The notes under the pieces were generated by a model. The model saw only the letters and a program-made list of their open reading frames with translations. It was not told the DNA's origin and ran no database searches. Below are positions 1 through 64,000 of a stretch of 64,000 bases of DNA, piece by piece (within the stretch, counting starts at the first letter, position 1; every line of letters begins with the position of its first letter). Both the position numbers and the translations under genes were made by a program. The DNA comes from Candidatus Saccharimonadales bacterium (GTDB lineage Bacteria > Patescibacteriota > Saccharimonadia > Saccharimonadales > JACQNP01): positions 23,776 to 87,775 of the forward strand of contig JBBSJL010000001.1 in assembly GCA_038257245.1 (NCBI GenBank). The letters are read 5' to 3'.

Positions 1-2
1 TG

Positions 3-101
3 ATTGCCGTTCTTGGGGGCTTGTCTGGTCTTTCTGGCTGGGTAAGATTCTTAATTAAAAAGATAAAGAATATTGGGGATGACGATTCCTACATAAGTTA
101 G
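3..101 (+). CDS. 3' end of an upstream gene (partial; hydrophobic C-terminus ...IAVLGGLSGLSGWVRFLIKK...)
   Basis: Frame 3 is open from the window edge to TAG at 99-101. Only about 33 codons are visible and no family was recognised. Confidence 0.2.
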   Translation: MAVLGGLSGLSGWVRFLIKKIKNIGDDDSYIS

Positions 102-132
102 TATCCATCCAAGCTGTTATAATAGCTGAGAA

Positions 133-1212
133 ATGCTGGTAATTATAAAAAAAGTAAATGAACTTGACACAGAAGTGGCAGACGTTATGAGACGTCTGGA
201 CATTGAAGCCCTAAAACAAGAAGCAGAAGAACTAAAAATTCAGTCGCTCGGACAAGAGTTTTGGGCAGATAATATTAAAGCCCAAGAAGTCATGAAGAAG
301 ATTAGTAAGTTGGAATCTAGAATTCAACCATGGATTGAAATTGAAACTGAGCTTAGTGAGGTCAAAGAGCTCGCACAACTAAATGACGACAGCATTTCAC
401 CAGATCTTAAAAAACAATTAGCAAACATAAATAAAAAGCTTTTGGCATTAAAAAAAGAACTACAGTTTTCTGGTAAGTATGATGACCATGATGTAATTCT
501 AAGCATACATGCTGGGGCAGGCGGTACGGATGCCCAAGATTGGGCTCAAATGTTAATGCGTATGTATGTACGGTGGGCTGAATCGCATAATTACAAAGTC
601 ATTATGATAGATGAATCCTCTGGGGACGAGGCAGGTATAAAAAGTGTAACTTTGGAAATCGAAGGTAAATTTGTATTCGGTAAGCTTCAATATGAACATG
701 GGGTACATCGTTTAGTTAGGCTAAGTCCGTTTAACTCAGATAATCTACGCCAAACAAGTTTTGCGAAAGTAGAAATCATGCCAAAGGTGGATACACCCAA
801 CGAAGTCGAAATTGATGAAGGTGATCTAAAAATAGATGTGTATAGAAGTGGTGGTAAAGGAGGACAGTCTGTAAATACAACTGATTCGGCGGTGAGGGTA
901 ACCCATATACCAACAAAAACAGTAGTTGCGATTCAAAACGAACGTAGTCAAATTCAAAACAAAGAAACTGCTATGACAATATTGCGTTCGAGACTTGCTC
1001 AATTACAGATAGAACAGCATGCTGAAAAAGTATCAGAGCTAAAAGGTCCGAATCAATCAGCTGAGTGGGGCAACCAAATCCGTAGCTACGTACTACACCC
1101 GTATAAACAGGTCAAAGATCTGCGGTCTAAATACGAAACTAGCGATGCTGACGGTGTATTGGATGGCAAATTAGATGACCTAATTAATGCTAATCTAGAG
1201 AATAACCTTTAG
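133..1212 (+). CDS. prfB: Peptide chain release factor 2
   Basis: GGQ motif (SGGKGGQSVNTTDSAVRVTHIPT) and SPF tripeptide (LSPFNSD). Aligns along its length with E. coli RF2. There is an in-frame stop at 127-129 and no CTT-TGA-C shift site, so it is a single-frame ORF. Confidence 0.9.
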   Translation: MLVIIKKVNELDTEVADVMRRLDIEALKQEAEELKIQSLGQEFWADNIKAQEVMKKISKLESRIQPWIEIETELSEVKELAQLNDDSISPDLKKQLANINKKLLALKKELQFSGKYDDHDVILSIHAGAGGTDAQDWAQMLMRMYVRWAESHNYKVIMIDESSGDEAGIKSVTLEIEGKFVFGKLQYEHGVHRLVRLSPFNSDNLRQTSFAKVEIMPKVDTPNEVEIDEGDLKIDVYRSGGKGGQSVNTTDSAVRVTHIPTKTVVAIQNERSQIQNKETAMTILRSRLAQLQIEQHAEKVSELKGPNQSAEWGNQIRSYVLHPYKQVKDLRSKYETSDADGVLDGKLDDLINANLENNL

Positions 1213-1234
1213 CTATTTGCTATAATAAAGACAT

Positions 1235-1915
1235 ATGATACTTCTGGATAGAGTTACAAAATCATACAGCCGCAGCGGTGCCGCTTTGGATCGAATAAGT
1301 TTGCATATTGAACCAAAAGAATTCGTTATTATTATTGGTAAAAGCGGAGCAGGTAAATCGACGCTACTAAAACTTTTAACCAGAGAAGAGAGACCAACTA
1401 GCGGCAAAATCGTGGTTGGTGGTGTGGATTACGACAAATTGAAAGATCGTGACATACCGCTATTAAGGCGAAAAATTGGGGTTGTTTTCCAAGACTTTAA
1501 ACTTCTTCCTAACAAGAATGTATTTGAAAACGTAGCGTTCGCATTGGAAATTGTCGGATATGGTAACAAAGAAATAAATCATACCGTGCCAAGGGTATTA
1601 GATATAGTAGGGTTAAAAGGCAAAGAAAAGCGTATGCCCTTGGAATTATCAGGTGGTGAGCGCCAACGGGTGGCTATTGCCAGGGCAATAGTACGCCAGC
1701 CAAAAATTCTTATTGCCGATGAGCCAACAGGCAATCTAGATCCAAAACATGCATGGGATGTAATTAAGGTGCTAGAAAAAATTAACCGCTATGGCACCAC
1801 TGTCCTTCTAACTACCCATAATCAGGATATCGTCAATAAGCTTAAACGCAGAGTCGTAGTTATAAATGACGGCAAAATCGAAAGCGATAGAGCTAACGCG
1901 GAGTACAAACACTAA
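1235..1915 (+). CDS. ftsE: Cell division ABC transporter ATPase FtsE
   Basis: Walker A GKSGAGKST, ABC signature LSGGERQRVAIARA, Walker B ILIADEPTG. Followed by an ftsX-like permease. Confidence 0.9.
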   Translation: MILLDRVTKSYSRSGAALDRISLHIEPKEFVIIIGKSGAGKSTLLKLLTREERPTSGKIVVGGVDYDKLKDRDIPLLRRKIGVVFQDFKLLPNKNVFENVAFALEIVGYGNKEINHTVPRVLDIVGLKGKEKRMPLELSGGERQRVAIARAIVRQPKILIADEPTGNLDPKHAWDVIKVLEKINRYGTTVLLTTHNQDIVNKLKRRVVVINDGKIESDRANAEYKH

Positions 1916-2859
1916 TGAGACGCAAGTTCATTACATTCACCAGAATTATTCGTGCAGGGCTGCAGAATTTTGCTAGAAACCTGACACTGGGGATAGCCGC
2001 TATGGCCGTAATGGTTATTACTCTAACAATAGTGTTGTTTTCAGTAATAGTTAATGAAACATTTGTTCATACAGTACAGCAAATAACAGATAGGATTGAT
2101 ATATCTGTTTATCTTGTTGATGATATCAAAAATGATCAATTAGATAATCTTATCAATGACCTAAAGTCTGACAAAAATGTTAAATCCGTAGAATATATTT
2201 CTAAAGATCAAGCATTAGAAATCTACAAGCAGCAGAATGTTGATAATGTAGATCTTCTGGTAGCTATATCACAAACCGATAATCCACTACCAGCCAGCTT
2301 ACAGATAAAACCAGTAGACCCCAACCAGATCGAACCGATTAAACAATTTTTAGAACAACCAGAAATTGCAAAATTACAGTCTGACGAAACATCCTATTCG
2401 GGTGACAGGAAAGACGCAATCGACAAAATTTCACAAGCCACGAAGTTTTTTAGAGAAGCTGGGTTTGTAGGCATAGTAGTTTTTATGATGGTATCAATAC
2501 TAATAATTTTCAACACAATCAAGATGGCAATATTTAATCGTCGTGAAGAACTAACCATAATGCGATTACTCGGTGCTAGCACTACTTATATACGTGGTCC
2601 ATTTATAATTGAAACAATTGTTTACGGTATTATTGCAGGAGTGGTGTCTGTTTCTCTAGTTAGTGCTATGTTCGCAGTATCTGCTTCGGCTTTCGATGCC
2701 AGTAGCCTAGGTCTACTAGATATTAAGTTTGCTAATGATTATTTTGCCAAAGGGTTCTGGGTTATTATTAGCGCCCAGATTGGAATAGGTATACTAATAG
2801 GATCATTTTCTTCACTAATTGCTACACGACGATATCTAAAGTTTAAATCCCCAAAGTAA
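1915..2859 (+). CDS. ftsX: Cell division permease FtsX
   Basis: Start overlaps the ftsE stop (ATGA). One N-terminal TM, a large extracytoplasmic loop and three C-terminal TMs (FtsX topology). Confidence 0.85.
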   Translation: MRRKFITFTRIIRAGLQNFARNLTLGIAAMAVMVITLTIVLFSVIVNETFVHTVQQITDRIDISVYLVDDIKNDQLDNLINDLKSDKNVKSVEYISKDQALEIYKQQNVDNVDLLVAISQTDNPLPASLQIKPVDPNQIEPIKQFLEQPEIAKLQSDETSYSGDRKDAIDKISQATKFFREAGFVGIVVFMMVSILIIFNTIKMAIFNRREELTIMRLLGASTTYIRGPFIIETIVYGIIAGVVSVSLVSAMFAVSASAFDASSLGLLDIKFANDYFAKGFWVIISAQIGIGILIGSFSSLIATRRYLKFKSPK

Positions 2860-2884
2860 GCAATAATAACAGGGGTGATAACGC

Positions 2885-4114
2885 TTGCAAATAGTTGTAA
2901 TCTGTGCTAGTATTAAAAAGCTTATGATAAAACAAAAAACTACAAATATACTTAAGATGACGAAACTGCGGTTTACGCCTCTGGTTGTGAGTTTAATTTT
3001 TTTTGCTGGGCTTGCGGTACCAATTTATGTTTACGCCGATACTTTTGATGAACAAATAAGTAAACTTCGAAATGATAACGACAACAAGAAAGAACAAGTT
3101 AATAGCCTCGCGGTAGAGGCCGGCAACATTCAGGAAACTATTGTTAAACTCCAGCAGCAAATTGATGGTTTGCAATCGCAAATAGTTAAAAATAATGCCA
3201 AAAATGAACAACTAGCGAAAGAAATAAAGGCAGCACAGATAGAGTTAGAAAAACAGAAGAATTTGTTAGGCCAAAATATCAAAGCGATGTATCTTGAAGG
3301 CAAAATAACCCCCCTAGAGATGCTGGCCTCCAGTAAAGACCTTAGCGAGTTTGTTGATAAGGAACAGTATCGTGATGCAGTAAAATCCAAGATTAAAAGC
3401 TCGTTAGATAAAGTTACAGAACTTAAGGCAACCCTTAAGTCACAGAAAGAAGATGTCGAAAAATTATTAAGAGAACAAGAATCACTTAAGAAACAAATTG
3501 GATCCCAGCAAACCCAGCAGAACAGACTTCTTGGGCTTAATCAATCTGAGCAAAACAAAGTCAATTCCGACATTGAAGCTAATAAGGAAAAAATCAATGA
3601 TTTAAGACAACAGCAGATAATTGAAAACCTAAAGATATTTGGTGGTGGTGTCCAGCCGGGTATTGCTGGTGGTGGTGGTTATCCTTGGGGTAATGCATAC
3701 TGTGTTTATACTAACCAAGTCGGGGGACCATGCTTTAATTATGATTGGTATTTTAATGGTTCTGCTTGGGATAGCTGGGGCTACGGTTTTAGAAACTGTA
3801 CCAGTTGGGTAGCATTTAAACTAGCGGCTTCAGGTAAAGTTGGGTTTACATACCTTGGTAACGCCGCAAACTGGCCAAGTAACGCTGCAGCCAGAGGCAT
3901 TCCTGTAACTTATGGCTCAGGAGCACAAGTCGGCAATGCTGCCGTAAACCCTAATGGATATTATGGACATGTTATGTATGTAGAAGCAATAACACCAGAC
4001 GGTAAAGTTGTAGTTAGTGACTATAATCGAACGGGGGATGGTTACTATAGAGGACCCGACAGCGGTAGTGCTGCCGTACTAGATCAATCAGGGCTAGTCT
4101 TCATACATTTTTAA
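2885..4114 (+). CDS. Secreted coiled-coil + CHAP-domain peptidoglycan hydrolase (PcsB-like, likely FtsEX partner); true start probably at the internal Met at 2957
   Basis: Signal peptide (MTKLRFTPLVVSLIFFAGLAVPIYVYA), about 200 aa heptad-rich Q/K/E coiled coil, Gly-rich linker, C-terminal CHAP-like domain with Cys (GNAYCVYTN) and His (YYGHVMYVEAI). Sits immediately downstream of ftsEX. Confidence 0.7.
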   Translation: MQIVVICASIKKLMIKQKTTNILKMTKLRFTPLVVSLIFFAGLAVPIYVYADTFDEQISKLRNDNDNKKEQVNSLAVEAGNIQETIVKLQQQIDGLQSQIVKNNAKNEQLAKEIKAAQIELEKQKNLLGQNIKAMYLEGKITPLEMLASSKDLSEFVDKEQYRDAVKSKIKSSLDKVTELKATLKSQKEDVEKLLREQESLKKQIGSQQTQQNRLLGLNQSEQNKVNSDIEANKEKINDLRQQQIIENLKIFGGGVQPGIAGGGGYPWGNAYCVYTNQVGGPCFNYDWYFNGSAWDSWGYGFRNCTSWVAFKLAASGKVGFTYLGNAANWPSNAAARGIPVTYGSGAQVGNAAVNPNGYYGHVMYVEAITPDGKVVVSDYNRTGDGYYRGPDSGSAAVLDQSGLVFIHF

Positions 4115-4184
4115 AAAGTTAATTCACAGTTGTTTTTCAGTTTTGTGAGATAATGTAGCATAGAATATTTATTACGGAGGCAAA

Positions 4185-5405
4185 GTGTACAAAGAAATAG
4201 AAACTAAATCTGAAAAAAAATCTACATTAATAAAAACTATTGGGTTAACGTTTGCGTTTGCCTTGGTTTTTATTTTTGGACTTAATATTGGCAACGGGAA
4301 AATCAGGGCAGGTGATAGTCTAAAACTTGTTCAAAACAATTCAAATGGTAGTCTTCCAGCTGATCTTGATTATTCGTCAGTAGAATCCCTGTATGATTCA
4401 TTAAAGAAAACTTACGATGGTGATCTTGAGGAAACAAAGCTAATGGATGGTATAAAAAAGGGTCTTGTTGAAGCTTCCGGCGATAAATATACAGAATACC
4501 TAACAACCAAAGAATCTCAGGAATTTGAAGAAAGTCTTAATGGTACTTTTAGCGGTATTGGGGCAGAGCTAAGTAAAGAAGAGAATGCTATTGTAATTGT
4601 CGCACCTATTTCTGGTTTCCCAGCTGAAGAGGCTGGGCTTAGAGCAAAAGACGTTATTATAAAAATAAATGATGAAAACGCATTAGACATATCAGTGTCA
4701 GAAGCCGTTACAAAAATTCGCGGACCAGAGGGAACGAACGTAAAGCTTACAATAGTGCGTGATAGTAAGGAAGAATTAGAGTTTGATATAACTCGTCAAC
4801 AAATAAAAATACCGAGTGTCGAATTCGAAGTCACTGACGATATCGGATATATAAAAATAAGTCGTTTTGCAGAAGATACTGAACAGTTAGCACAAAAGGC
4901 TGCCGAGGAGTTTAAGGCTAACAATGTTGTTGGAATTGTATTGGACCTTCGTAATGACCCAGGCGGCTTACTGGATGCTTCGGTAGATGTCTCTAGTCTT
5001 TGGTTGGACAGAGACAAAGTAGTACTAGAAGAAAAAAGAGGTGGCGAGACGATAAAGACATACAGGTCTAAGGGCGGAAACATTCTTGGTGGAATACCAA
5101 CAGTAGTTTTGATAAATGAAGGTAGTGCCAGCGCAAGCGAAATTACTGCAGGAGCTTTAAGAGATCACGGTGTAGCCATACTAATGGGGCAAAAGTCATT
5201 TGGTAAGGGAAGTGTTCAGCAGGTCACCCCGCTAAATGCTGGGGGCACTCTCAAGGTTACAATCGCCAAATGGTTTACACCTAATGGCAGGAACATAAAT
5301 GAAGAAGGTATAGAGCCAGATCAAAAAGTCGAGATTACTGACGAAAATCTAAAGAACAAACAAGATCCTCAAAAAGACGCTGCATTCGGGTATTTAAAAA
5401 AGTAA
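4185..5405 (+). CDS. ctpA: C-terminal processing (tail-specific) peptidase, S41 family with PDZ domain
   Basis: PDZ segment (GIGAELS...PISGFPAEEAGLRAKDVIIKIND) and S41 core (VVLINEGSASASEITAGALRDHGVAILMGQKSFGKGSVQ). GTG start with GGAGG RBS. Confidence 0.85.
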   Translation: MYKEIETKSEKKSTLIKTIGLTFAFALVFIFGLNIGNGKIRAGDSLKLVQNNSNGSLPADLDYSSVESLYDSLKKTYDGDLEETKLMDGIKKGLVEASGDKYTEYLTTKESQEFEESLNGTFSGIGAELSKEENAIVIVAPISGFPAEEAGLRAKDVIIKINDENALDISVSEAVTKIRGPEGTNVKLTIVRDSKEELEFDITRQQIKIPSVEFEVTDDIGYIKISRFAEDTEQLAQKAAEEFKANNVVGIVLDLRNDPGGLLDASVDVSSLWLDRDKVVLEEKRGGETIKTYRSKGGNILGGIPTVVLINEGSASASEITAGALRDHGVAILMGQKSFGKGSVQQVTPLNAGGTLKVTIAKWFTPNGRNINEEGIEPDQKVEITDENLKNKQDPQKDAAFGYLKK

Positions 5406-5501
5406 CAATATACTAAATAAAATGTTGTGAAAGAGGTAAACCTTATTCCATCCTCGGCATTGTTGTGGTAGTATTTCTTAGTAATAAGAGGTAATAGGTA
5501 G

Positions 5502-7106
5502 GTGGCCAAGCCAACAAAATACGTGTTTGTAACAGGTGGTGTGCTTTCTGGTTTAGGAAAGGGCATCACGGCCGCCTCAATCGGTAACCTGCTTAAAGCC
5601 CGCGGACTCAAAATAAACATTCAAAAATGTGACCCTTACCTTAATGTAGATGCTGGTATGCTAAATCCGGCAGAGCACGGAGAGTGTTTTGTTACCAAGG
5701 ATGGAGCAGAAACTGACCTTGATCTCGGGCATTACGAACGATTTTTAGATCAAGAATTGACCAAAGGTAGCTCTTTGATGAGTGGTCGAATATTATCTAA
5801 GGTAATTGACGACGAAAGAGCCGGTAAATACTCCGGCAAGACTGTTCAATTCATTCCGCATGTTACCAATGCGATCCAAGAAGAAATTATTAAAGTATCA
5901 AAAAACTATGATGTTCATATTGTTGAGATTGGCGGTACAGTTGGAGATTATGAGGGGCTTAATTTCATAGAAGCAATCAGAGAGTTGGCGTTTAAGGTGG
6001 GCAAAGAAAACTGTGCATTTGTTCATGTTGTTTATATGCCTTATCTGGGTGCTAGTCGCGAATTCAAAACCAAACCAGCGCAGAACGCCGTCAGGGAACT
6101 AAGAGGACTTGGTATTTCTCCAGATGTGTTGGTAGTGAGAAGTGAAGAGCAGTCACCCAAGGATGTAGTATCAAAACTAAGTATGTTTTCTGGAGTTGCA
6201 CCCGAAGCAATAGCGCTTTTGCCAAATGCTTCATCAATTTACGAAGTGCCACTAACGTTAGAGGACACAGGTATATCAAGTGTTATTGCTGGGAAGTTGA
6301 ACATCAAAATGTCTAGGCCAAATCTAAAGCAATGGCGAAATGTAGTTGATAGAGCTACAGCTCGTTATAGCAAACGAGTGACTATTGGTGTCGTAGCAAA
6401 ATATATGGATAACCAAGATACATATATGTCGGTGTTTGAGGCTTTGCAGTCTGCTGCTTGGTGGCAAGATACCTCTGTTTCAATTAAATGGATAGATGCC
6501 GAAAAATTGGATAAAAGTTCGAATGGAGTCAGCGATATAATAAATGAGTGCGACGGCATAGTTGTACCGGGTGGATTTGGAACACGGGCTCTTAACGGCA
6601 AGATTAAAGCAGCCCAATATTGTCTCAGGAACAATGTACCATATTTAGGGCTATGCTTGGGGTTACAGATGGGGGTAATTGCCGCAGCTCGTAACGCAGG
6701 TATTTCTGATGCTTCAACCCCAGAGCTGGGAGACAGCTCAAAGAACCTAGTAATAGACACAATGTACGGTCAAAAGGGCAAAGAAAATACTGGCGGGACT
6801 ATGAGGCTCGGTGATTACCCATGTAATATTGAAAAAGGTAGTTTAGTAGAAAAACTCTATGGGACTAAAAATATTACTGAACGACATCGCCACCGTTATG
6901 AGTGTAATAACAAATATACGGGTCAGTACGAAAAATGGGGGCTAAAAGCATCGGGGACTAGTCCAGACGGTAAATTAGTGGAAATTATAGAAGCAATTGA
7001 CCACCCATTTTTTGTTGCTAGTCAGTTCCATCCAGAGTTTAAATCACGTCCAAATAAGTCGCACCCAATGTTCGATGGATTCATAAAATCACTATTGCAA
7101 AAATAA
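5502..7106 (+). CDS. pyrG: CTP synthase
   Basis: N-terminal synthetase motif KYVFVTGGVLSGLGKG and C-terminal GATase (GLCLGLQ, HPEF). 534 aa is the typical length. Confidence 0.95.
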   Translation: MAKPTKYVFVTGGVLSGLGKGITAASIGNLLKARGLKINIQKCDPYLNVDAGMLNPAEHGECFVTKDGAETDLDLGHYERFLDQELTKGSSLMSGRILSKVIDDERAGKYSGKTVQFIPHVTNAIQEEIIKVSKNYDVHIVEIGGTVGDYEGLNFIEAIRELAFKVGKENCAFVHVVYMPYLGASREFKTKPAQNAVRELRGLGISPDVLVVRSEEQSPKDVVSKLSMFSGVAPEAIALLPNASSIYEVPLTLEDTGISSVIAGKLNIKMSRPNLKQWRNVVDRATARYSKRVTIGVVAKYMDNQDTYMSVFEALQSAAWWQDTSVSIKWIDAEKLDKSSNGVSDIINECDGIVVPGGFGTRALNGKIKAAQYCLRNNVPYLGLCLGLQMGVIAAARNAGISDASTPELGDSSKNLVIDTMYGQKGKENTGGTMRLGDYPCNIEKGSLVEKLYGTKNITERHRHRYECNNKYTGQYEKWGLKASGTSPDGKLVEIIEAIDHPFFVASQFHPEFKSRPNKSHPMFDGFIKSLLQK

Positions 7107-7130
7107 GCATTACCTGATAGCATAAGCACT

Positions 7131-7514
7131 ATGGATAACCAAAAACAAAAAAAGATTTTACTAGTAGAAGACGATGACGCACTAGCTAGTGTGTATCAAA
7201 CACGTTTACAAGCAGAAAACTTTGATATTAGGCGGGTGCCGAATGGCGAAGATGCTTTAGCTGCAACCTTAGAATACAAACCAGACCTGATTTTGCTAGA
7301 TGTAATGATGCCTAAAGTTAGTGGATTCGATGTGCTGGATATTTTACGAAATACGCCCGAAACTGCAACAGTTAAGATCATTATGCTAACAGCACTCAGC
7401 CAAGACGCAGATAAAGAGCGTGCTAAGAGCTTGGGTGTAGATGACTATTTAGTGAAATCACAAGTTGTAATCGCCGACGTTGTCGACGTTATAAAACAAC
7501 GTCTTGGAATATAG
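7131..7514 (+). CDS. Stand-alone response regulator receiver (CheY-like), orphan
   Basis: LLVEDDD, phospho-acceptor context DLILLDVMMP and a conserved T/K; no output domain. Strong paralogy with the N-terminus of the 45403-46686 regulator. Confidence 0.8.
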   Translation: MDNQKQKKILLVEDDDALASVYQTRLQAENFDIRRVPNGEDALAATLEYKPDLILLDVMMPKVSGFDVLDILRNTPETATVKIIMLTALSQDADKERAKSLGVDDYLVKSQVVIADVVDVIKQRLGI

Positions 7515-7545
7515 CTCAAAGTAAACCAGTAAAGCCATAAAATCA

Positions 7546-7569
7546 GAGCTCACAAAGGGCTCTTTTTAA
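7546..7569 (+). terminator. Putative weak intrinsic terminator after the orphan response regulator
   Basis: AGAGC-9nt-GCTCT hairpin followed by TTTTT. Confidence 0.35.
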
Positions 7570-7577
7570 TACCAGAT

Positions 7578-7606
7578 TGACAATCTGTAAAAAGTATGCT
7601 ACATTA
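7578..7606 (+). promoter_or_regulatory. Putative sigma-70-like promoter for the Fic operon
   Basis: TTGACA, 17 nt, TACATT about 25 nt upstream of the ATG at 7630. Confidence 0.3.
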
Positions 7607-7629
7607 TATATGTAATTTAAAACAAAAAA

Positions 7630-8340
7630 ATGTCAGTAATATCTAGTTCAGAATCATCATTTACGTCTAATGGTAACGAAATCGAACATTCTCGTAATGT
7701 TTTACAACTTGCAGAGTTAAAAGAAATGCTTGGTGCATACGGGTTAGAAGGTGGCAGTCCAAAAGAGAGATTAGATAGTTTGAGAAATCAAAGTAAGGAA
7801 TCACTGGCATTATTTATGACTGACCTAAATGCACGATTAAATGGTTCAGAGGGTAGTCTGGTTCATGAGGACGCTATGAAAATAGGTGATAAGCAAACCG
7901 TTGCACCAGAGGACAGATATGATTTATTTAGTTCTATAGTTGAAAAGGTTAGAAATTGTCCAGAAGATGTAAATCCAGCACGAGTGGGAGACACTTTAGC
8001 ATTGACGACAGTTTTATTACATCCTTATAAAGATGCCAATGGTCGAACCGCTAGAATGTTTGGATATATATTTCGTGATGATATTGATGGTCTAGATGGA
8101 CAAGAAGATTTTAACACTTTAGTTGAACCTCGTGATCAAGCTCGAGAGCGTGGAGGCTTTACGATTAATGGATACATACCATATGTGGGTGAAGGCACAG
8201 ACCAGTCTGATCCCACAGTGGTATCTGGATATGTTGATAAGCTACTTGCGAGTAATGACACAAGTTTGTACACCAGTCCTTATGGACAAGCTGAGCTAAT
8301 CAAGCCACCCGACAATATTCTGCAAGGTGGAGCTGAATAA
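7630..8340 (+). CDS. Fic/Doc (Fido) family protein
   Basis: Core motif HPYKDANGRTARM matches the Fic signature HxFx(D/E)(G/A)NGRxxR. No signal peptide or TM. Confidence 0.7.
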   Translation: MSVISSSESSFTSNGNEIEHSRNVLQLAELKEMLGAYGLEGGSPKERLDSLRNQSKESLALFMTDLNARLNGSEGSLVHEDAMKIGDKQTVAPEDRYDLFSSIVEKVRNCPEDVNPARVGDTLALTTVLLHPYKDANGRTARMFGYIFRDDIDGLDGQEDFNTLVEPRDQARERGGFTINGYIPYVGEGTDQSDPTVVSGYVDKLLASNDTSLYTSPYGQAELIKPPDNILQGGAE

Positions 8341-9332
8341 TGAACCACGAAGTAGTTAGCCTACACGAGGCAGAACATGGTCCTGAAACACAATTGCCAG
8401 CTAACGTTGAGATTATTGATGGTATGTTGACTGAAGAGTTTACTGCAAAGAGGGCAAAGTGGTTGCAAGATCAAATAGAAGGTCAGTATGACCCGCAAAT
8501 GCGACATATAGGAAAGTTGACTGACAGAATAGACCAGACAAGAGCGGAAGGCTTCAGCGCTTACGATAATCAGGATCAAGAAACATATAAAAAGAAAATA
8601 GAAATAGCAAGCCAAACAAAAGAGTATATGTATAAAACTTTTGGTGCTACGAATGTGCGGGAATTCAACAGGTACAAAGAGGCTGAATATAGACAGCAAA
8701 AAATTGGTACAATTGAGTTTTGGGGAGAAGATTCAGATAGGATATTTGATGAAATAGTTGGATGTACTGAAATAATTGACGATGGCATCGATCGTGAGTT
8801 TAGCGTGCCACCGGCTGACAGAGTCGATCCGAAACGAGAGGATTTCCAAGAATATTTAGGTAATAAAATATTTATCGACCATAGTACTTTACAAAATTAT
8901 GTAGAATCAGATACATCTATAGAGTTAGGATATAAAGAGGGTGCGGGTTATAAGATACCGTTGGCAAATATTGTATCAGCAGGAGGCTTTGATAGTTGGG
9001 CTGGTAGGGGCGTCAATGGTCGTAAAGATGGAATGGACGATAAAGATTATCAGAAAAGCTCGGGAGAACAAGTTATTGGTAGGAGTATAGATGCCATAGC
9101 GGACTACGCATTAAGGGAAACAGAAATTCCACCTATTGAAGGAGTTGATGCCTATGTTCAGCCAAATGGTATAGTAATATTTTCTGTCGGTAATTCAAAC
9201 CATAGGATTGCAGCAGCCGTAGCAAGAGGCCAAGAGTTTATCGAAGTAGATGGTATGGTCAGTATACATAAGTTGGGGCAAAATTTAGTTGAAGCCAAGC
9301 AAGATTTGGATAGTGCCGCGGTTGCAGCGTAA
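8340..9332 (+). CDS. Hypothetical protein co-transcribed with the Fic protein
   Basis: ATG overlaps the Fic stop (TAATG). 330 aa, acidic, no recognisable motif. Confidence 0.5.
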   Translation: MNHEVVSLHEAEHGPETQLPANVEIIDGMLTEEFTAKRAKWLQDQIEGQYDPQMRHIGKLTDRIDQTRAEGFSAYDNQDQETYKKKIEIASQTKEYMYKTFGATNVREFNRYKEAEYRQQKIGTIEFWGEDSDRIFDEIVGCTEIIDDGIDREFSVPPADRVDPKREDFQEYLGNKIFIDHSTLQNYVESDTSIELGYKEGAGYKIPLANIVSAGGFDSWAGRGVNGRKDGMDDKDYQKSSGEQVIGRSIDAIADYALRETEIPPIEGVDAYVQPNGIVIFSVGNSNHRIAAAVARGQEFIEVDGMVSIHKLGQNLVEAKQDLDSAAVAA

Positions 9333-9358
9333 ATTGCATGACAATAGTTTTCTAAAAT

Positions 9359-9631
9359 TTAGTCTACTGTTACTTCGGTGCGGGCAACAGATTTGCCGCT
9401 AAAAAGTCGGACGCGTCTTTGGTTGAAGTTTACAATTCCATCTTTTTTGGCATGAATTGTATAGTTACGGCTCATGAATGTGCCTTTACCGGGTCGCTTA
9501 CTCATACCAGTTTGACGTATGATTACTTGACCTGTTTTTACTTTTTGGCCACCAAATAGCTTAACGCCAAGCCGTTGTCCCGGACTGTCGTGTACGTTTT
9601 TACTCGATCCACCAGCTTTAACTTTTGACAT
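9359..9631 (-). CDS. rpmA: 50S ribosomal protein L27
   Basis: Canonical L27 N-terminus (MSKVKAGGSSKN...GQRLGVK...G) at about 90 aa. Confidence 0.9.
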   Translation of the reverse strand: MSKVKAGGSSKNVHDSPGQRLGVKLFGGQKVKTGQVIIRQTGMSKRPGKGTFMSRNYTIHAKKDGIVNFNQRRVRLFSGKSVARTEVTVD

Positions 9632-9634
9632 AAA

Positions 9635-10816
9635 TCACTTTCTTATTAGTACCACTAGTTCACGTCCTACAAACTGATCCGGTCTATGATAGATTAGGTC
9701 AGCTTTGTTTGCATGAACAAAACTCTGACGAGTATACCCTAAATTATCGAGAGAATCAAGCGTTTTCAGGTGCATGAACCCGTTATTTGTCTTCCAGGCT
9801 GGGACGGCTATACATAATCGTATGCCGGCTTTGGTCTGAGAGGCCATGTTTTGGAGGAATTTCTTATGAATTACGTCACAATCATTTATGATTTTTTGCA
9901 TAACATTCGTGTCGGGCAGGGCAGTTAAGGGTCGGCCTAGATAAGTTTCGGTCGCAATAAAATCAAATTCCTTGGGCCAGGTCGCGTTTGTGGCATCTGC
10001 TTGCTCGGCATGCCAAGTAAACGAAGGAGGCAGAAGGAGTTTGGCAAACCAGTCAATATTCTCGTTGGTGTATTCAATCATTCTAGGTTCGAGATCGGTA
10101 CCGTAAGCATTGAATCCCATCAGCCCAGCTTCTTGCAAAATGACGCCAGTACCGCAAAATGGATCTAGCACTGTTGCCCCGTAGCGATTATTGCCAACAG
10201 AAGCCAAGTTGGTAATAATTTGTGCTAGCTTGGGCGGCAACATCCCAACCCTAGCATCTCTTTTTGGTCGCTTCTGGTCGCGGGCAGCGTAAGCATCTAT
10301 ATCCTGAACTTCTGTAGTTTGGGCTAGGATCGTCTCACTTCCATTTATAATCAATACAAGCTCCCAGCCTAGCGGGCTGGTTAGTTTGTTGTACAAAACT
10401 TGTGCAGAATTAAGCTGTGGAGCTTTGTTTGGAACAACTCTGACTGATTTACCTGCTTGTTTAATTACTTTTTTTACCGCAAGGGCAGAAGCGTTGATCT
10501 TTCTAGGGTTAATCGTCTTGCCGTAAACGCTAACACCTAAATGCAATTTACCCTCAGGCAGATATTTTAGGAATTGGGGTACCGTAGTAGTAATATATTC
10601 CTCTATTTTGCTCCACTCTGTGTAGGGTAAGGTCGTCAGGACTTTACAAACTTTCATGCTTCCTCCTAGTCTGGAAAAAGGAATATAACTTGGGTCATTG
10701 GTAGATCCTATTGCAAAATCACCAATACGAAAAATATTATCGGCACCAAGTAAACTTTCGAGCTCAGCGGTACCAATTTCTGGTTGTCTACCCAAGATAT
10801 AAACTGATTTCATCAT
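9635..10816 (-). CDS. THUMP-domain RNA methyltransferase (putative N2-guanine/N6-adenine class)
   Basis: SAM-binding motif VLDPFCGTGVILQEAGLMG...YGTDLEP, with a THUMP-like N-terminal region. Confidence 0.55.
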   Translation of the reverse strand: MMKSVYILGRQPEIGTAELESLLGADNIFRIGDFAIGSTNDPSYIPFSRLGGSMKVCKVLTTLPYTEWSKIEEYITTTVPQFLKYLPEGKLHLGVSVYGKTINPRKINASALAVKKVIKQAGKSVRVVPNKAPQLNSAQVLYNKLTSPLGWELVLIINGSETILAQTTEVQDIDAYAARDQKRPKRDARVGMLPPKLAQIITNLASVGNNRYGATVLDPFCGTGVILQEAGLMGFNAYGTDLEPRMIEYTNENIDWFAKLLLPPSFTWHAEQADATNATWPKEFDFIATETYLGRPLTALPDTNVMQKIINDCDVIHKKFLQNMASQTKAGIRLCIAVPAWKTNNGFMHLKTLDSLDNLGYTRQSFVHANKADLIYHRPDQFVGRELVVLIRK

Positions 10817-10863
10817 CTAATAGTATACGGCTATAGCAAGATTTCGTATAATGTAATCAGAAT

Positions 10864-11913
10864 ATGGTTGAAAAGATTAAAAAACGAGGCTGGAAATCAG
10901 TCCTGACAGTAGTAACTATGCTAGCTTTAGCTGGACTTGCGTATTTTTTGCATGAACAAATATACGATACATATAGGAATATACAAAATGTGTATTATTG
11001 GGTCTTGTTTCTCATAATTCCATGGGAAATTCTTAACTACCACTCGCAGACTAAACTGTTTCAAGGGATATTTCATGTTATTAGGGTCAAAATTCCGTAT
11101 AAATTTATGTATAAAACAGCGCTGGAATTAAATTTTGTAAATACAGTTTTCCCGAGCGGTGGTGTGTCGGGTATTTCTTATTTTAGCTTACGTTTAAAAC
11201 CCAAGGGGGTTTCTACGGCTCAGTCTACATTGGTAAGTTTCATGAAGCTAATAGTTATTTTTGTATCGTTTCAGATACTTATGTTTATTGGCTTATTATT
11301 GCTGGCAATAGATGGCAAGGCAAGCGGTGTGCTGATTTTGATTGCCGGGTCGTTGGTAACGTTCATGGCATTTGGTACGTTCATGTTTGCATTTATTATC
11401 GGTAGCAAAAAGCGGATTAATGATTTCCTAATGTTTTTTACTAGGATAGCTAACAGGTTAGTGCATATTTTTAGCAAGAAAAGGGAAACAATAAATACTA
11501 AACGAGCAGAAGCAGTATTTTCTGAAATACACGAACAATATATGCAGATAAAATCGAATTTACGTGAATTAAAGCAACCATTAATGTATGGCTTGCTTGC
11601 AAATCTAGCAGAAATCCTAGTGATCTACACAGTTTATGTCGCATTTGGTCAATGGGTTAACCCAGGAGCGATAATTATTGCATATGCTGTGGCAAATTTT
11701 GCGGGGCTAATATCGGTGTTACCTGGAGGTGTTGGAATTTATGAAGTGTTAATGACGGCTGTGTTGGCCGCTGGTGGCATACCTGCGAGCCTAAGTTTAC
11801 CGGTAACAGTAATGTACAGAATACTCAACATGTCTATTCAATTGCCCCCAGGTTATATTCTTTATCACAAGGCAATAAACCAGGATCCCGATGTCGCACT
11901 TAACAAAAAGTAA
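10864..11913 (+). CDS. Polytopic membrane protein (UPF0104 / lysyl-PG-synthase-TM-like flippase family, tentative)
   Basis: Eight or more predicted TM helices with a Gly-rich C-terminal TM (VLPGGVGIYEVLMTAVLAAGG). Confidence 0.45.
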   Translation: MVEKIKKRGWKSVLTVVTMLALAGLAYFLHEQIYDTYRNIQNVYYWVLFLIIPWEILNYHSQTKLFQGIFHVIRVKIPYKFMYKTALELNFVNTVFPSGGVSGISYFSLRLKPKGVSTAQSTLVSFMKLIVIFVSFQILMFIGLLLLAIDGKASGVLILIAGSLVTFMAFGTFMFAFIIGSKKRINDFLMFFTRIANRLVHIFSKKRETINTKRAEAVFSEIHEQYMQIKSNLRELKQPLMYGLLANLAEILVIYTVYVAFGQWVNPGAIIIAYAVANFAGLISVLPGGVGIYEVLMTAVLAAGGIPASLSLPVTVMYRILNMSIQLPPGYILYHKAINQDPDVALNKK

Positions 11914-13051
11914 CGATTATCAAAACAACCAAGTTTGGTCGGTCAGTGATTTCGTTGCTATATTTAACCAAACGATAGAATATGCGTATCCGTTTGTTAG
12001 TATTCAGGGTGAGCTGACTAACTTTAAAGTAAGTAAGAATAAATGGGTATATTTCGATCTAAAAGACGAAAATTCAAGTGTGAGGTTCTTCGGAACAATA
12101 TATGGCCTACCCGGCCCATTAGAAGACGGAATGTTGGTCAAGGTAAATGGTAGCCCAAGACTACATCCACAATTTGGGTTCAGTGTTTCGGTCCAGTCAA
12201 TTCATCCAGTAGGTGAGGGTGAAATAAAAAAGGCTGCCGATTTATTGCAGGCCAAATTACAAAAAGAAGGCTTATTCGAGGTATCGCGAAAACGCCCAAT
12301 ACCGTATCCGCCAACAAAAGTCGGGCTTGTAGCATCTTCAGAATCGGCGGCTTTTCATGATTTTATGAAAATATTAAATCACAGATGGACAGGAGTTGAT
12401 ATTCGATTAATCGATGTACAAGTACAAGGCGAGTCTGCACCTGGACAAATCGTAGGCGCAATCAGCGAACTAAACGCAACAGATGTGGAAGTGATTATTG
12501 TAACTCGTGGTGGGGGAAGCCCCGAAGACCTAGCTGCATTTAATCATGAAGTAGTTGTCCGGGCAGTGGCAACTAGCCGTATACCCACTGTGGTAGCTAT
12601 TGGTCACGAGGTTGACACATGTTTAGCTGAGTTGGCGGCCGACAAGCGTGCGAGTACTCCCAGCAACGCTGCAGAATTATTAGTTCCTGATAAAAAGTGG
12701 GAACTGGCAAATATTGAACAAATTTCTGATGAGCTAAACAGACTAATGAGCGTACATTTACTTAACCATAAAGATGCAGTACAGCAATCTGCAAAATTTT
12801 TAGATTCATCTCTTGAGCAGATGGTTGAAGCAGCCAAAAAAGAGGTAATGTCTGTAGGCAGCTTACTAAATAGCCTGAGCCCAAAAAATATACTAAATCG
12901 CGGGTATGCTTTAGTCAGATCTGAGGATGGAACATTGATCAGTAATATCAAGAAACTTAAGATAGGTGATAAGATAGCAATTGAACTTAGCGATGGTAAC
13001 GTCGCTGCAAAAATTATAGGAAGGACAAATAATGCCAAATTCAAAAAATAG
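11891..13051 (+). CDS. xseA: Exodeoxyribonuclease VII large subunit
   Basis: N-terminal OB fold, a central catalytic region and a C-terminal coiled coil. Followed by, and overlapping, xseB. Confidence 0.85.
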   Translation: MSHLTKSNDYQNNQVWSVSDFVAIFNQTIEYAYPFVSIQGELTNFKVSKNKWVYFDLKDENSSVRFFGTIYGLPGPLEDGMLVKVNGSPRLHPQFGFSVSVQSIHPVGEGEIKKAADLLQAKLQKEGLFEVSRKRPIPYPPTKVGLVASSESAAFHDFMKILNHRWTGVDIRLIDVQVQGESAPGQIVGAISELNATDVEVIIVTRGGGSPEDLAAFNHEVVVRAVATSRIPTVVAIGHEVDTCLAELAADKRASTPSNAAELLVPDKKWELANIEQISDELNRLMSVHLLNHKDAVQQSAKFLDSSLEQMVEAAKKEVMSVGSLLNSLSPKNILNRGYALVRSEDGTLISNIKKLKIGDKIAIELSDGNVAAKIIGRTNNAKFKK

Positions 13052-13226
13052 CTACAGAGATTTGCGGCAAGAACTGGATAACATTGTGGAGCAGCTACAA
13101 CAGGGCAACACAGAAGATATTGATAACGCTTTCAAACAATATGAACGAGGACAACTGTTAGTCAAGGAACTTTCACAATATCTTAAGGAAACTGAGAACA
13201 AGTTAAATAAGATTTCAAATAAATAG
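13032..13226 (+). CDS. xseB: Exodeoxyribonuclease VII small subunit
   Basis: A 64-aa helical protein (LRQELDNIVEQLQQG...) that overlaps the xseA 3' end. Confidence 0.8.
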   Translation: MPNSKNSYRDLRQELDNIVEQLQQGNTEDIDNAFKQYERGQLLVKELSQYLKETENKLNKISNK

Positions 13227-13234
13227 GATAAGTT

Positions 13235-13735
13235 TTGTTGCATACTTTATGGTTAACGACAGTCGTTTTATGTTTTATCGGGTTTGTTTGTTTTGTGTTT
13301 GTTATTGCTTATGGAGCTCCATTCTTGCCAACGCTAAAACCCCAGGTAGCCAAAGCACTAGACCTAATTGACCTAAAACCTGGGCAAACCTTATTAGAAC
13401 TAGGCAGTGGTGATGGGCGAATCATGGTAGAAGCCGCTAAGAGGGGTATTAATAGCATAGGTTATGAATTAAACCCATTACTTATCCTATATTCATTATG
13501 GCTGACGCGTAAATACAGAGACAAGATTACGATTAAGATGGCTAATTTTTGGAAGGTTCAGTTACCCAAGGCGGACGGGGTCTTTGTTTTCCTACTCACA
13601 CCTTATATGCAAAAGTTAGATGAAAAGATAAGTACTGAAAACCAGTCAAGACTAAAGCTTATAAGTTTTGCTTTTGCAATTCCAGGTAAAAAACCATCAA
13701 AAACCAGCGACGGATTATTTTTGTATAAGTACTAA
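13235..13735 (+). CDS. Membrane-anchored class I SAM-dependent methyltransferase
   Basis: N-terminal TM plus motif I LLELGSGDGRIMVEAA. Confidence 0.55.
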   Translation: MLHTLWLTTVVLCFIGFVCFVFVIAYGAPFLPTLKPQVAKALDLIDLKPGQTLLELGSGDGRIMVEAAKRGINSIGYELNPLLILYSLWLTRKYRDKITIKMANFWKVQLPKADGVFVFLLTPYMQKLDEKISTENQSRLKLISFAFAIPGKKPSKTSDGLFLYKY

Positions 13736-13775
13736 AGTATTGCACAACTGATCATTTGGCATTATCATAAGCACT

Positions 13776-14522
13776 ATGCCTCCAAATACGCCGCAAACGC
13801 CGACGTCTAATCCTGTGGGTGGGATGCCACAAAATCAACAACCGCTGCAAGGTCCGTTGATGTCACCCCCAAAACGGAAGAATAATACACTTCTAGTAGC
13901 CCTCGTTGTCGCTAGTGTATTCTTTATAATTAGTTTAATTTTTGCCATTTGGTCATTTATGGGAATGCAAAAATATAAAAACAACTCCGATGAAATTGTG
14001 GCTGTTGAAGTAGAAAAAACAAAACAAGAAACCGCAACCCAAAAAGATAATGAGTTTCTTGAAAAAGAGAAGACGCCATACAGGAACTACACCAGTTCGG
14101 ATGTTCTGGCTTCTATTAAGTTTGACTATCCTAAAACATGGTCGGCATTTATAGAGGAGGACAAGAATACTAATTCGGGTACCCCTCTTAACGGATATTT
14201 GCATCCTAATTTTGTGCCCGCTGTAGACTCAGGTACCGATTTTGCCTTACGTATAGAAGTAATTAGTCGACCATATAGTGATTCTTTGAAGGAACTTGAA
14301 AGCAAGGTAAAACAAGGGAAGATAAAAATTGCACCATATTCACTAGCGAAAGTCCCAACGGTTTTGGGTGTTAGAGCCAGTGGAGAGATAAATAAAGGAC
14401 AAAACGACACAATGGTCATGCTACCGATAAGAGACAAGACCTTAAAAGTTTATACAGAATCACAACAATTTGTACCTGATCTCGATAAAATTATTTTAGC
14501 TTCTCTGACATTTGTTCCGTAG
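13776..14522 (+). CDS. Hypothetical membrane-anchored protein (Pro/Gln-rich N-terminus, single TM, extracytoplasmic domain)
   Basis: PPNTPQTPTSNP...; TM LLVALVVASVFFIISLIFAIW; no known motif. Confidence 0.4.
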   Translation: MPPNTPQTPTSNPVGGMPQNQQPLQGPLMSPPKRKNNTLLVALVVASVFFIISLIFAIWSFMGMQKYKNNSDEIVAVEVEKTKQETATQKDNEFLEKEKTPYRNYTSSDVLASIKFDYPKTWSAFIEEDKNTNSGTPLNGYLHPNFVPAVDSGTDFALRIEVISRPYSDSLKELESKVKQGKIKIAPYSLAKVPTVLGVRASGEINKGQNDTMVMLPIRDKTLKVYTESQQFVPDLDKIILASLTFVP

Positions 14523-14572
14523 TCAGTGATATACTACTTATTATAGACAGATAGGAGGGTAGTTCTTAAGTT

Positions 14573-15265
14573 ATGGTAGCAAATCACAGTTTTGATGATG
14601 GGCGCCTTTTAAGAGCACTAGCGGAACAGCTGAAGTTGCCGTTAATACAGATAGCAAGACTTGCTGAGCTAGGAGTGGGTGACAAAGAATCCATAGAACA
14701 GATTCTCCATACATCAGATATGGCAATTCAATTAATAGACGGGTTGTTACTGAGTAATGATATTCATGCTCAGCAAACGCTAGGGCTCGAACCAGTTTCA
14801 GTTAGTTCCGTACTACTGGCGGCTACTGAAGATCTTCGTCATCATGCTAAAAACTACGGGTGTGAGGTCGAGCTTGATGTAGGTGGCCGATTTGCGCCTG
14901 TTATGGGTAACTTTAGGGCACTAAGAACTGCATTTACAACACTGGGTTATTCAATGATAGAAGCACAAACCCAAGAATTGAATAACAAGATAGTCTTGTC
15001 GGTCCATTTAGGCAATAAGGGTATTGTTGCAGGAGTTTTTGGTGGCAGTAATGAAATTACTAAAGACGCATTTAAACGTGCAAAGGCACTAATGGGTTCA
15101 GCAAAACAGCCGTTTGTGTCAAAGAGCTCATCGTCCGCAGCTGGAATATTTATAGCTGATTCGTTATTTAGTGTTATTGCATCTCAGCTTCAGGTTGCTA
15201 AACATAACAAACTTTCGGGGCTGACTACCACGCTAACTCCTAGCCAACAATTAAAACTGGTCTAA
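14573..15265 (+). CDS. Soluble histidine-kinase-like protein, apparently degenerate (phospho-His position reads Glu)
   Basis: H-box-like LAEQLKLPL (compare sHELRTPL), an N-box-like LRTAFTTLGYSMIEA and a G2-like SSAAGIFIADS. No TM. Confidence 0.4.
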   Translation: MVANHSFDDGRLLRALAEQLKLPLIQIARLAELGVGDKESIEQILHTSDMAIQLIDGLLLSNDIHAQQTLGLEPVSVSSVLLAATEDLRHHAKNYGCEVELDVGGRFAPVMGNFRALRTAFTTLGYSMIEAQTQELNNKIVLSVHLGNKGIVAGVFGGSNEITKDAFKRAKALMGSAKQPFVSKSSSSAAGIFIADSLFSVIASQLQVAKHNKLSGLTTTLTPSQQLKLV

Positions 15266-15269
15266 GCAG

Positions 15270-15650
15270 ATGAAAGTTCTACTGATTGAACCCGACAAAG
15301 TACTAAGGCAAATATATATTCAGGCATTTGAAGACCAAAACATTATAGTTAGTGCCTGTGCTAGTTCACAAGAAGCCGTGACTATACTCGAGGACTTTTT
15401 TGCAGATGTCATCGTTACTGAACTGCAGATTGCAGAACATAACGGGGTAGAGTTAATACACGAAATTCGTAGTTACCTCGAATGGCAAGACATACCAATA
15501 GTCATCAATTCAATAATCCCTCACAGCAACGTTGCTATTAATAATGCCGTGATGAAGCAACTTAACATCACAGATTATATGTATAAAGCAGTAACTAGTT
15601 TGCAAAAATTAATTTCTGTTACCGAACAGGCTTGTTACGAAAAAGCATGA
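15270..15650 (+). CDS. Receiver-like domain protein with Glu at the phospho-acceptor position (pseudo-receiver)
   Basis: Receiver fold (KVLLIEPD...; ADVIVTELQ in place of DLILLDxxMP). Confidence 0.5.
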   Translation: MKVLLIEPDKVLRQIYIQAFEDQNIIVSACASSQEAVTILEDFFADVIVTELQIAEHNGVELIHEIRSYLEWQDIPIVINSIIPHSNVAINNAVMKQLNITDYMYKAVTSLQKLISVTEQACYEKA

Positions 15651-16348
15651 AACATCGAACCACTAAAGTTATTATATTAAAACGTACAAATTTTAAAGAA
15701 GCAGATAGGATATTGACTTTACTCAGTGATGAATGGGGTAAGATAAAAGTTATCGCTAAAGGTGTCCGAAAACAAAAATCAAAATTAGCGGGGGGTCTAG
15801 AATTACTTAGCGTGAGTGAAGTTAGCTATATTATCGGCAAGTCAGAAATATATACATTGACATCAAGCAGGCTAGTCAAGCATTATCAAGAAGTAGTCAA
15901 TGATATCGATAGAACGATGATAGCTTATTCTCTTATTAACAAGGTATATAAGCTCTCAGAAGATCATACAGGTCAAGAATTCTTTACATTACTTGATCAG
16001 TCACTTGTAGCATTGAATGATCAGATTGATTTGCGGCTGGTTGAGTCATGGTTTAACATTCAACTCCTTAAGCTTACAGGCCACACACCTAACTTGGTTA
16101 CCGATATAGATAACAAACCTCTCAAACAAGGGATGGAATATGCTTTTGATACGGATAAAATGTTGTTTAATCAAAATACAGCCGGTAAATATTCTGATAA
16201 TCACATAAAACTAACGCGTTTGCTGCTGAAAGTTGAAACTTGTGACAGGCTAAAACCTTTAACAGGATTAACAGAATATTTTGATTTAATGTTAAGGTTA
16301 TCCAAGCAGCTTGTAGGGCTAAATTTACGGCTAGAGTCAGACAATTAG
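15632..16348 (+). CDS. recO: DNA repair protein RecO
   Basis: N-terminal OB fold (ILKRTNFKEADRILTLLSDEWGKIKVIAKGVRK) and a typical length. The zinc-finger Cys are not evident. Confidence 0.7.
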   Translation: MLRKSMKHRTTKVIILKRTNFKEADRILTLLSDEWGKIKVIAKGVRKQKSKLAGGLELLSVSEVSYIIGKSEIYTLTSSRLVKHYQEVVNDIDRTMIAYSLINKVYKLSEDHTGQEFFTLLDQSLVALNDQIDLRLVESWFNIQLLKLTGHTPNLVTDIDNKPLKQGMEYAFDTDKMLFNQNTAGKYSDNHIKLTRLLLKVETCDRLKPLTGLTEYFDLMLRLSKQLVGLNLRLESDN

Positions 16349-16409
16349 ATTGTGTAATTATTTCTCATAGGGCTATCGTACTAGTCCTTCTAGGTGGTAA
16401 CATATATAA

Positions 16410-17621
16410 ATGCAGGGGATCAATATCTATGTAGTTACTATATTAATAAGTAGCTTAATAATTCTTTCATATCTTTACATAGTTTTATCACGTAGAACAA
16501 AAATACCCACTGTTTTGATGCTGATATTAACAGGGGTGATTATCCGCCAGTTGTTTGTAACTTTTGGAATCAATGTCGATATACCTAATGAGGCAGTAGA
16601 GTTTATTGGTATTGTTGGTCTTATAATGATTGTTCTAGAAGCTGGACTTGATCTTAAATATTCGAAAATCAAAAAGGATCTTATCAAAAATGCTTTGTTG
16701 TCTTCGATTTTTGCACTAGTCTTGTCAGTAATTGGGGTGACATTATTACTGCATTGGCAGCTTGGACAGTCTTGGTTAAGTAGTGTAGTTTATGCAATAC
16801 CACTGTCAGTAATGAGTAGTGCGATCATTATATCAAGCAGTAAAGAACTAACTGAGCGAAAAAGGGAATTCCTAGCATATGAATCATCATTTTCTGACAT
16901 AATTGGGATTTTGATATTCGACTACTTCATAACAACTACAGTATTTTCAGTCCAATCAATGCTACCAGTTGCAATAGGGATTGTGTTTGCAATAGGGCTA
17001 TCGGTATTATTTTCAATTATTTTGGTTTGGGTGCTTAGTAAAAGCACGATAAACATTAAGTTCTATCTAATGTTCGCTACATTGTTTTTGATATATTCCA
17101 TGGGCAAGTTGTTGCACTTGCCAGCGTTGCTGATTATGCTGATTTTTGGTTTGATTCTAAATAACTGGTCAAAACTAAAGCATCCTTATCTAAAAAACCT
17201 AGTCCCGAACGATAAGATATCTGAAACCAGAAATTTACTAAAGCAAATTACAGCCGAGACAGCATTCCTTGTTCGTACACTGTTTTTTGTATTATTTGGC
17301 TACAGCATAGAGATAGGTGGGTTAATCAGCAGAGAGGTATTTGTAACTGGCTCGCTAGTTGTCGTTATTTTGTATGTTGTTAGATATCTATATCTCAAGA
17401 TATTCGTGACGCAACATGTCGTTCCAGAGATATTCTATGCCCCAAGAGGTTTGGTCACGATACTATTATTCTATAAAATTCCAGATTATTTAAGATTGGG
17501 TGAGTTTAATGACGGAATAATATTTTTTGTTATCTTGGTTACAAGTTTGATAATGATGCTGGGTGCTATGTTCCTGACACCAGAAGACGCGATGGATCCA
17601 AAGCTTAACGGCAAAATATAA
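16410..17621 (+). CDS. Polytopic membrane transporter (cation/proton antiporter-like, tentative)
   Basis: About 11 TM helices; family not resolved. Confidence 0.45.
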   Translation: MQGINIYVVTILISSLIILSYLYIVLSRRTKIPTVLMLILTGVIIRQLFVTFGINVDIPNEAVEFIGIVGLIMIVLEAGLDLKYSKIKKDLIKNALLSSIFALVLSVIGVTLLLHWQLGQSWLSSVVYAIPLSVMSSAIIISSSKELTERKREFLAYESSFSDIIGILIFDYFITTTVFSVQSMLPVAIGIVFAIGLSVLFSIILVWVLSKSTINIKFYLMFATLFLIYSMGKLLHLPALLIMLIFGLILNNWSKLKHPYLKNLVPNDKISETRNLLKQITAETAFLVRTLFFVLFGYSIEIGGLISREVFVTGSLVVVILYVVRYLYLKIFVTQHVVPEIFYAPRGLVTILLFYKIPDYLRLGEFNDGIIFFVILVTSLIMMLGAMFLTPEDAMDPKLNGKI

Positions 17622-17660
17622 TTCATCTATTGAAGTAGGCTGTCTGTTATAATTAACATA

Positions 17661-19031
17661 ATGAGTAAAGAAAAATCAGAAGTTTCTATGGAAGATATTG
17701 TTTCTCTTTGTAAAAGACGTGGGTTTGTATTCCAGGGCTCTGAAATATATGGCGGGTTGTCTGGTACTTGGGATTACGGACCATTAGGTGTTCAACTGAA
17801 GCGGAACTTAGTCGACATTTGGTGGAAGAAGTTTGTCGATGAGCGCGATGATATGTATGCCGTTGATGCAGCAATACTAATGAATCAAAGAACGTGGCAG
17901 GCTAGCGGACACGTAGATACCTTTAACGATCCTATGATCGAAGACGTCAAAACACACGAGCGATTCAGGCTTGATCATATCCTAGAAGACAATGATGTAG
18001 ATCCTGAAGGCATGAGCCTAGACCAAATGGCAGAAACTATAAATCAAAAAGGTATTAAGAGCCATAGCGGAAATGAGCTAGGGAACGCGGCCCAATTTAA
18101 TCTGATGTTCAAAACGCAGGTTGGGCCCGCGAGTGACGAATCTTCAATTAGTTATCTGCGGCCGGAAACGGCCCAGGGTATTTTTGTTAACTTCAAAAAT
18201 GTTGTGGATACGTTTTATCCAGATTTGCCATTTGGTATCGGCCAGGTAGGTAAGGCTTTTCGTAACGAAATTAGCCCACGGGATTTTATATTTCGATTAC
18301 GCGAAATGGAGCAGATGGAAGTAGAATATTTTGTTCAACCTGAGGATTGGGAATCTGCATTTGAGGATTGGCGTAATACAATAAATAACTTCTATGAATT
18401 CATCGGACTTCCAAAGTCCAAAATTCATGAACACGAAATTGGTGATGAAGACAGAGCCCATTATAGTAAGCGTACGATAGACTTTGAATTTGACTTTCCA
18501 TTTGGACGAAAAGAGTTAATGGGGTTAGCATATCGTACAGATTACGATTTATTGAAGCATCAAGAATATTCAGGAAAGAACCTAGAGTATAGACTTAAAG
18601 ATGGCAGTAAGTCGCTTGTACCGCATGTAATTGAACCTTCTATGGGTATGGAACGCCTGTTGCTGGCGGTATTAGTGAGCGCGTACACTATAGATGAAGT
18701 TAATGGGGATAAGAGAGTATTCCTTAAGCTATCAAAAGACATTGCTCCAGTAAGACTTGCAGTATCACCGTTATTAAAGAACAAGTCTGAACTAGTTGAT
18801 AAAGCCAGAGAAGTTTACGTAATGCTCAAACGGGAGTTTGGGAACGTCATGTGGGACGATAACGGCAATATTGGAAAACGTTATCGCCGTCAGGATGAAA
18901 TAGGCACACCTAGCTGTGTGATTATTGACTTTGATACGCTTGAAGACGACGCAGTGACAATACGTGATCGAGACACAACCGAACAGAAACGCGTTAAAAT
19001 TGCCGACTTAATTTCTACGATTGGGGTTTAA
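17661..19031 (+). CDS. glyQS: Glycine--tRNA ligase, alpha2 (class II dimeric) type
   Basis: FQGSEIYGGLSGTWDYGPLG, class II motifs and a C-terminal anticodon-binding domain. Confidence 0.9.
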   Translation: MSKEKSEVSMEDIVSLCKRRGFVFQGSEIYGGLSGTWDYGPLGVQLKRNLVDIWWKKFVDERDDMYAVDAAILMNQRTWQASGHVDTFNDPMIEDVKTHERFRLDHILEDNDVDPEGMSLDQMAETINQKGIKSHSGNELGNAAQFNLMFKTQVGPASDESSISYLRPETAQGIFVNFKNVVDTFYPDLPFGIGQVGKAFRNEISPRDFIFRLREMEQMEVEYFVQPEDWESAFEDWRNTINNFYEFIGLPKSKIHEHEIGDEDRAHYSKRTIDFEFDFPFGRKELMGLAYRTDYDLLKHQEYSGKNLEYRLKDGSKSLVPHVIEPSMGMERLLLAVLVSAYTIDEVNGDKRVFLKLSKDIAPVRLAVSPLLKNKSELVDKAREVYVMLKREFGNVMWDDNGNIGKRYRRQDEIGTPSCVIIDFDTLEDDAVTIRDRDTTEQKRVKIADLISTIGV

Positions 19032-19610
19032 GTGAGGTTGTCTAAACCAACCACTGAAAAAACAAACTACGCATACGTTGATAGTCAGAATTTGAATCTG
19101 GGTATTCAAAAAATGGGCTGGAAGATGGACTGGAAAAAGTTCCGTGAATATCTACGAAATGAATTTGACGTTGGGGTCGCATATCTTTTTATTGGCTATA
19201 TGGCAGAGAACGCGCAAATGTATGAGCAGCTGCACGAAGTAGGTTATTTAATTGTACTAAAGCCGACTGTGGGAATGCTTAATCCAGTTACCGATCAGGC
19301 CGATGATGGCGAAGATAAAGAAAAGAAGGTGCCAATAAAAGGTAATATAGATGCCGAACTAGTTTTATACGCCATGAAAGACATGCCAAAATACAAAAAA
19401 GCGATTATTGTTTCGGGAGATGGTGATTTTTATTGTCTTGCGGAATATTTGGCCGAAAAGAAGCGCTTATTACATATTATGGCTCCGAACTGGCAATACT
19501 CATCTCTTCTAAAACCATACGAAGACTATATTATTCGTCTAGACAAATTACGAAAAACTCTAGAACACAAAACATACAGGAATCGTAGTAAAGCCAAGGA
19601 ATCAAAGTAA
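19032..19610 (+). CDS. NYN/LabA-like nuclease domain protein
   Basis: YAYVDSQNL, GNIDAELV and IIVSGDGDF motifs. GTG start overlaps the glyQS stop. Confidence 0.6.
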   Translation: MRLSKPTTEKTNYAYVDSQNLNLGIQKMGWKMDWKKFREYLRNEFDVGVAYLFIGYMAENAQMYEQLHEVGYLIVLKPTVGMLNPVTDQADDGEDKEKKVPIKGNIDAELVLYAMKDMPKYKKAIIVSGDGDFYCLAEYLAEKKRLLHIMAPNWQYSSLLKPYEDYIIRLDKLRKTLEHKTYRNRSKAKESK

Positions 19611-19615
19611 CGATA

Positions 19616-19870
19616 ATGAGTAATATTGAAATACGAGTTTTGGAAATCGAAGAGCGGAATCAAAAGGTTGAGCTAGATAAGGCATGGGAAACTAGCTGGA
19701 CCAGACGACTTTCAATTTCAACGCTGACATATTTTGTTGTTTTGATTTACATGATAGCGATCGGGAATGATCGATCTTACGTAAACGCCTTAGTACCATC
19801 AGTCGGATTTTTATTATCAACTTTGTTACTACCCTGGGTAAAGGATATTTGGCAAAAAATGTCTAAGTGA
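19616..19870 (+). CDS. Small membrane protein, hypothetical
   Basis: 84 aa with two TM helices. Confidence 0.3.
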   Translation: MSNIEIRVLEIEERNQKVELDKAWETSWTRRLSISTLTYFVVLIYMIAIGNDRSYVNALVPSVGFLLSTLLLPWVKDIWQKMSK

Positions 19871-19926
19871 TTAGTGGGCTTAAAAGATTATCCTGATACA
19901 ATTAGCATACTGGAAGGGGAGTTTGG

Positions 19927-21450
19927 TTGGATCAGGAATTAGCTTTAGAAATATTACTCAGTGGCAAAAATGTACTCCTGACAGGGGCGGCTGGTTCCGG
20001 TAAAACATATTTACTGAACAAGTATATTCGACATGCAAAGTCAGAAGGCAAGCATGTTGCAGTTACTGCAACTACTGGACTAGCAGCTACCCATCTTGGC
20101 GGCAATACAATTCACGCCTGGAGTGGTATGGGTATATATGACAAGTTACCAAAAAGTTTTTATGACAATTTACTAAAAGGCCGACGTGATATTATTAACA
20201 AAACAGATGTTTTAATTATAGATGAAGTGTCTATGTTGCATGACTACCGCTTAGACATGGTGGACGAAATTGCCCGGAGGGTTAGAGAAAATGATAAGCC
20301 CTTTGGGGGAATCCAGGTTGTTTTGTGCGGTGATTTCTTTCAACTTCCGCCAGTTAGTAGGAGTGACGAGCCAGAAAGTAGGTTTGTAGTAAGCTCGGCT
20401 GTCTGGGAAGAATTTAACCCAGTAACATGTTATTTGGCAGAACAACATAGGCAAAATGATGATGCATATTCGGAGATACTAAATGCACTAAGAGCAAATG
20501 ATTTGCGACGTCGCCATGCAGAAGCTTTGCTGTCGCGTCAAAAGACTTCTAAAACGGATCATGAAATTACCGAATTGCACACCACGAATGTTGATGTAGA
20601 TGCAATCAACAGTGAACGACTTGATAAACTCAACACCGAGGAACACGTTTACGAATCTGAGACTACTGGCAAAACAAATTATATAGATAATTTGAAGAGG
20701 TCGTGTTTGGCAAGTGATCAACTGGTGCTAAAAGAAGGTGCGTTTGTCATGTGCATTAAAAATAATCCAGAAAAAAAATACGTAAACGGTAGTTTAGGCA
20801 TAGTAATCGGATTCGATAAAGGTACTGACAACCCTATAGTAAAGTTAAATAACGGGCGTACACTAACAATTGGGCCCGAAACTTGGGAACTAAGAGATGG
20901 TGACAAAAAAAGAGCAAGTCTGAGCCAGGTACCGCTAAGATTAGCGTGGGCGATTACTGTTCACAAAAGCCAAGGCATGACTTTGGACGCAGCAAGAATA
21001 GATTTACGTAAAGCGTTTGTGGAAGGAATGGGTTATGTTGCATTGTCCCGAGTTAGGAGTCTAGATACACTGAGTTTGGTGGGTATAAATCAAATGGCGC
21101 TGAAGGTAAGCACAGAAGCACTAGAAATTGATCAACTTTTGCAAAGACAGTCAACTAAAGATAATAAAAGATTTGAGCATCTACGAGTACAAGCCAAAAA
21201 ACGTGCTGAAGAACCATCAGTAAAATCACCAGGCAAAGGCCCTTGGGCTACAAAACTTGCAAAAATGCGCGAGCAATACCCAAATGCTTACCGCCCATGG
21301 AAGCCATCTGATGACGAAAAGCTAGTAAAGTTATTTACGAAGAACAACAACGTTAAAGTAGACGAACTTGTAAAGACTTTTGGCAGACACCCAAGATCAA
21401 TCCGTCTCAGACTAGAAAAGCACTTTGGCGAAGACGCAGTTCCAAATTAG
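19927..21450 (+). CDS. PIF1/RecD-family SF1B ATP-dependent DNA helicase with C-terminal extension
   Basis: Walker A LLTGAAGSGKTY, DEVSM, CGDFFQLPPV, and VHKSQGMT motif. Confidence 0.75.
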   Translation: MDQELALEILLSGKNVLLTGAAGSGKTYLLNKYIRHAKSEGKHVAVTATTGLAATHLGGNTIHAWSGMGIYDKLPKSFYDNLLKGRRDIINKTDVLIIDEVSMLHDYRLDMVDEIARRVRENDKPFGGIQVVLCGDFFQLPPVSRSDEPESRFVVSSAVWEEFNPVTCYLAEQHRQNDDAYSEILNALRANDLRRRHAEALLSRQKTSKTDHEITELHTTNVDVDAINSERLDKLNTEEHVYESETTGKTNYIDNLKRSCLASDQLVLKEGAFVMCIKNNPEKKYVNGSLGIVIGFDKGTDNPIVKLNNGRTLTIGPETWELRDGDKKRASLSQVPLRLAWAITVHKSQGMTLDAARIDLRKAFVEGMGYVALSRVRSLDTLSLVGINQMALKVSTEALEIDQLLQRQSTKDNKRFEHLRVQAKKRAEEPSVKSPGKGPWATKLAKMREQYPNAYRPWKPSDDEKLVKLFTKNNNVKVDELVKTFGRHPRSIRLRLEKHFGEDAVPN

Positions 21451-21455
21451 TTACA

Positions 21456-21932
21456 TTATAGATAGTTGAATATTTTGGTTTGTTGATTATCTAAGTTATT
21501 GAAATTTTCAGTGGTTAAGAACTTTGGTAGTATGTGGTTTTTGGATGGATCTACAAAGTCAATTTCTTCTATTTCTTCCTCGCCGTGAGTCGTGTTTAAT
21601 AAATCGATATTGACATAGTCTTGGGGGTTAAGAACGTTAAAGAAAAGCTCAAATTGTTCGTTGCCAGTATCTTTTTCCTTGAACTGCTGAATATATAGTA
21701 AGTTACCAACTTTTGGTTTTACTCCGGTTTCTTCGATCATTTCGCGTTCAAGTGCCGCGTGCGCGGACTCGCCAAAATCTATGCCGCCCCCAGGTGTGCA
21801 CCAGTAGAATTCTCTGGACTTTCTATTGTATGGTTTGAGCCTAACGCAAAGAAGCTTACCTTCTAGTAAAATTATCCCCCGGACAGTTAGACGTCTTTTC
21901 ATCCCACCATTATAACAATAAAACGCATTCAT
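21456..21932 (-). CDS. NUDIX hydrolase
   Basis: Nudix box GGGIDFGESAHAALEREMIEETGV. Confidence 0.75.
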   Translation of the reverse strand: MNAFYCYNGGMKRRLTVRGIILLEGKLLCVRLKPYNRKSREFYWCTPGGGIDFGESAHAALEREMIEETGVKPKVGNLLYIQQFKEKDTGNEQFELFFNVLNPQDYVNIDLLNTTHGEEEIEEIDFVDPSKNHILPKFLTTENFNNLDNQQTKIFNYL

Positions 21933-21986
21933 AGATTATTATGCCTATGCTTGCAATAATCAATAGCAACTGTCAATATTGTTCCC

Positions 21987-22640
21987 ATGAGTGATCCACA
22001 TATTGGTGGTTTTCCTGATTTTGAAATGAGCCTTGGTAGCCACGAAGTAGAAGAATTTCGTGATAGTGTTGTTTTTCGGTCTATAGATAGATTATGGGGT
22101 GGTTCTTTCATAAATGAAGCAGTGCCTACGGACCAAGTAGAAATTAAAAAAACTGTAATTGGTCCAGACGAGACAACAAAATTGACACTGGGAGGGTACT
22201 GTATATTAGATCAAATCGAGCCTGAATCAGACGAAGTAGTAGCACACGTAGCACATGTTGGAGTGGATGACTTGCAGCCCACAGAAATGGTGCAAGACCT
22301 GGCTGAGCAGATTAAATGCGAATACGAATTACAAGGTCTAGACACGTGTTTAGTTGAAGACCTGGACGGCGCTACAGTATGGATGAGCCGGAACTACGAT
22401 TTCTTCGCAGGCAACGGCAGTACTATATTGGAAGTAGAACATGCGTATCTATTGATGGACTTGGACGGTGACTACATATATGATCCGCGACTTAATTTGT
22501 ATACCCCAAAGGATACGAGCGACTGCACAGAAAAATTTTTCGAAATTGTAGAAGAGCTGGGCTTAAATGATTCTGTTTTGAAAGTCGAAGATACGCTTAG
22601 AATCAGAACAGCATTATCGATGTTAGGTTTAGGTGCGTAA
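21987..22640 (+). CDS. Hypothetical acidic protein (first gene of a 3-gene overlapping operon)
   Basis: No motif recognised; its stop overlaps the next start. Confidence 0.4.
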   Translation: MSDPHIGGFPDFEMSLGSHEVEEFRDSVVFRSIDRLWGGSFINEAVPTDQVEIKKTVIGPDETTKLTLGGYCILDQIEPESDEVVAHVAHVGVDDLQPTEMVQDLAEQIKCEYELQGLDTCLVEDLDGATVWMSRNYDFFAGNGSTILEVEHAYLLMDLDGDYIYDPRLNLYTPKDTSDCTEKFFEIVEELGLNDSVLKVEDTLRIRTALSMLGLGA

Positions 22641-23229
22641 TACAATGTTGCATGCTAAGAATTGCTTTGAGGCTGTCAAGGATATAGATACTGTTATTCG
22701 GGGGAGTCTAGACCCTAGCCAACGTTATTTTGCTGTAGGCGGTATCGCAACTAGTGCTATTAGGCACGAGGACACGAATTATGATTTTAGACAAAGGTTA
22801 GTCGTGCCAAGCCCAGAAGCTGCCGATCCAATTTTGCGAGAAAACAGTACCACCAGAGATATTGATTTGATAATCGCTGATGTTATAGAAGATGAGCAAG
22901 CAGAAGAAATTGTTAAGAGAGTTTCTGAAGTTACGCCATTAGTTGTCTCAGTTTTTGGGTTAGATAAGTATAGACCCCCCAGTAAAGCAATCAAGTTAGT
23001 TAATACTGCGACTGATTGGACATCAAGAAGGACTGCAGATGAAGATGGGAATATACGGCTTGAGCTATTTCCTTTAACCCAAGTACTTCAACCAGAATCA
23101 TTTGATCCGTGGACACTTGAATTGCCAGAAACAGATCGAGCTCTAAGCGTTCTGAGTCCTCCGGGGCACATGTTGGCATATAGAAACGATCAATATCCGG
23201 CGTTAGGTTTAAAGACGTTGATAAGTTGA
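22633..23229 (+). CDS. Hypothetical protein (weak nucleotidyltransferase-fold-like G-G/S ... DIDL pattern)
   Basis: GGIATSAI ... RDIDLII. The spacing is atypical, so the call is tentative. Confidence 0.35.
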   Translation: MRNTMLHAKNCFEAVKDIDTVIRGSLDPSQRYFAVGGIATSAIRHEDTNYDFRQRLVVPSPEAADPILRENSTTRDIDLIIADVIEDEQAEEIVKRVSEVTPLVVSVFGLDKYRPPSKAIKLVNTATDWTSRRTADEDGNIRLELFPLTQVLQPESFDPWTLELPETDRALSVLSPPGHMLAYRNDQYPALGLKTLIS

Positions 23230-23516
23230 ACGATATGACCGATAAGGTGATGGCCGTTTCTGAATTTAGGCGAGAGATCTTAGAAGGACGTTTCGTGGAA
23301 TGGTTTAAATTTTCGCAAGCAATATATCAGATTATCGATGGCAAGATGGATCTGAGTGACCTAATGTTGGTAGAGGGAACAACTCAAGCCGACCTAAATA
23401 GGCTTAGTGTTAAAGGAAGAGCTCTACGTAGACTAGAAAGCGACCCTCATTTAATTAAGTTGGCTCAATCTCCTTTCGGAGAAAAAGCTCTCAGCCCATT
23501 TACTCGAACGAAGTAG
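23226..23516 (+). CDS. Hypothetical small protein (third gene of the operon)
   Basis: Start overlaps the previous stop (ATGA type); 96 aa. Confidence 0.35.
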   Translation: MNDMTDKVMAVSEFRREILEGRFVEWFKFSQAIYQIIDGKMDLSDLMLVEGTTQADLNRLSVKGRALRRLESDPHLIKLAQSPFGEKALSPFTRTK

Positions 23517-23539
23517 GCCCGGTATTGTAAACTATAGTT

Positions 23540-24088
23540 ATGAAAGAGCTTACGAGAACACAGTTCGGTAACCCCATACTTAGACAGGTGGCTCGCGAGT
23601 TATCGATCGAAGAAATTGTTTCACCAAAAGCAGGTTACCTTATAAAAAATATGAGGCACACGTTGCTCTTTAAAAAGTTGGGTGTCGGCCTAGCAGCACC
23701 TCAAATTGGCCAGGGGATTGCATTGTCAGTAATTGCTATTCGCCCAACCAAACATCGGCCAAAAACAAAGAACTTCGATCTAGTTATTATCAATCCAAAA
23801 ATCACAAAATGCTTTGGATATAGAACACAAATATGGGAGGGCTGTCTTAGTGCTGGCCCAAGTGGGTTGTTTGCGAAAGTCCCAAGATATAAGAAAGTCG
23901 AGCTCGAGTATATAGATGAAAATGGCAATAAGCATAAAAAAGTTTTTACTGGGTTGCAAGCCCAGGTAATCCAGCACGAAGTTGATCATTTGAAAGGCAG
24001 ATTATTTATGGATCTAGTAAAAGACCCTAAAACGTACGCGACACTTAAAGAATACAAGAGAAGGGTAGTAAGTAAATTACACAAATAG
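23540..24088 (+). CDS. def: Peptide deformylase
   Basis: GVGLAAPQIG, EGCLS and HEVDHLKG motifs. Confidence 0.85.
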   Translation: MKELTRTQFGNPILRQVARELSIEEIVSPKAGYLIKNMRHTLLFKKLGVGLAAPQIGQGIALSVIAIRPTKHRPKTKNFDLVIINPKITKCFGYRTQIWEGCLSAGPSGLFAKVPRYKKVELEYIDENGNKHKKVFTGLQAQVIQHEVDHLKGRLFMDLVKDPKTYATLKEYKRRVVSKLHK

Positions 24089-24118
24089 TCGATAGACCGA
24101 TAGTGTTACAATTTATTT

Positions 24119-24415
24119 ATGGGTGATACGACTGAGTTGGAAAAAATACGATTAGAAATTGACAACGTGAATATAGGGATCCTAGACCTTTTGTCAAAGA
24201 GGAGTGAGCTTATAGATAAAGTTATTCAAGCTAAAAGAGTAGATAATATTGAACCTTTGCAGCCGAAAAGGTACCAAGCAATGCTCAGTGAATTGGAATT
24301 ATTAGCGGAATCGAAGGGCATCAGCAAAGACTACATAAACGAGGTGTTTGATGTAATACATAAATATAGTTTAAAGCAACAACATAAGGAGGATAGAAAT
24401 GCCAGACGCGATTAA
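24119..24415 (+). CDS. Chorismate mutase (AroQ class, monofunctional)
   Basis: LEKIRLEIDNVNIGILDLLSKRSELIDKVIQAK matches the AroQ helix-1 pattern. Confidence 0.55.
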   Translation: MGDTTELEKIRLEIDNVNIGILDLLSKRSELIDKVIQAKRVDNIEPLQPKRYQAMLSELELLAESKGISKDYINEVFDVIHKYSLKQQHKEDRNARRD

Positions 24416-25133
24416 TCAAAAAAAGTTCAATGGTATGAGAGCGATATATATTAACTGCACACTGAAAAAATCTCCAGACGTTAGCCATACGGAACTGTTA
24501 ATTAATGCCAGCAAAAATATAATGGACAAGCAGGGAGTCAAGACTGAAGTTATTAGGCCGATTGATCGTGATATTGCAATTGGTGTCTATCCTGATATGA
24601 CTGAGCATGGTTGGGACAAAGATGATTGGCCACAAATTTATGAAAAAGTAAAACGTGCTGACATTGTAGTCTTATGCGGTCCAATATGGCTGGGAGATAA
24701 TAGTTCGGTAATGAAACAAATAATCGAACGACTTTACTCAAACTCACATTTACTGAACGAGCAAGGACAATATGCAGACTATGGGAAAGTCGGCGGGTGT
24801 TTAATAACAGGCAACGAAGATGGTGTGAAGCATTGTGCGATGAATGTTTTGTATAGTCTAGGGCATATTGGGTATACAATTCCTCCTCAAGCTGACGCCG
24901 GCTGGATAGGTGAAGCAGGCCCTGGTCCGAGCTATGGAGAAAAGCTAGAAGATGGCACGATCGCTGGGCTAGACAATGACTTCACAAATCGCAATACAAC
25001 ATTTATGACATGGAATTTAATGCACATGGCAGCAATGCTAAAGGCTAATGGTGGTATTCCGGCATTTGGCAATCAAAGGAGTGAGTGGGATGCAGGGTGT
25101 AGATTTGACTTCGAAAACCCAGAGTATAGATAA
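24399..25133 (+). CDS. Flavodoxin-like fold NAD(P)H-dependent FMN reductase/oxidoreductase
   Basis: INCTLKKSP...ADIVVLCGPIWLGDNSSVMKQIIERL (flavodoxin_2 / NADPH-dependent FMN reductase pattern). Confidence 0.55.
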   Translation: MPDAINQKKFNGMRAIYINCTLKKSPDVSHTELLINASKNIMDKQGVKTEVIRPIDRDIAIGVYPDMTEHGWDKDDWPQIYEKVKRADIVVLCGPIWLGDNSSVMKQIIERLYSNSHLLNEQGQYADYGKVGGCLITGNEDGVKHCAMNVLYSLGHIGYTIPPQADAGWIGEAGPGPSYGEKLEDGTIAGLDNDFTNRNTTFMTWNLMHMAAMLKANGGIPAFGNQRSEWDAGCRFDFENPEYR

Positions 25134-25141
25134 TAATTAAA

Positions 25142-26047
25142 CTAACACGCTTTGCGTGGAGTCGTTTTGCCCGTATGCCCAGAAGTTGCGTAGGACCGTT
25201 TTACCAACAAAGCAACATTGTTTCGGCATTTTGCAGTTTCTATACCGGAACTTATACCGGCAGATATATCTTCATGCCTACCAACGGCATAAGTGCCAAC
25301 AATTCTCAATAGGTCATGAACATCATGGTAGGCTTCTGTGCCATCAGGCTTCACAGAAGTTCTTATAACTTGTTTACCTTTTGATAGTTTTTCATCCACT
25401 ACTTTTTTATCTTTAAGGCTTCCGATATGTTTATTTATTAAGCTTCTTGATGTTTCTATTTCATCACCATGTTCAAAGCAGAATTCTACCAGGTCTTCTG
25501 TAGAAAATGACCCCGAAGTACTAGGACTATCGATAGTAAGAGACAAAATACCGGTTAGTATCCCTAGACGGTTTAGAATGGCATTAGCATTATTTGCAGA
25601 TAATCTCTTTTCGCCAATAATTGTTCGTAACGACCTATTATTTCTAATTGAATAGGTTATCAGGTCGCCAGCCAAGCCTGCAATGAAATCGCCTGCAAAG
25701 TCTGGGTTTCTCTGTGCCCATGACGCGGTTGAATGTTTTTCGGGGATTGGTTCGGAAACGACAGTGACGAATCCGTCATTGGTCTTGCTCAGTATCCCTT
25801 GAACATTGAACCGGCTTTGAGGAACCAGATCAAAAGCACCGCTATCTGACAAGCTTTCTCGAATATCTAAAACTGAAACACGCTCTTGAGGCGTGAACCC
25901 AATCGCTAAACACTTAGCTTCTGTATTTACGTCCCCAAGAATAAGAGCCATCTGTTCAAGATCAAACATAGCCACACTTCTACTATCAATTTGCTCACAT
26001 GTAAGTGCAGCACCTTCACCGAATGTCATAGACAATGATATTAACAT
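25142..26047 (-). CDS. Hypothetical protein
   Basis: 301 aa, no TM and no confidently recognised motif. Convergent with the flavodoxin-like gene. Confidence 0.4.
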   Translation of the reverse strand: MLISLSMTFGEGAALTCEQIDSRSVAMFDLEQMALILGDVNTEAKCLAIGFTPQERVSVLDIRESLSDSGAFDLVPQSRFNVQGILSKTNDGFVTVVSEPIPEKHSTASWAQRNPDFAGDFIAGLAGDLITYSIRNNRSLRTIIGEKRLSANNANAILNRLGILTGILSLTIDSPSTSGSFSTEDLVEFCFEHGDEIETSRSLINKHIGSLKDKKVVDEKLSKGKQVIRTSVKPDGTEAYHDVHDLLRIVGTYAVGRHEDISAGISSGIETAKCRNNVALLVKRSYATSGHTGKTTPRKAC

Positions 26048-26211
26048 ATAAAGTCGTAAAATTCAATACCTACTATCTAAATTAGATCATAATGAGGCAG
26101 TAGGGTATATGCCGCAAGTGTTTGGAAGCAAATAGAAATAGGTGGTGTCGGCACACTAATTAAAAACCTCACCGATTGTAAATTAAATTAAAAACAAACA
26201 TAATAGTAATA

Positions 26212-27474
26212 ATGAACGAAAATGACAGCCCAAAGATATTCCCCAAAAACTTTTTTTGGGGTGCTAGTACTGCTTCCCATCAGGTAGAGGGTGGGACAGC
26301 CAATCAGTGGTCTGAGTGGGAATTGGCTAACGCAAAAGAACTAGCCCAGACCGCTCACCAACGATTATCTTGGCTAAGCAACTGGGATGTGGTAAAAAAA
26401 CAAGCCGAGGACCCAAATAATTATGTATCTGGCAAAGGTGTTGACCACTATAGTCGCTACAAAGAAGACTTTGATATTGTCAATAAGCTAAACATGAACG
26501 CGTTTAGGTTTGGTATTGAGTGGTCTCGCATTGAACCAGAAGACGGGCACTGGGACGAAAAAGAAATTCAACACTATAAAACCTACATTGCCGAACTTCG
26601 GAACCGGGGCATAGAGCCGTTTTTAAATATTTGGCACTGGACGTTCCCGACATGGTTCGCTGATATGGGCGGGTTTAAGAATAGATCAAACATAGAGTAT
26701 TTTGAGCGATTTGTAAAAAAAGTATCGGAAGAGTTTTGCGACGATATTACGTATCTGATTACACTAAATGAACCCAACGTATACAGCAGTTTTAGTTATG
26801 CCACTGGGGAGTGGCCACCACAAGAAAAGAGTTGGCTTAGTACGTCCCGAGTCTACATTAATCTTGTTACTGCACATAAACGTGCCTATAAGCTACTGAA
26901 GAAGAACAAACCGTCCTTGCAGATAGGTGTAGCTGCACAATTAGCTAACATTCAAGCCAAAAGGCCACATAGTTTAATCGATAGCTTTGCAACGAAATGG
27001 ATGCGATATTTTTGGAATTGGTGGTTTTTGTATCGGATTAAGAACCAACAGGATTACGTAGGGTTTAACTATTATTTCACTGATTACTACGCAGGCATAG
27101 CTAAGCGTGAGAACCCCAAAGTACCTTTGAATGATCTTGGATGGTACATGGAACCGGAAGGGCTATATCCGCTACTAATCAGGCTTTGGAGTAAGTACAA
27201 AAAGCCAATATTCATTACAGAAAATGGTTTAGCCGATTCTGCAGACAAGTATCGCAGATGGTGGATTGAAGAAACGATTGTTGCCATGGAGAGGGCAATC
27301 AGTGAAGGCGTGGACATACAAGGATACTTTCATTGGAGCTTGCTTGACAACTTTGAATGGAAATATGGCTGGTGGCCAAAGTTCGGTTTAGTAGAGGTTG
27401 ATCGTGAAAATGGCATGAAAAGGACTATCCGCCCAAGTGCAAAATGGTTTGCAGCAAAAATTAAAGAGCTGTAG
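26212..27474 (+). CDS. Glycoside hydrolase family 1 beta-glucosidase
   Basis: FFWGASTASHQVEG, LNEPN (acid/base Glu) and ITENG (nucleophile Glu). Confidence 0.9.
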   Translation: MNENDSPKIFPKNFFWGASTASHQVEGGTANQWSEWELANAKELAQTAHQRLSWLSNWDVVKKQAEDPNNYVSGKGVDHYSRYKEDFDIVNKLNMNAFRFGIEWSRIEPEDGHWDEKEIQHYKTYIAELRNRGIEPFLNIWHWTFPTWFADMGGFKNRSNIEYFERFVKKVSEEFCDDITYLITLNEPNVYSSFSYATGEWPPQEKSWLSTSRVYINLVTAHKRAYKLLKKNKPSLQIGVAAQLANIQAKRPHSLIDSFATKWMRYFWNWWFLYRIKNQQDYVGFNYYFTDYYAGIAKRENPKVPLNDLGWYMEPEGLYPLLIRLWSKYKKPIFITENGLADSADKYRRWWIEETIVAMERAISEGVDIQGYFHWSLLDNFEWKYGWWPKFGLVEVDRENGMKRTIRPSAKWFAAKIKEL

Positions 27475-27552
27475 TAGGGTAATTACTTGAGTCTGTTTCG
27501 AGAGTCAATACGCTATATCTTGTGTAGTGACGGAAAAAACATCAATAACTGT

Positions 27553-27589
27553 GGATAACTACCCAATTCAGGGTAGTTATCTTTATTAA
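27553..27589 (+). terminator. Intrinsic terminator downstream of the beta-glucosidase gene
   Basis: 11-bp perfect inverted repeat GATAACTACCC-aattca-GGGTAGTTATC followed by a T-rich tract. Confidence 0.55.
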
Positions 27590-27600
27590 AGTACTTGCAA

Positions 27601-27646
27601 GTGGGTAGTGGTGGGTTGTATGCTCTAGTTAGTGGGTAATCGTGGG
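27601..27646 (+). promoter_or_regulatory. Four GTGGG direct repeats (candidate MraZ operator boxes) upstream of mraZ/dcw
   Basis: GTGGGTAG at 27601 and 27642, GTGGGTTG at 27611 and GTGGGTAA at 27632, spaced 10/21/10 bp, about 65-110 bp upstream of the mraZ ATG. Confidence 0.55.
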
Positions 27647-27710
27647 TAGACCAAAAGTAGTCTCACTCACCAAAAAACAAAAACCACTAGCAGCTTAACC
27701 AAAAAACACC

Positions 27711-28070
27711 ATGGCCACGGTAGATTATTTTGAAAGAAAACTTGACGATAAAAGGAGGTTAACCATACCTACCGAACTTCGTGATGAGTTTTCCAGAGGG
27801 ATAGTAATAACCCAAGGGTTTCAAAACTATTTACATCTGTACCCAAAATCAGTCTGGGATGAACAGGTAGAATCGCAGTTACAAGGTAATATCCTTGATG
27901 AGCGTACTGCAGATCTAAATGTAAAATTCCGGATGGGCAAAGTAGAGAGCGTGCTGGACGAAAAACAAGGACGAATCGTTATAGATCAGCACTTACTCGA
28001 CTATGCAGGTATAGACCGTGGGATAGCGGCAATAAGAGCAGGGCGATACTGGCGAATCCAGGCTAGTTAA
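27711..28070 (+). CDS. mraZ: Transcriptional regulator MraZ
   Basis: Two SpoVT/AbrB-like repeats (KLDDKRRLTIPTELRDEF and QGRIVIDQHLLDYAGIDRGIAAI). It is the first gene of the dcw cluster. Confidence 0.8.
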   Translation: MATVDYFERKLDDKRRLTIPTELRDEFSRGIVITQGFQNYLHLYPKSVWDEQVESQLQGNILDERTADLNVKFRMGKVESVLDEKQGRIVIDQHLLDYAGIDRGIAAIRAGRYWRIQAS

Positions 28071-28393
28071 AACAAAAACCCTTGTTCGTAGCTGACGAAC
28101 ATTAACAATTTGGACCGAATAGCAAATAACGACTCGAGGTTAGCTATCCGGTAGTCAGCAAGTGGTCGAAGGCACCACTATAATAACCTTTGCACCTTAC
28201 GAAAACACCTCCCAAAACTCCACCTCACACATAAGTCTCTCAAAACTTAGGATGAACCAGAACGGAGTTTATAAGATTTTCTAAAATCTTAAAAAATTAC
28301 TCCGATACGTTCCAGTTCTCCAAACAAAAACAAAAACACCAAAAAAACAAAAAGCTGATTACTGGATAGGTGACCTTGTAAAAACAAAAAGCA

Positions 28394-29302
28394 ATGAAAA
28401 ATACAAACAAAAATCACCAAAATCAACATTTTCCAGTACTTCTAGAAGAAGTGCTTTCATATCTAGATCCAAAGGAAGGGGAATCATACCTCGACTGTAC
28501 GGCTGGTTATGGCGGGCATGCTTCAAAAATATTGGAACGCACCTTAACTCCGGCGAAAGCCGTCTTAGTAGATCGCGATCAACAGGCAGTTGATTATTTG
28601 AATGATCAGTTTACGAGCGAAATAAATATAGTCCACACGGATTATCTAAATGCTGCTCAAAAGCTAGATAATGACAATAAACAATTCGACATGATTTTGG
28701 TAGACTTGGGCGTATCGTCACCACACCTCGACATAGCGAGTCGTGGGTTTAGTATTCGGACAGATGGACCACTAGACATGCGAATGGATAGCTCTCAATC
28801 AGTATCAGCAGAGACGATAGTTAATGGCTACGATGAAGACGATATAGTTGAGATCCTCCGTAAGTATGGTGAAGAGCCTAAAGCAAAAAAAATTGCCAAG
28901 CTAATAGTAGAAAATCGACCAATTACAACAACCACACAACTAGCAAATGTTGCTGCCCAAGCTTGGCCGGGTTATAGCAAGGTTCATCCTGCTACGCGAA
29001 CGTTCCAAGCAATACGCATAGCGGTAAATAGCGAATTGGAACAAATCCAACAAGCATTACCAATTTGGATAAATATGCTGAAGCCCGGTGGGCGAATAGT
29101 GATCATAAGTTTTCACAGTCTAGAAGATAGAATCGTGAAAGATATATTTAAAGAATATGCTGGTGATCACTACGACGCTTTACTGCAACTTCTGACAAAA
29201 AAGCCAGTTGCAGGCAGCAGCGATGAAATAGTTAACAATCCGCGAGCAAGAAGCGCAAAACTTCGAGCCGCAGTTAAAATAAAAACAAAAAGAACGGAGT
29301 AG
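28394..29302 (+). CDS. rsmH: 16S rRNA (cytosine1402-N4)-methyltransferase
   Basis: HFPVLLEEVL, DCTAGYGGHA, DLGVSS and a typical C-terminus. Confidence 0.9.
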   Translation: MKNTNKNHQNQHFPVLLEEVLSYLDPKEGESYLDCTAGYGGHASKILERTLTPAKAVLVDRDQQAVDYLNDQFTSEINIVHTDYLNAAQKLDNDNKQFDMILVDLGVSSPHLDIASRGFSIRTDGPLDMRMDSSQSVSAETIVNGYDEDDIVEILRKYGEEPKAKKIAKLIVENRPITTTTQLANVAAQAWPGYSKVHPATRTFQAIRIAVNSELEQIQQALPIWINMLKPGGRIVIISFHSLEDRIVKDIFKEYAGDHYDALLQLLTKKPVAGSSDEIVNNPRARSAKLRAAVKIKTKRTE

Positions 29303-29383
29303 CTATGCCAATACAGGTAAAAAGCCTTTCCCGATCCTACAAAGTTAAGGTTCGAGTAGCCTAACAATAGGACGGTAACCAAG

Positions 29384-29420
29384 CCGGACTACTATCTAGG
29401 ATTGCATGATAGTAGTCCGG
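29384..29420 (+). other. Perfect 13-bp inverted repeat (stable RNA hairpin) in the rsmH-ftsL intergenic region
   Basis: CCGGACTACTATC-11nt-GATAGTAGTCCGG with no U-tract on either strand. Confidence 0.3.
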
Positions 29421-29459
29421 CACCAAAAATAATTTAAACAAAAACAAACATTAAAAAAC

Positions 29460-29807
29460 ATGACATATTCAAATTCATTATCAGTAAATCGGCAACGTCT
29501 TGTAGGAAAAAACCAAAATACTACAAAGATTAAAACGAGCGTTCAATCTATTGGCCCAGTAACTAATACGATTATTCTTATTGTGCTGGCATGTCTACTC
29601 GGTTTGCTTTATCTGACTCAGGTAACAAAGACCAATGCCTACAGCTATCAACTTAATAACTTGCGTAAAGAACAAACATCGCTCAATGAGGAGCAGGCGC
29701 AACTAGAAGTTGACTCAGCAAGATTACAAGCTTTAGATCGCGCTAAAAACAGTGAAGTTGCTAAAAACTTTGTATCGTTAGCACCAAGTGCAACTATCCA
29801 AAATTAA
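29460..29807 (+). CDS. ftsL: Cell division protein FtsL-like (septum formation initiator family)
   Basis: Single TM followed by a coiled coil, in the conserved position between rsmH and ftsI. Confidence 0.5.
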   Translation: MTYSNSLSVNRQRLVGKNQNTTKIKTSVQSIGPVTNTIILIVLACLLGLLYLTQVTKTNAYSYQLNNLRKEQTSLNEEQAQLEVDSARLQALDRAKNSEVAKNFVSLAPSATIQN

Positions 29808-29824
29808 GGTATAATAATAGTTGC

Positions 29825-31594
29825 ATGAGCAGCAAACAAAAAGGCTTACATTTAAGGCAAATAAGTCGCGTCCGTCTTTGGTATGCGATATTGCTATTTG
29901 TTACGGCAGCATTTATTGTTAGACTGTTTTATCTTCAGATTATCAGACACGATTTTTACAAAACCGCAGCCTTAAACAGTCAGCTAAAAGAATATGAAAT
30001 TCCTGCTAAAAGGGGAGTGATAGAAGCTCATAATGGTGACGGGGTTGTACCAATCGTGCTCAACGAGACAAAATATACCCTATTTGCAGACCCAAAGTTT
30101 ATTAAAGATCCTAAAGCTGCTGCAGAGGGTATACAGAGTATAATTGGTGGTGAAGTTAGTGAGTACGAAGAGTTAGCAAAAACACCTAATACAAGATATG
30201 TAATACTAGCTAAAAAACTTGACAAAGAACAAAGCGACAAACTCAATGAACTCGAACTAAAGGGTGTAGGAACCCGCGAAACAGATTATCGTACATATCC
30301 ACAAGGCGCTCTTGCTTCTCAGCTTTTGGGTTTTGTTAATGATGAAAACGAAGGTAACTATGGAATCGAGCAAGCACTTAATGACGAGCTCGACGGCACG
30401 GCAGGGTTGTTAAAAGCAATAACAGACGCTCAAGGAGTACCGCTAGCTTCTCAGAGACAAAATGTATTGGTTGAACCCAGCGGGGGGAAGAGAATTCTTT
30501 TGACAATTGATCTAGGTTTACAACAACGCCTAGAAGACATATTGAAAAAGGGGCTCGAAAATGCCAAGTCCGAATCAGGAGGCGCAATTGTAATTAACGT
30601 TAAAACAGGTGAAGTAAAGGCCATGGCAAATTATCCAACATATTCGCCAGCCGATTACACAAAAGTAGAAGATGCTTCGGTTTTCACTAACCCTGTTGTT
30701 AGCTCACCGCTAGAGGTTGGCTCTATTATGAAGCCTTTAACAACTGCAGCTGCGATAAACCAGGGAGTTGTCCATCGTTATACATCATATTTTGATCCTG
30801 GTTATTTCAAAGTTGATGATGCGACGATCACAAATATTGAAGAAGTCGGTGGGGCTACTACGAGGACTGTCCAGGATATAATCCAATTGTCATTAAACAC
30901 TGGCGCTACATGGTTACTCATGCAAATGGGTGGTGGCCAAATAAATCAAAAAGCAAGGAACACATGGCATGAATATATGACGAATCGATATCAATTCGGC
31001 AAACTTAGTGGAATCGAGCAAGGTTACGAGGCAGGGGGTACAATTCCGGATCCAAACGAGGGCTACGGCTTAAATATTCAATATGCTAACACGGCATTTG
31101 GCCAGGGTATGACGGCCACACCATTACAAATGGCGAGTGCGTTTGCGAGTGTTATTAACGGCGGAACGTATTATAAACCAACTCTAGTCGATAAAGTCAT
31201 TTCTGAAGATGGTACCATTGACGACAAACAACCACAGGTTGTAAAAGAAAATGTTGTCACAAAAGAAACATCCAAAGAGTTGTTAGACATACTAGAATAC
31301 GCGTTTTCAAAGAATCATACCTTTTATGGCTTGCCGAATCTTCGACCACAGTACCTGATGGGGGGCAAGACTGGAACAGCACAGGTTCCAGCTCCAGATG
31401 GTACTTATTATGAAGATAGATTTAACGGTACGTTTCTAGGCTTTGTCGGCGGTAATGAGCCAGAATACGTAGTTGCAGTAAGAGTAAACGAACCAAAGAT
31501 TGGTGGTTATGCAGGGTCAAAAGCCGCTGCGCCTATAGCCATGGAAATGTTAAATGTTCTGATAGACAATTATAATGTACTGCCCAAGAAGTAG
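29825..31594 (+). CDS. ftsI: Penicillin-binding protein (class B transpeptidase, FtsI/PBP2-like)
   Basis: N-terminal TM, a dimerisation domain and a transpeptidase with SIMK (SxxK), SLN-like and KTGT motifs. Confidence 0.85.
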   Translation: MSSKQKGLHLRQISRVRLWYAILLFVTAAFIVRLFYLQIIRHDFYKTAALNSQLKEYEIPAKRGVIEAHNGDGVVPIVLNETKYTLFADPKFIKDPKAAAEGIQSIIGGEVSEYEELAKTPNTRYVILAKKLDKEQSDKLNELELKGVGTRETDYRTYPQGALASQLLGFVNDENEGNYGIEQALNDELDGTAGLLKAITDAQGVPLASQRQNVLVEPSGGKRILLTIDLGLQQRLEDILKKGLENAKSESGGAIVINVKTGEVKAMANYPTYSPADYTKVEDASVFTNPVVSSPLEVGSIMKPLTTAAAINQGVVHRYTSYFDPGYFKVDDATITNIEEVGGATTRTVQDIIQLSLNTGATWLLMQMGGGQINQKARNTWHEYMTNRYQFGKLSGIEQGYEAGGTIPDPNEGYGLNIQYANTAFGQGMTATPLQMASAFASVINGGTYYKPTLVDKVISEDGTIDDKQPQVVKENVVTKETSKELLDILEYAFSKNHTFYGLPNLRPQYLMGGKTGTAQVPAPDGTYYEDRFNGTFLGFVGGNEPEYVVAVRVNEPKIGGYAGSKAAAPIAMEMLNVLIDNYNVLPKK

Positions 31595-31616
31595 AGTATA
31601 ATGTGAAAGTAATAAA

Positions 31617-32657
31617 ATGCCAGAAATAATACAGTTATCACTAGAAACAAACACGTTAATCCGAATTCTCCTTCTAGGTTTCGGTTGTTTTGTTCTGAGC
31701 ATGTTGATTACGCCAATATACACCTACGTCGCATATAAAGGTAAGTGGTGGAAACAACAGCGTACGGATGCGTGGGCTGGCGGCGAAGCAAAAGTATACA
31801 AAAAACTCCACGCAGAAAAACATAAGCGGAATATCCCGACGATGGCGGGCTTAATATTTGTAGCCTCAATTGTGATAACAACTATTTTATTTAATCTAGA
31901 TCGTTCTCAAACATGGCTTCCGTTGGCTGGCATGATTTTTGCGGGTATAATTGGGCTAATTGATGACTGGATGAACATTCGAGGAGGCGGAACGGGTGTT
32001 GCTGGGATGCGTTCTAAAATTAAGTTTACTCTACATAGCGTAGTTGCGTTGATGGGTGGTTGGTGGTTTTGGGCAAAACTTGACGTTACAAGTGTTCAGG
32101 TTCCAGGGCTTGGACAACTTTATTTAGGTGTAATCGTAGTCATTCTATTCTGGTTGGTTGTGGTTGCTACAGCCAATGCTGTGAATATCTCTGATGGTCT
32201 AGATGGCCTAGCAGGAGGGCTTTTATCTACTTCGTTTGCGGTGTATGCAGTCATAACGGCAATTCAGGGTAAATACGCTCTTGCGGCGTTCTGTGCAGCT
32301 GCTGTAGGTGCGCTACTCAGTTATACGTGGTTCAATATCTATCCTGCTAGGTTTTTTATGGGTGATGTTGGCTCATTTGCACTAGGAACCGCACTAGGCA
32401 TAATTGCTATGCAAACAGACACGATCTTCATTTTGCCAATAATCGGAATTGTTTTTGTGGCAGAGACGGGCTCGGTTATCATTAATCGAGCATCCAAAAA
32501 ATTAAGAAATGGCAAAAAAGTTTTCCTTTCATCACCTATACATCATCATTTTGAAGCCATTGGTTGGCCAGAAACAAAAATAACAATGCGGTTTTGGGTT
32601 CTTGGCCACGTTGCGGGCGTAGTTGGTCTTGCCATATTCTTGCTTGGTAGGACGTAG
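31617..32657 (+). CDS. mraY: Phospho-N-acetylmuramoyl-pentapeptide transferase
   Basis: Polytopic, with DD motifs (IGLIDDW, NAVNISDGLDGLA) and a HHHFE-type motif. Confidence 0.9.
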   Translation: MPEIIQLSLETNTLIRILLLGFGCFVLSMLITPIYTYVAYKGKWWKQQRTDAWAGGEAKVYKKLHAEKHKRNIPTMAGLIFVASIVITTILFNLDRSQTWLPLAGMIFAGIIGLIDDWMNIRGGGTGVAGMRSKIKFTLHSVVALMGGWWFWAKLDVTSVQVPGLGQLYLGVIVVILFWLVVVATANAVNISDGLDGLAGGLLSTSFAVYAVITAIQGKYALAAFCAAAVGALLSYTWFNIYPARFFMGDVGSFALGTALGIIAMQTDTIFILPIIGIVFVAETGSVIINRASKKLRNGKKVFLSSPIHHHFEAIGWPETKITMRFWVLGHVAGVVGLAIFLLGRT

Positions 32658-32659
32658 AT

Positions 32660-33925
32660 ATGACAAGTAGTCGTGCCAGGAGGGCGTCTGTGATCAACAA
32701 GAATGGGCCAAAACAGAGACGCCATCGGCCAGATTATTGGTTGATTATACTAGCATCTATTCTACTGGTCATTGGTTTAGTAGTTGTGTATTCAATAAGC
32801 CCAGGGCTGGCAGCACAGAGTAGCGTTAGCGATAATTACTACTCCTCCAAACAAGTCATTTCAATTATCTTAGGCATTGTCGCTTTTGTTGGGGCTTCAT
32901 ACGTACCAATTGATAGGTGGAAAAATTATGAAAAGCCAATGATTATATTATCGGTGATTGCGTCAATTGCCGTCGTGGCTTTTGGGGAACGAATTAACGG
33001 TGCTTTTCGCTGGATACAAATAGGTGGATTTTCTTTTCAGGCGGTAGAGCTTATTAAATTTACGCTGCTATTTTGGTTAGCGGGCTTTCTTACTCAGCGG
33101 GCTAATAGCAATGAGCTGCATAGTGATAAGAAAACAACTCAGCCATTGCTTGTACTATTGTTCATAATTGCCTTAGTAGTTGCAAACCCAGCCCTCCAAA
33201 GCGATCTAGGGTCAACCGGTGTCTTAGTGGCAATGATTGCAGCAATGACATTTGTGGTAGCTTTGCCGATGAAGAGGGTTCTAGGCATTGGACTTATCGT
33301 TATCATAGGCACTACTTTATTGATCGCTTCCTCACCTTATCGACGAGATAGGTTGCAAACCTATCTACAACCAGAAAGAGATTGTCAAAACAGTGGTTAT
33401 CAGGCGTGCCAGGCTTTGATTGCGGTTGGTTCCGGGGGCGTATTCGGTAAAGGTATCGCCCATAGTGTCCAGGCTTATGGATATTTACCAGAAGCGGCAA
33501 ATGATTCAATCTTTGCGATATACGCTGAGAAATTCGGTTTCGTTGGGGTCTCAATCATACTAGTTTTGTTTGCCACGTTGTTTACAAGGTTAAAAAATGT
33601 TATTGAAAAGGCGCCCAATATTTACAGTAGGTTACTAGTTACTGGTGTCTTAGCCTGGCTTAGTACCCAGGCAATCATAAATATTGGCGCGATGATTGGT
33701 CTTCTCCCACTTAAGGGCATAACATTGCCATTTATTAGTTACGGAGGTACCAGTATAATATTTGTTATGGCTTCACTGGGGGTCGTGTTTAATATATCAA
33801 GATATACTACTTTTGCAATCAATAATAGCCTAGATAACGAAGGGAAAAATAGTGAAGATTCTACTGACCGGCGGGGGAACAGGCGGGCATATTATGCCCC
33901 TTCTGGCCGTCGCCCACGAACTTAA
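32660..33925 (+). CDS. ftsW: Peptidoglycan glycosyltransferase FtsW/RodA (SEDS family)
   Basis: About 10 TMs, a conserved periplasmic loop and dcw context. Confidence 0.85.
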   Translation: MTSSRARRASVINKNGPKQRRHRPDYWLIILASILLVIGLVVVYSISPGLAAQSSVSDNYYSSKQVISIILGIVAFVGASYVPIDRWKNYEKPMIILSVIASIAVVAFGERINGAFRWIQIGGFSFQAVELIKFTLLFWLAGFLTQRANSNELHSDKKTTQPLLVLLFIIALVVANPALQSDLGSTGVLVAMIAAMTFVVALPMKRVLGIGLIVIIGTTLLIASSPYRRDRLQTYLQPERDCQNSGYQACQALIAVGSGGVFGKGIAHSVQAYGYLPEAANDSIFAIYAEKFGFVGVSIILVLFATLFTRLKNVIEKAPNIYSRLLVTGVLAWLSTQAIINIGAMIGLLPLKGITLPFISYGGTSIIFVMASLGVVFNISRYTTFAINNSLDNEGKNSEDSTDRRGNRRAYYAPSGRRPRT

Positions 33926-35012
33926 GAAACAAAATCCAGACTGTAAGATAGTTTATGTTGGCGAAAGAAACGGTAAATATATTAGTATGCTTGATGGCAA
34001 TGTTGATATTGATGATTTTCGCAGTATTTTTGCTGGCAAGTTCCGACGCTATCATGGTGAGTCATGGTTTAACAGACTGACAGATATAAAAACCCTACTA
34101 TTAAACGTTAGGGACTTTCTATATTTACTCATAGGAACAGCACAGAGCTTGTTAATCGTTAGAAGAATAGACCCAGATGTAATTTTTCTAAAAGGCGGTT
34201 TCGTAGGTGTGCCCATAGGCCTAAGTGGAGCATTTTGGGGTAAGAAGATGGTTACTCACGATTCGGATGCTGCCTCTGGGTTGGCTAATCGACTTATAAG
34301 TCGCTGGGTAATGTATCATGCAACCGCTATGTCAGCCCAATACTATAAATATCCAGGAGAGGCAGTTAAGCACGTCGGGGTGCTGGTCGGGTCTGATTAT
34401 AAATATGTAAGTTCAAAGCTAAGTCATGCATATAGGCAGGAACTGGACATTCCTACTGATGCGAAAGTTTTAATGATTACTGGCGGCAGTCATGGCGCAG
34501 CAGCTATCAATCAGGAAATTGCTAGGTTCGCCATGACTTATCTTAAAAAAGACGATAAATTGCACATGATCCATATAGCCGGCAAGGGCAAGACGGGTGT
34601 TTATGAGGATATATCTCATCCACGCCTACAGATACACGAGCTAGTATCGGACATGTTCAAATATAGTGGTGCCGCTGATGTTATTGTTACTCGAGCGGGG
34701 GCTAACACATTAGCCGAATTTGGTGTTCAGGCAAAATCCTGCGTAGTTGTCCCAAATCCTTTGCTAACTGGCGGCCACCAACTAATAAACGCTGAATATT
34801 TAGCCGCTAATGAAGCAGCTATAATTGTAGATGAAAACACCTTTGGGGAAGAACAGGGAAGTGTTCTCTGGTCTGAAATCGACACATTATTATATAAGGA
34901 CCAGAAACTTGCAAAGAAGCTGGCAGATAATTTCCATACAATAACTATCAAAGATGCAGCAAAGCAGATAGCCAAACTATTAATAAATATTTCAAACGGT
35001 GATGTCGACTGA
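33852..35012 (+). CDS. murG: UDP-GlcNAc:lipid I N-acetylglucosaminyltransferase
   Basis: ILLTGGGTGGHIMP G-loop and a GT-B C-terminal domain. Overlaps the ftsW 3' end by about 74 nt. Confidence 0.85.
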   Translation: MKILLTGGGTGGHIMPLLAVAHELKKQNPDCKIVYVGERNGKYISMLDGNVDIDDFRSIFAGKFRRYHGESWFNRLTDIKTLLLNVRDFLYLLIGTAQSLLIVRRIDPDVIFLKGGFVGVPIGLSGAFWGKKMVTHDSDAASGLANRLISRWVMYHATAMSAQYYKYPGEAVKHVGVLVGSDYKYVSSKLSHAYRQELDIPTDAKVLMITGGSHGAAAINQEIARFAMTYLKKDDKLHMIHIAGKGKTGVYEDISHPRLQIHELVSDMFKYSGAADVIVTRAGANTLAEFGVQAKSCVVVPNPLLTGGHQLINAEYLAANEAAIIVDENTFGEEQGSVLWSEIDTLLYKDQKLAKKLADNFHTITIKDAAKQIAKLLINISNGDVD

Positions 35013-35941
35013 TGTTGGGTAAAAAGAAAAATAATAATATCAAGACTCGGCAAGGCAGAAAAGCTCCATCTTCTGCGCAGAACGGCAAAAATAATAACAA
35101 GGTATTCTCGTACTACTCGAGTCGTTCCCAGATAGAAACTGCCCGACCACGCAACGACACTTTTGATCAAAAAACCAAGACATCCAACAGAGACCTCAGA
35201 CATATCCCAACTCTGTTTGCGTTACTTGTAATTGTTTTTTCGATAGGATATGCAACGATGATCAATACGGCTAATCCCAAAATTGTTCCATTGTCACCAA
35301 CGTCAATATCTATACTAAAGCAGACAGACTATTACCAACAGAGCTTCGAGGATATATTGAGTGAAAGCATTATGAGTAAATCAAAAATAACGATTGATAC
35401 CAAAGATCTAGAGAAAAAAATACTCAAAAAACACCCTGAACTACAAGATGTTTCAATCAACATCCCCCTTGTTAGCAAAAGGCCAGTTATTCAAATAAGT
35501 CCTGCTATCCCAGTTCTGATAATAACCTCAAATACAGGAGAGTTTGTCATAGGTGATAACGGTAAAGTTCTTATGAATATGTCAGAAGTCCCAGAAAACC
35601 AATACCAGGGATTGATAAGGGTAAAAGACAGTGTTATAAGTGATATTGGCGTAGGCGAAACAGTTTTACCCCTTTCGACGTTAGAGTTCATAGACGACAT
35701 AAAATATCAGTTTCAACAGAGAAACTTCGAAGCTGAATATATAGAATTACCCGCAATAGCTAACGAACTACATGTTAGACCCAGAGGGGAAGGGTACATA
35801 GTTAAATATAATCTACAGATTGATGCCAGGGAACAGACTGGTGTTTACTTTACGCTTCTAGATAAGTTAAAAGCTGAATCAGCTGCATTGCCAAAGGAAT
35901 ACATAGACGTCCGCATAGAGTCCAGGGCATATTATAAGTAA
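35012..35941 (+). CDS. ftsQ: Cell division protein FtsQ/DivIB-like
   Basis: Basic N-terminus, one TM, POTRA-like then beta domain; dcw position. Confidence 0.6.
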   Translation: MLGKKKNNNIKTRQGRKAPSSAQNGKNNNKVFSYYSSRSQIETARPRNDTFDQKTKTSNRDLRHIPTLFALLVIVFSIGYATMINTANPKIVPLSPTSISILKQTDYYQQSFEDILSESIMSKSKITIDTKDLEKKILKKHPELQDVSINIPLVSKRPVIQISPAIPVLIITSNTGEFVIGDNGKVLMNMSEVPENQYQGLIRVKDSVISDIGVGETVLPLSTLEFIDDIKYQFQQRNFEAEYIELPAIANELHVRPRGEGYIVKYNLQIDAREQTGVYFTLLDKLKAESAALPKEYIDVRIESRAYYK

Positions 35942-36782
35942 GTCCCCGATCCCTCTACCCTGACAGTTCGTAATTTGTTCATATTAGTGTACTTATAAAA
36001 CATACAAAAAAACTATACGATAATGCCAAAAGGGCAGAATGTCAAATATTTATGTAACAACAGCGTAGTGTAGGGGAAAGACCACAAATAATATCAAAGT
36101 AGTGAAAAAGCAAACATTTCACGACAAGGCTGTGGAAAAGTCAAGCATTGCACAAACATACAACATCAAGAGTAGCTACTAAGTATGCCGCCGCCGGCAA
36201 AGCGCAATAGTTAAGCCAGGATCAAGTAAACAGTCAAAAGCAGCGGTTAGTAATAAAAAGTCCCCTACGCAGGCGGGTATAAGTTATCAACTATTAACAG
36301 GTATTGCGAGTCGCAAAAGGTATATTGTGCGACATCATGTCTATGTGTATGTTTGTTGTTTTGGTATTGCTGCCTGCCACGTTGTCTCCGTGTTAGTCTC
36401 GATTACCTAAGCTTATTTGCTTTCTCTATCACTTGCCCTACTTAGTGCCCAGCTGTTACGTTCTTGGTTGTTGTCATTGTTTTAGTTTATCGAAAAAAAA
36501 TAGTTGGTGTTTGGTGTTCGTAAAATGTTCTTAGTTATGAAATTATCTTTTTGCTAGTATTGTTGAGCGGTTACTTCAAGTACATTATCCGTGCGTGTCA
36601 GAACCTCTTTAAACGATGCGGTTTCATAGTAACCCGAGTAGTCTAAATATATGTATCGTAAAAATGTTGGCTCGTCGGAATCGAGTGACCCACAATTACT
36701 GAGACGAACGATGTTCGTCTCAGTATCAAATTCAGGAAGTTCTAGCCTTAAATAGCGTACTTGCTTGATGTGCCATTACTTT

Positions 36783-37835
36783 TTAAGCTATGGTGTATGT
36801 TGCTTTGGCTGTTCGTTTGAACTGCAGCTTACCTTGTAGATTCAATAGGATAGTCGTTTCTTTAACGTAGCGGCTTTTTAGAACTTCTTTAACGATTTCG
36901 TCTCGGTGCATTGGTTTGCCAGTTTTTTGTAGCACTTCTGTTATGACGTCGGCGACAGTCCCTTTGCTATAACCCCATTCTCTTAGTGCGTATATCCCAC
37001 GGCCGATAAGAACAAATCGTTTATCTTTGATAAGTTCGTTGTGAATTGCTTGTGTAGTTACATCTTTGCGTTTAAATTCAGAATCTTTAATGGCAGCAGC
37101 AATTTCGTTGAAGTGCATGTACTTACCATTTTCGCTAAGTATTACGTAGATCTTATCTCGAATATTCTTAGGGTTAACTAGCGGCCATTTGATAAGCCCC
37201 CAACGATCGTTAAGGGTAGCTAGTTTTTTAGAAGTAGATGCAAGTGCCCGAGTATTAGAAACATCCTTAAGTCCAGCCGCTTCAGATACTTCTCCAATAG
37301 AAGCTGGTTTAGCGAGTTTCTTAATTGCGTCGATTACCTTAATTACGTTTGCCTTAATTTTCTTTTCATCGTTAATCTTCTTTACGCCCACAGAAAGGTA
37401 GAAATTATCGTTCTCGTCAATTACTGCAATTTCTGGGCAAAGTGCTGACAGGAATGAGACTTTAGAATAATCTGTCTTCACTGCGGTTTTTATAATGACT
37501 GCAGTTAGATCAGTAATTCTGGATACGCCACCCAGTGTAGCTATGTGGTCTGTAAGAGTTTTTTGTACATCATTGATATGAGGAAGTTTCCCCTGCTCTG
37601 CTTGGGCTCGCATTCGAGTTAATATGGCTTTCTCAAGCTGTCGTACACGTTCCCTAGTGATACCCAGTAATTCACCAATTTGTTCGAGTGTTTCTCGTCT
37701 GTCGTATAAACCAAAACGACGTGAAATAATTTCTCGCTCACGTTCTCTATCAATTGACCCCAACACGTCTTTAATAATACCGTCTAGATTTAATTGATTT
37801 GTCGCTACTTCAGCCATATTGTTCCTTTTCCTCAT
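36783..37835 (-). CDS. Protein with N-terminal sigma-70 region-4 HTH fused to a roughly 260-aa uncharacterised domain
   Basis: REREIISRRFGL...TLEQIGELLGITRERVRQLEKAIL closely matches the sigma-70 region 4.2 consensus. No region 2 or 3 is seen. Confidence 0.5.
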   Translation of the reverse strand: MRKRNNMAEVATNQLNLDGIIKDVLGSIDREREREIISRRFGLYDRRETLEQIGELLGITRERVRQLEKAILTRMRAQAEQGKLPHINDVQKTLTDHIATLGGVSRITDLTAVIIKTAVKTDYSKVSFLSALCPEIAVIDENDNFYLSVGVKKINDEKKIKANVIKVIDAIKKLAKPASIGEVSEAAGLKDVSNTRALASTSKKLATLNDRWGLIKWPLVNPKNIRDKIYVILSENGKYMHFNEIAAAIKDSEFKRKDVTTQAIHNELIKDKRFVLIGRGIYALREWGYSKGTVADVITEVLQKTGKPMHRDEIVKEVLKSRYVKETTILLNLQGKLQFKRTAKATYTIA

Positions 37836-38003
37836 CTGTTAATACATATGCTTTACCATAATTGTAAAACAAATGTTACTAATAGTCAACAACAATGTGT
37901 TGTATATCTCTATTTTAGCACGAAATGGACTATATTACTCAAAAAGTGTTGTAGAAATACTATAGGACCATAGCCTTGCACAGATACAAAATTGTGGAAA
38001 AAA

Positions 38004-40322
38004 TTACTTTTTTTGGGCTTTTCGTTTGAAACTACGTTTTTTCTTGGCAGGAGCCTTATCGAGCATTACTTTGCATTCGGCCTCTGTTAATTTGCTAGCG
38101 TCGGTAGATTTTGGAATTCGAGCGTTCTTAGTACCATCAGTAATGTAAGGACCATACGGTCCGTTAATAACGCTTATGCCGCTGTCAAACTGGTTGATAT
38201 ACTTGTTAGCTTCCTTCTCAAGCTTGGAAGCGTATAACTCTAAAGCCTCTGTCTCTGTAATTGTGAAAGGATCAAGAGGCTTAATTGACACATAGAGTTT
38301 GTCGACTTGAATGTATGGGCCAAATCGTCCGAGGTTAGCTTTAATGTCTTTACCGTCTGATGTCCGGCCGACCACACGAGGAAGTTTAAACATTTCCAAG
38401 GCTTCTTCCAGCGTAACGGTTTCTAGCTTTGCTCCTTTTGGCAATGGCGCAAACTTTGGTTTGTCTGCTGATTTGTCATCCTTGGGCGGATTACCCAACT
38501 GAAGCATTGGTCCATAACGTCCAAACCTTGCTAGTACTGGTAGGCCAGTTTTCGGATCAGTCCCAATTTCTCGGGCTTGGGCCACAGTTGCCCTATCAAT
38601 TTCTCCTGAATTTTCTATAAGTTCGTGGAAAGGTTTGTAGAATTCGTCTAGCATGCCGTTTCTGGATAGTTTGGCATCAGCTATCTGATCAAACTCTTCT
38701 TCGACATGAGCTGTAAATCCATAGTCGACCACTTGGTTAAAGTGCTCACTTAAGAAGTCACTAAGTACCTTACCGCTTGCAGTCGGGACAAGTTTCCCTT
38801 TATCAGATCCAGTTTTTTCTTGGATTATTCCACTTGTTACATTGTTGTTTTCTAGTTTAATGACAATGATATCGCGTGGCTCACCTTCGGTTTCACCTTT
38901 TTCGGCATAACCTCGTATTTGAACAGTATTAATTATGGTCGCGTATGTTGACGGCCGACCAATACCCAGTTCTTCCAACCTCTTAACTAGACTTCCTTCT
39001 GTGTATCTTGCGGGAGGTCGGGCAAAAATTTGTTTAGCGTTTGCCTCACGGAGTTCCAGAATGTCATCAGTTTTTAGTGGTGGCAGGATTTCGCTGTCTT
39101 TACCGCCGCCGTAAACCTTCAGGAAGCCGTCAAATATAATAACTTCACCTTTTGCTTCAAAAACCTGGTCAGTAGCTGAAATAGAAATCGTAATGACAGT
39201 TTTCTCCAGTTTTGCAGGAGACATTTGACTTGCTAACGTTCGGCGTCGTATCAGATCATACAGCTTTTGATTATATGTATCGCTGCTGGCTTGTTCGATA
39301 GTTACGTCCGTTGGGCGAATTGCTTCGTGAGCTTCCTGAGCACTGGCAGATTTGGTTTTGAACTTCCTGACTTGGTGGTATTCTTTGCCGTAAGTTTTAG
39401 TAATATAATCCGTCATTTGTGAAAGTGCTTGACCGCCAATGTTGACTGAATCAGTACGCATATAAGTTATCTTACCGTCTTGGTAGAGTTTTTGAGCTGA
39501 CGACATAGTTGCTTTTGAGCTGAATCCTAGTTTCGCATTAGCTTCTTGCTGCAGAGTGCTGGTGGTGAAAGGCGTACTTGGGTTGCGCGTTCCTGGGCTG
39601 GTCATTACATTGGTGACACTAAATTTTGCATCAACAAGTTTTTCCAGAAAAGCCTTGGCTTCTTCTTCCGTGTCAAACCTGTTAGGTAGTTCCGACTTAA
39701 TGATTGATGAGTCAATCAAAAATTCAGCTGTAATCTTGAAAGAAAATGAACTCTCAAAACTTTCAATTTCTCTTTCGCGCTCTACTAGCAGTCTCACGGC
39801 CGGTGATTGAACACGACCGGCTGACTTACCGCCTGGAACTTTTTGCCACACAACCGGAGAAAGCTCAAAGCCTACAATTCTATCTAGTATTTGTCTGGCC
39901 TGTTGAGCCTCTACCAAGCGCATATCAACTGATCTTGGGTTTTTGACAGCTTCATCAATTGCCTGTTTGGTTATTTCGTGGAAGACGATACGCTTGGTCG
40001 TTTTGAGGTCAAGTTTTAATACTTCACACAAATGCCAAGCAATGCCCTCGCCTTCTCGATCTTCATCAGTTGCTAGCCAAACGGTATCGGCAATTTTAAC
40101 GGCTTTTTTAAGATCAGCAATAATTTTCTTTTTTTCAGGGTCAGTTTCGTAGGTTGTTTTAAATCCGTTTTTGACATCAATAGGTTCCACCCCGCCTTTA
40201 ACTTTTTTGGCGATGGAACGAATATGACCAACACTTGACCGCACTACGAAATCTTTACCGAGGTATTTTTCAATAGTTTTGGCTTTTGCCGGTGACTCAA
40301 CGATTACTAAATTTTTTGCCAT
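38004..40322 (-). CDS. topA: DNA topoisomerase I
   Basis: TOPRIM N-terminus (LVIVESPAKAKTIEKYLG) and active-site Tyr region (TYMRTDS). The Lys-rich C-terminus has no Zn ribbons. Confidence 0.9.
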   Translation of the reverse strand: MAKNLVIVESPAKAKTIEKYLGKDFVVRSSVGHIRSIAKKVKGGVEPIDVKNGFKTTYETDPEKKKIIADLKKAVKIADTVWLATDEDREGEGIAWHLCEVLKLDLKTTKRIVFHEITKQAIDEAVKNPRSVDMRLVEAQQARQILDRIVGFELSPVVWQKVPGGKSAGRVQSPAVRLLVEREREIESFESSFSFKITAEFLIDSSIIKSELPNRFDTEEEAKAFLEKLVDAKFSVTNVMTSPGTRNPSTPFTTSTLQQEANAKLGFSSKATMSSAQKLYQDGKITYMRTDSVNIGGQALSQMTDYITKTYGKEYHQVRKFKTKSASAQEAHEAIRPTDVTIEQASSDTYNQKLYDLIRRRTLASQMSPAKLEKTVITISISATDQVFEAKGEVIIFDGFLKVYGGGKDSEILPPLKTDDILELREANAKQIFARPPARYTEGSLVKRLEELGIGRPSTYATIINTVQIRGYAEKGETEGEPRDIIVIKLENNNVTSGIIQEKTGSDKGKLVPTASGKVLSDFLSEHFNQVVDYGFTAHVEEEFDQIADAKLSRNGMLDEFYKPFHELIENSGEIDRATVAQAREIGTDPKTGLPVLARFGRYGPMLQLGNPPKDDKSADKPKFAPLPKGAKLETVTLEEALEMFKLPRVVGRTSDGKDIKANLGRFGPYIQVDKLYVSIKPLDPFTITETEALELYASKLEKEANKYINQFDSGISVINGPYGPYITDGTKNARIPKSTDASKLTEAECKVMLDKAPAKKKRSFKRKAQKK

Positions 40323-40409
40323 TAATGCTTATAGTTTACCTATTTATAAGTTAACAGCAAGCAGACTACGTGTTTTTTGCAAAGATTGCAAGTCTGCTTG
40401 AGGTAAGTT

Positions 40410-40595
40410 TTAGCTATTTCCCAGTCTGTACCCGGCCCAAATACCAAGAATGGCGCCAAAGGTACTAAAAAGTATCCCCCAAATACCGAATATGTTTCCG
40501 TGGTCTAAAACGCTGCCTAGCCATCCACCCGCAATAGAACCTATGCCGATGTCTATATATATGTATGTTTTCGTTTCCACAATTTTATAATACAC
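40410..40595 (-). CDS. GlsB/YeaQ/YmgE-family small membrane protein
   Basis: IGSIAGGWLG...GIWGILFSTFGAILGIWAGY. Confidence 0.6.
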   Translation of the reverse strand: MYYKIVETKTYIYIDIGIGSIAGGWLGSVLDHGNIFGIWGILFSTFGAILGIWAGYRLGNS

Positions 40596-40609
40596 CTAGT
40601 ACTGTGTTT

Positions 40610-41467
40610 CTAGTATCGTATCCAATGTCCAGATCCAGCAGGACGGATTTTTTTAGTTATTTCTAGCATAGTTAGGGTTTGGCTAAACTCTTGATTACCC
40701 AGCTTGCTTTTAATTAATAATTCTTCACCGTTTGTAATACCTTGGCTGAGGAGGTCTATGATTATTTGTTCTTGCCTGTTAGCGGCAAATATTTCTTTTT
40801 CTGTGGATATAGCTTCTAGCTCTAAGGCGTTCAAGATGTCTGTCGCCGAGGCTATGGGCACAGCACCCGTACTAATTAAGTTATTTGTACCTTCGCTTTG
40901 GGGACTATTTATATTACCTGGAACGGCCATGACGACTTTCCCTTGCTCTAGTGCGAAGTTTGCAGTATGAATTGTTCCGCTTAGTCGGCTTGCTTCAGTA
41001 ATTAATGTACCATCACCTAATCCCGCTACTAATCTGTTCCTAGCTATAAAGTTTTGCTTCAGTGCTGGCATTCCTGGTTCGTATTCGCTTAGTAGTAGAC
41101 CTCCACGCTCTAATATTCTAATTGCAAGGTTACGATGTGAGGACGGATAAATGTTATCCAGACCTGCCGGCAAAACAGCTATGGTCTCCCCTCCAGCATC
41201 TAGTGCAGCTTGATGCGCAATAGAGTCGACGCCCAGGGCTAGACCACTAATAATGACAACTCCATACCCAGCAACCTCATGCACTAGATTGGCAGTAACT
41301 TGTCTACCATAAGCAGTAACCTTGCGACTACCCACAACAGATAGAGTATATTTACGATTTAAGAGATCTGTATTACCAATTACGTAGAGTTTTTTAGGAG
41401 GCGACGGTATACAGGCCAAGCGGCTAGGGATATCGTTTTCTTTAAGCGTTAGCAAATTGACATTCAT
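40610..41467 (-). CDS. dprA: DNA processing protein DprA (Smf)
   Basis: Rossmann core VVGSRKVTAYGRQ...ISGLALGVDSIAHQAAL; dprA-topA synteny. Confidence 0.85.
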   Translation of the reverse strand: MNVNLLTLKENDIPSRLACIPSPPKKLYVIGNTDLLNRKYTLSVVGSRKVTAYGRQVTANLVHEVAGYGVVIISGLALGVDSIAHQAALDAGGETIAVLPAGLDNIYPSSHRNLAIRILERGGLLLSEYEPGMPALKQNFIARNRLVAGLGDGTLITEASRLSGTIHTANFALEQGKVVMAVPGNINSPQSEGTNNLISTGAVPIASATDILNALELEAISTEKEIFAANRQEQIIIDLLSQGITNGEELLIKSKLGNQEFSQTLTMLEITKKIRPAGSGHWIRY

Positions 41468-41831
41468 ACAAATATGTATTTAAGTATTGACATAATGTCA
41501 TAAATTTGCTAGAATAGCAACCTGTAAGTACGCTATATGCGTTCTTACGTACCTTACACCCCTATTCTAACAATATTGTTAGATTGTTTTAGAGCGTGCT
41601 GGCTTAAGTTGTTACCCTCCACTTATCTAGCTTTAATTCGCTTGCGAGTTAAAAACATGCGTTCTAAAACAAACTAACCCCTTTAAGACACCCCACGTCC
41701 GCGTGGGGACCCCTTCTCGTAAGGGTCCGTCCCGTTTAGAGTGAGTCTAGACGATTCCAGCTTGCTGGAGACACAGAGCTGTAACTTATTGGCTTCTGAT
41801 GTTTCACTGGGTGGGCTTAAAGGGTGTAAAT

Positions 41832-41874
41832 GACCTCCAGCGGTGCCCACCCCCTCTGGAGGTCTTTTATATTT
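41832..41874 (+). terminator. Orphan intrinsic terminator (no annotated plus-strand gene upstream)
   Basis: GACCTCCAG-15nt-CTGGAGGTC followed by TTTTATATTT. Confidence 0.5.
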
Positions 41875-41900
41875 GTAAAAATTGTGCTATAATAATTGTA

Positions 41901-42125
41901 ATGAGTGATGACGGAGAAAAAGGTTTTGGTAGTGAATATGCGCAGGCTGTAGCTGCCCTGATTGAAGCTTCTGGATTTCAAAAAGATGGTAGTCATACAA
42001 CACCTGAAGCTGCCGCTAGTAGACGATCACTATTATCCATAACTGGTATACTAGCAAAATCACTAGGTGAAGTTACCTCACCCTTATATTTAGAGCCCCA
42101 AGAACCTAGTTCAGGAAGCTTCTAG
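41901..42125 (+). CDS. Hypothetical small protein (internal start of ORF-track entry 41799-42125)
   Basis: The ATG at 41901 is preceded by a TATAAT-like box (gctATAATAAttg). The longer ORF would read through the terminator hairpin. Confidence 0.3.
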   Translation: MSDDGEKGFGSEYAQAVAALIEASGFQKDGSHTTPEAAASRRSLLSITGILAKSLGEVTSPLYLEPQEPSSGSF

Positions 42126-42756
42126 TCTCACTGACTAGACTGTTCCCATAGATATACTCGGTAACTAGTGCACTGACTTCGCGAGTTAGTAGATTTAAAC
42201 TAGACTGTTCTTCCTTAGAAAATTTTTGCAAAACGAAATCGGCACTGTCGATCTTAGCGGAATGGTCATTATCGATACCAATACGTACCCGTCCAGTTTT
42301 TTGTCCGGAGTCCTCGCCTAGTTGCTCAAGGATGGACTTTATACCGTTGTGCCCCGCTGAGCCACCACCAATTCTTGTTCTGATCTGACCAAAGGATATA
42401 TCAAGTTCATCGTGGATAATTATGGTGTCATCAGCTGTAATCTTATAAAAACTCATTACTGATTGAACAGCCTGACCACTGATATTCATAAAAGTTGTAG
42501 GTTTTATTAGAATAATTCGTTGATCACCGGCTTTGCCCACAGAAATTTCTGATTTCAAATCCTTTTTAGTTATCCAATCAGGCAGGTCAAGGGCTAAACG
42601 CAATTTATCGATACACATAAAACCTATATTGTGCCTCGTAAGATCGTATTCTTTGCCTATATTACCCAGTCCAATAATAAGAGTAGATTTCTGAAGCCCG
42701 ACAGTATAGAGGGGTGCTGATGTGCTGCTTTGAGGCTTTTTTTGAAACAATGCCAT
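42106..42756 (-). CDS. pth: Peptidyl-tRNA hydrolase
   Basis: LIIGLGNIGKEYDLTRHNIGF and a conserved His/Asp region. The N-terminus may be over-extended. Confidence 0.8.
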   Translation of the reverse strand: MALFQKKPQSSTSAPLYTVGLQKSTLIIGLGNIGKEYDLTRHNIGFMCIDKLRLALDLPDWITKKDLKSEISVGKAGDQRIILIKPTTFMNISGQAVQSVMSFYKITADDTIIIHDELDISFGQIRTRIGGGSAGHNGIKSILEQLGEDSGQKTGRVRIGIDNDHSAKIDSADFVLQKFSKEEQSSLNLLTREVSALVTEYIYGNSLVSETRSFLN

Positions 42757-42788
42757 GGACTTAGGTTATAGGTAATAGATTGCAGTGT

Positions 42789-44180
42789 CTAGTCTTTGGT
42801 GGGACTTCGGCCGTGTTTGTGTGTAACGTGCTTTTCAAAAAACCACATTTTTATGGCTGTACCAGAAAACCCAAAGCTTTCTCGAAACTCACGTTCCAGA
42901 TATCGTTTATAAGACCAGTGCAAAAACTTTGTGTGAGATCCGTAGACCTTAAAATTGGTTGGATTCTGTTCTTCTTGAATCATGTAGTTCAGCTTTGGAG
43001 CCCGATTTTTTAGCCCGGCAGGTGGATGCTTTTCGGTTACGGTTTTGAGCCAGCGATTTAACTTGGCTGTAGTTACATGGGTTTTTTGGACTTCGTCGAT
43101 CTCGGTAACTATTTCGAATAGCTTGGTAACATTTTGGCCAGTTACAGCACTTGTGAATATTAGGCTTGCCCACGGCACAAAGTCGTAAATATGTTTGATC
43201 TGTGCGGCCATCTGGTCACGTGTGAAAGGTGTTTTGTCTTCCAGGCTGTCCCATTTGCTAACTACGAGCACCAGACCTTTATTAGCCTCCTTAATGGCAC
43301 CTGCTAGTTTTTGGTCTAAGGCTACACTAAGCTCGTTAGCATCCATAAGGAGTAAACAAACATCGGCTCGTTCTATAGCGCTAAGCGATCTGATTACACT
43401 AAAATGCTCGACTCCCCGCTCTATTTTCCCGTTACGGCGAATGCCTGCCGTGTCCATTATAATAATTTCTTTTTTGTTAAACATAACAGAAGTTTTGTTA
43501 ATGTCCCTTGTAGTTCCAGCTCTATCGGCTACGATCGCCTGCTGCTTCTTTACCAAGCTATTAAAAAGATATGACTTACCGACGTTTGGCCGACCGATCA
43601 ATGCAACTGATATCTGTTCTTCGGACTGTTTGAAGGTTGCTTCAGGTATTAGATCAATAGTTTGGCCTAGGAGTTCGTGAATGCCTCTGTTTTGGGTGGT
43701 GCTAGTTAAATATATATCTTTGATGCCAAGTTTTTGAAACTCTTTAGTGGTCGCCTTGTGGTTTTTATCTATCTTATTTACAATCAACAGAACTGGTTTT
43801 TTGGACTTTAGAGCCATCTTGGCAACTCTTCGATCTTCTTCTGTGATGATTGTGTCAGATTCAATCACAACCCATATTACATCTGCACTGTCGGATGCCT
43901 GTGTTATCTGTTCCTGGATCGTATATTCGAAGTCGTCCTCGGCGGTTTTTATGCCGGCCGTATCGACTAGCCAAAAATCTTGGTCATCGTAGCTGGCCTT
44001 TTCCCATATTGAATCGCGGGTTGTGCCGGCTTCTTGGGCGACAATTGCCTCTCGCTTTCGCAGGACAGAGTTAAAAAGGCTGGACTTGCCAACATTGGCC
44101 CGCCCAACAATCGCAATTATAGGTATAGAATTACTGCTCATACTTTCATTCATTATAACAGAGGTAAGGTATATTGACAA
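42789..44180 (-). CDS. der: Ribosome-biogenesis GTPase Der (EngA)
   Basis: Two tandem G domains (GRANVGKSSLFN and GRPNVGKSYLFN) plus a KH-like C-terminus. Confidence 0.9.
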   Translation of the reverse strand: MSIYLTSVIMNESMSSNSIPIIAIVGRANVGKSSLFNSVLRKREAIVAQEAGTTRDSIWEKASYDDQDFWLVDTAGIKTAEDDFEYTIQEQITQASDSADVIWVVIESDTIITEEDRRVAKMALKSKKPVLLIVNKIDKNHKATTKEFQKLGIKDIYLTSTTQNRGIHELLGQTIDLIPEATFKQSEEQISVALIGRPNVGKSYLFNSLVKKQQAIVADRAGTTRDINKTSVMFNKKEIIIMDTAGIRRNGKIERGVEHFSVIRSLSAIERADVCLLLMDANELSVALDQKLAGAIKEANKGLVLVVSKWDSLEDKTPFTRDQMAAQIKHIYDFVPWASLIFTSAVTGQNVTKLFEIVTEIDEVQKTHVTTAKLNRWLKTVTEKHPPAGLKNRAPKLNYMIQEEQNPTNFKVYGSHTKFLHWSYKRYLEREFRESFGFSGTAIKMWFFEKHVTHKHGRSPTKD

Positions 44181-44309
44181 GAATTTACAATGATGTCAAA
44201 AATTATTGGACTTGTCGTTACAATATGCTAAAATTGCATCATGGCAATTATCAACAAGACAACAAAGAAGATTCAGCCCTAGACGGTCTGCTTTTTATTG
44301 TCCAAATAA

Positions 44310-44341
44310 GAACCCCAGATCGTCGGGGTTCTTTTCTATTT
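44310..44341 (+). terminator. Intrinsic terminator-like hairpin in the der / 44400-ORF divergent region (candidate sRNA 3' end or leader attenuator)
   Basis: GAACCCC-8nt-GGGGTTC followed by TTTTCTATTT, preceded by TTGACA-like elements near 44177-44240. Confidence 0.4.
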
Positions 44342-44399
44342 GAGAATAGGATTCATTTAGGGCAAAAAGAAGCGAGACCACTAACTAAGGAAAAAAATT

Positions 44400-44753
44400 A
44401 TGTATATAACGGATTCAGAACTACTCCCAGACAAATATCGCGAACTTTTGGCTTCAGATAGAGACTTGCTGGTATCTGGTCGCCCACTTAATATATGGCG
44501 GTTAGGTGGTAAAGACTCGCACCTGTATGATTGCGAAGAAGTTATACAAATGTCATTTAGGCCAACTCTAGCTGTCGAAACGGAAATTAATCCACAGTCC
44601 AATCGAGAAATATCTCCGGCTTTCACCGGTATATTTGTTGTTATTACAGGGATTAACTACGAAACTGGTGACGAGTACAGGTTTGGTATAAAGGACAGCC
44701 TTAACTTTTGTTTGCAGTCTCTTGATTCTGTACTGCGCACCACTTGCCCATAG
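44400..44753 (+). CDS. Hypothetical protein
   Basis: AGGA-type RBS 8 nt upstream. Its 3' end overlaps the convergent pseudouridine synthase gene by about 50 nt. Confidence 0.35.
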   Translation: MYITDSELLPDKYRELLASDRDLLVSGRPLNIWRLGGKDSHLYDCEEVIQMSFRPTLAVETEINPQSNREISPAFTGIFVVITGINYETGDEYRFGIKDSLNFCLQSLDSVLRTTCP

Positions 44754-45390
44754 GTAGATTGTCTAGCTTATATTTGTCTAATCTAATTCTGTGCAATGAA
44801 ATAGTAATGTATTTAAGCTCACTAAATGTTCGCCGTATTTGCCGGTTTCGGCCTTCGTGCATTGTGATTTGCCACTTCAGTCTATCAGGGCTAAGTGATG
44901 TTAACGCAAGCCTACTGTGTCCATCAGTCAATTTTATCCCTGTTTCAGAAATCGATATTTGGTCATGAAGCACTAAGGGCTTATCAAGCTCAACTTCGTA
45001 TACCTTTTCTTTTTTCTTGGAGGGATGAGTTAAGTTATTCGCGAGATCTCCGTCATTGGTCATGATTAGTAGTCCCGAAGAGTCTTTATCTAACCGTCCA
45101 ACAGGATTAAGGTTATGTAGCTCAGGTGGCAGTAAGGAATATATTGTTTTACTCCCCTGGCCATTTCTTGAGCAGACAAACCCCCTAGGCTTGTTAAGCA
45201 AAAAGGTCGTGTTCGTTTTTTCTACAGTCTTAAATGTTCGCCCACCGTAGGTAACGTTATCTACGTCAGAAACGATTTGTCCCATTTTAGCGACCTGATT
45301 ATTTACAATAACCAGACCACTTTCTATAGCCTCATCAGCTTTTCGACGAGATAATTTGGTGTTTAATGCTAGGAACTTATTGAGTCGCAC
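44701..45390 (-). CDS. rRNA pseudouridine synthase (RsuA/RluB family, S4 + catalytic domain)
   Basis: S4 N-terminus, catalytic Asp in GRLDKDSSGLLIMTNDG, and a C-terminal HEGRNRQIRR. Confidence 0.8.
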   Translation of the reverse strand: MRLNKFLALNTKLSRRKADEAIESGLVIVNNQVAKMGQIVSDVDNVTYGGRTFKTVEKTNTTFLLNKPRGFVCSRNGQGSKTIYSLLPPELHNLNPVGRLDKDSSGLLIMTNDGDLANNLTHPSKKKEKVYEVELDKPLVLHDQISISETGIKLTDGHSRLALTSLSPDRLKWQITMHEGRNRQIRRTFSELKYITISLHRIRLDKYKLDNLPMGKWCAVQNQETANKS

Positions 45391-45402
45391 ACACTAATGG
45401 TA

Positions 45403-46686
45403 CTACAAAGCGATATTATTGGGGCTATTTGGGTCGCTTGATTCGGGAGCCTCAGCGACTGGTGTTTCGGTTGCTGCTGGCTGTTCAGTCGGAGCAGTAG
45501 CAGTTGCGGCGTTGCCATTTATTGTTCCGTCTTCAGAAATATTGATATTTGCAGCTTCAGTTTCTGGGGCGCTTGGTTGTGGAAGATCTACAGCAGGGCC
45601 ACTGTTGGCTTGAGCATTTTTAAGTTCCTCTTGTTGTAATAAGGCATTCAGGTCCGGTCCGGTTGAGTTGAGGTCGTTTATAGGGGTTATTACTTTCTTT
45701 GACGCAGCTGGTGAGTTTTGGTTAGCTACAGGGTTTGGTGCAGGAGTTTCTGGTGTAGTGTCCGTTGTGGTAGGTGTGTGTTCAGGAGCAATGGCTTGGG
45801 GCTGAGCTCCAGTTTCTGTAGCTGGTTTATCGAGTAAATCGTTAACTGCATCAGCTAGTTTTGCAGCATTGTCGGCTGCAGCTGTCGTTGCATCTTGTGG
45901 TTCTTCAGCTACTGCAATCTCTTCTACAGGATCAGGGTTAGTTTCGGGCTCTGGTGGTGACGCTACAGGAGTAGGTGTTGGCTTGGGCTCTTCTGCTGGC
46001 TCAGTTGTCTTGGCGTTCTCTACAAAATTATTTATTTGGTCTTCAATTTTTTTCCCCTGATCTTGACTCGATTCACTCAATTGTTGTTCGTCAGGTTGAT
46101 CGTCGTTAGTTACTGGGTCTGTAGCTGGGGGCTGGGCTGGCTCAGATACAGGAGCAGGCATAGCGGTTACTGATGGGGTGTCTTGTTGATCGGTATCGGT
46201 ACTATCTGAGTTATCGGTTGCAGTCGTGTTAGACTCATCTACCACGGGCTGTGGCATAGGGTCTGGGCTGGCGGCAGGTACAGGATCTGGGCTACCAGTC
46301 TGGGCAGCCGGTGCTGCTTCACCAGAAAGAACTTCCCGGGCAACTGCTGCCACATCTTCAAGTGTAACTTGGGATTTGACCAAGTATCGGTCGGCACCAA
46401 GTTTATCAGCGCGCTCTTTATCTTCGGCCTGTGACAAAGCTGTCATCATAATTATTTTGGTATTCTTGGTTTCTGGGGTTGTGCGAAGAATATCTAGCAT
46501 ATCAAAACCGCTTATCTTAGGCATCATTACATCAGAGATAATAAGATCTGGTTTTTCCTTTACTGCTAATGCTAGCGCCTCTTCACCGTCTTTTGCCGAT
46601 ACAATTTCATAACCTTCTGCGATTAAACGTGCTTCGTAAATTTCTCGTAGATTGTTGTCGTCTTCGACTAACATTATTTTTGACAT
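45403..46686 (-). CDS. Response regulator: receiver domain plus a roughly 300-aa Pro/Thr/Ala/Glu/Asp-rich disordered tail, no DNA-binding output
   Basis: IMLVEDD, DLIISDVMMP, TALSQ and KS motifs, then a low-complexity tail. Immediately downstream of the kinase on the same strand. Confidence 0.75.
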   Translation of the reverse strand: MSKIMLVEDDNNLREIYEARLIAEGYEIVSAKDGEEALALAVKEKPDLIISDVMMPKISGFDMLDILRTTPETKNTKIIMMTALSQAEDKERADKLGADRYLVKSQVTLEDVAAVAREVLSGEAAPAAQTGSPDPVPAASPDPMPQPVVDESNTTATDNSDSTDTDQQDTPSVTAMPAPVSEPAQPPATDPVTNDDQPDEQQLSESSQDQGKKIEDQINNFVENAKTTEPAEEPKPTPTPVASPPEPETNPDPVEEIAVAEEPQDATTAAADNAAKLADAVNDLLDKPATETGAQPQAIAPEHTPTTTDTTPETPAPNPVANQNSPAASKKVITPINDLNSTGPDLNALLQQEELKNAQANSGPAVDLPQPSAPETEAANINISEDGTINGNAATATAPTEQPAATETPVAEAPESSDPNSPNNIAL

Positions 46687-46766
46687 ATATCTTACCTATT
46701 ACCCCTTGTTATAGTGCTTATGTTACTTGTTAGTAATTGTATCATAACTTATCCCCCAGTGTTCTT

Positions 46767-48497
46767 TTATACATTTAGTTGCGGGTTTGCTGCTTCGGCT
46801 GTTTGCAGCTCCTTAGCCTGTAGTGAACTAATTCTAGGTAGATTGATATAGAATGTGCTTCCCTTGTCGACCTCACTATCCACCCAGATTCTTCCGCCAT
46901 AGATTTGTACGATTTTTTGGCAAATAAATAATCCAAGTCCAGTTCCTCCAACGGTTCGTGTGCTAGAATTATCGACTCGATAAAACTTTTGGAATAGGTG
47001 TGGGACGTCCTCTTTTGGAATGCCTGGGCCAGTGTCACGAATGTAGAACTGTATGACATCGGGGTTTCCAGTTAAGCCGATCGATATCTTGCCATTCTCG
47101 GTGTACTTCACGGCGTTATCGAACAAATTAGTAATAACTTCACGTAATCTATCGGGATCGGCGTAGGTATAGTAAAGCGGTGTAATTACTTTCTTGCCAG
47201 CACTCGCGTCGTTAGATTTGTTGCTTGTACCGATAGTAAACTCGACCAATAGGCCTTTCTTTTCGGCAGTAAACCTAAGCGAGTCAGCGACCTGCTCAAG
47301 GAATACTCCCATATCAATTGCTGCCGGGTGGCTAACTAATCGGCCGTCTTCTGCTTTGGCGCTAGTAAGCAAGTCCTGAAATAATTGCCCTAAGTGTTGT
47401 GTGCTGGAGTGGGCCTTTTCTAGATAACTCCTAGCCTTGACGTCGATATTGCTAACCTTATCATTCAGGGCAAGGGCTAAGTAACCTTCGATGGCTGCTA
47501 CTGGTGTACGCATTTCGTGGCTTGCTGTACTAATAAAATCAGCTCGGCGTTGTTCTTCGGCTTTCGCATTGCTAACATCGCGGATAACTGCAACCGTTCC
47601 AGCAAGTTCATTAGATTTATCAATAATGACTGGAGACACAACAAACGAAACGACGTGAGTTTTTTTGTCTCTGGCAGCAAGATTGTAGGTATTGCTCGTG
47701 GCTTGCCTATGAGCGATTACCATCGAGAAAGGATTAATATTACTAGGTATGTCTTCATCAAGTTCGTTTTTTATATTAACCACGTTATGGACGTTTATCC
47801 CAAGTGCTTCTTCTACGGGCCAGCCTGTTAGAACTGCGGCAGTTGAGTTCATGTTGTTAATATTGCCATCAGTATCGGTCACAATAACACCGTCGGCTAT
47901 AGACTGAATGAGGATCTCGGATTGTAGTTGTTTGTTTTTTAACGCCCCCGACAGTTTAGAAATTTGGGCGTTGGTTTTTAGGTCATAATAACGACGAAAA
48001 ACGAGGTAGCTAAGTATGCCTATGAGATAAGATCCGAAAAGACCTAGCATACTGAGAGTGCTTACTTCAAAAACACCTTCAGAGGAAGTTGACGACAAAA
48101 TAAAGTAAAGCGAAATCACAAAACACATACCGGTGATGGCGTATGTACCAAAAAGGCCACTAAACAAAGCTAGAGCAAGCCAAGAAATCATATAGATTGA
48201 GCTAAATTCGCCAGTCGTGTGTACGAGGCTGAGGATAGTCAAACATTGTAGGAGATAAAGTATTAGGGTTGCCTGCCAGGCATTTGCATGTGCAACCTCT
48301 CTCTTGTATATAAATACAATGTAAACTAGTTGCATTAGTGCAAAGCCGAGGGTCATGTAGGTTAGGGCTGATTCCTGGCTGTCTAAAATGTATTGGGGGG
48401 CAAACTGATTAACTGAGCTCACCAATGCAAGTGCAGCCGCTAAAACTAACGAAACGCGACTATACAAAAGATACCACCGGTCAGAAACAGATTGCAT
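46767..48497 (-). CDS. Sensor histidine kinase (multi-TM sensor, PAS, HisKA, HATPase_c)
   Basis: H-box STASHEMRTPVAAIEGY, N-box NLFDNAVKY, G1 RDTGPGI and G2 GGTGLGL. About 6 N-terminal TM helices. Confidence 0.85.
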   Translation of the reverse strand: MQSVSDRWYLLYSRVSLVLAAALALVSSVNQFAPQYILDSQESALTYMTLGFALMQLVYIVFIYKREVAHANAWQATLILYLLQCLTILSLVHTTGEFSSIYMISWLALALFSGLFGTYAITGMCFVISLYFILSSTSSEGVFEVSTLSMLGLFGSYLIGILSYLVFRRYYDLKTNAQISKLSGALKNKQLQSEILIQSIADGVIVTDTDGNINNMNSTAAVLTGWPVEEALGINVHNVVNIKNELDEDIPSNINPFSMVIAHRQATSNTYNLAARDKKTHVVSFVVSPVIIDKSNELAGTVAVIRDVSNAKAEEQRRADFISTASHEMRTPVAAIEGYLALALNDKVSNIDVKARSYLEKAHSSTQHLGQLFQDLLTSAKAEDGRLVSHPAAIDMGVFLEQVADSLRFTAEKKGLLVEFTIGTSNKSNDASAGKKVITPLYYTYADPDRLREVITNLFDNAVKYTENGKISIGLTGNPDVIQFYIRDTGPGIPKEDVPHLFQKFYRVDNSSTRTVGGTGLGLFICQKIVQIYGGRIWVDSEVDKGSTFYINLPRISSLQAKELQTAEAANPQLNV

Positions 48498-48613
48498 GCT
48501 CCTTGTGATTATAACTAAATGCTTATGTTTGTGCTAGTCTAAGATGGATCTTTCTTCCCTGTTATGTTACTATTTTTGTGTTCCGTCAATATACGACAAG
48601 TTTTTAGTAACAC

Positions 48614-48689
48614 GGTCCCGTCGTCTAGTGGTTAGGATATCTGGTTCTCATCCAGAAGATCGCGGGTTCGAATCCCGCCGGGATCACCA
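48614..48689 (+). tRNA. tRNA-Glu (anticodon CUC), CCA encoded
   Basis: Manual fold: acceptor GGTCCCG/CGGGATC, D-arm, anticodon stem TCTGG/CCAGA with loop TTCTCAT, T-arm GCGGG-TTCGAAT-CCCGC, discriminator A and CCA. Confidence 0.85.
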
Positions 48690-48700
48690 TGATTGTATAC

Positions 48701-49891
48701 TTAGGCTGCTTTTAATACTTTACCGGGGGTTCGAACAGCTTTGCTGACTATGCTTATGCCTGGTCCTCGGGTGACTTTACCGATTCGTTTTGCGGATATT
48801 CCCTGTTTGGCTGCTTCGTCTTTTAGTCTCTCGCCGTCACTCCCGTCGATTGCTAATATATATCCTTGCCCACCGTGCCATGTGGTGTATGATTCTTCAT
48901 CGCTCATTGGACGAAGAGTTCCGTCTGGGTTTTCTACTTCAGTTATTTCTTGCGCATGCTGTAAAATATCTGGAACTTCGAAGGGGTCGTAAATATGCGC
49001 GCCAAGTTGAGTCGCTTCGAGCATTCTGCCCAGCTTCTCCCAAATTGAGCCACCTGAAACATGTGCAACGCCGTGAATATCAACTTTTTCTTTTACCTCA
49101 ATCTTGTAACCACCAGTCAGAGTTGTCATAAGACCGGAGTAAATAGTGGAAGGAGTGACAGCGAGTTCGCCAAGTGTAGTATCTTTGAACTTCTCAGTTT
49201 CCCACCGGTTTCCGTAGACTTTTTCAAACGTCTTACGTATTCGCGAAATACCATTACATCTTGCACTTATAGGTTCAGCAAATCCCCAAAGCTCATCGTT
49301 TTCCTGGACACGCTCTCCGGTAATCATTCGGTCTTGGTGTACTAAGCCAACCGCATCACCAATCCAGTCCACAGAGAAATCTCTTCTTCCCTGTAGTCTA
49401 GCTCCATGAACAGCGATTTCGCCAGTAAACAATACCGCTTTTGCATCATTTGCGCCTTCAGCAAGACCTTGGAAAAGTTGGTCAATGTAATGCAGATAGT
49501 CATCGCCAGGTTCGCCCAAAGTACTCACGATGAGAGCGTTATTGATAAACACGGTCTGCCCGCCCTCAACCGGGTTGTCGTCTGCCGCCATTGCAACCAA
49601 ATCTTTACCTAGCCCAAAAAAGTTACCGTTTCCTTCATAAAAGTCGGGTTTCGTGCCTGTTCCATCAATACCTGACGTCCCGTAAACATCTGGACGGTTT
49701 CTTATTTCGTCAAAATTTAGATACTTTGATGCAGAAAAGCGAGTGTCAAATGAAATTGGTTCGCCGAATTCACCTGCCCTGTTTGCCCAAGTTGTTTGAC
49801 ACCAGTCCGCGGCTATTTGTGAGGCTGCATTACTTAAACCTAAGTCAACTCCAGCCTGTCTGTAGGCTTCCATTCTGTCTAACTCTGCCAT
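48701..49891 (-). CDS. purM: Phosphoribosylformylglycinamidine cyclo-ligase (AIR synthetase)-like
   Basis: YRQAGVDLG and DGTGTK (PurM N-terminal motifs) plus a PurM-like C-terminus. Adjacent to purQ and purL. Confidence 0.75.
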   Translation of the reverse strand: MAELDRMEAYRQAGVDLGLSNAASQIAADWCQTTWANRAGEFGEPISFDTRFSASKYLNFDEIRNRPDVYGTSGIDGTGTKPDFYEGNGNFFGLGKDLVAMAADDNPVEGGQTVFINNALIVSTLGEPGDDYLHYIDQLFQGLAEGANDAKAVLFTGEIAVHGARLQGRRDFSVDWIGDAVGLVHQDRMITGERVQENDELWGFAEPISARCNGISRIRKTFEKVYGNRWETEKFKDTTLGELAVTPSTIYSGLMTTLTGGYKIEVKEKVDIHGVAHVSGGSIWEKLGRMLEATQLGAHIYDPFEVPDILQHAQEITEVENPDGTLRPMSDEESYTTWHGGQGYILAIDGSDGERLKDEAAKQGISAKRIGKVTRGPGISIVSKAVRTPGKVLKAA

Positions 49892-50697
49892 TACATCTCC
49901 TTTGCGTAGTTAACCGCACCTTGAATTATTTTCGCTGCAAAATCCTCTGCAAATATAGTCTCAGGACGACGCCAGTTTGGATGATGCTCGCGTCGAGTAA
50001 AGCGTTCGTCGTGGGGCATCATCCCAAAAACAATCTCATTCGGACTGCAAGTCCCTGCGATGCCAAGTGGCGAACCGTTCGGGTTATCAGGATGTTCTTC
50101 GGTAGGGTTGCCGTTGCTGTCACAGTAGCGTAGAACTACCTGCTTGCTCAGAACTAGTTCGGCGTAATCGTTCGGATCACGGGCTACTATACGACCTTCA
50201 GCATGGGCTACCGGAAGCTCGATGATACGACCAACATCTTCCTTTGGAATAAAAGGACAAACCGTATCTTCAACACGTGCCTTAACCCAGCGACACTCAA
50301 ATTTCATATTCGCATTACGATCAAGTGTAAATGTAGGCTTGTCATCAGGATCAATGCGCCCATGTTGCAAAAGACCAGATTCGAGAAGGATTTGGTTACC
50401 ATTACAGTTACCTAATACTGGTTTTCTAGCTTCAACAAAAGCGTTTAGCTGATCGGCAACAATGGATGTTCTCATATCGCTGGCGGCTATCGCACCGGCA
50501 CGAATGATATCACCGTAGCTGAACCCGCCGGGCACGAACAGACCTTGCAAGTTATCAATCCTAACTTCGCCACTCTTTACGTCGGCAATGTGAACGAATT
50601 GTGCTGCTGCTCCTGCCTGGTTTAGCGTATCGAAAGTTTCCGCCTCACAGTTGATTCCTGGGAATAGTAGGACTCCAAATTCTGGACTTCTGCTCAT
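49891..50697 (-). CDS. purQ: FGAM synthase glutaminase subunit (PurQ, class I GATase)
   Basis: FGVLLFPGINCEAE. Start chosen at the ATG overlapping the purL stop (ATGA); the ORF track gives 50727. Confidence 0.7.
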   Translation of the reverse strand: MSRSPEFGVLLFPGINCEAETFDTLNQAGAAAQFVHIADVKSGEVRIDNLQGLFVPGGFSYGDIIRAGAIAASDMRTSIVADQLNAFVEARKPVLGNCNGNQILLESGLLQHGRIDPDDKPTFTLDRNANMKFECRWVKARVEDTVCPFIPKEDVGRIIELPVAHAEGRIVARDPNDYAELVLSKQVVLRYCDSNGNPTEEHPDNPNGSPLGIAGTCSPNEIVFGMMPHDERFTRREHHPNWRRPETIFAEDFAAKIIQGAVNYAKEM

Positions 50698-53540
50698 GCT
50701 AGGGCCTCTTGATTTGTTGCTTTCCACACTTGTTTTAGTTCATCGACCGAGTCACTGAACAGTTGCCCTGTGCCTTCCTGTTCAATGTACAGGAACTTGT
50801 CTGGTTGAGTCGTACCAATGACTTGGTGAGGTATATTACCGAGGAGCTCTGCAATATGCGCATCTGCAGGAACTTCGATCACAAGCGCAGGCGTCTCGTT
50901 AAAGAGTACTCGCTCTAGTGGTGAATTGCCGTCGAAGTTTAGCGTAGCACCGCAGTCACCCCCGAACAGCATTTTACTAACGGTGGTTGCTAGTCCGCCC
51001 TTGCCAACAACACCACACGATAGTACGTGTTGTGGCCGAATAACTTCGTGCATATGGGTATAAAATTCCATATCGCTCATGCCATGATCAGCTCTGGGTA
51101 CTTTAGCACTGGAACCGTCGTAAATATCGTACAGAATTGAACCGCCCATTGCATCAAGGTCCTGTTGCCCCACTAATACAAGTGTAGAATCAGTGCGCTT
51201 TATATCAGTGCTCGTGGTTTCTTTGATATCGTTAGTAAACGTAACACCGCCTAGGCCGAGGTAATAAGGGTTCTTGATCACATTGCCTTTTTCATCAGTG
51301 TGTTCGCCAGAACAGCTATCCTTGCCTGTAAACGGTGCAGTTCCCATGCCGTCCAATTTATCTAGAAGAGTATCAACCGAAAGAAGTAATGTTCCCATAA
51401 CTTGTTCATTTGGGCGCGGTGAGATGTAGTTGTTGTTACCTTTTACTTGCCTTGGGTCGCCACCAACAGCCACGATGCGTCCGAACAAGTCATCGACCAC
51501 CCACTCAGTTCCACGGATAGGATCTAGATCTGTTAGTGCCGGATGAGCACTTTGCGCAAATACTATTCCACCGTCTTGACCCAGTATAGGTGCCAGCACT
51601 GTCGCATAGTTTGGACTATCCATGTGGATACCAGTGAACGGCTTCAGTACATTCATGCCTTGTACTTCATGATCGAACTGGCGAATAGCCGGTTCTGTTG
51701 AAGAAATATCATCATGAGCTAGCACTCGTCGCAACGCATCAACATAGTTGCTGACTTCAATCGAACGCTCCTCAACTTCAGGAGGTACATAGTTGGCTAC
51801 ATACTCTAATGGAGGCAGCGCGTTTTTGATAAAATCGTATTCCCAATCAGAAACAACATCGTCTCCTGATGTGATTGTATAGCGAGGACAATCGCCGCCG
51901 TTTCCAAATACACCAATTGCAGTAGCTTCAGAATCGTGTTTTGCAAATATGGCTATCACAGCCTCAACATGCTCAGGTGCAACGGCTAGTACAGCACGTT
52001 CCTGAGATTCACTTATGATTTTATAATCAACCTCAAAATCAGCTGCCTTGAGCGGCAACTTATCTGCGTCCCAAATAACACCTATCTCATTACCGAGTTC
52101 GCCTGCGGCTAATCCAACACCACCTGCTCCACAATCTGTTCCTGCCCGAATGTAGCCCAGTCGGGAAGCTTCTAAGACAGCGTCTATCATCTTCTCTTCT
52201 TCATATGCCCCCGGTTTTTGGACCTCGCTGGTGTCAGCAAGAGTCTCTGTGTTCGATGCGGCGGAAGACCCTGTCGCTCCACCGACACCATCCATGCCAG
52301 TACGTCCTCCAATAACGAACAGCACATCACCTGCTACGGGAGATTCCTCTGTTGATCTTCCGACTTCACCGAGCCCTATAGAAATACCCTTGAACATAGG
52401 TTTAGCTGAGTAGCCTTGATGGTGATGTACTGCAATATCAACCGTTCCAACACCAATGCGATTACCATACTTACTAACTGCACTTACGGCGCGCCGAAAT
52501 ATTTGTAGTGGCGTTTGTAGTCCTCGAGGTAGCTGTTCTTTTTTGAGCTCGAGTGCGCCGATACCTAAACTAACGACAGTTGCAATGGGCTTGAAACCCT
52601 TTCCGGTCATTAGAATGTCACGGATCAGACCACCAACACCAGTAGCAACACCGCCCTCCGCTTCGATCAATGTTGGATGGTTATGAGTCTCACCCTTAAT
52701 ATTAACGGCAAGCTGTTTCCCGTCTTTATAGAACGGTGTTCGAAATACTGCAGAGTTGCCATCAAATGCCTGTTCAACTCCCTGCTGTTCGTAGTGTTTC
52801 TTTGCTCGATCCTTAATCCTGCCAAACAACGAACGAGCCTTCTCTCCATTCACAATTAGATCAGCACCAAATGTTTCATGCCGGCAATGATCACTCCAGA
52901 ACGGACCCATTAGGCGTAGACCAGCCTCGGGGCTTATTCCGCCAGTTTTATGGCTTTCACGCTGGAGGGCTTGCATCTTTACGAGAGACAGACCGTATTT
53001 TCTAGAATCTGACAGCTGCATTAGCTCGTTATCAGTCATCATACTAAGATTGATTTGCTCGGTTGGTTTTGCTCTGGACTCTGGAGTCAAGCTACGAGGA
53101 GCTTGCTCACGAACTTCTTGGATTTCCTTATTAACAAGCTGCTCTTTCACTACTCGACCTATTGATTCAATCGGTGTGTCTGGACTAAATCGTACTTCAG
53201 TTCCGAGTGCTAAATTGGTAACAGGTATTCCTAGTCGTTTTGCAGCTGTTCGAATGGGCTCAATGTCAGAGTTGATCATTCCTTCGCGGTCAGTGATTTC
53301 TACCCTAAGAGGATCGTCCCAGTCTTCACGAGGCCCAACTACTACTTGTTGTGTTACTGGATTTGCCAGTAATCTCTCCCCGAGCTGCAAAGCCTGATCT
53401 TCGCTAATGCCCTCGGCATAGTAGACGTCTGCAGTTGCAGGTGCAGCGACTGTACAGATTTCTGCTGCTTCACGTGCAATTTGTTGACCCCTAACATCGT
53501 CACCGATGTTTTCAACCCGAATCTCAAGAATATCAGCCAT
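50694..53540 (-). CDS. purL: FGAM synthase II large subunit with N-terminal PurS-like domain (PurS-PurL fusion)
   Basis: PurL motifs (WSDHCRHETF, duplicated PurM-like ATP-grasp halves) and an N-terminal roughly 150-aa PurS-like region. Confidence 0.85.
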   Translation of the reverse strand: MADILEIRVENIGDDVRGQQIAREAAEICTVAAPATADVYYAEGISEDQALQLGERLLANPVTQQVVVGPREDWDDPLRVEITDREGMINSDIEPIRTAAKRLGIPVTNLALGTEVRFSPDTPIESIGRVVKEQLVNKEIQEVREQAPRSLTPESRAKPTEQINLSMMTDNELMQLSDSRKYGLSLVKMQALQRESHKTGGISPEAGLRLMGPFWSDHCRHETFGADLIVNGEKARSLFGRIKDRAKKHYEQQGVEQAFDGNSAVFRTPFYKDGKQLAVNIKGETHNHPTLIEAEGGVATGVGGLIRDILMTGKGFKPIATVVSLGIGALELKKEQLPRGLQTPLQIFRRAVSAVSKYGNRIGVGTVDIAVHHHQGYSAKPMFKGISIGLGEVGRSTEESPVAGDVLFVIGGRTGMDGVGGATGSSAASNTETLADTSEVQKPGAYEEEKMIDAVLEASRLGYIRAGTDCGAGGVGLAAGELGNEIGVIWDADKLPLKAADFEVDYKIISESQERAVLAVAPEHVEAVIAIFAKHDSEATAIGVFGNGGDCPRYTITSGDDVVSDWEYDFIKNALPPLEYVANYVPPEVEERSIEVSNYVDALRRVLAHDDISSTEPAIRQFDHEVQGMNVLKPFTGIHMDSPNYATVLAPILGQDGGIVFAQSAHPALTDLDPIRGTEWVVDDLFGRIVAVGGDPRQVKGNNNYISPRPNEQVMGTLLLSVDTLLDKLDGMGTAPFTGKDSCSGEHTDEKGNVIKNPYYLGLGGVTFTNDIKETTSTDIKRTDSTLVLVGQQDLDAMGGSILYDIYDGSSAKVPRADHGMSDMEFYTHMHEVIRPQHVLSCGVVGKGGLATTVSKMLFGGDCGATLNFDGNSPLERVLFNETPALVIEVPADAHIAELLGNIPHQVIGTTQPDKFLYIEQEGTGQLFSDSVDELKQVWKATNQEALA

Positions 53541-54234
53541 TTACTTCCCCTAATGCTTTATGTATCCAGGTTGGTACCCAAAGTTTCTCCACTCGCATTA
53601 CTTCATTTTTTAATTTATTAACTGTACCGAATTGTTCCCATTCCTGTTGCATTTCTGGAGATACTGTTACTGGTTGATGCCCAATCGAGGCGCCTGTATC
53701 GTATGCGGGTAAGCCATTTTTATCTAATCTCGTATCCATCCAGTGGAACGTGGGGCCGGAATGTTCAAGACCTAGCTGCATAACCTGTTCTTGTACACCA
53801 GTACCGTGAAAGCCCTGAGTTTCTGGTAATGGCCCAGGATGGGTGTTAGCTATCGGGACTTCTTCTAACACTTTCCCGATTATTTTTTTCATAAAGCCCA
53901 ATGCTACAAATATGCTAACGCCATACTCATCTGCAAGTTGGACTAATTTTTCACTTGCTTCGTAGCTAATGGTTCCCTCTACTTCATTTCCATCAATTTC
54001 TGGCAGAGTACAGGCCTTCTCTGTTTTGTTAGATATGTGATGTATTGGTATATCTAGTCTGTCTGCTCTCTCCCATACTCCTGCATTTGAGCTGTTTGGA
54101 CCATTGTTGCATGCGACGAAGGCTATTGTTGTATTTGGTAGCTCGTTTGCACCTATAGCGTCTTGGACTGCCTCGAAGGTACTGCCCCCTCCTGATGCTA
54201 ATACGCCAATTCTAAATTCTGGATTATCGGTCAC
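53533..54234 (-). CDS. purN: Phosphoribosylglycinamide formyltransferase-like (PurN family)
   Basis: RIGVLASGGGS..., NTHPGPLP and H..TG motifs align with PurN. Confidence 0.7.
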   Translation of the reverse strand: MTDNPEFRIGVLASGGGSTFEAVQDAIGANELPNTTIAFVACNNGPNSSNAGVWERADRLDIPIHHISNKTEKACTLPEIDGNEVEGTISYEASEKLVQLADEYGVSIFVALGFMKKIIGKVLEEVPIANTHPGPLPETQGFHGTGVQEQVMQLGLEHSGPTFHWMDTRLDKNGLPAYDTGASIGHQPVTVSPEMQQEWEQFGTVNKLKNEVMRVEKLWVPTWIHKALGEVNG

Positions 54235-54291
54235 TGTCTACCTCGTTTTAGTTATTTTCGCAGGCAGCAAATATAAACGCAAGCATAAGCG

Positions 54292-55572
54292 TTAACGGAT
54301 TTTTACTTTGGGGAGTTCATCCCAGTGTGTAACGTAGCGGGGGCTACGTAGTAGGTATTTGGGTTGCCACTTGTCCCCCAACTTTTCAGCCGCGTAACCA
54401 ATATGCTCTTTGCCAAACCGTTCGTTGATGTTGTCGATAGTCTGCATACGTCGATTCGATCTATTAATCGCTTGGGGTTTGACATCACCTAGCAAATCTA
54501 TTTGGACTAGGTCTTGTGGAACGAAATCGTAAAGACATATACCAGCGCGGTGGTAGTAGGCAGAAGAACTGAATATTTCTTCTAGAGCATTAACAACAGC
54601 TTTTATTAGGGTACCAGTATCATTTGTAGGGGCTGATAGTTTAATTTCTGTTTGCCATGTCTTGTACCCGGGTTTATGTCTGTTACTAGTCATAAAAATA
54701 CTGATACGTTTGGCTACTTGCTTACTTTTACGTAGCTGCTGACTAGCGCGTACAACAAAACTAGCTATAGCAGATTCCATAACATCAAAACTGTTGGTAT
54801 CTTCACCAAACGTTCTGGTTCGGGCGATACTTTTGCAGGGTTTACCAATTATTTCCAAAGGCAAGCATGGTATACCCTTTAGCTCGCTAATCATCTGTGC
54901 CCCATGAACTCCCACAATGCTTCTAGCCAGCTCTGGGCGCATTCTAGATAGGTCTAGGGCAGTCAATACGCCAGTAGCTTGGAGCTGTGGTGCTAATCTT
55001 CTACCCACGCCCCATACTTCGCCTACAGCCATTTTAGATAATGCTTCTGTTTGTAATGCCTGACCCTGCAAGTTTACAACGCCATTTGAACCAGAGGTTT
55101 TCTTGGCTTGCTCGGCGGCTAGTTTTGCCAGGGTTTTGGTAGGAGCTATACCAATCGACACAGGTACTCCCACCCATTCGAGGATCTTTTGCCTTAGAGT
55201 TGTTCCCCACTCCTCGTAACTTTGTATGTCTAGCTGGCTGAGATCCAGAAAAGATTCATCTACTGAATAGACTTCTATGCGAGGAGTGACTGACGATAAT
55301 ATGCCAATGATACGTCGAGATATATCGCTGTAAAGCGAAAAGTTAGCCGAAAATGAAATGACATTGTTTTTCTGAAAGACGCTTCGATATTTGAAGGCGG
55401 GAGCTCCCATTGGTATGCCTAGGGCTTTGGCCTCATTGCTGCGCGCCACAGCGCAACCATCATTGCTAGACAGCACAACTACGGGTTTGCCTTCCAGGTC
55501 AGGGCGGAATATACGCTCACAGCTGACAAAGAAGTTGTTGCAGTCCACCAGCGCAAAAACAGGTGTATTCAT
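54292..55572 (-). CDS. umuC: Y-family translesion DNA polymerase (UmuC/DinB-like)
   Basis: FALVDCNNFFVSCER at the N-terminus, 426 aa, immediately downstream of a UmuD-like gene. Confidence 0.8.
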   Translation of the reverse strand: MNTPVFALVDCNNFFVSCERIFRPDLEGKPVVVLSSNDGCAVARSNEAKALGIPMGAPAFKYRSVFQKNNVISFSANFSLYSDISRRIIGILSSVTPRIEVYSVDESFLDLSQLDIQSYEEWGTTLRQKILEWVGVPVSIGIAPTKTLAKLAAEQAKKTSGSNGVVNLQGQALQTEALSKMAVGEVWGVGRRLAPQLQATGVLTALDLSRMRPELARSIVGVHGAQMISELKGIPCLPLEIIGKPCKSIARTRTFGEDTNSFDVMESAIASFVVRASQQLRKSKQVAKRISIFMTSNRHKPGYKTWQTEIKLSAPTNDTGTLIKAVVNALEEIFSSSAYYHRAGICLYDFVPQDLVQIDLLGDVKPQAINRSNRRMQTIDNINERFGKEHIGYAAEKLGDKWQPKYLLRSPRYVTHWDELPKVKIR

Positions 55573-55932
55573 TCAAAATTTCCTATAGCGATGAATGATA
55601 GCAGTCACGACACCCCACACAATGGACTGCTTTGGCAGTTCATTGGTATGGGAAATCGAGAACGCATCATTATGTATCCAGACAATTTTGTCACTTTGTT
55701 TTACTTTTAGCGCCCGGTCAATCAGGGCCACATCACCACTAAATATCCCCAAGTCAGACCACTCATTCCCCTCAATGTTCATCATAAAGGTACTAGCACT
55801 GTGCCATATCAATAGACTGTTTAAATCGAGGTTCTTTATATTTACATCAGTTGCAGGGTTTGGAAAACCACTATGAACTGATATGCCCGTAGAATCATCC
55901 ATGCCTATTACCGTGTGCCTACTAGAGTCCAT
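55573..55932 (-). CDS. umuD: UmuD-like S24 peptidase (LexA C-terminal domain family)
   Basis: GFPNPA motif (compare UmuD GFPSPA) with Ser/Lys dyad context. The real start is probably at the internal Met. Confidence 0.7.
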   Translation of the reverse strand: MDSSRHTVIGMDDSTGISVHSGFPNPATDVNIKNLDLNSLLIWHSASTFMMNIEGNEWSDLGIFSGDVALIDRALKVKQSDKIVWIHNDAFSISHTNELPKQSIVWGVVTAIIHRYRKF

Positions 55933-56174
55933 TGGTTATTTTCTAGACGCAAACGGTATGTTTTGTCGCCATCAGTCATTTCGAATATTCGTATAACTTG
56001 CTGACCCTTTTGTACTAAGTACTGTAGTCCGTCTGTGAAAATGTATTTCTGGCTATTAAGGTCTATCTGTTTTGGAAATGATTTTAGTTTGCCCAGACAG
56101 TTTAGAAAGTAAAAGGCGTCAACCTGTACGTTTTGATTTATATAAGACATTTCAAGCTCCTTATTTTGCAGCAA
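55908..56174 (-). CDS. Small hypothetical ORF upstream of and overlapping umuD
   Basis: ORF-track only; it starts directly at a predicted terminator, so it is doubtful. Confidence 0.2.
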   Translation of the reverse strand: MLQNKELEMSYINQNVQVDAFYFLNCLGKLKSFPKQIDLNSQKYIFTDGLQYLVQKGQQVIRIFEMTDGDKTYRLRLENNQWTLVGTR

Positions 56175-56202
56175 AAAGCCGCTGAATTGTTAATAGTCAG
56201 CG
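56172..56202 (-). terminator. Intrinsic terminator of the minus-strand kinase/regulator operon
   Basis: On the minus strand: CGCTGA-11nt-TCAGCG followed by GCTTTTTGC. Confidence 0.45.
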
Positions 56203-56430
56203 AACGGGTTTTGATGAGGAGTTGCCTGGTAGAAAATACTTGACCGTTCTGACAGTATCTTCGTTACAGGAAACTTATTGCTTGAAATGTAAGCGCACAG
56301 TGACCGGAGTATGATTGCTAGTTTAGGAGTTTGTAAGTGAAAATCCAGGTGTGTTCCCGGAAGTACTCACATAACTGTGCTATTGATTATAATACTTACG
56401 CTTGGATAAGCAAGTTTAGTTTAGCTCTTT

Positions 56431-56823
56431 TTATGACTCTAGTTGTTTAACAAATTCCACTAGCTGTCGTGGAGTTATCTCGGCCTTTATAACGTAACCG
56501 TCGGCTTGTTTTTCGATTTCTTCCCTGCCGTTAACGCCTTGCTCTAGGTTAGTTGTGATTATTATTTTTCCTTTGATTTGTTCGGTATTGTTAGGGTTCC
56601 TAAGTTGTTTTAATATTTCAATACCAGTTATTGTCGGGATCATAATATCGAGGAGTATCACGTCATAAGTATTGGTCTGAGCTTGCTTAAGTCCATCTTC
56701 TCCGTCTACAGATACAGTTACACTGTAGCCGGCCTTTGTCAGAGCACGTACATATAGTTCGCTAATGAAATGCTCATCCTCGATGCAAAGTATTCGTTTT
56801 TGTGCGGTAGTTGTTTCTTCCAT
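56431..56823 (-). CDS. Stand-alone response regulator receiver (CheY-like)
   Basis: ILCIEDE, DVILLDIMIP and a KxxxxT pattern; no output domain. Start overlaps the upstream kinase stop. Confidence 0.8.
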   Translation of the reverse strand: MEETTTAQKRILCIEDEHFISELYVRALTKAGYSVTVSVDGEDGLKQAQTNTYDVILLDIMIPTITGIEILKQLRNPNNTEQIKGKIIITTNLEQGVNGREEIEKQADGYVIKAEITPRQLVEFVKQLES

Positions 56824-56826
56824 GAT

Positions 56827-58368
56827 TTATCTCCGGTAAAGTGAGTGATTTTTTATCCAACCGTGTGCGGTTCGGGTTACTTCCGTATTATTGCTGTTTT
56901 TAGCTTCATCGGCAAGTTGGGAGTAAGGTTTAAGAGTGAAAGCAAAAGTACTACCCTCGTTTTCTTTAGACTTGGCCCAAATTTGCCCGCCATGTGCGTC
57001 AACTATTGACTTGCATAAGAACAATCCCAGCCCAGTTCCGCCGACTTCTGTCTTGGTACGATGATTTCGGTAGAATTTATCGAATAGATACGGTAAAACG
57101 TTGTTCGGTATTCCTAGGCCGAAATCCTGCACAGACGTTTCAACCATACCGTTATCATCGATCTTTGTACTAACCAGTATCCTCTTGCCATTTGGACTGT
57201 ATTTGATGGCGTTTTCGATAAGGTTATTAATAACCTCGAACATACTAGTTCGATCCACGGCAACAGACGGTAGCCCCTCGGGAATACTATATTCAATTGC
57301 AATACCATGGGCTCTAGCTCGCATATCAGGATCTTCACAGGCATTTTTTAGGGTAGCTGCCCAGTCTTCTTCGTGAAGCTCCATATACATTTGGTTTGCT
57401 TCTATTCTGGATACATTGAGTATGTTGGTTACGAATGCATTAAGTTGACTTGCTGATGCTTCCATTTTGGCCATAAAGCTCTTTAATTCGTCGTCCAGCT
57501 TGTCATTTAGCTCATCTTGGAATATTTCGATATAGCCTCGTAGCATCGTCAGTGGGGTTCTTAGTTCGTGGACGGCTAGTGCTACAAAACTCATGGCCTC
57601 ATCATCTTGATTATATTGAACCGTTCTATCAAATAATGTGACTATAAATTCGGTACCGCTAGGGTTATCTCGGTTGTAATAGGCAGCAATGTCACACTGT
57701 TTAACAGCTTTTTCCTCAGGTAATCTTAGTCGGACTCTCTCCCAGTAGGCCGTATCTGTAACTTTATTATTCTGGCATTCCACTAGCCATTTTTCTAGCG
57801 TGTGCTCACTGGGGAATTCGAGGTTAACACTTTCATATAATGGTTTTCCAAACAGTTTAGAACTTTCCATTTTGCAGTACGCTAAAGCACTATCACTGGC
57901 ATTCGTCACAATCTGCGTGCTGTTAAATACAAATAATGGCAACGGCAAATGACTAACAATATTTGCAGATTGAACGACTGCTTTTCTGTGGTCGGTCAGA
58001 TCCGAATCTTTATTTGGTTGCTGACTAGCATACTGATAGACCTGCATGACAAGCGAAGTCACTAGCTCCCTTCCTAGCTTTACTTCATCAAGATTTGGTG
58101 CCTGGATATTGGAATTTTCGGGAGAAACATGGATAATGCCTTGCCACACGTATTGAAGAGGCTTGAGTGCATAGTTCGTGAATTTTACACCCAATAAACC
58201 GGCCATTAACATTGCTAGAACAAGCAGACCGGTAACGGACAAGATTAATGGCAAATCCAGAAAATCCAATAACACCCATGCTGCCAGCACCAATATAGCG
58301 TTCGATAGAATAAGAAAAACGACTAGGTTATTAGTGATTTGCTTCTTTAATCGTTGAAAATTATCCAC
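56827..58368 (-). CDS. Sensor histidine kinase (2 TM, HisKA, HATPase_c)
   Basis: H-box LAVHELRTPLTML, N-box NLIENAIKY, G1 QDFGLGI and G2 GGTGLGL. Confidence 0.85.
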   Translation of the reverse strand: MDNFQRLKKQITNNLVVFLILSNAILVLAAWVLLDFLDLPLILSVTGLLVLAMLMAGLLGVKFTNYALKPLQYVWQGIIHVSPENSNIQAPNLDEVKLGRELVTSLVMQVYQYASQQPNKDSDLTDHRKAVVQSANIVSHLPLPLFVFNSTQIVTNASDSALAYCKMESSKLFGKPLYESVNLEFPSEHTLEKWLVECQNNKVTDTAYWERVRLRLPEEKAVKQCDIAAYYNRDNPSGTEFIVTLFDRTVQYNQDDEAMSFVALAVHELRTPLTMLRGYIEIFQDELNDKLDDELKSFMAKMEASASQLNAFVTNILNVSRIEANQMYMELHEEDWAATLKNACEDPDMRARAHGIAIEYSIPEGLPSVAVDRTSMFEVINNLIENAIKYSPNGKRILVSTKIDDNGMVETSVQDFGLGIPNNVLPYLFDKFYRNHRTKTEVGGTGLGLFLCKSIVDAHGGQIWAKSKENEGSTFAFTLKPYSQLADEAKNSNNTEVTRTAHGWIKNHSLYRR

Positions 58369-58379
58369 CCATATTCTCC

Positions 58380-59678
58380 CTAAGGCGTAAAGCCAACTGA
58401 CCCATCTAGTTCAACCGCGCTGATCCAAGTATTGCCTCTATTTAGAGGGATCACAGCTTCATTAGCTGCTTTAAATATCATAGGGCTTTTGCGGTCTTTT
58501 TTCTCCCATTTGCCAACTGTGACTGTGCCATCTTGAAAAATAAAGGCCTTCCCACTTCCACTGGTGCCGTAGATTGTATGCACACCATCGGGGTGAATAC
58601 TCTTTGGCATGATTGCGGCAATAACTACTTTTGGCGTAATTTGTTGTCCGGTTTTTTCATCTACATGGGGTTTGCCCGCTTGGCTGCGCACATATGAGTT
58701 GGTCGTTACATCATAGTCGTAGTGTGGGTTATATAAAAAACTAGATATGTTGAAATCAATCGTTTTGGCATTCGGTGTTGCTATTGGAGAGTCGTCTTTG
58801 CGCCCCCAGCCAGTAAAAGTGCTAGTACTCCAATCTTTAGAGTTTTGTAACTCCAATAGTTTGGCACGGCTCGTATAAACATTATGAGGTGCATAACGGT
58901 TACTAACTCGCTGATAGTAGTTACTGTTAAACCCATAGTCTAGGTCTTTTAAACCTTCGTTTCGAATTTGTGCTAATGCTTCAGCGCTTCCCCCAACATG
59001 GGCTACCGGGGCGTCAAAAGGCACTAACCAATCAAGGTAATATGGCCGTACGCTTCTAATTGGTCCAATATATTCAGGCTGAGATTCTTGAAATAAAGTC
59101 AGGAACCGCGTAATACCACCTTCTGCTACGGCTTCGTATACCACCCCAGCGTCTTTTAACCCTGCTTGTGGCCTAGCATCTGGGCTGTTTTCTATCATTA
59201 CTGCTGTTACTGGCAGAGCTGATTCGGATTCAGTAACCTTTGCCCCTGTTAGATTTGAATTAAATACTTTAGGTTTAGGGGGTACTACAACTTCTACAAC
59301 TTCCACCGATTCCACGGGCTTAGGTTTATGTGTTAGCTTCCAAACAAGAAGACTTACACCGATTAGTACTAACGCCGATACGATACCTATTATGATCCAT
59401 TGTTTTTTGGATAAATCAGGCAGCCTGAATCTACCCTTGCCCTTTTTACTGTGTTTACCTTTGGGTTCAAAGTCTATTTTTTTGGGAGTTGGTGTCTTTA
59501 TCGGTTCCGGATTAGGAGCAGTTGCTTCGTTGGAAAATTGGCTAACAGAGTAGGATTTATCAACGTCTTCAGGGGGCCGAAAGTCAGGTTCTGCTATGTC
59601 GTTACTCTCTGTTTGTTCTAGGTCATCTCTAGAGCCATCCGGATTATTTGACCCCGGGGCAGCAAAATCATCAATCAT
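58380..59678 (-). CDS. Membrane-anchored exported protein, DUF3048/YerB-like (tentative), first gene of the kinase/regulator operon
   Basis: Acidic/Pro-rich N-terminus, one TM, then a domain with PDARPQAGL and EGGITRF segments. Family assignment is from memory. Confidence 0.45.
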   Translation of the reverse strand: MIDDFAAPGSNNPDGSRDDLEQTESNDIAEPDFRPPEDVDKSYSVSQFSNEATAPNPEPIKTPTPKKIDFEPKGKHSKKGKGRFRLPDLSKKQWIIIGIVSALVLIGVSLLVWKLTHKPKPVESVEVVEVVVPPKPKVFNSNLTGAKVTESESALPVTAVMIENSPDARPQAGLKDAGVVYEAVAEGGITRFLTLFQESQPEYIGPIRSVRPYYLDWLVPFDAPVAHVGGSAEALAQIRNEGLKDLDYGFNSNYYQRVSNRYAPHNVYTSRAKLLELQNSKDWSTSTFTGWGRKDDSPIATPNAKTIDFNISSFLYNPHYDYDVTTNSYVRSQAGKPHVDEKTGQQITPKVVIAAIMPKSIHPDGVHTIYGTSGSGKAFIFQDGTVTVGKWEKKDRKSPMIFKAANEAVIPLNRGNTWISAVELDGSVGFTP

Positions 59679-59782
59679 AAAGTTAATTATATCAATGCTT
59701 ATGCTATATGACTAGATTAAAATAATAATGACATTTGTGTGATATCATTATTTAAATAATCGAATAAGTCGTTGGAGAAATT

Positions 59783-61093
59783 GTGATCCCTAGTGCCTCT
59801 ACAGAATATAGTGATTCCATCGTTAAGTACCATCAATATAAACACGAACTTGGAATTACAAATACCGAAGCAAAATCACATCCGGATACGCAAGAAGTAT
59901 TTTTCGAATTAATCGGAGTTGTCGAAGAATATCCTGAATTGATTTTGGCATATACTGGGGTACAAAGATGTAGGGGCAATAATAGGCGTGAAGCGATAGA
60001 AAACGTAAGAGAAATTGAGGATACAATCCTAGACTTATCATTAGACGTTGGGATAATTTCTAGTTTAGAACACTCAAAAAGAAGTATGTCATTGGATGAT
60101 AACGGAATCAAAGATATATCTAAACAGTTCGTTAAGTTGTTTAAGGATATTATCCCACCAGAATTACTGCCCAAAAAACCAGCAAAGAGGAAAAGGATAA
60201 AAAATAATCAAATTGCAAGTTCAATTGAAGCTGTTGATGAGGATATGGATGTCGTGCTGATCGATGGCAATAAGTTAATTTTCAATAATATTGAAGACGT
60301 CGATCCAACAGATACTCAAACAGAGCTACCTACCCCCACAAATGGCATCAAAAACCCATTTGACTATAATACGGATAGTGCGGCGAATAGCCTAGCTGTT
60401 CAAGTTAGAAATCTGGATACTGCCGAAAAGGCTTTGGCTGGCTATATAGTGTTTGGACGCTTGACGGCTGGAATCAACTTAACGGTTTATTCACTTCAAA
60501 GGGTCATGAGAACATTAGTTGGTACGGATGAAATGCTCACAGTGCGTGGGGCAACCAAGAGATTTGAGATGTGTAATGATTTTATTCTGGGCAAACACGG
60601 CAAAGGTACTACTATTGCAAGGTCGAGTAATAGAGACCAGATTTTAAGTGATATTGGGCCTTCGTTCTCGCATCCTCAAGCGGCCTGCAGTACTGGCAGA
60701 AATGATAACGATATAGCGGCAAGACTAGAATGGTGGTTCCCTGGTAGGGGTGAATCAACTAGCTTACAGAAAATTAAGTGTTTCGGTTGTTCCGCCATAG
60801 ACGCATGTCTTGAATTTTCAATTGCCCATCCTCAGAAGTTTGGTATTTGGGGGGGTGCAAGCGAAAGAGAGCGCCGAGCGCTTAGAGGCACAATGAAAAA
60901 AAGTGGGCGCGCTAGTTTCGAGAGTAGGGTCGTTACTTATAGGAAAAGATCGGCCGAGAGACTTATGTCATTTATTGAAGTACATGCAGATGAAGAAGAC
61001 AAACCAGACCTAGAGTTTAATTTGTTAAGATTTCTCGACCCAGACTATAGGTATAAATTTGATACTTTAGATAAATTCGTAACAACGGAATAA
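59783..61093 (+). CDS. Protein with C-terminal WhiB-like (Wbl) 4Fe-4S domain and a roughly 300-aa uncharacterised N-terminal region
   Basis: C-x32-C-x2-C-x5-C (CSTG...EWWFP...CFGCSAIDAC) followed by GIWGGASERERRAL, matching the Wbl Cys cluster and GVWGG turn. Confidence 0.65.
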   Translation: MIPSASTEYSDSIVKYHQYKHELGITNTEAKSHPDTQEVFFELIGVVEEYPELILAYTGVQRCRGNNRREAIENVREIEDTILDLSLDVGIISSLEHSKRSMSLDDNGIKDISKQFVKLFKDIIPPELLPKKPAKRKRIKNNQIASSIEAVDEDMDVVLIDGNKLIFNNIEDVDPTDTQTELPTPTNGIKNPFDYNTDSAANSLAVQVRNLDTAEKALAGYIVFGRLTAGINLTVYSLQRVMRTLVGTDEMLTVRGATKRFEMCNDFILGKHGKGTTIARSSNRDQILSDIGPSFSHPQAACSTGRNDNDIAARLEWWFPGRGESTSLQKIKCFGCSAIDACLEFSIAHPQKFGIWGGASERERRALRGTMKKSGRASFESRVVTYRKRSAERLMSFIEVHADEEDKPDLEFNLLRFLDPDYRYKFDTLDKFVTTE

Positions 61094-61096
61094 ATA

Positions 61097-62521
61097 CTAT
61101 CGGAGAGCCTCGATGGAATTATTTATGCGATTTAGGGTTAAGTCTTTTCCCAGTATGTTTAGGGATTCTGCAAGAGCGGGGCTTGATTGTGCCCAGGTTG
61201 TCGCAACTCTAATTAGACTAAACAATACAGCAGGTTTCTGATTGGACTTTTCTAATAGTCCATTTAGTTTCTCATTAAGGTCTTTTATGCTAAAATCGCT
61301 CTCGGCTAAAGCGGCAAGAGTTTGCTCCAACAAATTAACCAATTCTTGTTTATCAAGCTTCTTAAGTTGTTTGTGAGACGAAATAAGGTCTAGGTTCACA
61401 GGCAAGTCTTCAAAGAAAAAATTTGTGAGCTCGGGTATCTCGGATAGAAATTTTAATCTTTCTTGGATTTGTCCCAGAACTTGTTGTTTGTATGGTTCAG
61501 GGGCATCAGAGGCACTTTTTGGCCAGTAATCTGCTGTTAGAGTATAAAGCTCGTCGGTGTCCATTGCTCGTATAAATGAACCATTAACCCACCTAAGTCG
61601 TTGTTCGTCGAATCTGGCACCACTTTTCTGTACACGGTCCAGGCTAAATTTTTTGACAAGTTCATCTCTACTAAACACTTCTTGTTCTGTGCCATCATTC
61701 CAGCCGAGTGTGGCTATAAAACTTACCAGTGCCTCTGGCAGGTAGCCGTCACGTATGTAGTCTAGTACATCTTTGGCACCGTCGCGTTTACCAAGTTTCT
61801 TGTTACCTTCGGCGCCAAGAATATGAGGAACAGTTGCCATTATTGGCGGCTTAATCTCCAGTGCCTCATATAGATTTAAATAATTTGGTACGCTCGATAT
61901 AAATTCTTGACCGCGAATAATATGAGTTATTGCCATTTCATGGTCATCTACTATATGTGCAAAGTTGTATGTGGGATAGCCATCAGTTTTTATAAGAATA
62001 AAATCATCGATTACTTCCGGGCCTGTAGATAAGTCACCCATGACCTCGTCGTGCCATTTATGAACTTTTGGATCAGATTTAAATCGTAGTGGTTGAGTGC
62101 CATCCCATTTTGGAGGCTTGTCCGGACGGTGGTTTCTGTATAGAAATGGTAACTTATTTTTTTGTGCTTGTTCGCGGAACAATTGCACCTCTTGGGTCGA
62201 GTAAGGGTCGGCGTAAGCGCGACCATCTTCTATGAGTTTGTTTGCCCATTTTTTGTATATATCTAGCCGGTCGCTTTGTTTGTACGGCCCAAAATCGCCA
62301 CCAACGTCTGGACCTTCGTCGTACTTCAGACCCAGAATATTCAGGCTGTCTATTAAGTGTTGAGCCGAACCCTCAACCTCACGGTTTTTGTCGGTGTCTT
62401 CTAATCGTAATACGAATATGCCTTTAGTCTGCTTGGCAACTAGCCACGCAAACAAAGCTGTGCGGATACCGCCAACATGTAAATAGCCAGTAGGGCTTGG
62501 GGCAAATCGAGTTCTAATCAT
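61097..62521 (-). CDS. gltX: Glutamate--tRNA ligase
   Basis: HIGH-type motif APSPTGYLHVGG, KMSKS-type KLGKR, and a typical length. Confidence 0.9.
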   Translation of the reverse strand: MIRTRFAPSPTGYLHVGGIRTALFAWLVAKQTKGIFVLRLEDTDKNREVEGSAQHLIDSLNILGLKYDEGPDVGGDFGPYKQSDRLDIYKKWANKLIEDGRAYADPYSTQEVQLFREQAQKNKLPFLYRNHRPDKPPKWDGTQPLRFKSDPKVHKWHDEVMGDLSTGPEVIDDFILIKTDGYPTYNFAHIVDDHEMAITHIIRGQEFISSVPNYLNLYEALEIKPPIMATVPHILGAEGNKKLGKRDGAKDVLDYIRDGYLPEALVSFIATLGWNDGTEQEVFSRDELVKKFSLDRVQKSGARFDEQRLRWVNGSFIRAMDTDELYTLTADYWPKSASDAPEPYKQQVLGQIQERLKFLSEIPELTNFFFEDLPVNLDLISSHKQLKKLDKQELVNLLEQTLAALAESDFSIKDLNEKLNGLLEKSNQKPAVLFSLIRVATTWAQSSPALAESLNILGKDLTLNRINNSIEALR

Positions 62522-62559
62522 CTGACACTATTGTAAAACAAGATTGGTGATTAGTATAT

Positions 62560-62838
62560 TTATTGATTACTTTGTTCAGAGATAATATCAGAAACTTTAC
62601 TAGCGCTGATTGCAGAAATGACTAAGGCAGCTGCTCCCACCATCACTTCACTCATGTCGGCTCCAATAGTCTTGCCGAGTAATTCAGTAGACATAACTAT
62701 GTTTGACCCTTCAGCAGTGTGGGTTGCGCCATATAATAAACCAATAGTAATAGCTGAAATGGCACCACCCGCCCATGCCGCAGTCTTTGGAATTAAATTT
62801 TCTCGTGTTTGAATTGGAGTATGTTCTGAATTTTTCAT
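62560..62838 (-). CDS. Small membrane protein, hypothetical
   Basis: 92 aa with two or three hydrophobic helices. Confidence 0.35.
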   Translation of the reverse strand: MKNSEHTPIQTRENLIPKTAAWAGGAISAITIGLLYGATHTAEGSNIVMSTELLGKTIGADMSEVMVGAAALVISAISASKVSDIISEQSNQ

Positions 62839-62903
62839 AGAACGGTTATTATATTACAAACATACCAAAAAAGCAATGTTCTGCTTTCTGTGGCAGTCGT
62901 GGC

Positions 62904-63947
62904 CTACAGGCTATTAGCTATTCTTATAACCTGATCGGTATTTAGAGATGAATTGCCGTTAATTTCGTACCATATGCCGTTGTCTACCCAGCTTGCGCTA
63001 TCGCTATCGTATATATAAATCGTTTTGCCCTTTTCTTGGAATGTCTGGTAACTGCGATTACTGGTTGCAACATGGTTTTCCAGGAGCGCGTCACTGTTCC
63101 AGTCTGAGTTTTTTTCTGTTACAGAATAGCTTCTGTCATCTGAGTTTGATCCGTAACTAATAATTATTTGACCTGCTTTGTACTGCAACGGACCATCTAG
63201 TGCATAGCCGTTAGGTTGGTATTTTGGCATAGAACCTGGGATGCCTGATCTTGTGGACGCAACTCGCATAGCCAAGTTCGGGACATTATTGTACGCAAAA
63301 TAGCCACCAAGCACCAATACAGTCATAACTACCATACTGACATTAAGTAGACTAGGACTAATTTTTAATTTTTTGGCAATTTTATGGCGCCTAGTAGGTT
63401 TTTTGGTTTTTTGGTTATGATGACTATCTGATTTATTTATAACGTTTTCAATATGACTATGTTTGTTAGATGGGGGTTTGGGCGTAAGGTTATGTGCTTT
63501 GACTGGAGCGGATTTTGTTTCTTTGTGGTTTTGTTCAGGGTGGTCAGTGACTGCAATAGGAGAATATTGTGTTATTTTCTTCATCTCGGTGCCGAACTTA
63601 CTTATCAGGGAGCTTCGGGCGACGTCTTGTGACCTTTTTTCTCTGGTTACATCAAATGCAATATTCTTCTTGATTGTTACATCAGACGAGTCGTTGTTTA
63701 CCGTCTTTTTAACTGGCTTAGGTACAGCACTTCGCATTAATGTTTTTGATTTTAACGATTGCCGGGCAATATGATGTGCTTCTCGGGCACTATGAACCGG
63801 TTGTTTCTTACTAACGAAGCCATCGATACTTGGGCCAGATGTAGGTTTTTTGACAGCTCGACTCGATTGAGAGTCGTCAAGTAATTCACCGGTCACGGCA
63901 TCGTAGCGATTGCCGTTTAGAGTTATTATGTTTCTTCTAGTACCCAC
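62904..63947 (-). CDS. Hypothetical single-pass membrane protein (basic cytoplasmic N-terminus, extracytoplasmic Ser/Asn/Tyr-rich beta-like C-terminal domain)
   Basis: TM VSMVVMTVLVLGGYFAY; no motif recognised. Confidence 0.4.
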   Translation of the reverse strand: MGTRRNIITLNGNRYDAVTGELLDDSQSSRAVKKPTSGPSIDGFVSKKQPVHSAREAHHIARQSLKSKTLMRSAVPKPVKKTVNNDSSDVTIKKNIAFDVTREKRSQDVARSSLISKFGTEMKKITQYSPIAVTDHPEQNHKETKSAPVKAHNLTPKPPSNKHSHIENVINKSDSHHNQKTKKPTRRHKIAKKLKISPSLLNVSMVVMTVLVLGGYFAYNNVPNLAMRVASTRSGIPGSMPKYQPNGYALDGPLQYKAGQIIISYGSNSDDRSYSVTEKNSDWNSDALLENHVATSNRSYQTFQEKGKTIYIYDSDSASWVDNGIWYEINGNSSLNTDQVIRIANSL

Positions 63948-64000
63948 TTATTTAATTACTCGACTTTCTTTTAGGATCCCTATACTATAATCTTAAACCG

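Follow-up and report, generated by a model that had tools for sequence, protein, structure and literature searches.

Fic enzymes are widespread, and in bacteria many Fic and Doc proteins serve as the toxins of toxin-antitoxin (TA) modules. In VbhT-VbhA and FicT-FicA (class I), a small upstream partner supplies the (S/T)xxxE(G/N) motif, and the partner of Doc is Phd. The Fic motif itself has been defined as HxFx(D/E)(G/A)N(G/K)RxxR (PMC2686095, PMC8097203), and those Fic proteins that have no inhibitory helix are as a rule secreted effectors, VopS and IbpA among them (PMC8097203). The control of Fic enzymes without an inhibitory glutamate helix is understood only for a few of these secreted effectors.

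A second group of described proteins also bears on the locus reported here. Sulfiredoxin (Srx) is an ATP-dependent peroxiredoxin repair enzyme. According to PMC12704722 and PMC3482391, orphan ParB-like proteins, SerK/SbnI serine kinases and Tox-ParB toxins, all with roles outside chromosome segregation, share a small nucleotide-binding α/β domain, and this ParB-CTPase-fold domain frequently occurs in fusion with lineage-specific partners. The domain-fusion section of the 2025 fold survey, together with term searches of its main text, names no Fic partner for the ParB/Srx fold (PMC12704722). Our literature search likewise found no published link between Fic and the ParB/Srx fold, and nothing relevant on Fic in Saccharibacteria or Patescibacteria.

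The window, a 64,000-nucleotide stretch of a Candidatus Saccharimonadales genome, contains a Fic gene (ORF1) that overlaps a gene of an uncharacterised family (ORF2). The features of the locus are:

7131..7514, + strand: stand-alone CheY-like receiver-domain gene (Pfam Response_reg, E 1.2e-23)
7545..7563, + strand: terminator-like hairpin then T-run, 3′ of the receiver gene (consensus scan, pattern match only)
7577..7605, + strand: promoter-like TTGACA-17-TACATT with TG before the -10 hexamer (TG-extended; consensus scan, 10/12 matches)
7630..8340, + strand: ORF1, divergent Fic-domain protein, 236 aa (family profile and AF2 model)
8020..8055, + strand: Fic catalytic motif H131-P-Y-K-D-A-N-G-R-T-A-R142 (sequence, invariant columns and model secondary structure)
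8324..8342, + strand: Shine-Dalgarno-like AAGGTGGAG and TAATG stop/start overlap of ORF1 and ORF2 (sequence)
8340..9332, + strand: ORF2, 330 aa, uncharacterised family (238 cluster representatives, AF2 pLDDT 93.6)
8400..8756, + strand: N-terminal helical bundle of ORF2, residues 21-139 (AF2 secondary structure)
8817..9299, + strand: conserved C-terminal module of ORF2, residues ~160-320 (region common to the whole family)
9195..9230, + strand: ORF2 motif S286-N-H288-R289-I-A-A-A-V-A-R-G297 (hhalign to sulfiredoxin GGCHRYAA)
9359..9631, - strand: ribosomal protein L27 gene (ORF list; Pfam Ribosomal_L27 in syntenic loci)

These coordinates and lengths agree with the initial annotation of the two reading frames, which had also recorded the stop-start overlap, the orphan CheY-like neighbour and the two putative regulatory sites; all are present, the regulatory sites as consensus matches only. 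The 115-bp spacer upstream of ORF1 contains just the terminator-like and promoter-like sites. The stop codon of ORF1 (TAA, 8338-8340) and the start codon of ORF2 (ATG, 8340-8342) have one base in common, and AAGGTGGAG lies ahead of the ORF2 start at 8324-8332; judged from this sequence arrangement, ORF1 and ORF2 are translationally coupled. ORF1 and ORF2 are acidic, with pI values of 4.5 and 4.65. Neither contains a hydrophobic segment, a signal peptide or a transmembrane segment, in keeping with the earlier description of ORF1 as lacking a signal peptide, and neither contains a recognisable secretion or trafficking domain. The receiver gene is syntenic with CTP synthase across all related loci, and the receiver gene on the left and the L27 gene on the right form the conserved borders of a variable slot. 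There are no mobile-element genes nearby, and the GC content of the module (0.39–0.40, versus 0.41 for the window) agrees with that of its neighbours; horizontal transfer is thus unsupported by base composition.

ORF1 is a genuine Fic protein, though a divergent one. The segment HPYKDANGRTARM is encoded from position 8020, with H131–R142 at 8020-8055, and the corresponding consensus of its 37-member family, which comes mostly from Saccharibacteria, is HPFKDGNGRTAR. Because the motif residues H131, P132, D135, N137, R139, T140 and R142 are kept in the 37 homologues (H131, D135, N137, R139 and R142 being invariant), the motif is no chance match. The F-to-Y and G-to-A substitutions are particular to the window copy, the latter (the alanine already remarked upon in the initial annotation) recurring in one other member. 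A precomputed Pfam Fic match exists for 29 of the 37 homologues. By itself, ORF1 reaches 19 bits against PF02661 and falls short of the gathering score (24), which the relatives P0075 (33.3 bits), L011 (29.9) and P0133 (28.5) exceed. Against the PDB, the family profile matches FICD and FIC-1 (E 6.8e-6, ∼80 residues), and its alignment to FIC-1 takes in the flap region as well as the motif.

The AF2 model of ORF1 (pLDDT 91.8) places helices 116–130 and 137–146 on either side of the motif loop and short strands at residues 73–89. The best 50 matches in a Foldseek search of the PDB are all Fic proteins, with E-values down to 1.6e-4 and a low TM of ∼0.3. As modelled, the core is Fic-like and all-helical, with the motif set between helices α4 and α5 and accompanied by a β-hairpin flap. 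The homologues, the profile match and these Fic-only fold matches bear out both the initial Fic assignment and the expectation that the motif region would fold as a Fic core. ORF1 thus resembles FICD/HYPE and FIC-1 (PF02661), its best fold matches, in carrying HxFx(D/E)(G/A)NGRxxR in a loop before a helix and in the flap-to-motif profile alignment. It differs from them in its low global overlap and sub-threshold Pfam score, and it lacks their TPR domain, transmembrane anchor and inhibitory glutamate helix. Doc, by comparison, has NKR, whereas ORF1 retains the glycine of NGR.

The possibility of an inhibitory (S/T)xxxE(G/N) helix, the hallmark of auto-inhibited Fic proteins of classes I–III, had been raised at the outset. 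A regular-expression scan found no occurrence in ORF1 or ORF2, and in alignments A1, A2 and A3 no column carries the motif in more than three sequences. At the level of sequence, a conserved inhibitory helix is absent from both families. ORF1 was also compared with PADLOC, which returned motif-level matches only (E 0.002–0.05, 15–20 residues). Since these are confined to the motif, they give no evidence for a named defence system, and we rejected that assignment.

ORF2 had been described as an acidic protein with no recognisable domain. The acidity stands; the lack of features does not, as ORF2 is a member of a family with at least 238 clusters and carries a probable ParB/Srx-like domain. The family was revealed by a full HMMER scan (238 cluster representatives, E≤1e-3); a single-sequence, word-indexed search with ORF2 returned just one homologue. 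A metagenome scan with a narrower alignment returned one locus. Searches of Pfam, NCBIfam, PADLOC and PHROGs gave no significant match to ORF2, and sequence searches of the family against the PDB and Pfam yielded isolated chance matches or noise from coiled coils (NPA, myosin, SMC). We rejected the NPA match as helical-repeat noise. ORF2 is a previously undescribed protein without an annotated family.

The AF2 model of ORF2 consists of an N-terminal helical bundle, which is variable in the family and aligned only in the closest ∼17 homologues, and a C-terminal domain, with the protein ending directly after the Srx-like fold. In a Foldseek search of the PDB, sulfiredoxin takes the first 14 places (probability up to 0.95) and ParB-CTP and KorB come next, with E-values of 1e-2 or worse and TM normalised to target of 0.45–0.52. 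ParB/Sulfiredoxin proteins also rank first in a search of BFVD, which is independent of the PDB search. Alignment of the domain to human Srx with hhalign (P 4.4e-4, probability 33.6%) pairs ‘IPPIEGV...FSVGNSNHRIAAA’ of ORF2 with ‘VPPIDVL...’ of Srx, so that the elements ‘PPI(D/E)’, ‘FS(F/V)G’ and ‘HRxAA’ align. In the same alignment H288-R289-x-A-A is matched to C99-H-R-Y-A-A of Srx. H288, R289 and A291–293 are invariant or nearly so across the ORF2 family, and the aligned sequences place the invariant His-Arg at the phosphate-binding HR position of Srx. From the model, the C-terminal domain (core ∼204–312) probably has a ParB/sulfiredoxin-like nucleotide-binding fold, although the scores for this assignment are numerically weak.

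Sulfiredoxin is the best structural match of this domain, but the two differ. The cysteine of GGCHR is replaced by asparagine in ORF2 (N287) and by serine in most of the family (GDSHR), ORF2 adds a GFDSWxGRG loop with a hairpin and a 140-residue helical N-domain, and no peroxiredoxin context is evident. ORF2 therefore lacks the catalytic cysteine of a sulfiredoxin proper. ParB and KorB are among its fold matches, but Pfam ParB_N (PF02195) matches none of 49 ORF2-family domain sequences at E≤10, and five canonical ParB N-domains gave no hhalign match either (probability 0.4%). The phosphate-binding motif, at the start of the second helix, is GERRxR in ParB and GGCHR in Srx; ORF2 resembles the latter and lacks the GERRxR box. 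ORF2 has no match to HTH_ParB or ParB_C (Pfam), and hence neither the helix-turn-helix nor the C-terminal dimerisation domain of ParB partition or CTP-clamp proteins.

The two families are physically linked elsewhere. Four homologues (P0078, P0133, P0046 and P0075) are natural ORF2-like::Fic single polypeptides with uninterrupted reading frames, representing 4 of the 163 ORF2-family proteins examined. P0078 (557 aa) contains an ORF2-type domain at residues 162–318 and a Fic domain at 338–554 that is 64% identical to ORF1. P0133 (497 aa; four contigs in ENA and JGI samples) has a Fic domain 41% identical to ORF1, and P0046 and P0075 (544 aa) join a full-length ORF2-like protein to a divergent Fic domain. 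Moreover, the locus L025 provides a second genome with the overlapping Fic-then-ORF2 order, here with a TGATG junction; its Fic and ORF2 partners are 62% and 39% identical, respectively, to those of the window. In L025 the Fic gene is intact and the ORF2 homologue has an apparent in-frame stop (TGA).

In a neighbor-joining tree of Fic domains, paired or fused members fall in the window's clade, in a deep branch and in the outgroup, and within the window's clade the partner is drawn from two different ORF2 subgroups. The pairs run Fic-then-ORF2 and the fusions ORF2-like::Fic, and this unlike order favours repeated joining. The families have been joined repeatedly: two genomes have them as an overlapping pair, and fusions occur in at least three lineages. 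The initial annotation had suggested that the large downstream gene encodes a dedicated partner rather than a classical antitoxin, and this idea is supported by the four fusions and the second overlapping pair, which also show that the two genes do co-occur beyond the window.

Conservation of the pair is nonetheless partial: it recurs, as just described, and it is facultative. The slot between the receiver and L27 genes is polymorphic among related genomes, with some carrying Fic without ORF2 (L002/3, L004-6, L026/27) and others an ORF2-family gene without Fic (L001, L017/18, L024). Near the lone Fic genes, in at least three related lineages, no ORF2-type domain occurs within ∼5 kb. Other slot cargo includes an adhesin-like DUF6923/Big_9 gene and 146-aa and 326-aa proteins of unknown function. 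The small slot genes (146, 169, 51, 57, 326 and 44 aa) are dissimilar to one another and to ORF1 and ORF2, and include no third conserved component. In Parcubacteria, ORF2-family proteins occur in unrelated contexts, and in L021 a gene for a 478-aa HEYTH protein comes directly after the ORF2-family gene. In L011 the Fic frame has 502 codons; its N-terminal half was considered as a divergent ORF2 and rejected, as it gives weak kinase-like matches instead. The HExxH (L021) and kinase-like (L011) assignments are sub-threshold or motif-only. The ORF1–ORF2 partnership is facultative, not obligate.

We propose, with a probability of about 0.5, that the locus is a facultative Saccharimonadales module in which a Fic nucleotidyl-transferase is joined by a ParB/Srx-fold partner that acts with it and is not a neutralising antitoxin. 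ORF1 would be a cytoplasmic Fic-type nucleotidyl-transferase, with AMPylation its most likely predicted activity. The C-terminal domain of ORF2 may bind a nucleoside triphosphate, and ORF2 may form a complex with the Fic domain, where it would gate Fic activity or direct it, working as a nucleotide-dependent switch or adaptor; alternatively, it could catalyse a second phosphotransfer on a target that both proteins share. In neither role would ORF2 serve as a neutralising antitoxin. A bolder conjecture, which we regard as tentative, is that a ParB/Srx-fold protein, provided in trans or fused in cis, takes the place of the inhibitory-glutamate helix in controlling or directing Fic. The resulting signalling or conflict module would have two nucleotide sites and be specific to Saccharibacteria and other CPR bacteria, and the ORF2-like family may serve other effectors too, for example HExxH proteins.

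The most familiar alternative is a toxin-antidote pair, with ORF1 as a growth-arresting Fic toxin whose dedicated antitoxin or immunity protein would be ORF2, the product of the translationally coupled downstream gene. Like VbhT-VbhA, FicT-FicA and Doc-Phd, the locus is a two-gene operon with a Fic-fold enzyme and tight coupling; the genes overlap behind their own promoter-like site, the locus differs between genomes, and Fic-1/AntF is an example of the frequent use of Fic/Doc proteins as TA toxins. ORF1 has no internal inhibitory helix, so an external inhibitor would make sense. However, ORF2 lacks (S/T)xxxE(G/N) as well, and as a downstream, enzyme-like protein of 330 aa it is unlike FicA, VbhA and Phd. 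It is also dispensable in related genomes: lone Fic genes in the same slot are intact in at least three related lineages, the L025 Fic gene is intact beside an interrupted partner, and ORF2-family genes themselves occur alone or beside a different protein. We consider this alternative unlikely, and we rejected a type II Fic/Doc TA module, as there is no small upstream antitoxin gene and Fic stands alone in syntenic slots. It is still less probable that the two are coincidental neighbours, unrelated accessory genes sharing an insertion hotspot, whose overlap has no functional meaning. Either gene can occupy the slot alone, the slot carries unrelated cargo, and the majority of ORF2-family members have no Fic link, but chance would have to account for four in-frame fusions, spread over at least three lineages, of rare families (37 members and 238 clusters among billions of proteins) and for an overlapping junction kept in L025 despite the divergence of both partners.

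Two further alternatives concern what the module acts upon. A conflict or defence module, in which a ParB/Srx-like NTP-dependent sensor or switch works with interchangeable effectors against phages or competitors, would be a special case of our main explanation. The polymorphic slot, the HEYTH protein that follows an ORF2-family gene in L021 and the L011 fusion of an ORF1-family Fic with a possible kinase-like domain fit such a module, as does the known occurrence of ParB-fold domains in toxin and restriction-type systems (PMC3482391 and a 2026 preprint). The slot, though, is flanked by housekeeping genes and free of nearby mobile-element genes, its GC matches that of its neighbours, PADLOC has no match to ORF2 and only motif-level matches to ORF1, and the two effector assignments are themselves sub-threshold or based on a motif; we judge this improbable. 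Saccharibacteria are epibionts with very small genomes. Conceivably, they deliver the Fic protein into the host bacterium, where it would modify a host protein, while ORF2 would be its chaperone or a co-effector. ORF1 shares the lack of an inhibitory helix with the secreted VopS and IbpA (PMC8097203), its family is largely confined to Saccharibacteria and the locus differs between strains. Against this, neither protein has a signal peptide, transmembrane segment or secretion or trafficking domain, secretion-system genes are not adjacent, and we think a host-directed pair very improbable.

Taken together, the evidence points to a Fic-partner arrangement of a new kind, not a classical toxin-antitoxin pair. 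If the proposed module is real, a Fic partner with a nucleotide-binding fold that exists in both split and fused forms would be a tractable model for how Fic enzymes are regulated or targeted. It would also give a first functional context to an unannotated family of at least 238 clusters, and would widen the partner range of the ParB/Srx fold beyond that given in the sections of PMC12704722 cited above. For the bacteria themselves, a polymorphic enzyme module in a fixed slot between housekeeping genes could plausibly take part in host interaction or in conflict with phages.

The only long ORFs on the forward strand here (ORF list) are ORF1, which encodes a Fic-type protein, and ORF2, its overlapping downstream partner.

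Features of the ORF1/ORF2 pair and its flanks
7545–7563: terminator-like hairpin after the upstream receiver-domain gene (consensus match only)
7577–7605: TG-extended promoter-like TTGACA-17-TACATT before ORF1 (consensus match only)
7630–8340, + strand: ORF1, Fic protein, 236 aa
8338–8340, + strand: TAA stop of ORF1, its last base common with the ORF2 ATG
8340–9332, + strand: ORF2, 330 aa (8 bases 5′ of its ATG: AAGGTGGAG)

The upstream receiver gene encodes a stand-alone CheY-like domain (Pfam 1.2e-23). The span of the pair, its stop/start overlap, the terminator-like and promoter-like sites and the CheY-like neighbour had all been described in the initial annotation and were confirmed in detail, the two sites as consensus matches. 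Both products are acidic (pI 4.5 for ORF1 and 4.65 for ORF2, the latter as anticipated), and neither contains a hydrophobic segment, in keeping with the earlier statement that ORF1 lacks a signal peptide. The GC content of the pair is similar to that of neighbouring genes. No Rfam family matches near the locus; a tRNA-Glu (CTC) at 48614–48689 is the sole RNA gene detected within the 64-kb window.

ORF1 is a genuine, if divergent, member of the Fic proteins. Its own match to Pfam Fic reaches 19 bits, short of the 24-bit cut-off, and spans only the motif. Its family comprises 37 homologues (E 1e-46 or better), 29 of which carry a precomputed Pfam Fic match, and their alignment yields the consensus HPFKDGNGRTAR, with H131, P132, D135, N137, R139, T140 and R142 invariant. 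Two motif substitutions, Phe to Tyr and Gly to Ala, are peculiar to the window copy, save that the Ala, noticed earlier in place of the first Gly, recurs in one other member. In the PDB, the profile of this family hits FIC-1 of C. elegans and human FICD (6.8e-6), with the alignment running from flap to motif. A template-free AF2 model (pLDDT 91.8) places the motif in a loop between helices 116–130 and 137–146, and the best 50 Foldseek matches of this model in the PDB are all Fic proteins, at TM-scores of only ∼0.3. These results bear out the original Fic/Doc-family assignment. Doc kinases have NKR in the motif, whereas ORF1 keeps the Gly; because it has NGR, NMP transfer would be the default expectation for ORF1, by analogy with established Fic-family knowledge. 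The inhibitory helix motif (S/T)xxxE(G/N) (PMC8097203), a search for which had been proposed, is not conserved in the ORF1 family. A strongly conserved N-terminal segment of the Fic family, TTSNGxEIxxPRE (ORF1 residues 9–22; window 7654–7695), is predicted as short β strands (pLDDT 63–82) and might serve as an auto-modification site or pseudo-substrate docked on the Fic flap. Four homologues (P0008, P0010, P0027 and P0029) have N-terminal extensions of 40–70 residues with a LQGGLDAAAEFAVNAVTATTGLDAFEAP-like segment in common.

The family of ORF2 is sizeable and has no annotation. ORF2 had been described as lacking a recognisable domain, and searches of Pfam, NCBIfam, PADLOC and PHROGs gave no matches, but family searches and structure prediction revise that picture. 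Exhaustive scanning with HMMER brought up 238 cluster representatives, 88 of them at E ≤ 1e-10. In ∼17 the alignment covers the whole protein; the remainder match residues ∼160–320 only. Named members are ‘hypothetical protein’ entries from Saccharimonadales and Parcubacteria. P207, S249 and P264 are invariant, and S219-W220, Q274-P275, G277, H288-R289, A291-293 and G297 nearly so. The AF2 model (pLDDT 93.6) contains a helical bundle (21–139) and an α/β domain (∼190–330), which is probably a ParB/sulfiredoxin (Srx)-fold domain closest to Srx, a soft assignment. Its 14 best PDB matches are human Srx (best E 1.2e-2, probability 0.95, TM per target 0.45–0.52), followed by CTP-bound ParB and KorB. 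In BFVD, an independent library, ‘ParB/Sulfiredoxin’ proteins take ranks 1, 3, 4, 5, 11, 14, 17 and 19. hhalign pairs IPPIEGVDAYVQPNGIVIFSVGNSNHRIAAA of the domain alignment with a 29-residue stretch of human Srx (P 4.4e-4, probability 33.6%; Srx query checked against 1yzs, 6e-79). The Srx His-Arg contacts ATP phosphates (structures such as 3cyi), and the pairing therefore puts the nearly invariant ORF2 His-Arg on it. At the position of the Srx catalytic Cys, ORF2 has Asn and most family members have Ser. Two results speak against the fold assignment: Pfam ParB_N gives no match to any family member, even at E ≤ 10, and hhalign of the domain with N-domains of five canonical ParB proteins was negative. 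ORF2 is judged to be neither a sulfiredoxin nor a partition ParB.

Related genomes share the order S41 peptidase, CTP synthase, receiver domain, variable slot, L27 (reverse strand) and THUMP-type methyltransferase. Within this housekeeping synteny, the receiver-to-convergent-L27 interval (window 7131–9631; related loci L001–L029) is a presence/absence hotspot in Saccharimonadales. The sample of loci is biased because they were found by searching with the ORF1 and ORF2 proteins, and it gives no measure of how often the slot is empty.

Slot contents in the window and related loci
Window: Fic, then ORF2
L025: Fic, then ORF2 homologue; same one-base overlap (TGATG); 62% / 39% identity to the window proteins
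L015: single polypeptide P0078, ORF2-like part then Fic
L028/29: single polypeptide P0133, ORF2-like part then Fic; 146-aa unknown before it
L002/3, L004-6: Fic alone
L026/27: Fic alone; closest homologue, 66%
L011: 502-codon frame (5185–6690), unrelated N-terminal domain fused to Fic
L001, L017/18: ORF2-family gene alone
L021: ORF2-family gene, then 478-aa HEYTH protein
L024: adhesin-like gene and 326-aa unknown, then ORF2-family gene

The L025 ORF2 homologue has one in-frame TGA (5056–5058), at a position that is Trp in homologues P0039 and P0046 (FDAWDK, HKAWEQ); it could reflect nonsense mutation of TGG to TGA, recoding or an error in sequencing. In L011, the Fic part is ORF1-type (A1 HMM 2.6e-80). 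Its N-terminal domain (∼270 aa) shows kinase-like signatures (GGGKHSVVY, VRIPK, YDLVMGNLLYD, DIDYG) and sub-threshold Pfam matches only (ABC1 0.041, OspG_kinase 0.19); it was rejected as an ORF2 relative, having no similarity to ORF2. The L024 adhesin-like gene encodes DUF6923 and Big_9. The L021 ORF2-family gene (290 aa) adjoins a protein (5931–7367) with an HExxH motif and no Pfam match, which suggests that Fic is not the only effector with which ORF2-family proteins can pair.

An ORF1-type Fic domain is also carried by four ORF2-family proteins, all uninterrupted ORFs: P0078 (Fic 64% identical to ORF1), P0133 (41%), and P0046 and P0075, which join a full-length ORF2-like part to a more divergent Fic (29–38%). 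Four contigs, each from a separate sample in ENA or JGI, carry P0133. In the fusions the ORF2-like part precedes Fic, whereas in the split pairs the Fic gene comes first. In an approximate neighbor-joining tree of Fic domains, the window and L025 pairs, the P0078 fusion and the stand-alone P0002 group together in a single clade; P0133 branches off deeply, and the outgroup consists of P0046 and P0075. The ORF2-like part of P0078 falls in the GDSHRIAAAILRG subgroup and the window ORF2 in the NSNHRxAAAIARG subgroup. Repeated joining of two rare families is a classical signature of proteins working together. Since these joinings occurred several times, in varied arrangements and with different subgroup members, it is unlikely that ORF1 and ORF2 are mere neighbours by coincidence, and we consider their families functionally linked. 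Co-occurrence in related genomes had been set beforehand as a test of the pair; the L025 pair and the four fusions show it, while other slots hold Fic alone or ORF2 alone.

A strict relation of Fic toxin and ORF2 antidote fits poorly and is unlikely, because at least three lineages carry an intact Fic gene by itself in this slot and no ORF2-type domain within ∼5 kb of it; the L025 Fic is intact although the adjoining ORF2 homologue is interrupted by an in-frame stop; ORF2-family genes also occur singly or with different neighbours; and ORF2 lacks the (S/T)xxxE(G/N) motif. The fusions and the L025 pair agree with the initial suggestion that a large downstream partner marks an arrangement unlike classical Fic toxin-antitoxin modules. 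Given the four points against an antidote, we favour, at a probability of about 0.5, a facultative partnership of enzyme and accessory subunit, which beyond domain identity and genomic association we infer. The Fic domain would transfer a nucleotide-derived group to a target, and the ParB/Srx-like ORF2 would bind a nucleoside triphosphate and, so loaded, gate or direct the Fic domain. Alternatively, ORF2 may itself act on that target in a second step of phosphotransfer. Fusion of the Fic family to a kinase-like domain (L011, sub-threshold) and the ORF2-family gene beside an HExxH protein (L021) weakly fit this model, in which modules would combine a nucleotide-binding partner with an effector, by analogy with conflict systems. 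A role of the module itself in defence seems improbable, and one as a host effector highly doubtful.

The closest known systems, class I Fic toxin-antitoxin modules and Doc-Phd, have defining features that the ORF1/ORF2 locus lacks; at the level of single proteins, ORF1 comes closest to the FICD-type AMPylases, and ORF2 to sulfiredoxin or to orphan proteins of the ParB-CTPase fold. That fold was surveyed in 2025; the main text of the survey names HTH, HNH, UPF0020, methyltransferase, CBS, ASCH and DUF3850 as partners, and the word Fic is absent from it (PMC12704722). That survey is anchored on PF02195 (PMC12704722), whereas the ORF2 family has no PF02195 match. A polymorphic-toxin catalogue describes ParB-fold toxins and reports no Fic link (PMC3482391), and full-text literature on Fic with ParB/Srx, Saccharibacteria or Patescibacteria yielded nothing relevant. 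The association of the two families is solid and apparently undescribed, and its mechanism is a proposal from sequence. What appears new is the type of partner that accompanies the Fic enzyme, together with an unannotated branch of the putative ParB/Srx fold.

Follow-up and report, generated by a model that had tools for sequence, protein, structure and literature searches.

A conserved pair of pseudo-histidine kinase and pseudo-receiver genes in Saccharibacteria with glutamate at both phosphorylation sites

Can the two partners of a two-component system lose phosphorylation together and stay coupled? The question is raised by two adjacent genes on the forward strand of a 64,000-nucleotide stretch of DNA from a Candidatus Saccharimonadales bacterium (hereafter, the window), one resembling the core of a histidine kinase (ORF1, 14573–15265) and the other a receiver domain (ORF2, 15270–15650). 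An earlier note on this DNA had pointed out that Glu stands at both the phospho-His and the phospho-Asp positions, and that a tandem of pseudo-kinase and pseudo-receiver genes is unusual. The literature fits the latter view: the His is missing from about 0.9% of HisKA domains, pseudo-kinases and pseudo-receivers have each been described, and our literature search turned up no pair of both that spans a lineage and is probably essential. How bacterial pseudo-kinases and pseudo-receivers work is largely unknown, though they are common (PMC12632262).

ORF1 encodes a soluble protein of 230 amino acids with zero Pfam or NCBIfam kinase matches, even at a threshold as loose as E ≤ 1. The alignment to Pfam models proposed in the earlier note therefore succeeded for ORF2 with Response_reg but gave nothing for ORF1 with HisKA or HATPase_c, and it was a profile of the ORF1 family itself that placed Glu18 on the His of known kinases. 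Among 143 family representatives, seven reach Pfam HisKA (best E 6.3e-5) and one reaches HATPase_c. The family profile (51 sequences) matches the DHp region of CpxA (E 1.8e-5 and 1.4e-4), with further matches to a hybrid kinase (1.1e-3) and to DivL (0.028). The AF2 model of ORF1 (pLDDT 83.8, pTM 0.82) matches HK853 of Thermotoga maritima across both DHp and CA regions in Foldseek (E 1.4e-10, TM 0.70); HK853, DivL (TM 0.71–0.73), RetS and CusS are the top matches, phytochrome A is also found, and at E ≤ 1e-3 there are 307 matches in the PDB, the 50 listed all being kinase cores or kinase-containing proteins. ORF1 is thus a genuine homologue of the HisKA-type kinase core despite the silence of Pfam.

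The architecture is that of a class I (HisKA-type) kinase reduced to its core, a DHp hairpin followed by a Bergerat-fold CA domain in the AF2 model and its Foldseek matches. The DHp-like hairpin (14588–14770, residues 6–66) consists of helices 6–32 and 38–66, and the degenerate, ATP-binding-like CA domain, an α/β domain delimited by alignment to EnvZ and HK853 and by the fold match, occupies the remainder (14786–15262, residues 72–230). No transmembrane segment, sensor, PAS or other additional domain was detected in the model or by Pfam, the hairpin beginning at residue 6, which bears out the earlier description of a kinase core lacking a transmembrane sensor. The most conserved stretch of the protein is helix 1, 'rLLxaLAEQLKLPLlQIARxAEL'; it is on DHp helix 1 of kinases that response regulators dock.

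Because 'LAEQLKLPL' sits exactly on 'ISHELRTPL' in the profile alignments and the fold matches HK853, Glu18 of ORF1 (codon GAA, 14624–14626), which aligns with the His of CpxA, EnvZ and HK853, marks the phospho-His position. The phospho-acceptor His that the H-box of class I kinases requires is accordingly absent. A canonical His or Asp at a slightly shifted position was considered for both proteins and rejected, with phmmer, profile and MAFFT alignments to reference proteins agreeing on the register. Across 264 family members position 18 is Glu in 231, Asp in 10, Gln in 10 and His in three. The acid at His+1 and the Thr/Asn at His+4, which are the catalytic and phosphatase residues of HisKA domains, are both missing from ORF1 in the alignment, their places being taken by Gln19 (Gln in 160 and Glu in 30 of 197 family members) and Leu22. 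To our knowledge, there is no evidence that Glu at a kinase His site acts as a phosphomimic comparable to that for Glu at a receiver Asp site.

The CA-like domain has also been altered. Both the N-box-like and the G2-like segments that had been read from the sequence do align with those of kinases, and G2 is partly retained as 'GAGxF' (in the context 'GAGxFxAD'), but the N-box has lost its Asn, replaced by Ser127 in the alignment to HK853 and EnvZ (Ala or Ser in the family). The Asp of G1 is replaced by Gly157 (Gly, Ser or Ala in the family, with Asp in about 8%). Since the Asn that binds Mg-ATP and the Asp that binds adenine are absent, we infer that ORF1 has lost ATP binding. Other positions of the domain are invariant or nearly so across the family, namely Gly154, Gln179, 'AGxFxAD' at 190–196, Gly216 and Gln226, and residues 170–190 form a flexible lid modelled with low confidence; the persistence of the G2-like glycines, Gly154, Gln179 and Gln226 suggests that the pocket may bind something. 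Judged by its residues, ORF1 is a pseudo-histidine kinase, in which the fold is present and the phospho-His and ATP-binding residues are gone.

ORF2 is a single-domain protein of 126 amino acids that Pfam Response_reg (PF00072) recognizes directly (E 1e-11; 45.4 bits against a cut-off of 30.2). Its AF2 model (pLDDT 82.2) has the (βα)5 arrangement of five strands and five helices, and the top Foldseek match is RR468, the partner of HK853, at TM 0.82–0.87; DivK and the constitutively active PhoB D10A/D53E (PDB 2jb9) are also among the fold matches. Alignments to RR468, RssB, CheY, PhoB and Spo0F place Glu51 (codon GAA, 15420–15422) on the phospho-Asp (CheY D57), so that both the receiver fold and the Glu at this site stand as first described. 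The Mg2+-binding acidic pair (CheY D12, D13) is not intact: in its place is Glu7-Pro8-Asp9 (15288–15296), with Pro8 at the position of CheY D13 and PhoB D10 in the alignment to CheY, PhoB and Spo0F, a change that the earlier note does not mention. Two further active-site positions are retained, the conserved Lys106 (15585–15587; CheY K109), which is Lys in 77 of 77 orthologues, and Ser81 (CheY T87), which is Ser or Thr in 75 of 77.

An aspartate-less receiver is defined as one that PF00072 recognizes but that lacks the phospho-Asp, and a pseudo-receiver as one lacking at least one of five active-site residues; the commonest replacement in aspartate-less receivers is Glu, a recognized partial phosphomimic that can be phosphomimetic in effect (PMC12632262). 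With Glu51 for the Asp and Pro8 for the second acid, ORF2 is an aspartate-less receiver, as are, in the sense of keeping the PF00072 fold without the phospho-Asp, the plant PRRs, fungal Rim15p and bacterial FrzS, HP1043 and ChxR (PMC12632262, PMC4395418). Characterized bacterial atypical response regulators are nearly all orphans with an output domain, whereas ORF2 is a single domain, always beside and coupled with a matching pseudo-kinase gene.

The earlier note had proposed asking whether the substitutions hold in orthologues, and they do: to the Glu of 231 of 264 kinases corresponds Glu at receiver position 51 in 75 of 77 orthologues. The alternative there is always Asp, seen in about 10% of sampled lineages, and no third residue occurs, including in the other loci sampled; this restriction to Glu or Asp points to a required carboxylate. 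The altered acidic pair is equally stable (Glu7 and Pro8 each in 76 of 77, Asp9 in 72 of 77), and Pro8 persists even in receivers with Asp51. The lineages that keep the Asp may have some receiver phosphorylation by another donor.

Kinase His and receiver Asp do not occur together in any of the loci examined. Each of the three His-bearing kinases is paired with a Glu-bearing receiver, and the Asp-bearing receivers are paired with kinases that have Glu or Asp at position 18. Searching metagenomes with the three His-bearing members as seeds yielded four loci, none with His and all with Asp-Asp at positions 18–19; in the three with a readable receiver gene, the receiver site is Asp. Two facing glutamates would repel each other in the canonical His–Asp docking geometry unless bridged by a Lys or a cation. 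In APC-corrected mutual information over 77 orthologous pairs, a shallow depth for inter-protein covariation, pairs between the DHp and receiver helix 1 make up three of the top 100 against 3.2 expected.

The two genes are kept together and translationally coupled. Every related Saccharibacteria locus that extends far enough downstream to show it (76 loci) has the order kinase-like gene, receiver, recO, with start/stop overlaps and with intergenic gaps of −4 to +9 nucleotides in 70 of the 76, within a wider common order of xseA-xseB-methyltransferase-membrane protein-kinase-like-receiver-recO-glyS. The overlap of recO with the 3′ end of ORF2 had been noticed before and probably amounts to 4 nucleotides: recO (15647–16348, forward strand; Pfam RecO_N and RecO_C, TIGR00613 at E 9e-25) is listed as an open reading frame from TTG 15632, but its likely start is ATG 15647, which gives an ATGA overlap. 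A 4-nucleotide overlap recurs in 57 of 73 related loci and probably couples the translation of recO to that of the receiver gene. Upstream, the pair adjoins a gene for a membrane-anchored protein (13776–14522, forward strand), conserved there in about 70 of 80 loci; a PDB search with its single sequence gave nothing significant, and gene context makes it a possible third member of the module. A scan for promoters and terminators over 11500–19300 gave counts no higher than those in shuffled sequence, and hence no operon boundary was called.

Intact genes of conserved length occur in 280 GTDB species genomes and, at E ≤ 1e-30, in 281 representative clusters. The representative search gave 1,220 matches, of which the best 150 were listed, and members at E 1e-30 to 1e-3 might include canonical ancestors and the oral clade; a homologue search with a 143-sequence profile returned close relatives only. 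Both proteins have many invariant columns at 35–60% overall identity. This pattern, with its constant adjacency, indicates that both genes are under strong purifying selection across Saccharibacteria. The degeneracy is specific to the pair, because the canonical two-component proteins of the same window, two kinases (Pfam 1e-27 to 1e-32) and three receivers of which two are single-domain, were detected normally.

Fitness data bearing on this position exist for Southlakia epibionticum, in which transposon insertions were followed by sequencing (Wang et al. 2023, Table S1). The genes SEML1_0246 and SEML1_0247 lie in the gene neighbourhood given above, from xseA to glyS, have similar sizes (235 and 121 amino acids) and share the layout of DHp and CA domains only; their annotations read simply 'HAMP domain-containing histidine kinase' and 'response regulator', and Wang et al. 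2023 do not discuss them. SEML1_0246 matches Pfam kinase models weakly (6.9e-6 and 3.4e-4, compared with 7.4e-26 and 2.5e-11 for the canonical kinase of that genome). Of 32 input insertions in SEML1_0246, 8, 3 and 1 were left, and of 10 in SEML1_0247, 2, 1 and 0, whereas the RecO gene directly downstream retained 25, 36 and 29 of 38 (Wang et al. 2023, Table S1). Because insertions in recO are tolerated, polarity on recO is not the cause of the depletion. SEML1_0245, a PsbP/Mog1-like protein at the position of the upstream membrane protein, was called essential at all three time points, and the canonical PAS kinase SEML1_0318 with its regulator SEML1_0317, as well as an orphan regulator (SEML1_0238), were non-essential or nearly so (Wang et al. 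2023). SEML1_0246 and SEML1_0247 are therefore probably needed for growth on the host, their tie to the Glu/Glu pair being one of synteny and domain layout.

We consider it fairly likely that in this pair a two-component system has become a protein–protein module independent of phosphorylation. Both genes would descend from a HisKA-type two-component system whose phosphotransfer signalling was lost. The receiver would be locked in an active-like state, the Glu51 carboxylate contacting Lys106 and Ser/Thr81, much as proposed by analogy with PhoB D10A/D53E, in which the same two positions are changed, the second metal-binding acid being removed and the phospho-Asp replaced by Glu; that protein was engineered from a DNA-binding regulator, whereas the changes in ORF2 are natural, fixed in the lineage and have Pro in place of Ala. 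The receiver would then dock on the invariant helix 1 of a dimeric pseudo-kinase in the manner of RR468 on HK853. That complex is the natural docking template, because its two members are, independently, the best structural matches for the two proteins, although HK853–RR468 is a canonical pair with both phospho-sites (His260 and Asp53), a transmembrane sensor and an ATP site that is intact. The outcome would be a complex formed without phosphorylation, with protein–protein interaction as its output; as its target we would consider either the upstream membrane protein, which is conserved and essential, or the genome's own canonical kinases and receivers. Kinase folds kept for protein–protein regulation in place of catalysis have precedents in RetS of Pseudomonas aeruginosa, plant phytochromes and subfamily-2 ethylene receptors, but those are large sensors built of several domains, and no dedicated pseudo-receiver gene accompanies any of them.

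A less likely account, though one to be taken seriously, is that the pseudo-kinase works chiefly on the cell's canonical two-component systems, either as a DHp heterodimer in the manner of RetS and GacS or as a DivL-like reader of phosphorylated single-domain receivers, with the Glu receiver as a built-in competitor or tether. Integration of pseudo-histidine kinases into two-component networks is an established concept, DivL and RetS rank near the top of the structural matches (DivL also in the profile search), and the window encodes possible partners in its two kinases and two single-domain receivers of canonical type. DivL of Caulobacter crescentus is moreover a HisKA-type core without the phospho-His whose DHp surface binds the single-domain receiver DivK without phosphorylation. 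It differs from ORF1 in having Tyr at the site, PAS domains, a membrane anchor and a less degenerate CA domain; ORF1 lacks the PAS domains by which DivL controls CckA, and DivK is a genuine, phosphorylatable receiver whereas ORF2 is predicted to be non-phosphorylatable. In S. epibionticum, furthermore, SEML1_0318/0317 and SEML1_0238 are dispensable or nearly so while SEML1_0246/0247 are depleted, and the required function of the latter can therefore not run solely through those canonical partners.

It is improbable, in our judgement, that the CA-like domain is instead a sensor of a small ligand, such as a nucleotide second messenger or a metabolite, that gates release or capture of the pseudo-receiver and so switches the pair without phosphorylation. 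Conservation of CA residues other than ATP ligands (Gly154, Gln179, 'AGxFxAD', Gly216 and Gln226) and the low-confidence lid at 170–190 would suit such a role, but folding or a protein interface could explain the same conservation, and homology to a known ligand-binding variant was not found.

We give still less credence to phosphotransfer continuing through other residues (kinase His211, receiver Asp9 or the minority Asp51) with a different mode of nucleotide binding. In its favour, 181 of 264 family members carry His211 and 72 of 77 receivers carry Asp9; the receivers also keep Ser/Thr81 and Lys106, their position 51 is Asp in some lineages, and the G2-like glycines of the kinase-like protein persist. 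Against this, His211 sits outside the DHp helix, in the final strands of the CA-like domain, and many members have Tyr, Phe or Arg in its place; the N-box Asn, the G1 Asp, the His+1 acid and the His+4 Thr/Asn are all lost; and the second metal-binding acid is Pro even where Asp51 is present, with His18 and Asp51 never found together. That the genes are functionless, decaying relics of a two-component system is scarcely credible, for although every catalytic residue examined is lost, the genes are intact and length-conserved throughout the genomes counted above, with many invariant columns, strict synteny and gene overlaps, and transposon insertions are depleted at the same-position genes of S. 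epibionticum.

The phosphorylation-independent module may be part of something larger. We advance tentatively, as a possibility to which we would not give even chances, an essential three-part device of Saccharibacteria in which the membrane-anchored extracytoplasmic protein (13776–14522), a pseudo-kinase dimer and a permanently 'on' pseudo-receiver would link the cell envelope, or contact with the host, to an essential process inside the cell without phosphorylation. If this were so, it would be the first obligatory, fully phospho-dead kinase and receiver pair, and in a genetically tractable bacterium of the CPR.

Database names such as 'histidine kinase' and 'response regulator' overstate the capabilities of genes of this kind. 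Here, both partners of one system appear to have lost phosphorylation together and to have stayed coupled across an ultra-small, host-dependent lineage. Since S. epibionticum is transformable, point mutants at both Glu sites are feasible, and because reduced genomes hold little that is dispensable and the same-position genes are needed in the one species surveyed by transposon insertion, the pair would offer a clean natural case of a two-component scaffold that works without phosphate.

The adjacent genes at 14573-15265 (+; ORF1, 230 aa) and, four bases downstream, 15270-15650 (+; ORF2, 126 aa) encode a kinase-like protein and a receiver for which alignments and predicted models show that the residues for phosphoryl chemistry are lost and both folds are kept. 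ORF1 has no relevant match in Pfam or NCBIfam, even at E ≤ 1, and a single-sequence PDB search found none. A database search recovered relatives in 117 clusters (179-260 aa, 37-64% identity), all named ones being Saccharibacteria, and a profile built from 51 of these clusters matched the cytoplasmic region of CpxA (1.4e-4 for the wild type; 1.8e-5 for a chain whose own His position is Glu), a hybrid kinase (1.1e-3) and DivL (0.028), with the family's LAEQLKLPL aligned with ISHELRTPL in every case. The AF2 model of ORF1 (pLDDT 83.8, pTM 0.82) comprises a two-helix hairpin (residues 6-32 and 38-66) followed by an alpha/beta domain, and gave 307 Foldseek matches in the PDB at E ≤ 1e-3; HK853 ranked first (E 1.4e-10, TM 0.70), and DivL (TM 0.71-0.73), RetS, CusS, CpxA, WalK and the kinase-related domain of phytochrome A were among the matches listed. 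By family profile and predicted fold, ORF1 is a histidine-kinase core missed by ordinary profile libraries. Sensor, PAS, HAMP and transmembrane segments are all absent, in agreement with the earlier note's reading of a protein with no transmembrane sensor.

Alignment of 197 family sequences with EnvZ and HK853 places Glu18 of ORF1 at the phospho-His position, as had been claimed from the sequence alone; the family has Glu here in 191 of 197 and never His. The acid at His+1 is Gln19 (Q in 160, E in 30 of 197) and the Thr/Asn at His+4 is Leu22 (L in 151 of 197, then M, V and I). The N-box Asn (HK853 N380) is replaced by Ser127 (family A/S), the Lys three residues past it by Glu130 (mostly E), the G1 Asp by Gly157 (G/S/A, with D in about 8%) and the G2 motif GxGLG by AAGIF (family GAGxF); of the N-box-like and G2-like segments noted previously, G2 is kept in part and the N-box Asn is gone. 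In HisKA kinases these positions serve Mg-ATP binding and catalysis of the kinase and phosphatase reactions. When 50%-identity representatives, drawn from the best 150 of 1220 matches, were added to give 264 sequences, position 18 read E in 231, D in 10, Q in 10 and H in 3, other residues being single. Pfam HisKA touches 7 of 143 representatives (best 6.3e-5) and HATPase_c touches one. The profile alignments and the EnvZ/HK853 alignment agree on the register and reject canonical residues at a shifted position: by alignment, the kinase chemistry is gone, not shifted. Helix 1, rLLxaLAEQLKLPLlQIARxAEL, is the best-conserved stretch of the protein, and in real kinases its surface is the response regulator docking site.

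ORF2 is matched by Response_reg in Pfam (E 1e-11, 45.4 bits, cut-off 30.2) and covered along its length by many NCBIfam regulator models, so that the profile check proposed in the earlier note worked for the receiver but failed for ORF1, where HisKA and HATPase_c had to give way to a family profile. Against solved receivers, phmmer aligns VTELQI of ORF2 with ICDLRM of RssB and VLDIMM of RR468, and a MAFFT alignment with CheY, PhoB and Spo0F has an identical register; because the two agree, Glu51 sits at the phospho-Asp position, as previously suggested. The acidic pair is replaced by Glu7-Pro8-Asp9, with Pro at the CheY D13 position, and the counterparts of CheY T87 and K109 are Ser81 and Lys106. 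The AF2 model, built from only three sequences (pLDDT 82.2), has five strands and five helices, and its best PDB matches are RR468 (TM 0.82-0.87), DivK, MicA and PhoB, including 2jb9, a constitutively active PhoB (D10A/D53E) altered at the same two positions as ORF2. Among 77 orthologues the active-site residues are almost fixed (Glu7 76, Pro8 76, Asp9 72, Glu51 75, His57 76, Ser/Thr81 75, Tyr105 75, Lys106 77 and Pro107 74), and the substitutions at both phospho-sites are thus conserved in orthologues (Glu18 in 231/264, Glu51 in 75/77). Helix 3 and the following loop (residues 57-72, 15438-15485; H-N/S-G-x-EFLYExRSYxEW) are conserved far above the receiver norm, whereas helix 4, the usual output face, varies and contains an insertion, so the receiver may work through an unconventional surface.

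Ordinary two-component genes in the window serve as a control. A kinase with PAS (46767-48497, -) and another kinase (56827-58368, -) both retain His, N, G1 and G2 boxes, with Pfam E-values of 1e-27 to 1e-32, and the full acidic pair, Asp, Thr and Lys are present in a 426-aa response regulator (45403-46686, -), a single-domain receiver (56431-56823, -) and an orphan single-domain receiver (7131-7514, +). The PAS kinase adjoins the 426-aa regulator, whose approximately 300 C-terminal residues have no Pfam match; the second kinase is paired with the receiver at 56431-56823.

Across lineages, as judged from the aligned loci, changes at the two sites do not combine to restore a working pair. His at position 18 occurs in three family members, all in the same gene order, and the receivers beside them have IEPD and Glu at the site. 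Asp-site receivers occur in two relatives (L068 and L074) and a widespread freshwater lineage (L086/L087), where the kinase-like protein has Glu18, and in a divergent group of metagenome loci (L088-L090), where it reads ALSDDLALPLL. No locus among those compared has His and Asp together, and the second metal-binding acid position is Pro or Ser throughout. Receiver position 51 is Glu or Asp and nothing else in the sequences compared, suggesting that the carboxylate has some required role rather than persisting as a neutral relic. The kinase-like protein reads VAENIRLPL in the L086/L087 lineage, and is Asp-Asp without Lys at position 21 in L088-L090; receiver His57, invariant elsewhere, is replaced in L086. 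The L086-L090 lineages may show intermediate steps in phosphotransfer loss, and family members more distant than the best 150 of 1220 might hold canonical ancestors.

With one genome scanned per GTDB species, relatives were encoded in 280 genomes, and the best 80 loci, nearly all labelled Saccharibacteria, Saccharimonadales or Patescibacteria and a few bearing another taxon label or none, were fetched for comparison; an exhaustive representative search gave 281 clusters at E ≤ 1e-30 and 1220 at E ≤ 1e-3. The kinase-like gene is followed by the receiver and then directly by recO in all 76 loci with enough downstream DNA. The full order xseA, xseB, methyltransferase, membrane protein, kinase-like, receiver, recO, glyS is present in 36 loci, and the remainder are mostly truncated versions of it. 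The kinase stop lies -4 to +9 nt from the receiver start in 70/76 loci, and a 4-nt overlap joins the receiver stop to the recO start in 57/73. These comparisons show a strongly constrained pair that is passed on and expressed as one unit.

In the window, the whole run of genes between xseA (11891) and that for glycyl-tRNA synthetase (end 19031), both included, is tightly packed on one strand, and a promoter and terminator scan of 11500-19300 was at chance level. The recO overlap reported in the earlier note is real for the listed start (TTG 15632); as RecO_N matches from residue 6 of that ORF and the alternative ATG 15647 overlaps the receiver TGA as ATGA, the true overlap is probably 4 nt. 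A 403-aa polytopic membrane ORF between recO and glyS (16410-17621, +), which looks like a candidate cation/proton antiporter, holds this position in only 2/80 related loci and thus resembles a lineage-specific insertion into an otherwise fixed order. Between xseB and the membrane protein lies a small class I SAM-dependent methyltransferase (13235-13735, +), whose best NCBIfam match, an archaeal protein-lysine methyltransferase, is weak (E 1.4e-8, far below cut-off); the gene is in most related loci, missing from some, and non-essential in Southlakia epibionticum. The membrane protein itself (13776-14522, +; 248 aa) has a Pro/Gln-rich N-terminus, one hydrophobic helix and a C-terminal domain of approximately 180 aa, and is encoded directly upstream of the pseudo-kinase in about 70/80 loci.

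Table S1 of Wang et al. 2023 (Cell 186:4803, PMC10633639) provides data for the cultivated relative S. epibionticum ML1, in which SEML1_0242-0249 (xseA, xseB, class I methyltransferase, hypothetical, kinase, regulator, RecO and glycine-tRNA ligase; PMC10633639) follow the order of the window. SEML1_0246 (708 bp, 'HAMP domain-containing histidine kinase') and SEML1_0247 (366 bp, 'response regulator'; PMC10633639) are putative counterparts of our pair, linked to it by position, size and domain layout. Table S2 gives SEML1_0246 only DHp (1-75) and ATPase-like (76-230) domains, with Pfam independent E-values of 6.9e-6 and 3.4e-4, against 7.4e-26 and 2.5e-11 for the non-essential canonical PAS kinase SEML1_0318 (PMC10633639). 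Insertions (input, T0, T1, T2) fall from 32 to 8, 3 and 1 in SEML1_0246 (P0/P1/P2 GD/GD/ES) and from 10 to 2, 1 and 0 in SEML1_0247 (NE/GD/ES), compared with 38, 25, 36 and 29 in recO (SEML1_0248; NE/NE/GD) (PMC10633639); because recO tolerates insertions, polar effects on it do not explain the upstream depletion. The Patescibacteria-enriched SEML1_0245, at the position of 13776-14522, has a PsbP/Mog1-like fold (Table S2) and is called essential at all three time points (PMC10633639). The window's 56827-58368/56431-56823 pair and 7131-7514 look, by size and neighbours, like counterparts of SEML1_0318/0317 and SEML1_0238, which are non-essential or nearly so; the main text of that study never mentions kinases or regulators (PMC10633639).

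Failing their defining catalytic features, the pair does not belong to the functional histidine-kinase or response-regulator families. DivL and RetS are recognised pseudo-histidine kinases, and pseudo-receivers are likewise a recognised class; the His is missing from about 0.9% of HisKA domains, as is an active-site residue from several percent of receivers. Characterised bacterial atypical regulators are almost all orphans, and neither a dedicated pseudo-kinase/pseudo-receiver pair nor this Saccharibacteria family was found described in full-text literature searches, consistent with the earlier view that the tandem is unusual. Among aspartate-less receivers, Glu is the most frequent substitute at the phospho-Asp position, and Glu there partly activates many regulators (PMC12632262). 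We propose that Glu51, with Lys106 and Ser/Thr81, would fix the receiver in an active-like state, the engineered PhoB D10A/D53E being its closest man-made parallel. The receiver could then dock on the invariant helix 1 of a dimeric pseudo-kinase in the manner of RR468 on HK853, the best structural matches of ORF2 and ORF1, each found independently; in such a docked pair, the facing Glu18 and Glu51 would need a bridging Lys or cation. Covariation between the two proteins (APC-corrected mutual information over 77 orthologous pairs) showed no enrichment at this interface: 3 of the 100 top-scoring residue pairs fell between the DHp hairpin and receiver helix 1, against 3.2 expected. The CA-like domain of ORF1 keeps several invariant residues, which might bind a ligand. 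The complex would work through protein contacts, with the conserved upstream membrane protein, itself perhaps a third component of the module, as a candidate target; other candidates in the genome are its canonical kinases and single-domain receivers, although their dispensability in S. epibionticum argues that they are not the essential route. By analogy, the pair most likely works as a docking module of the DivL-DivK type.
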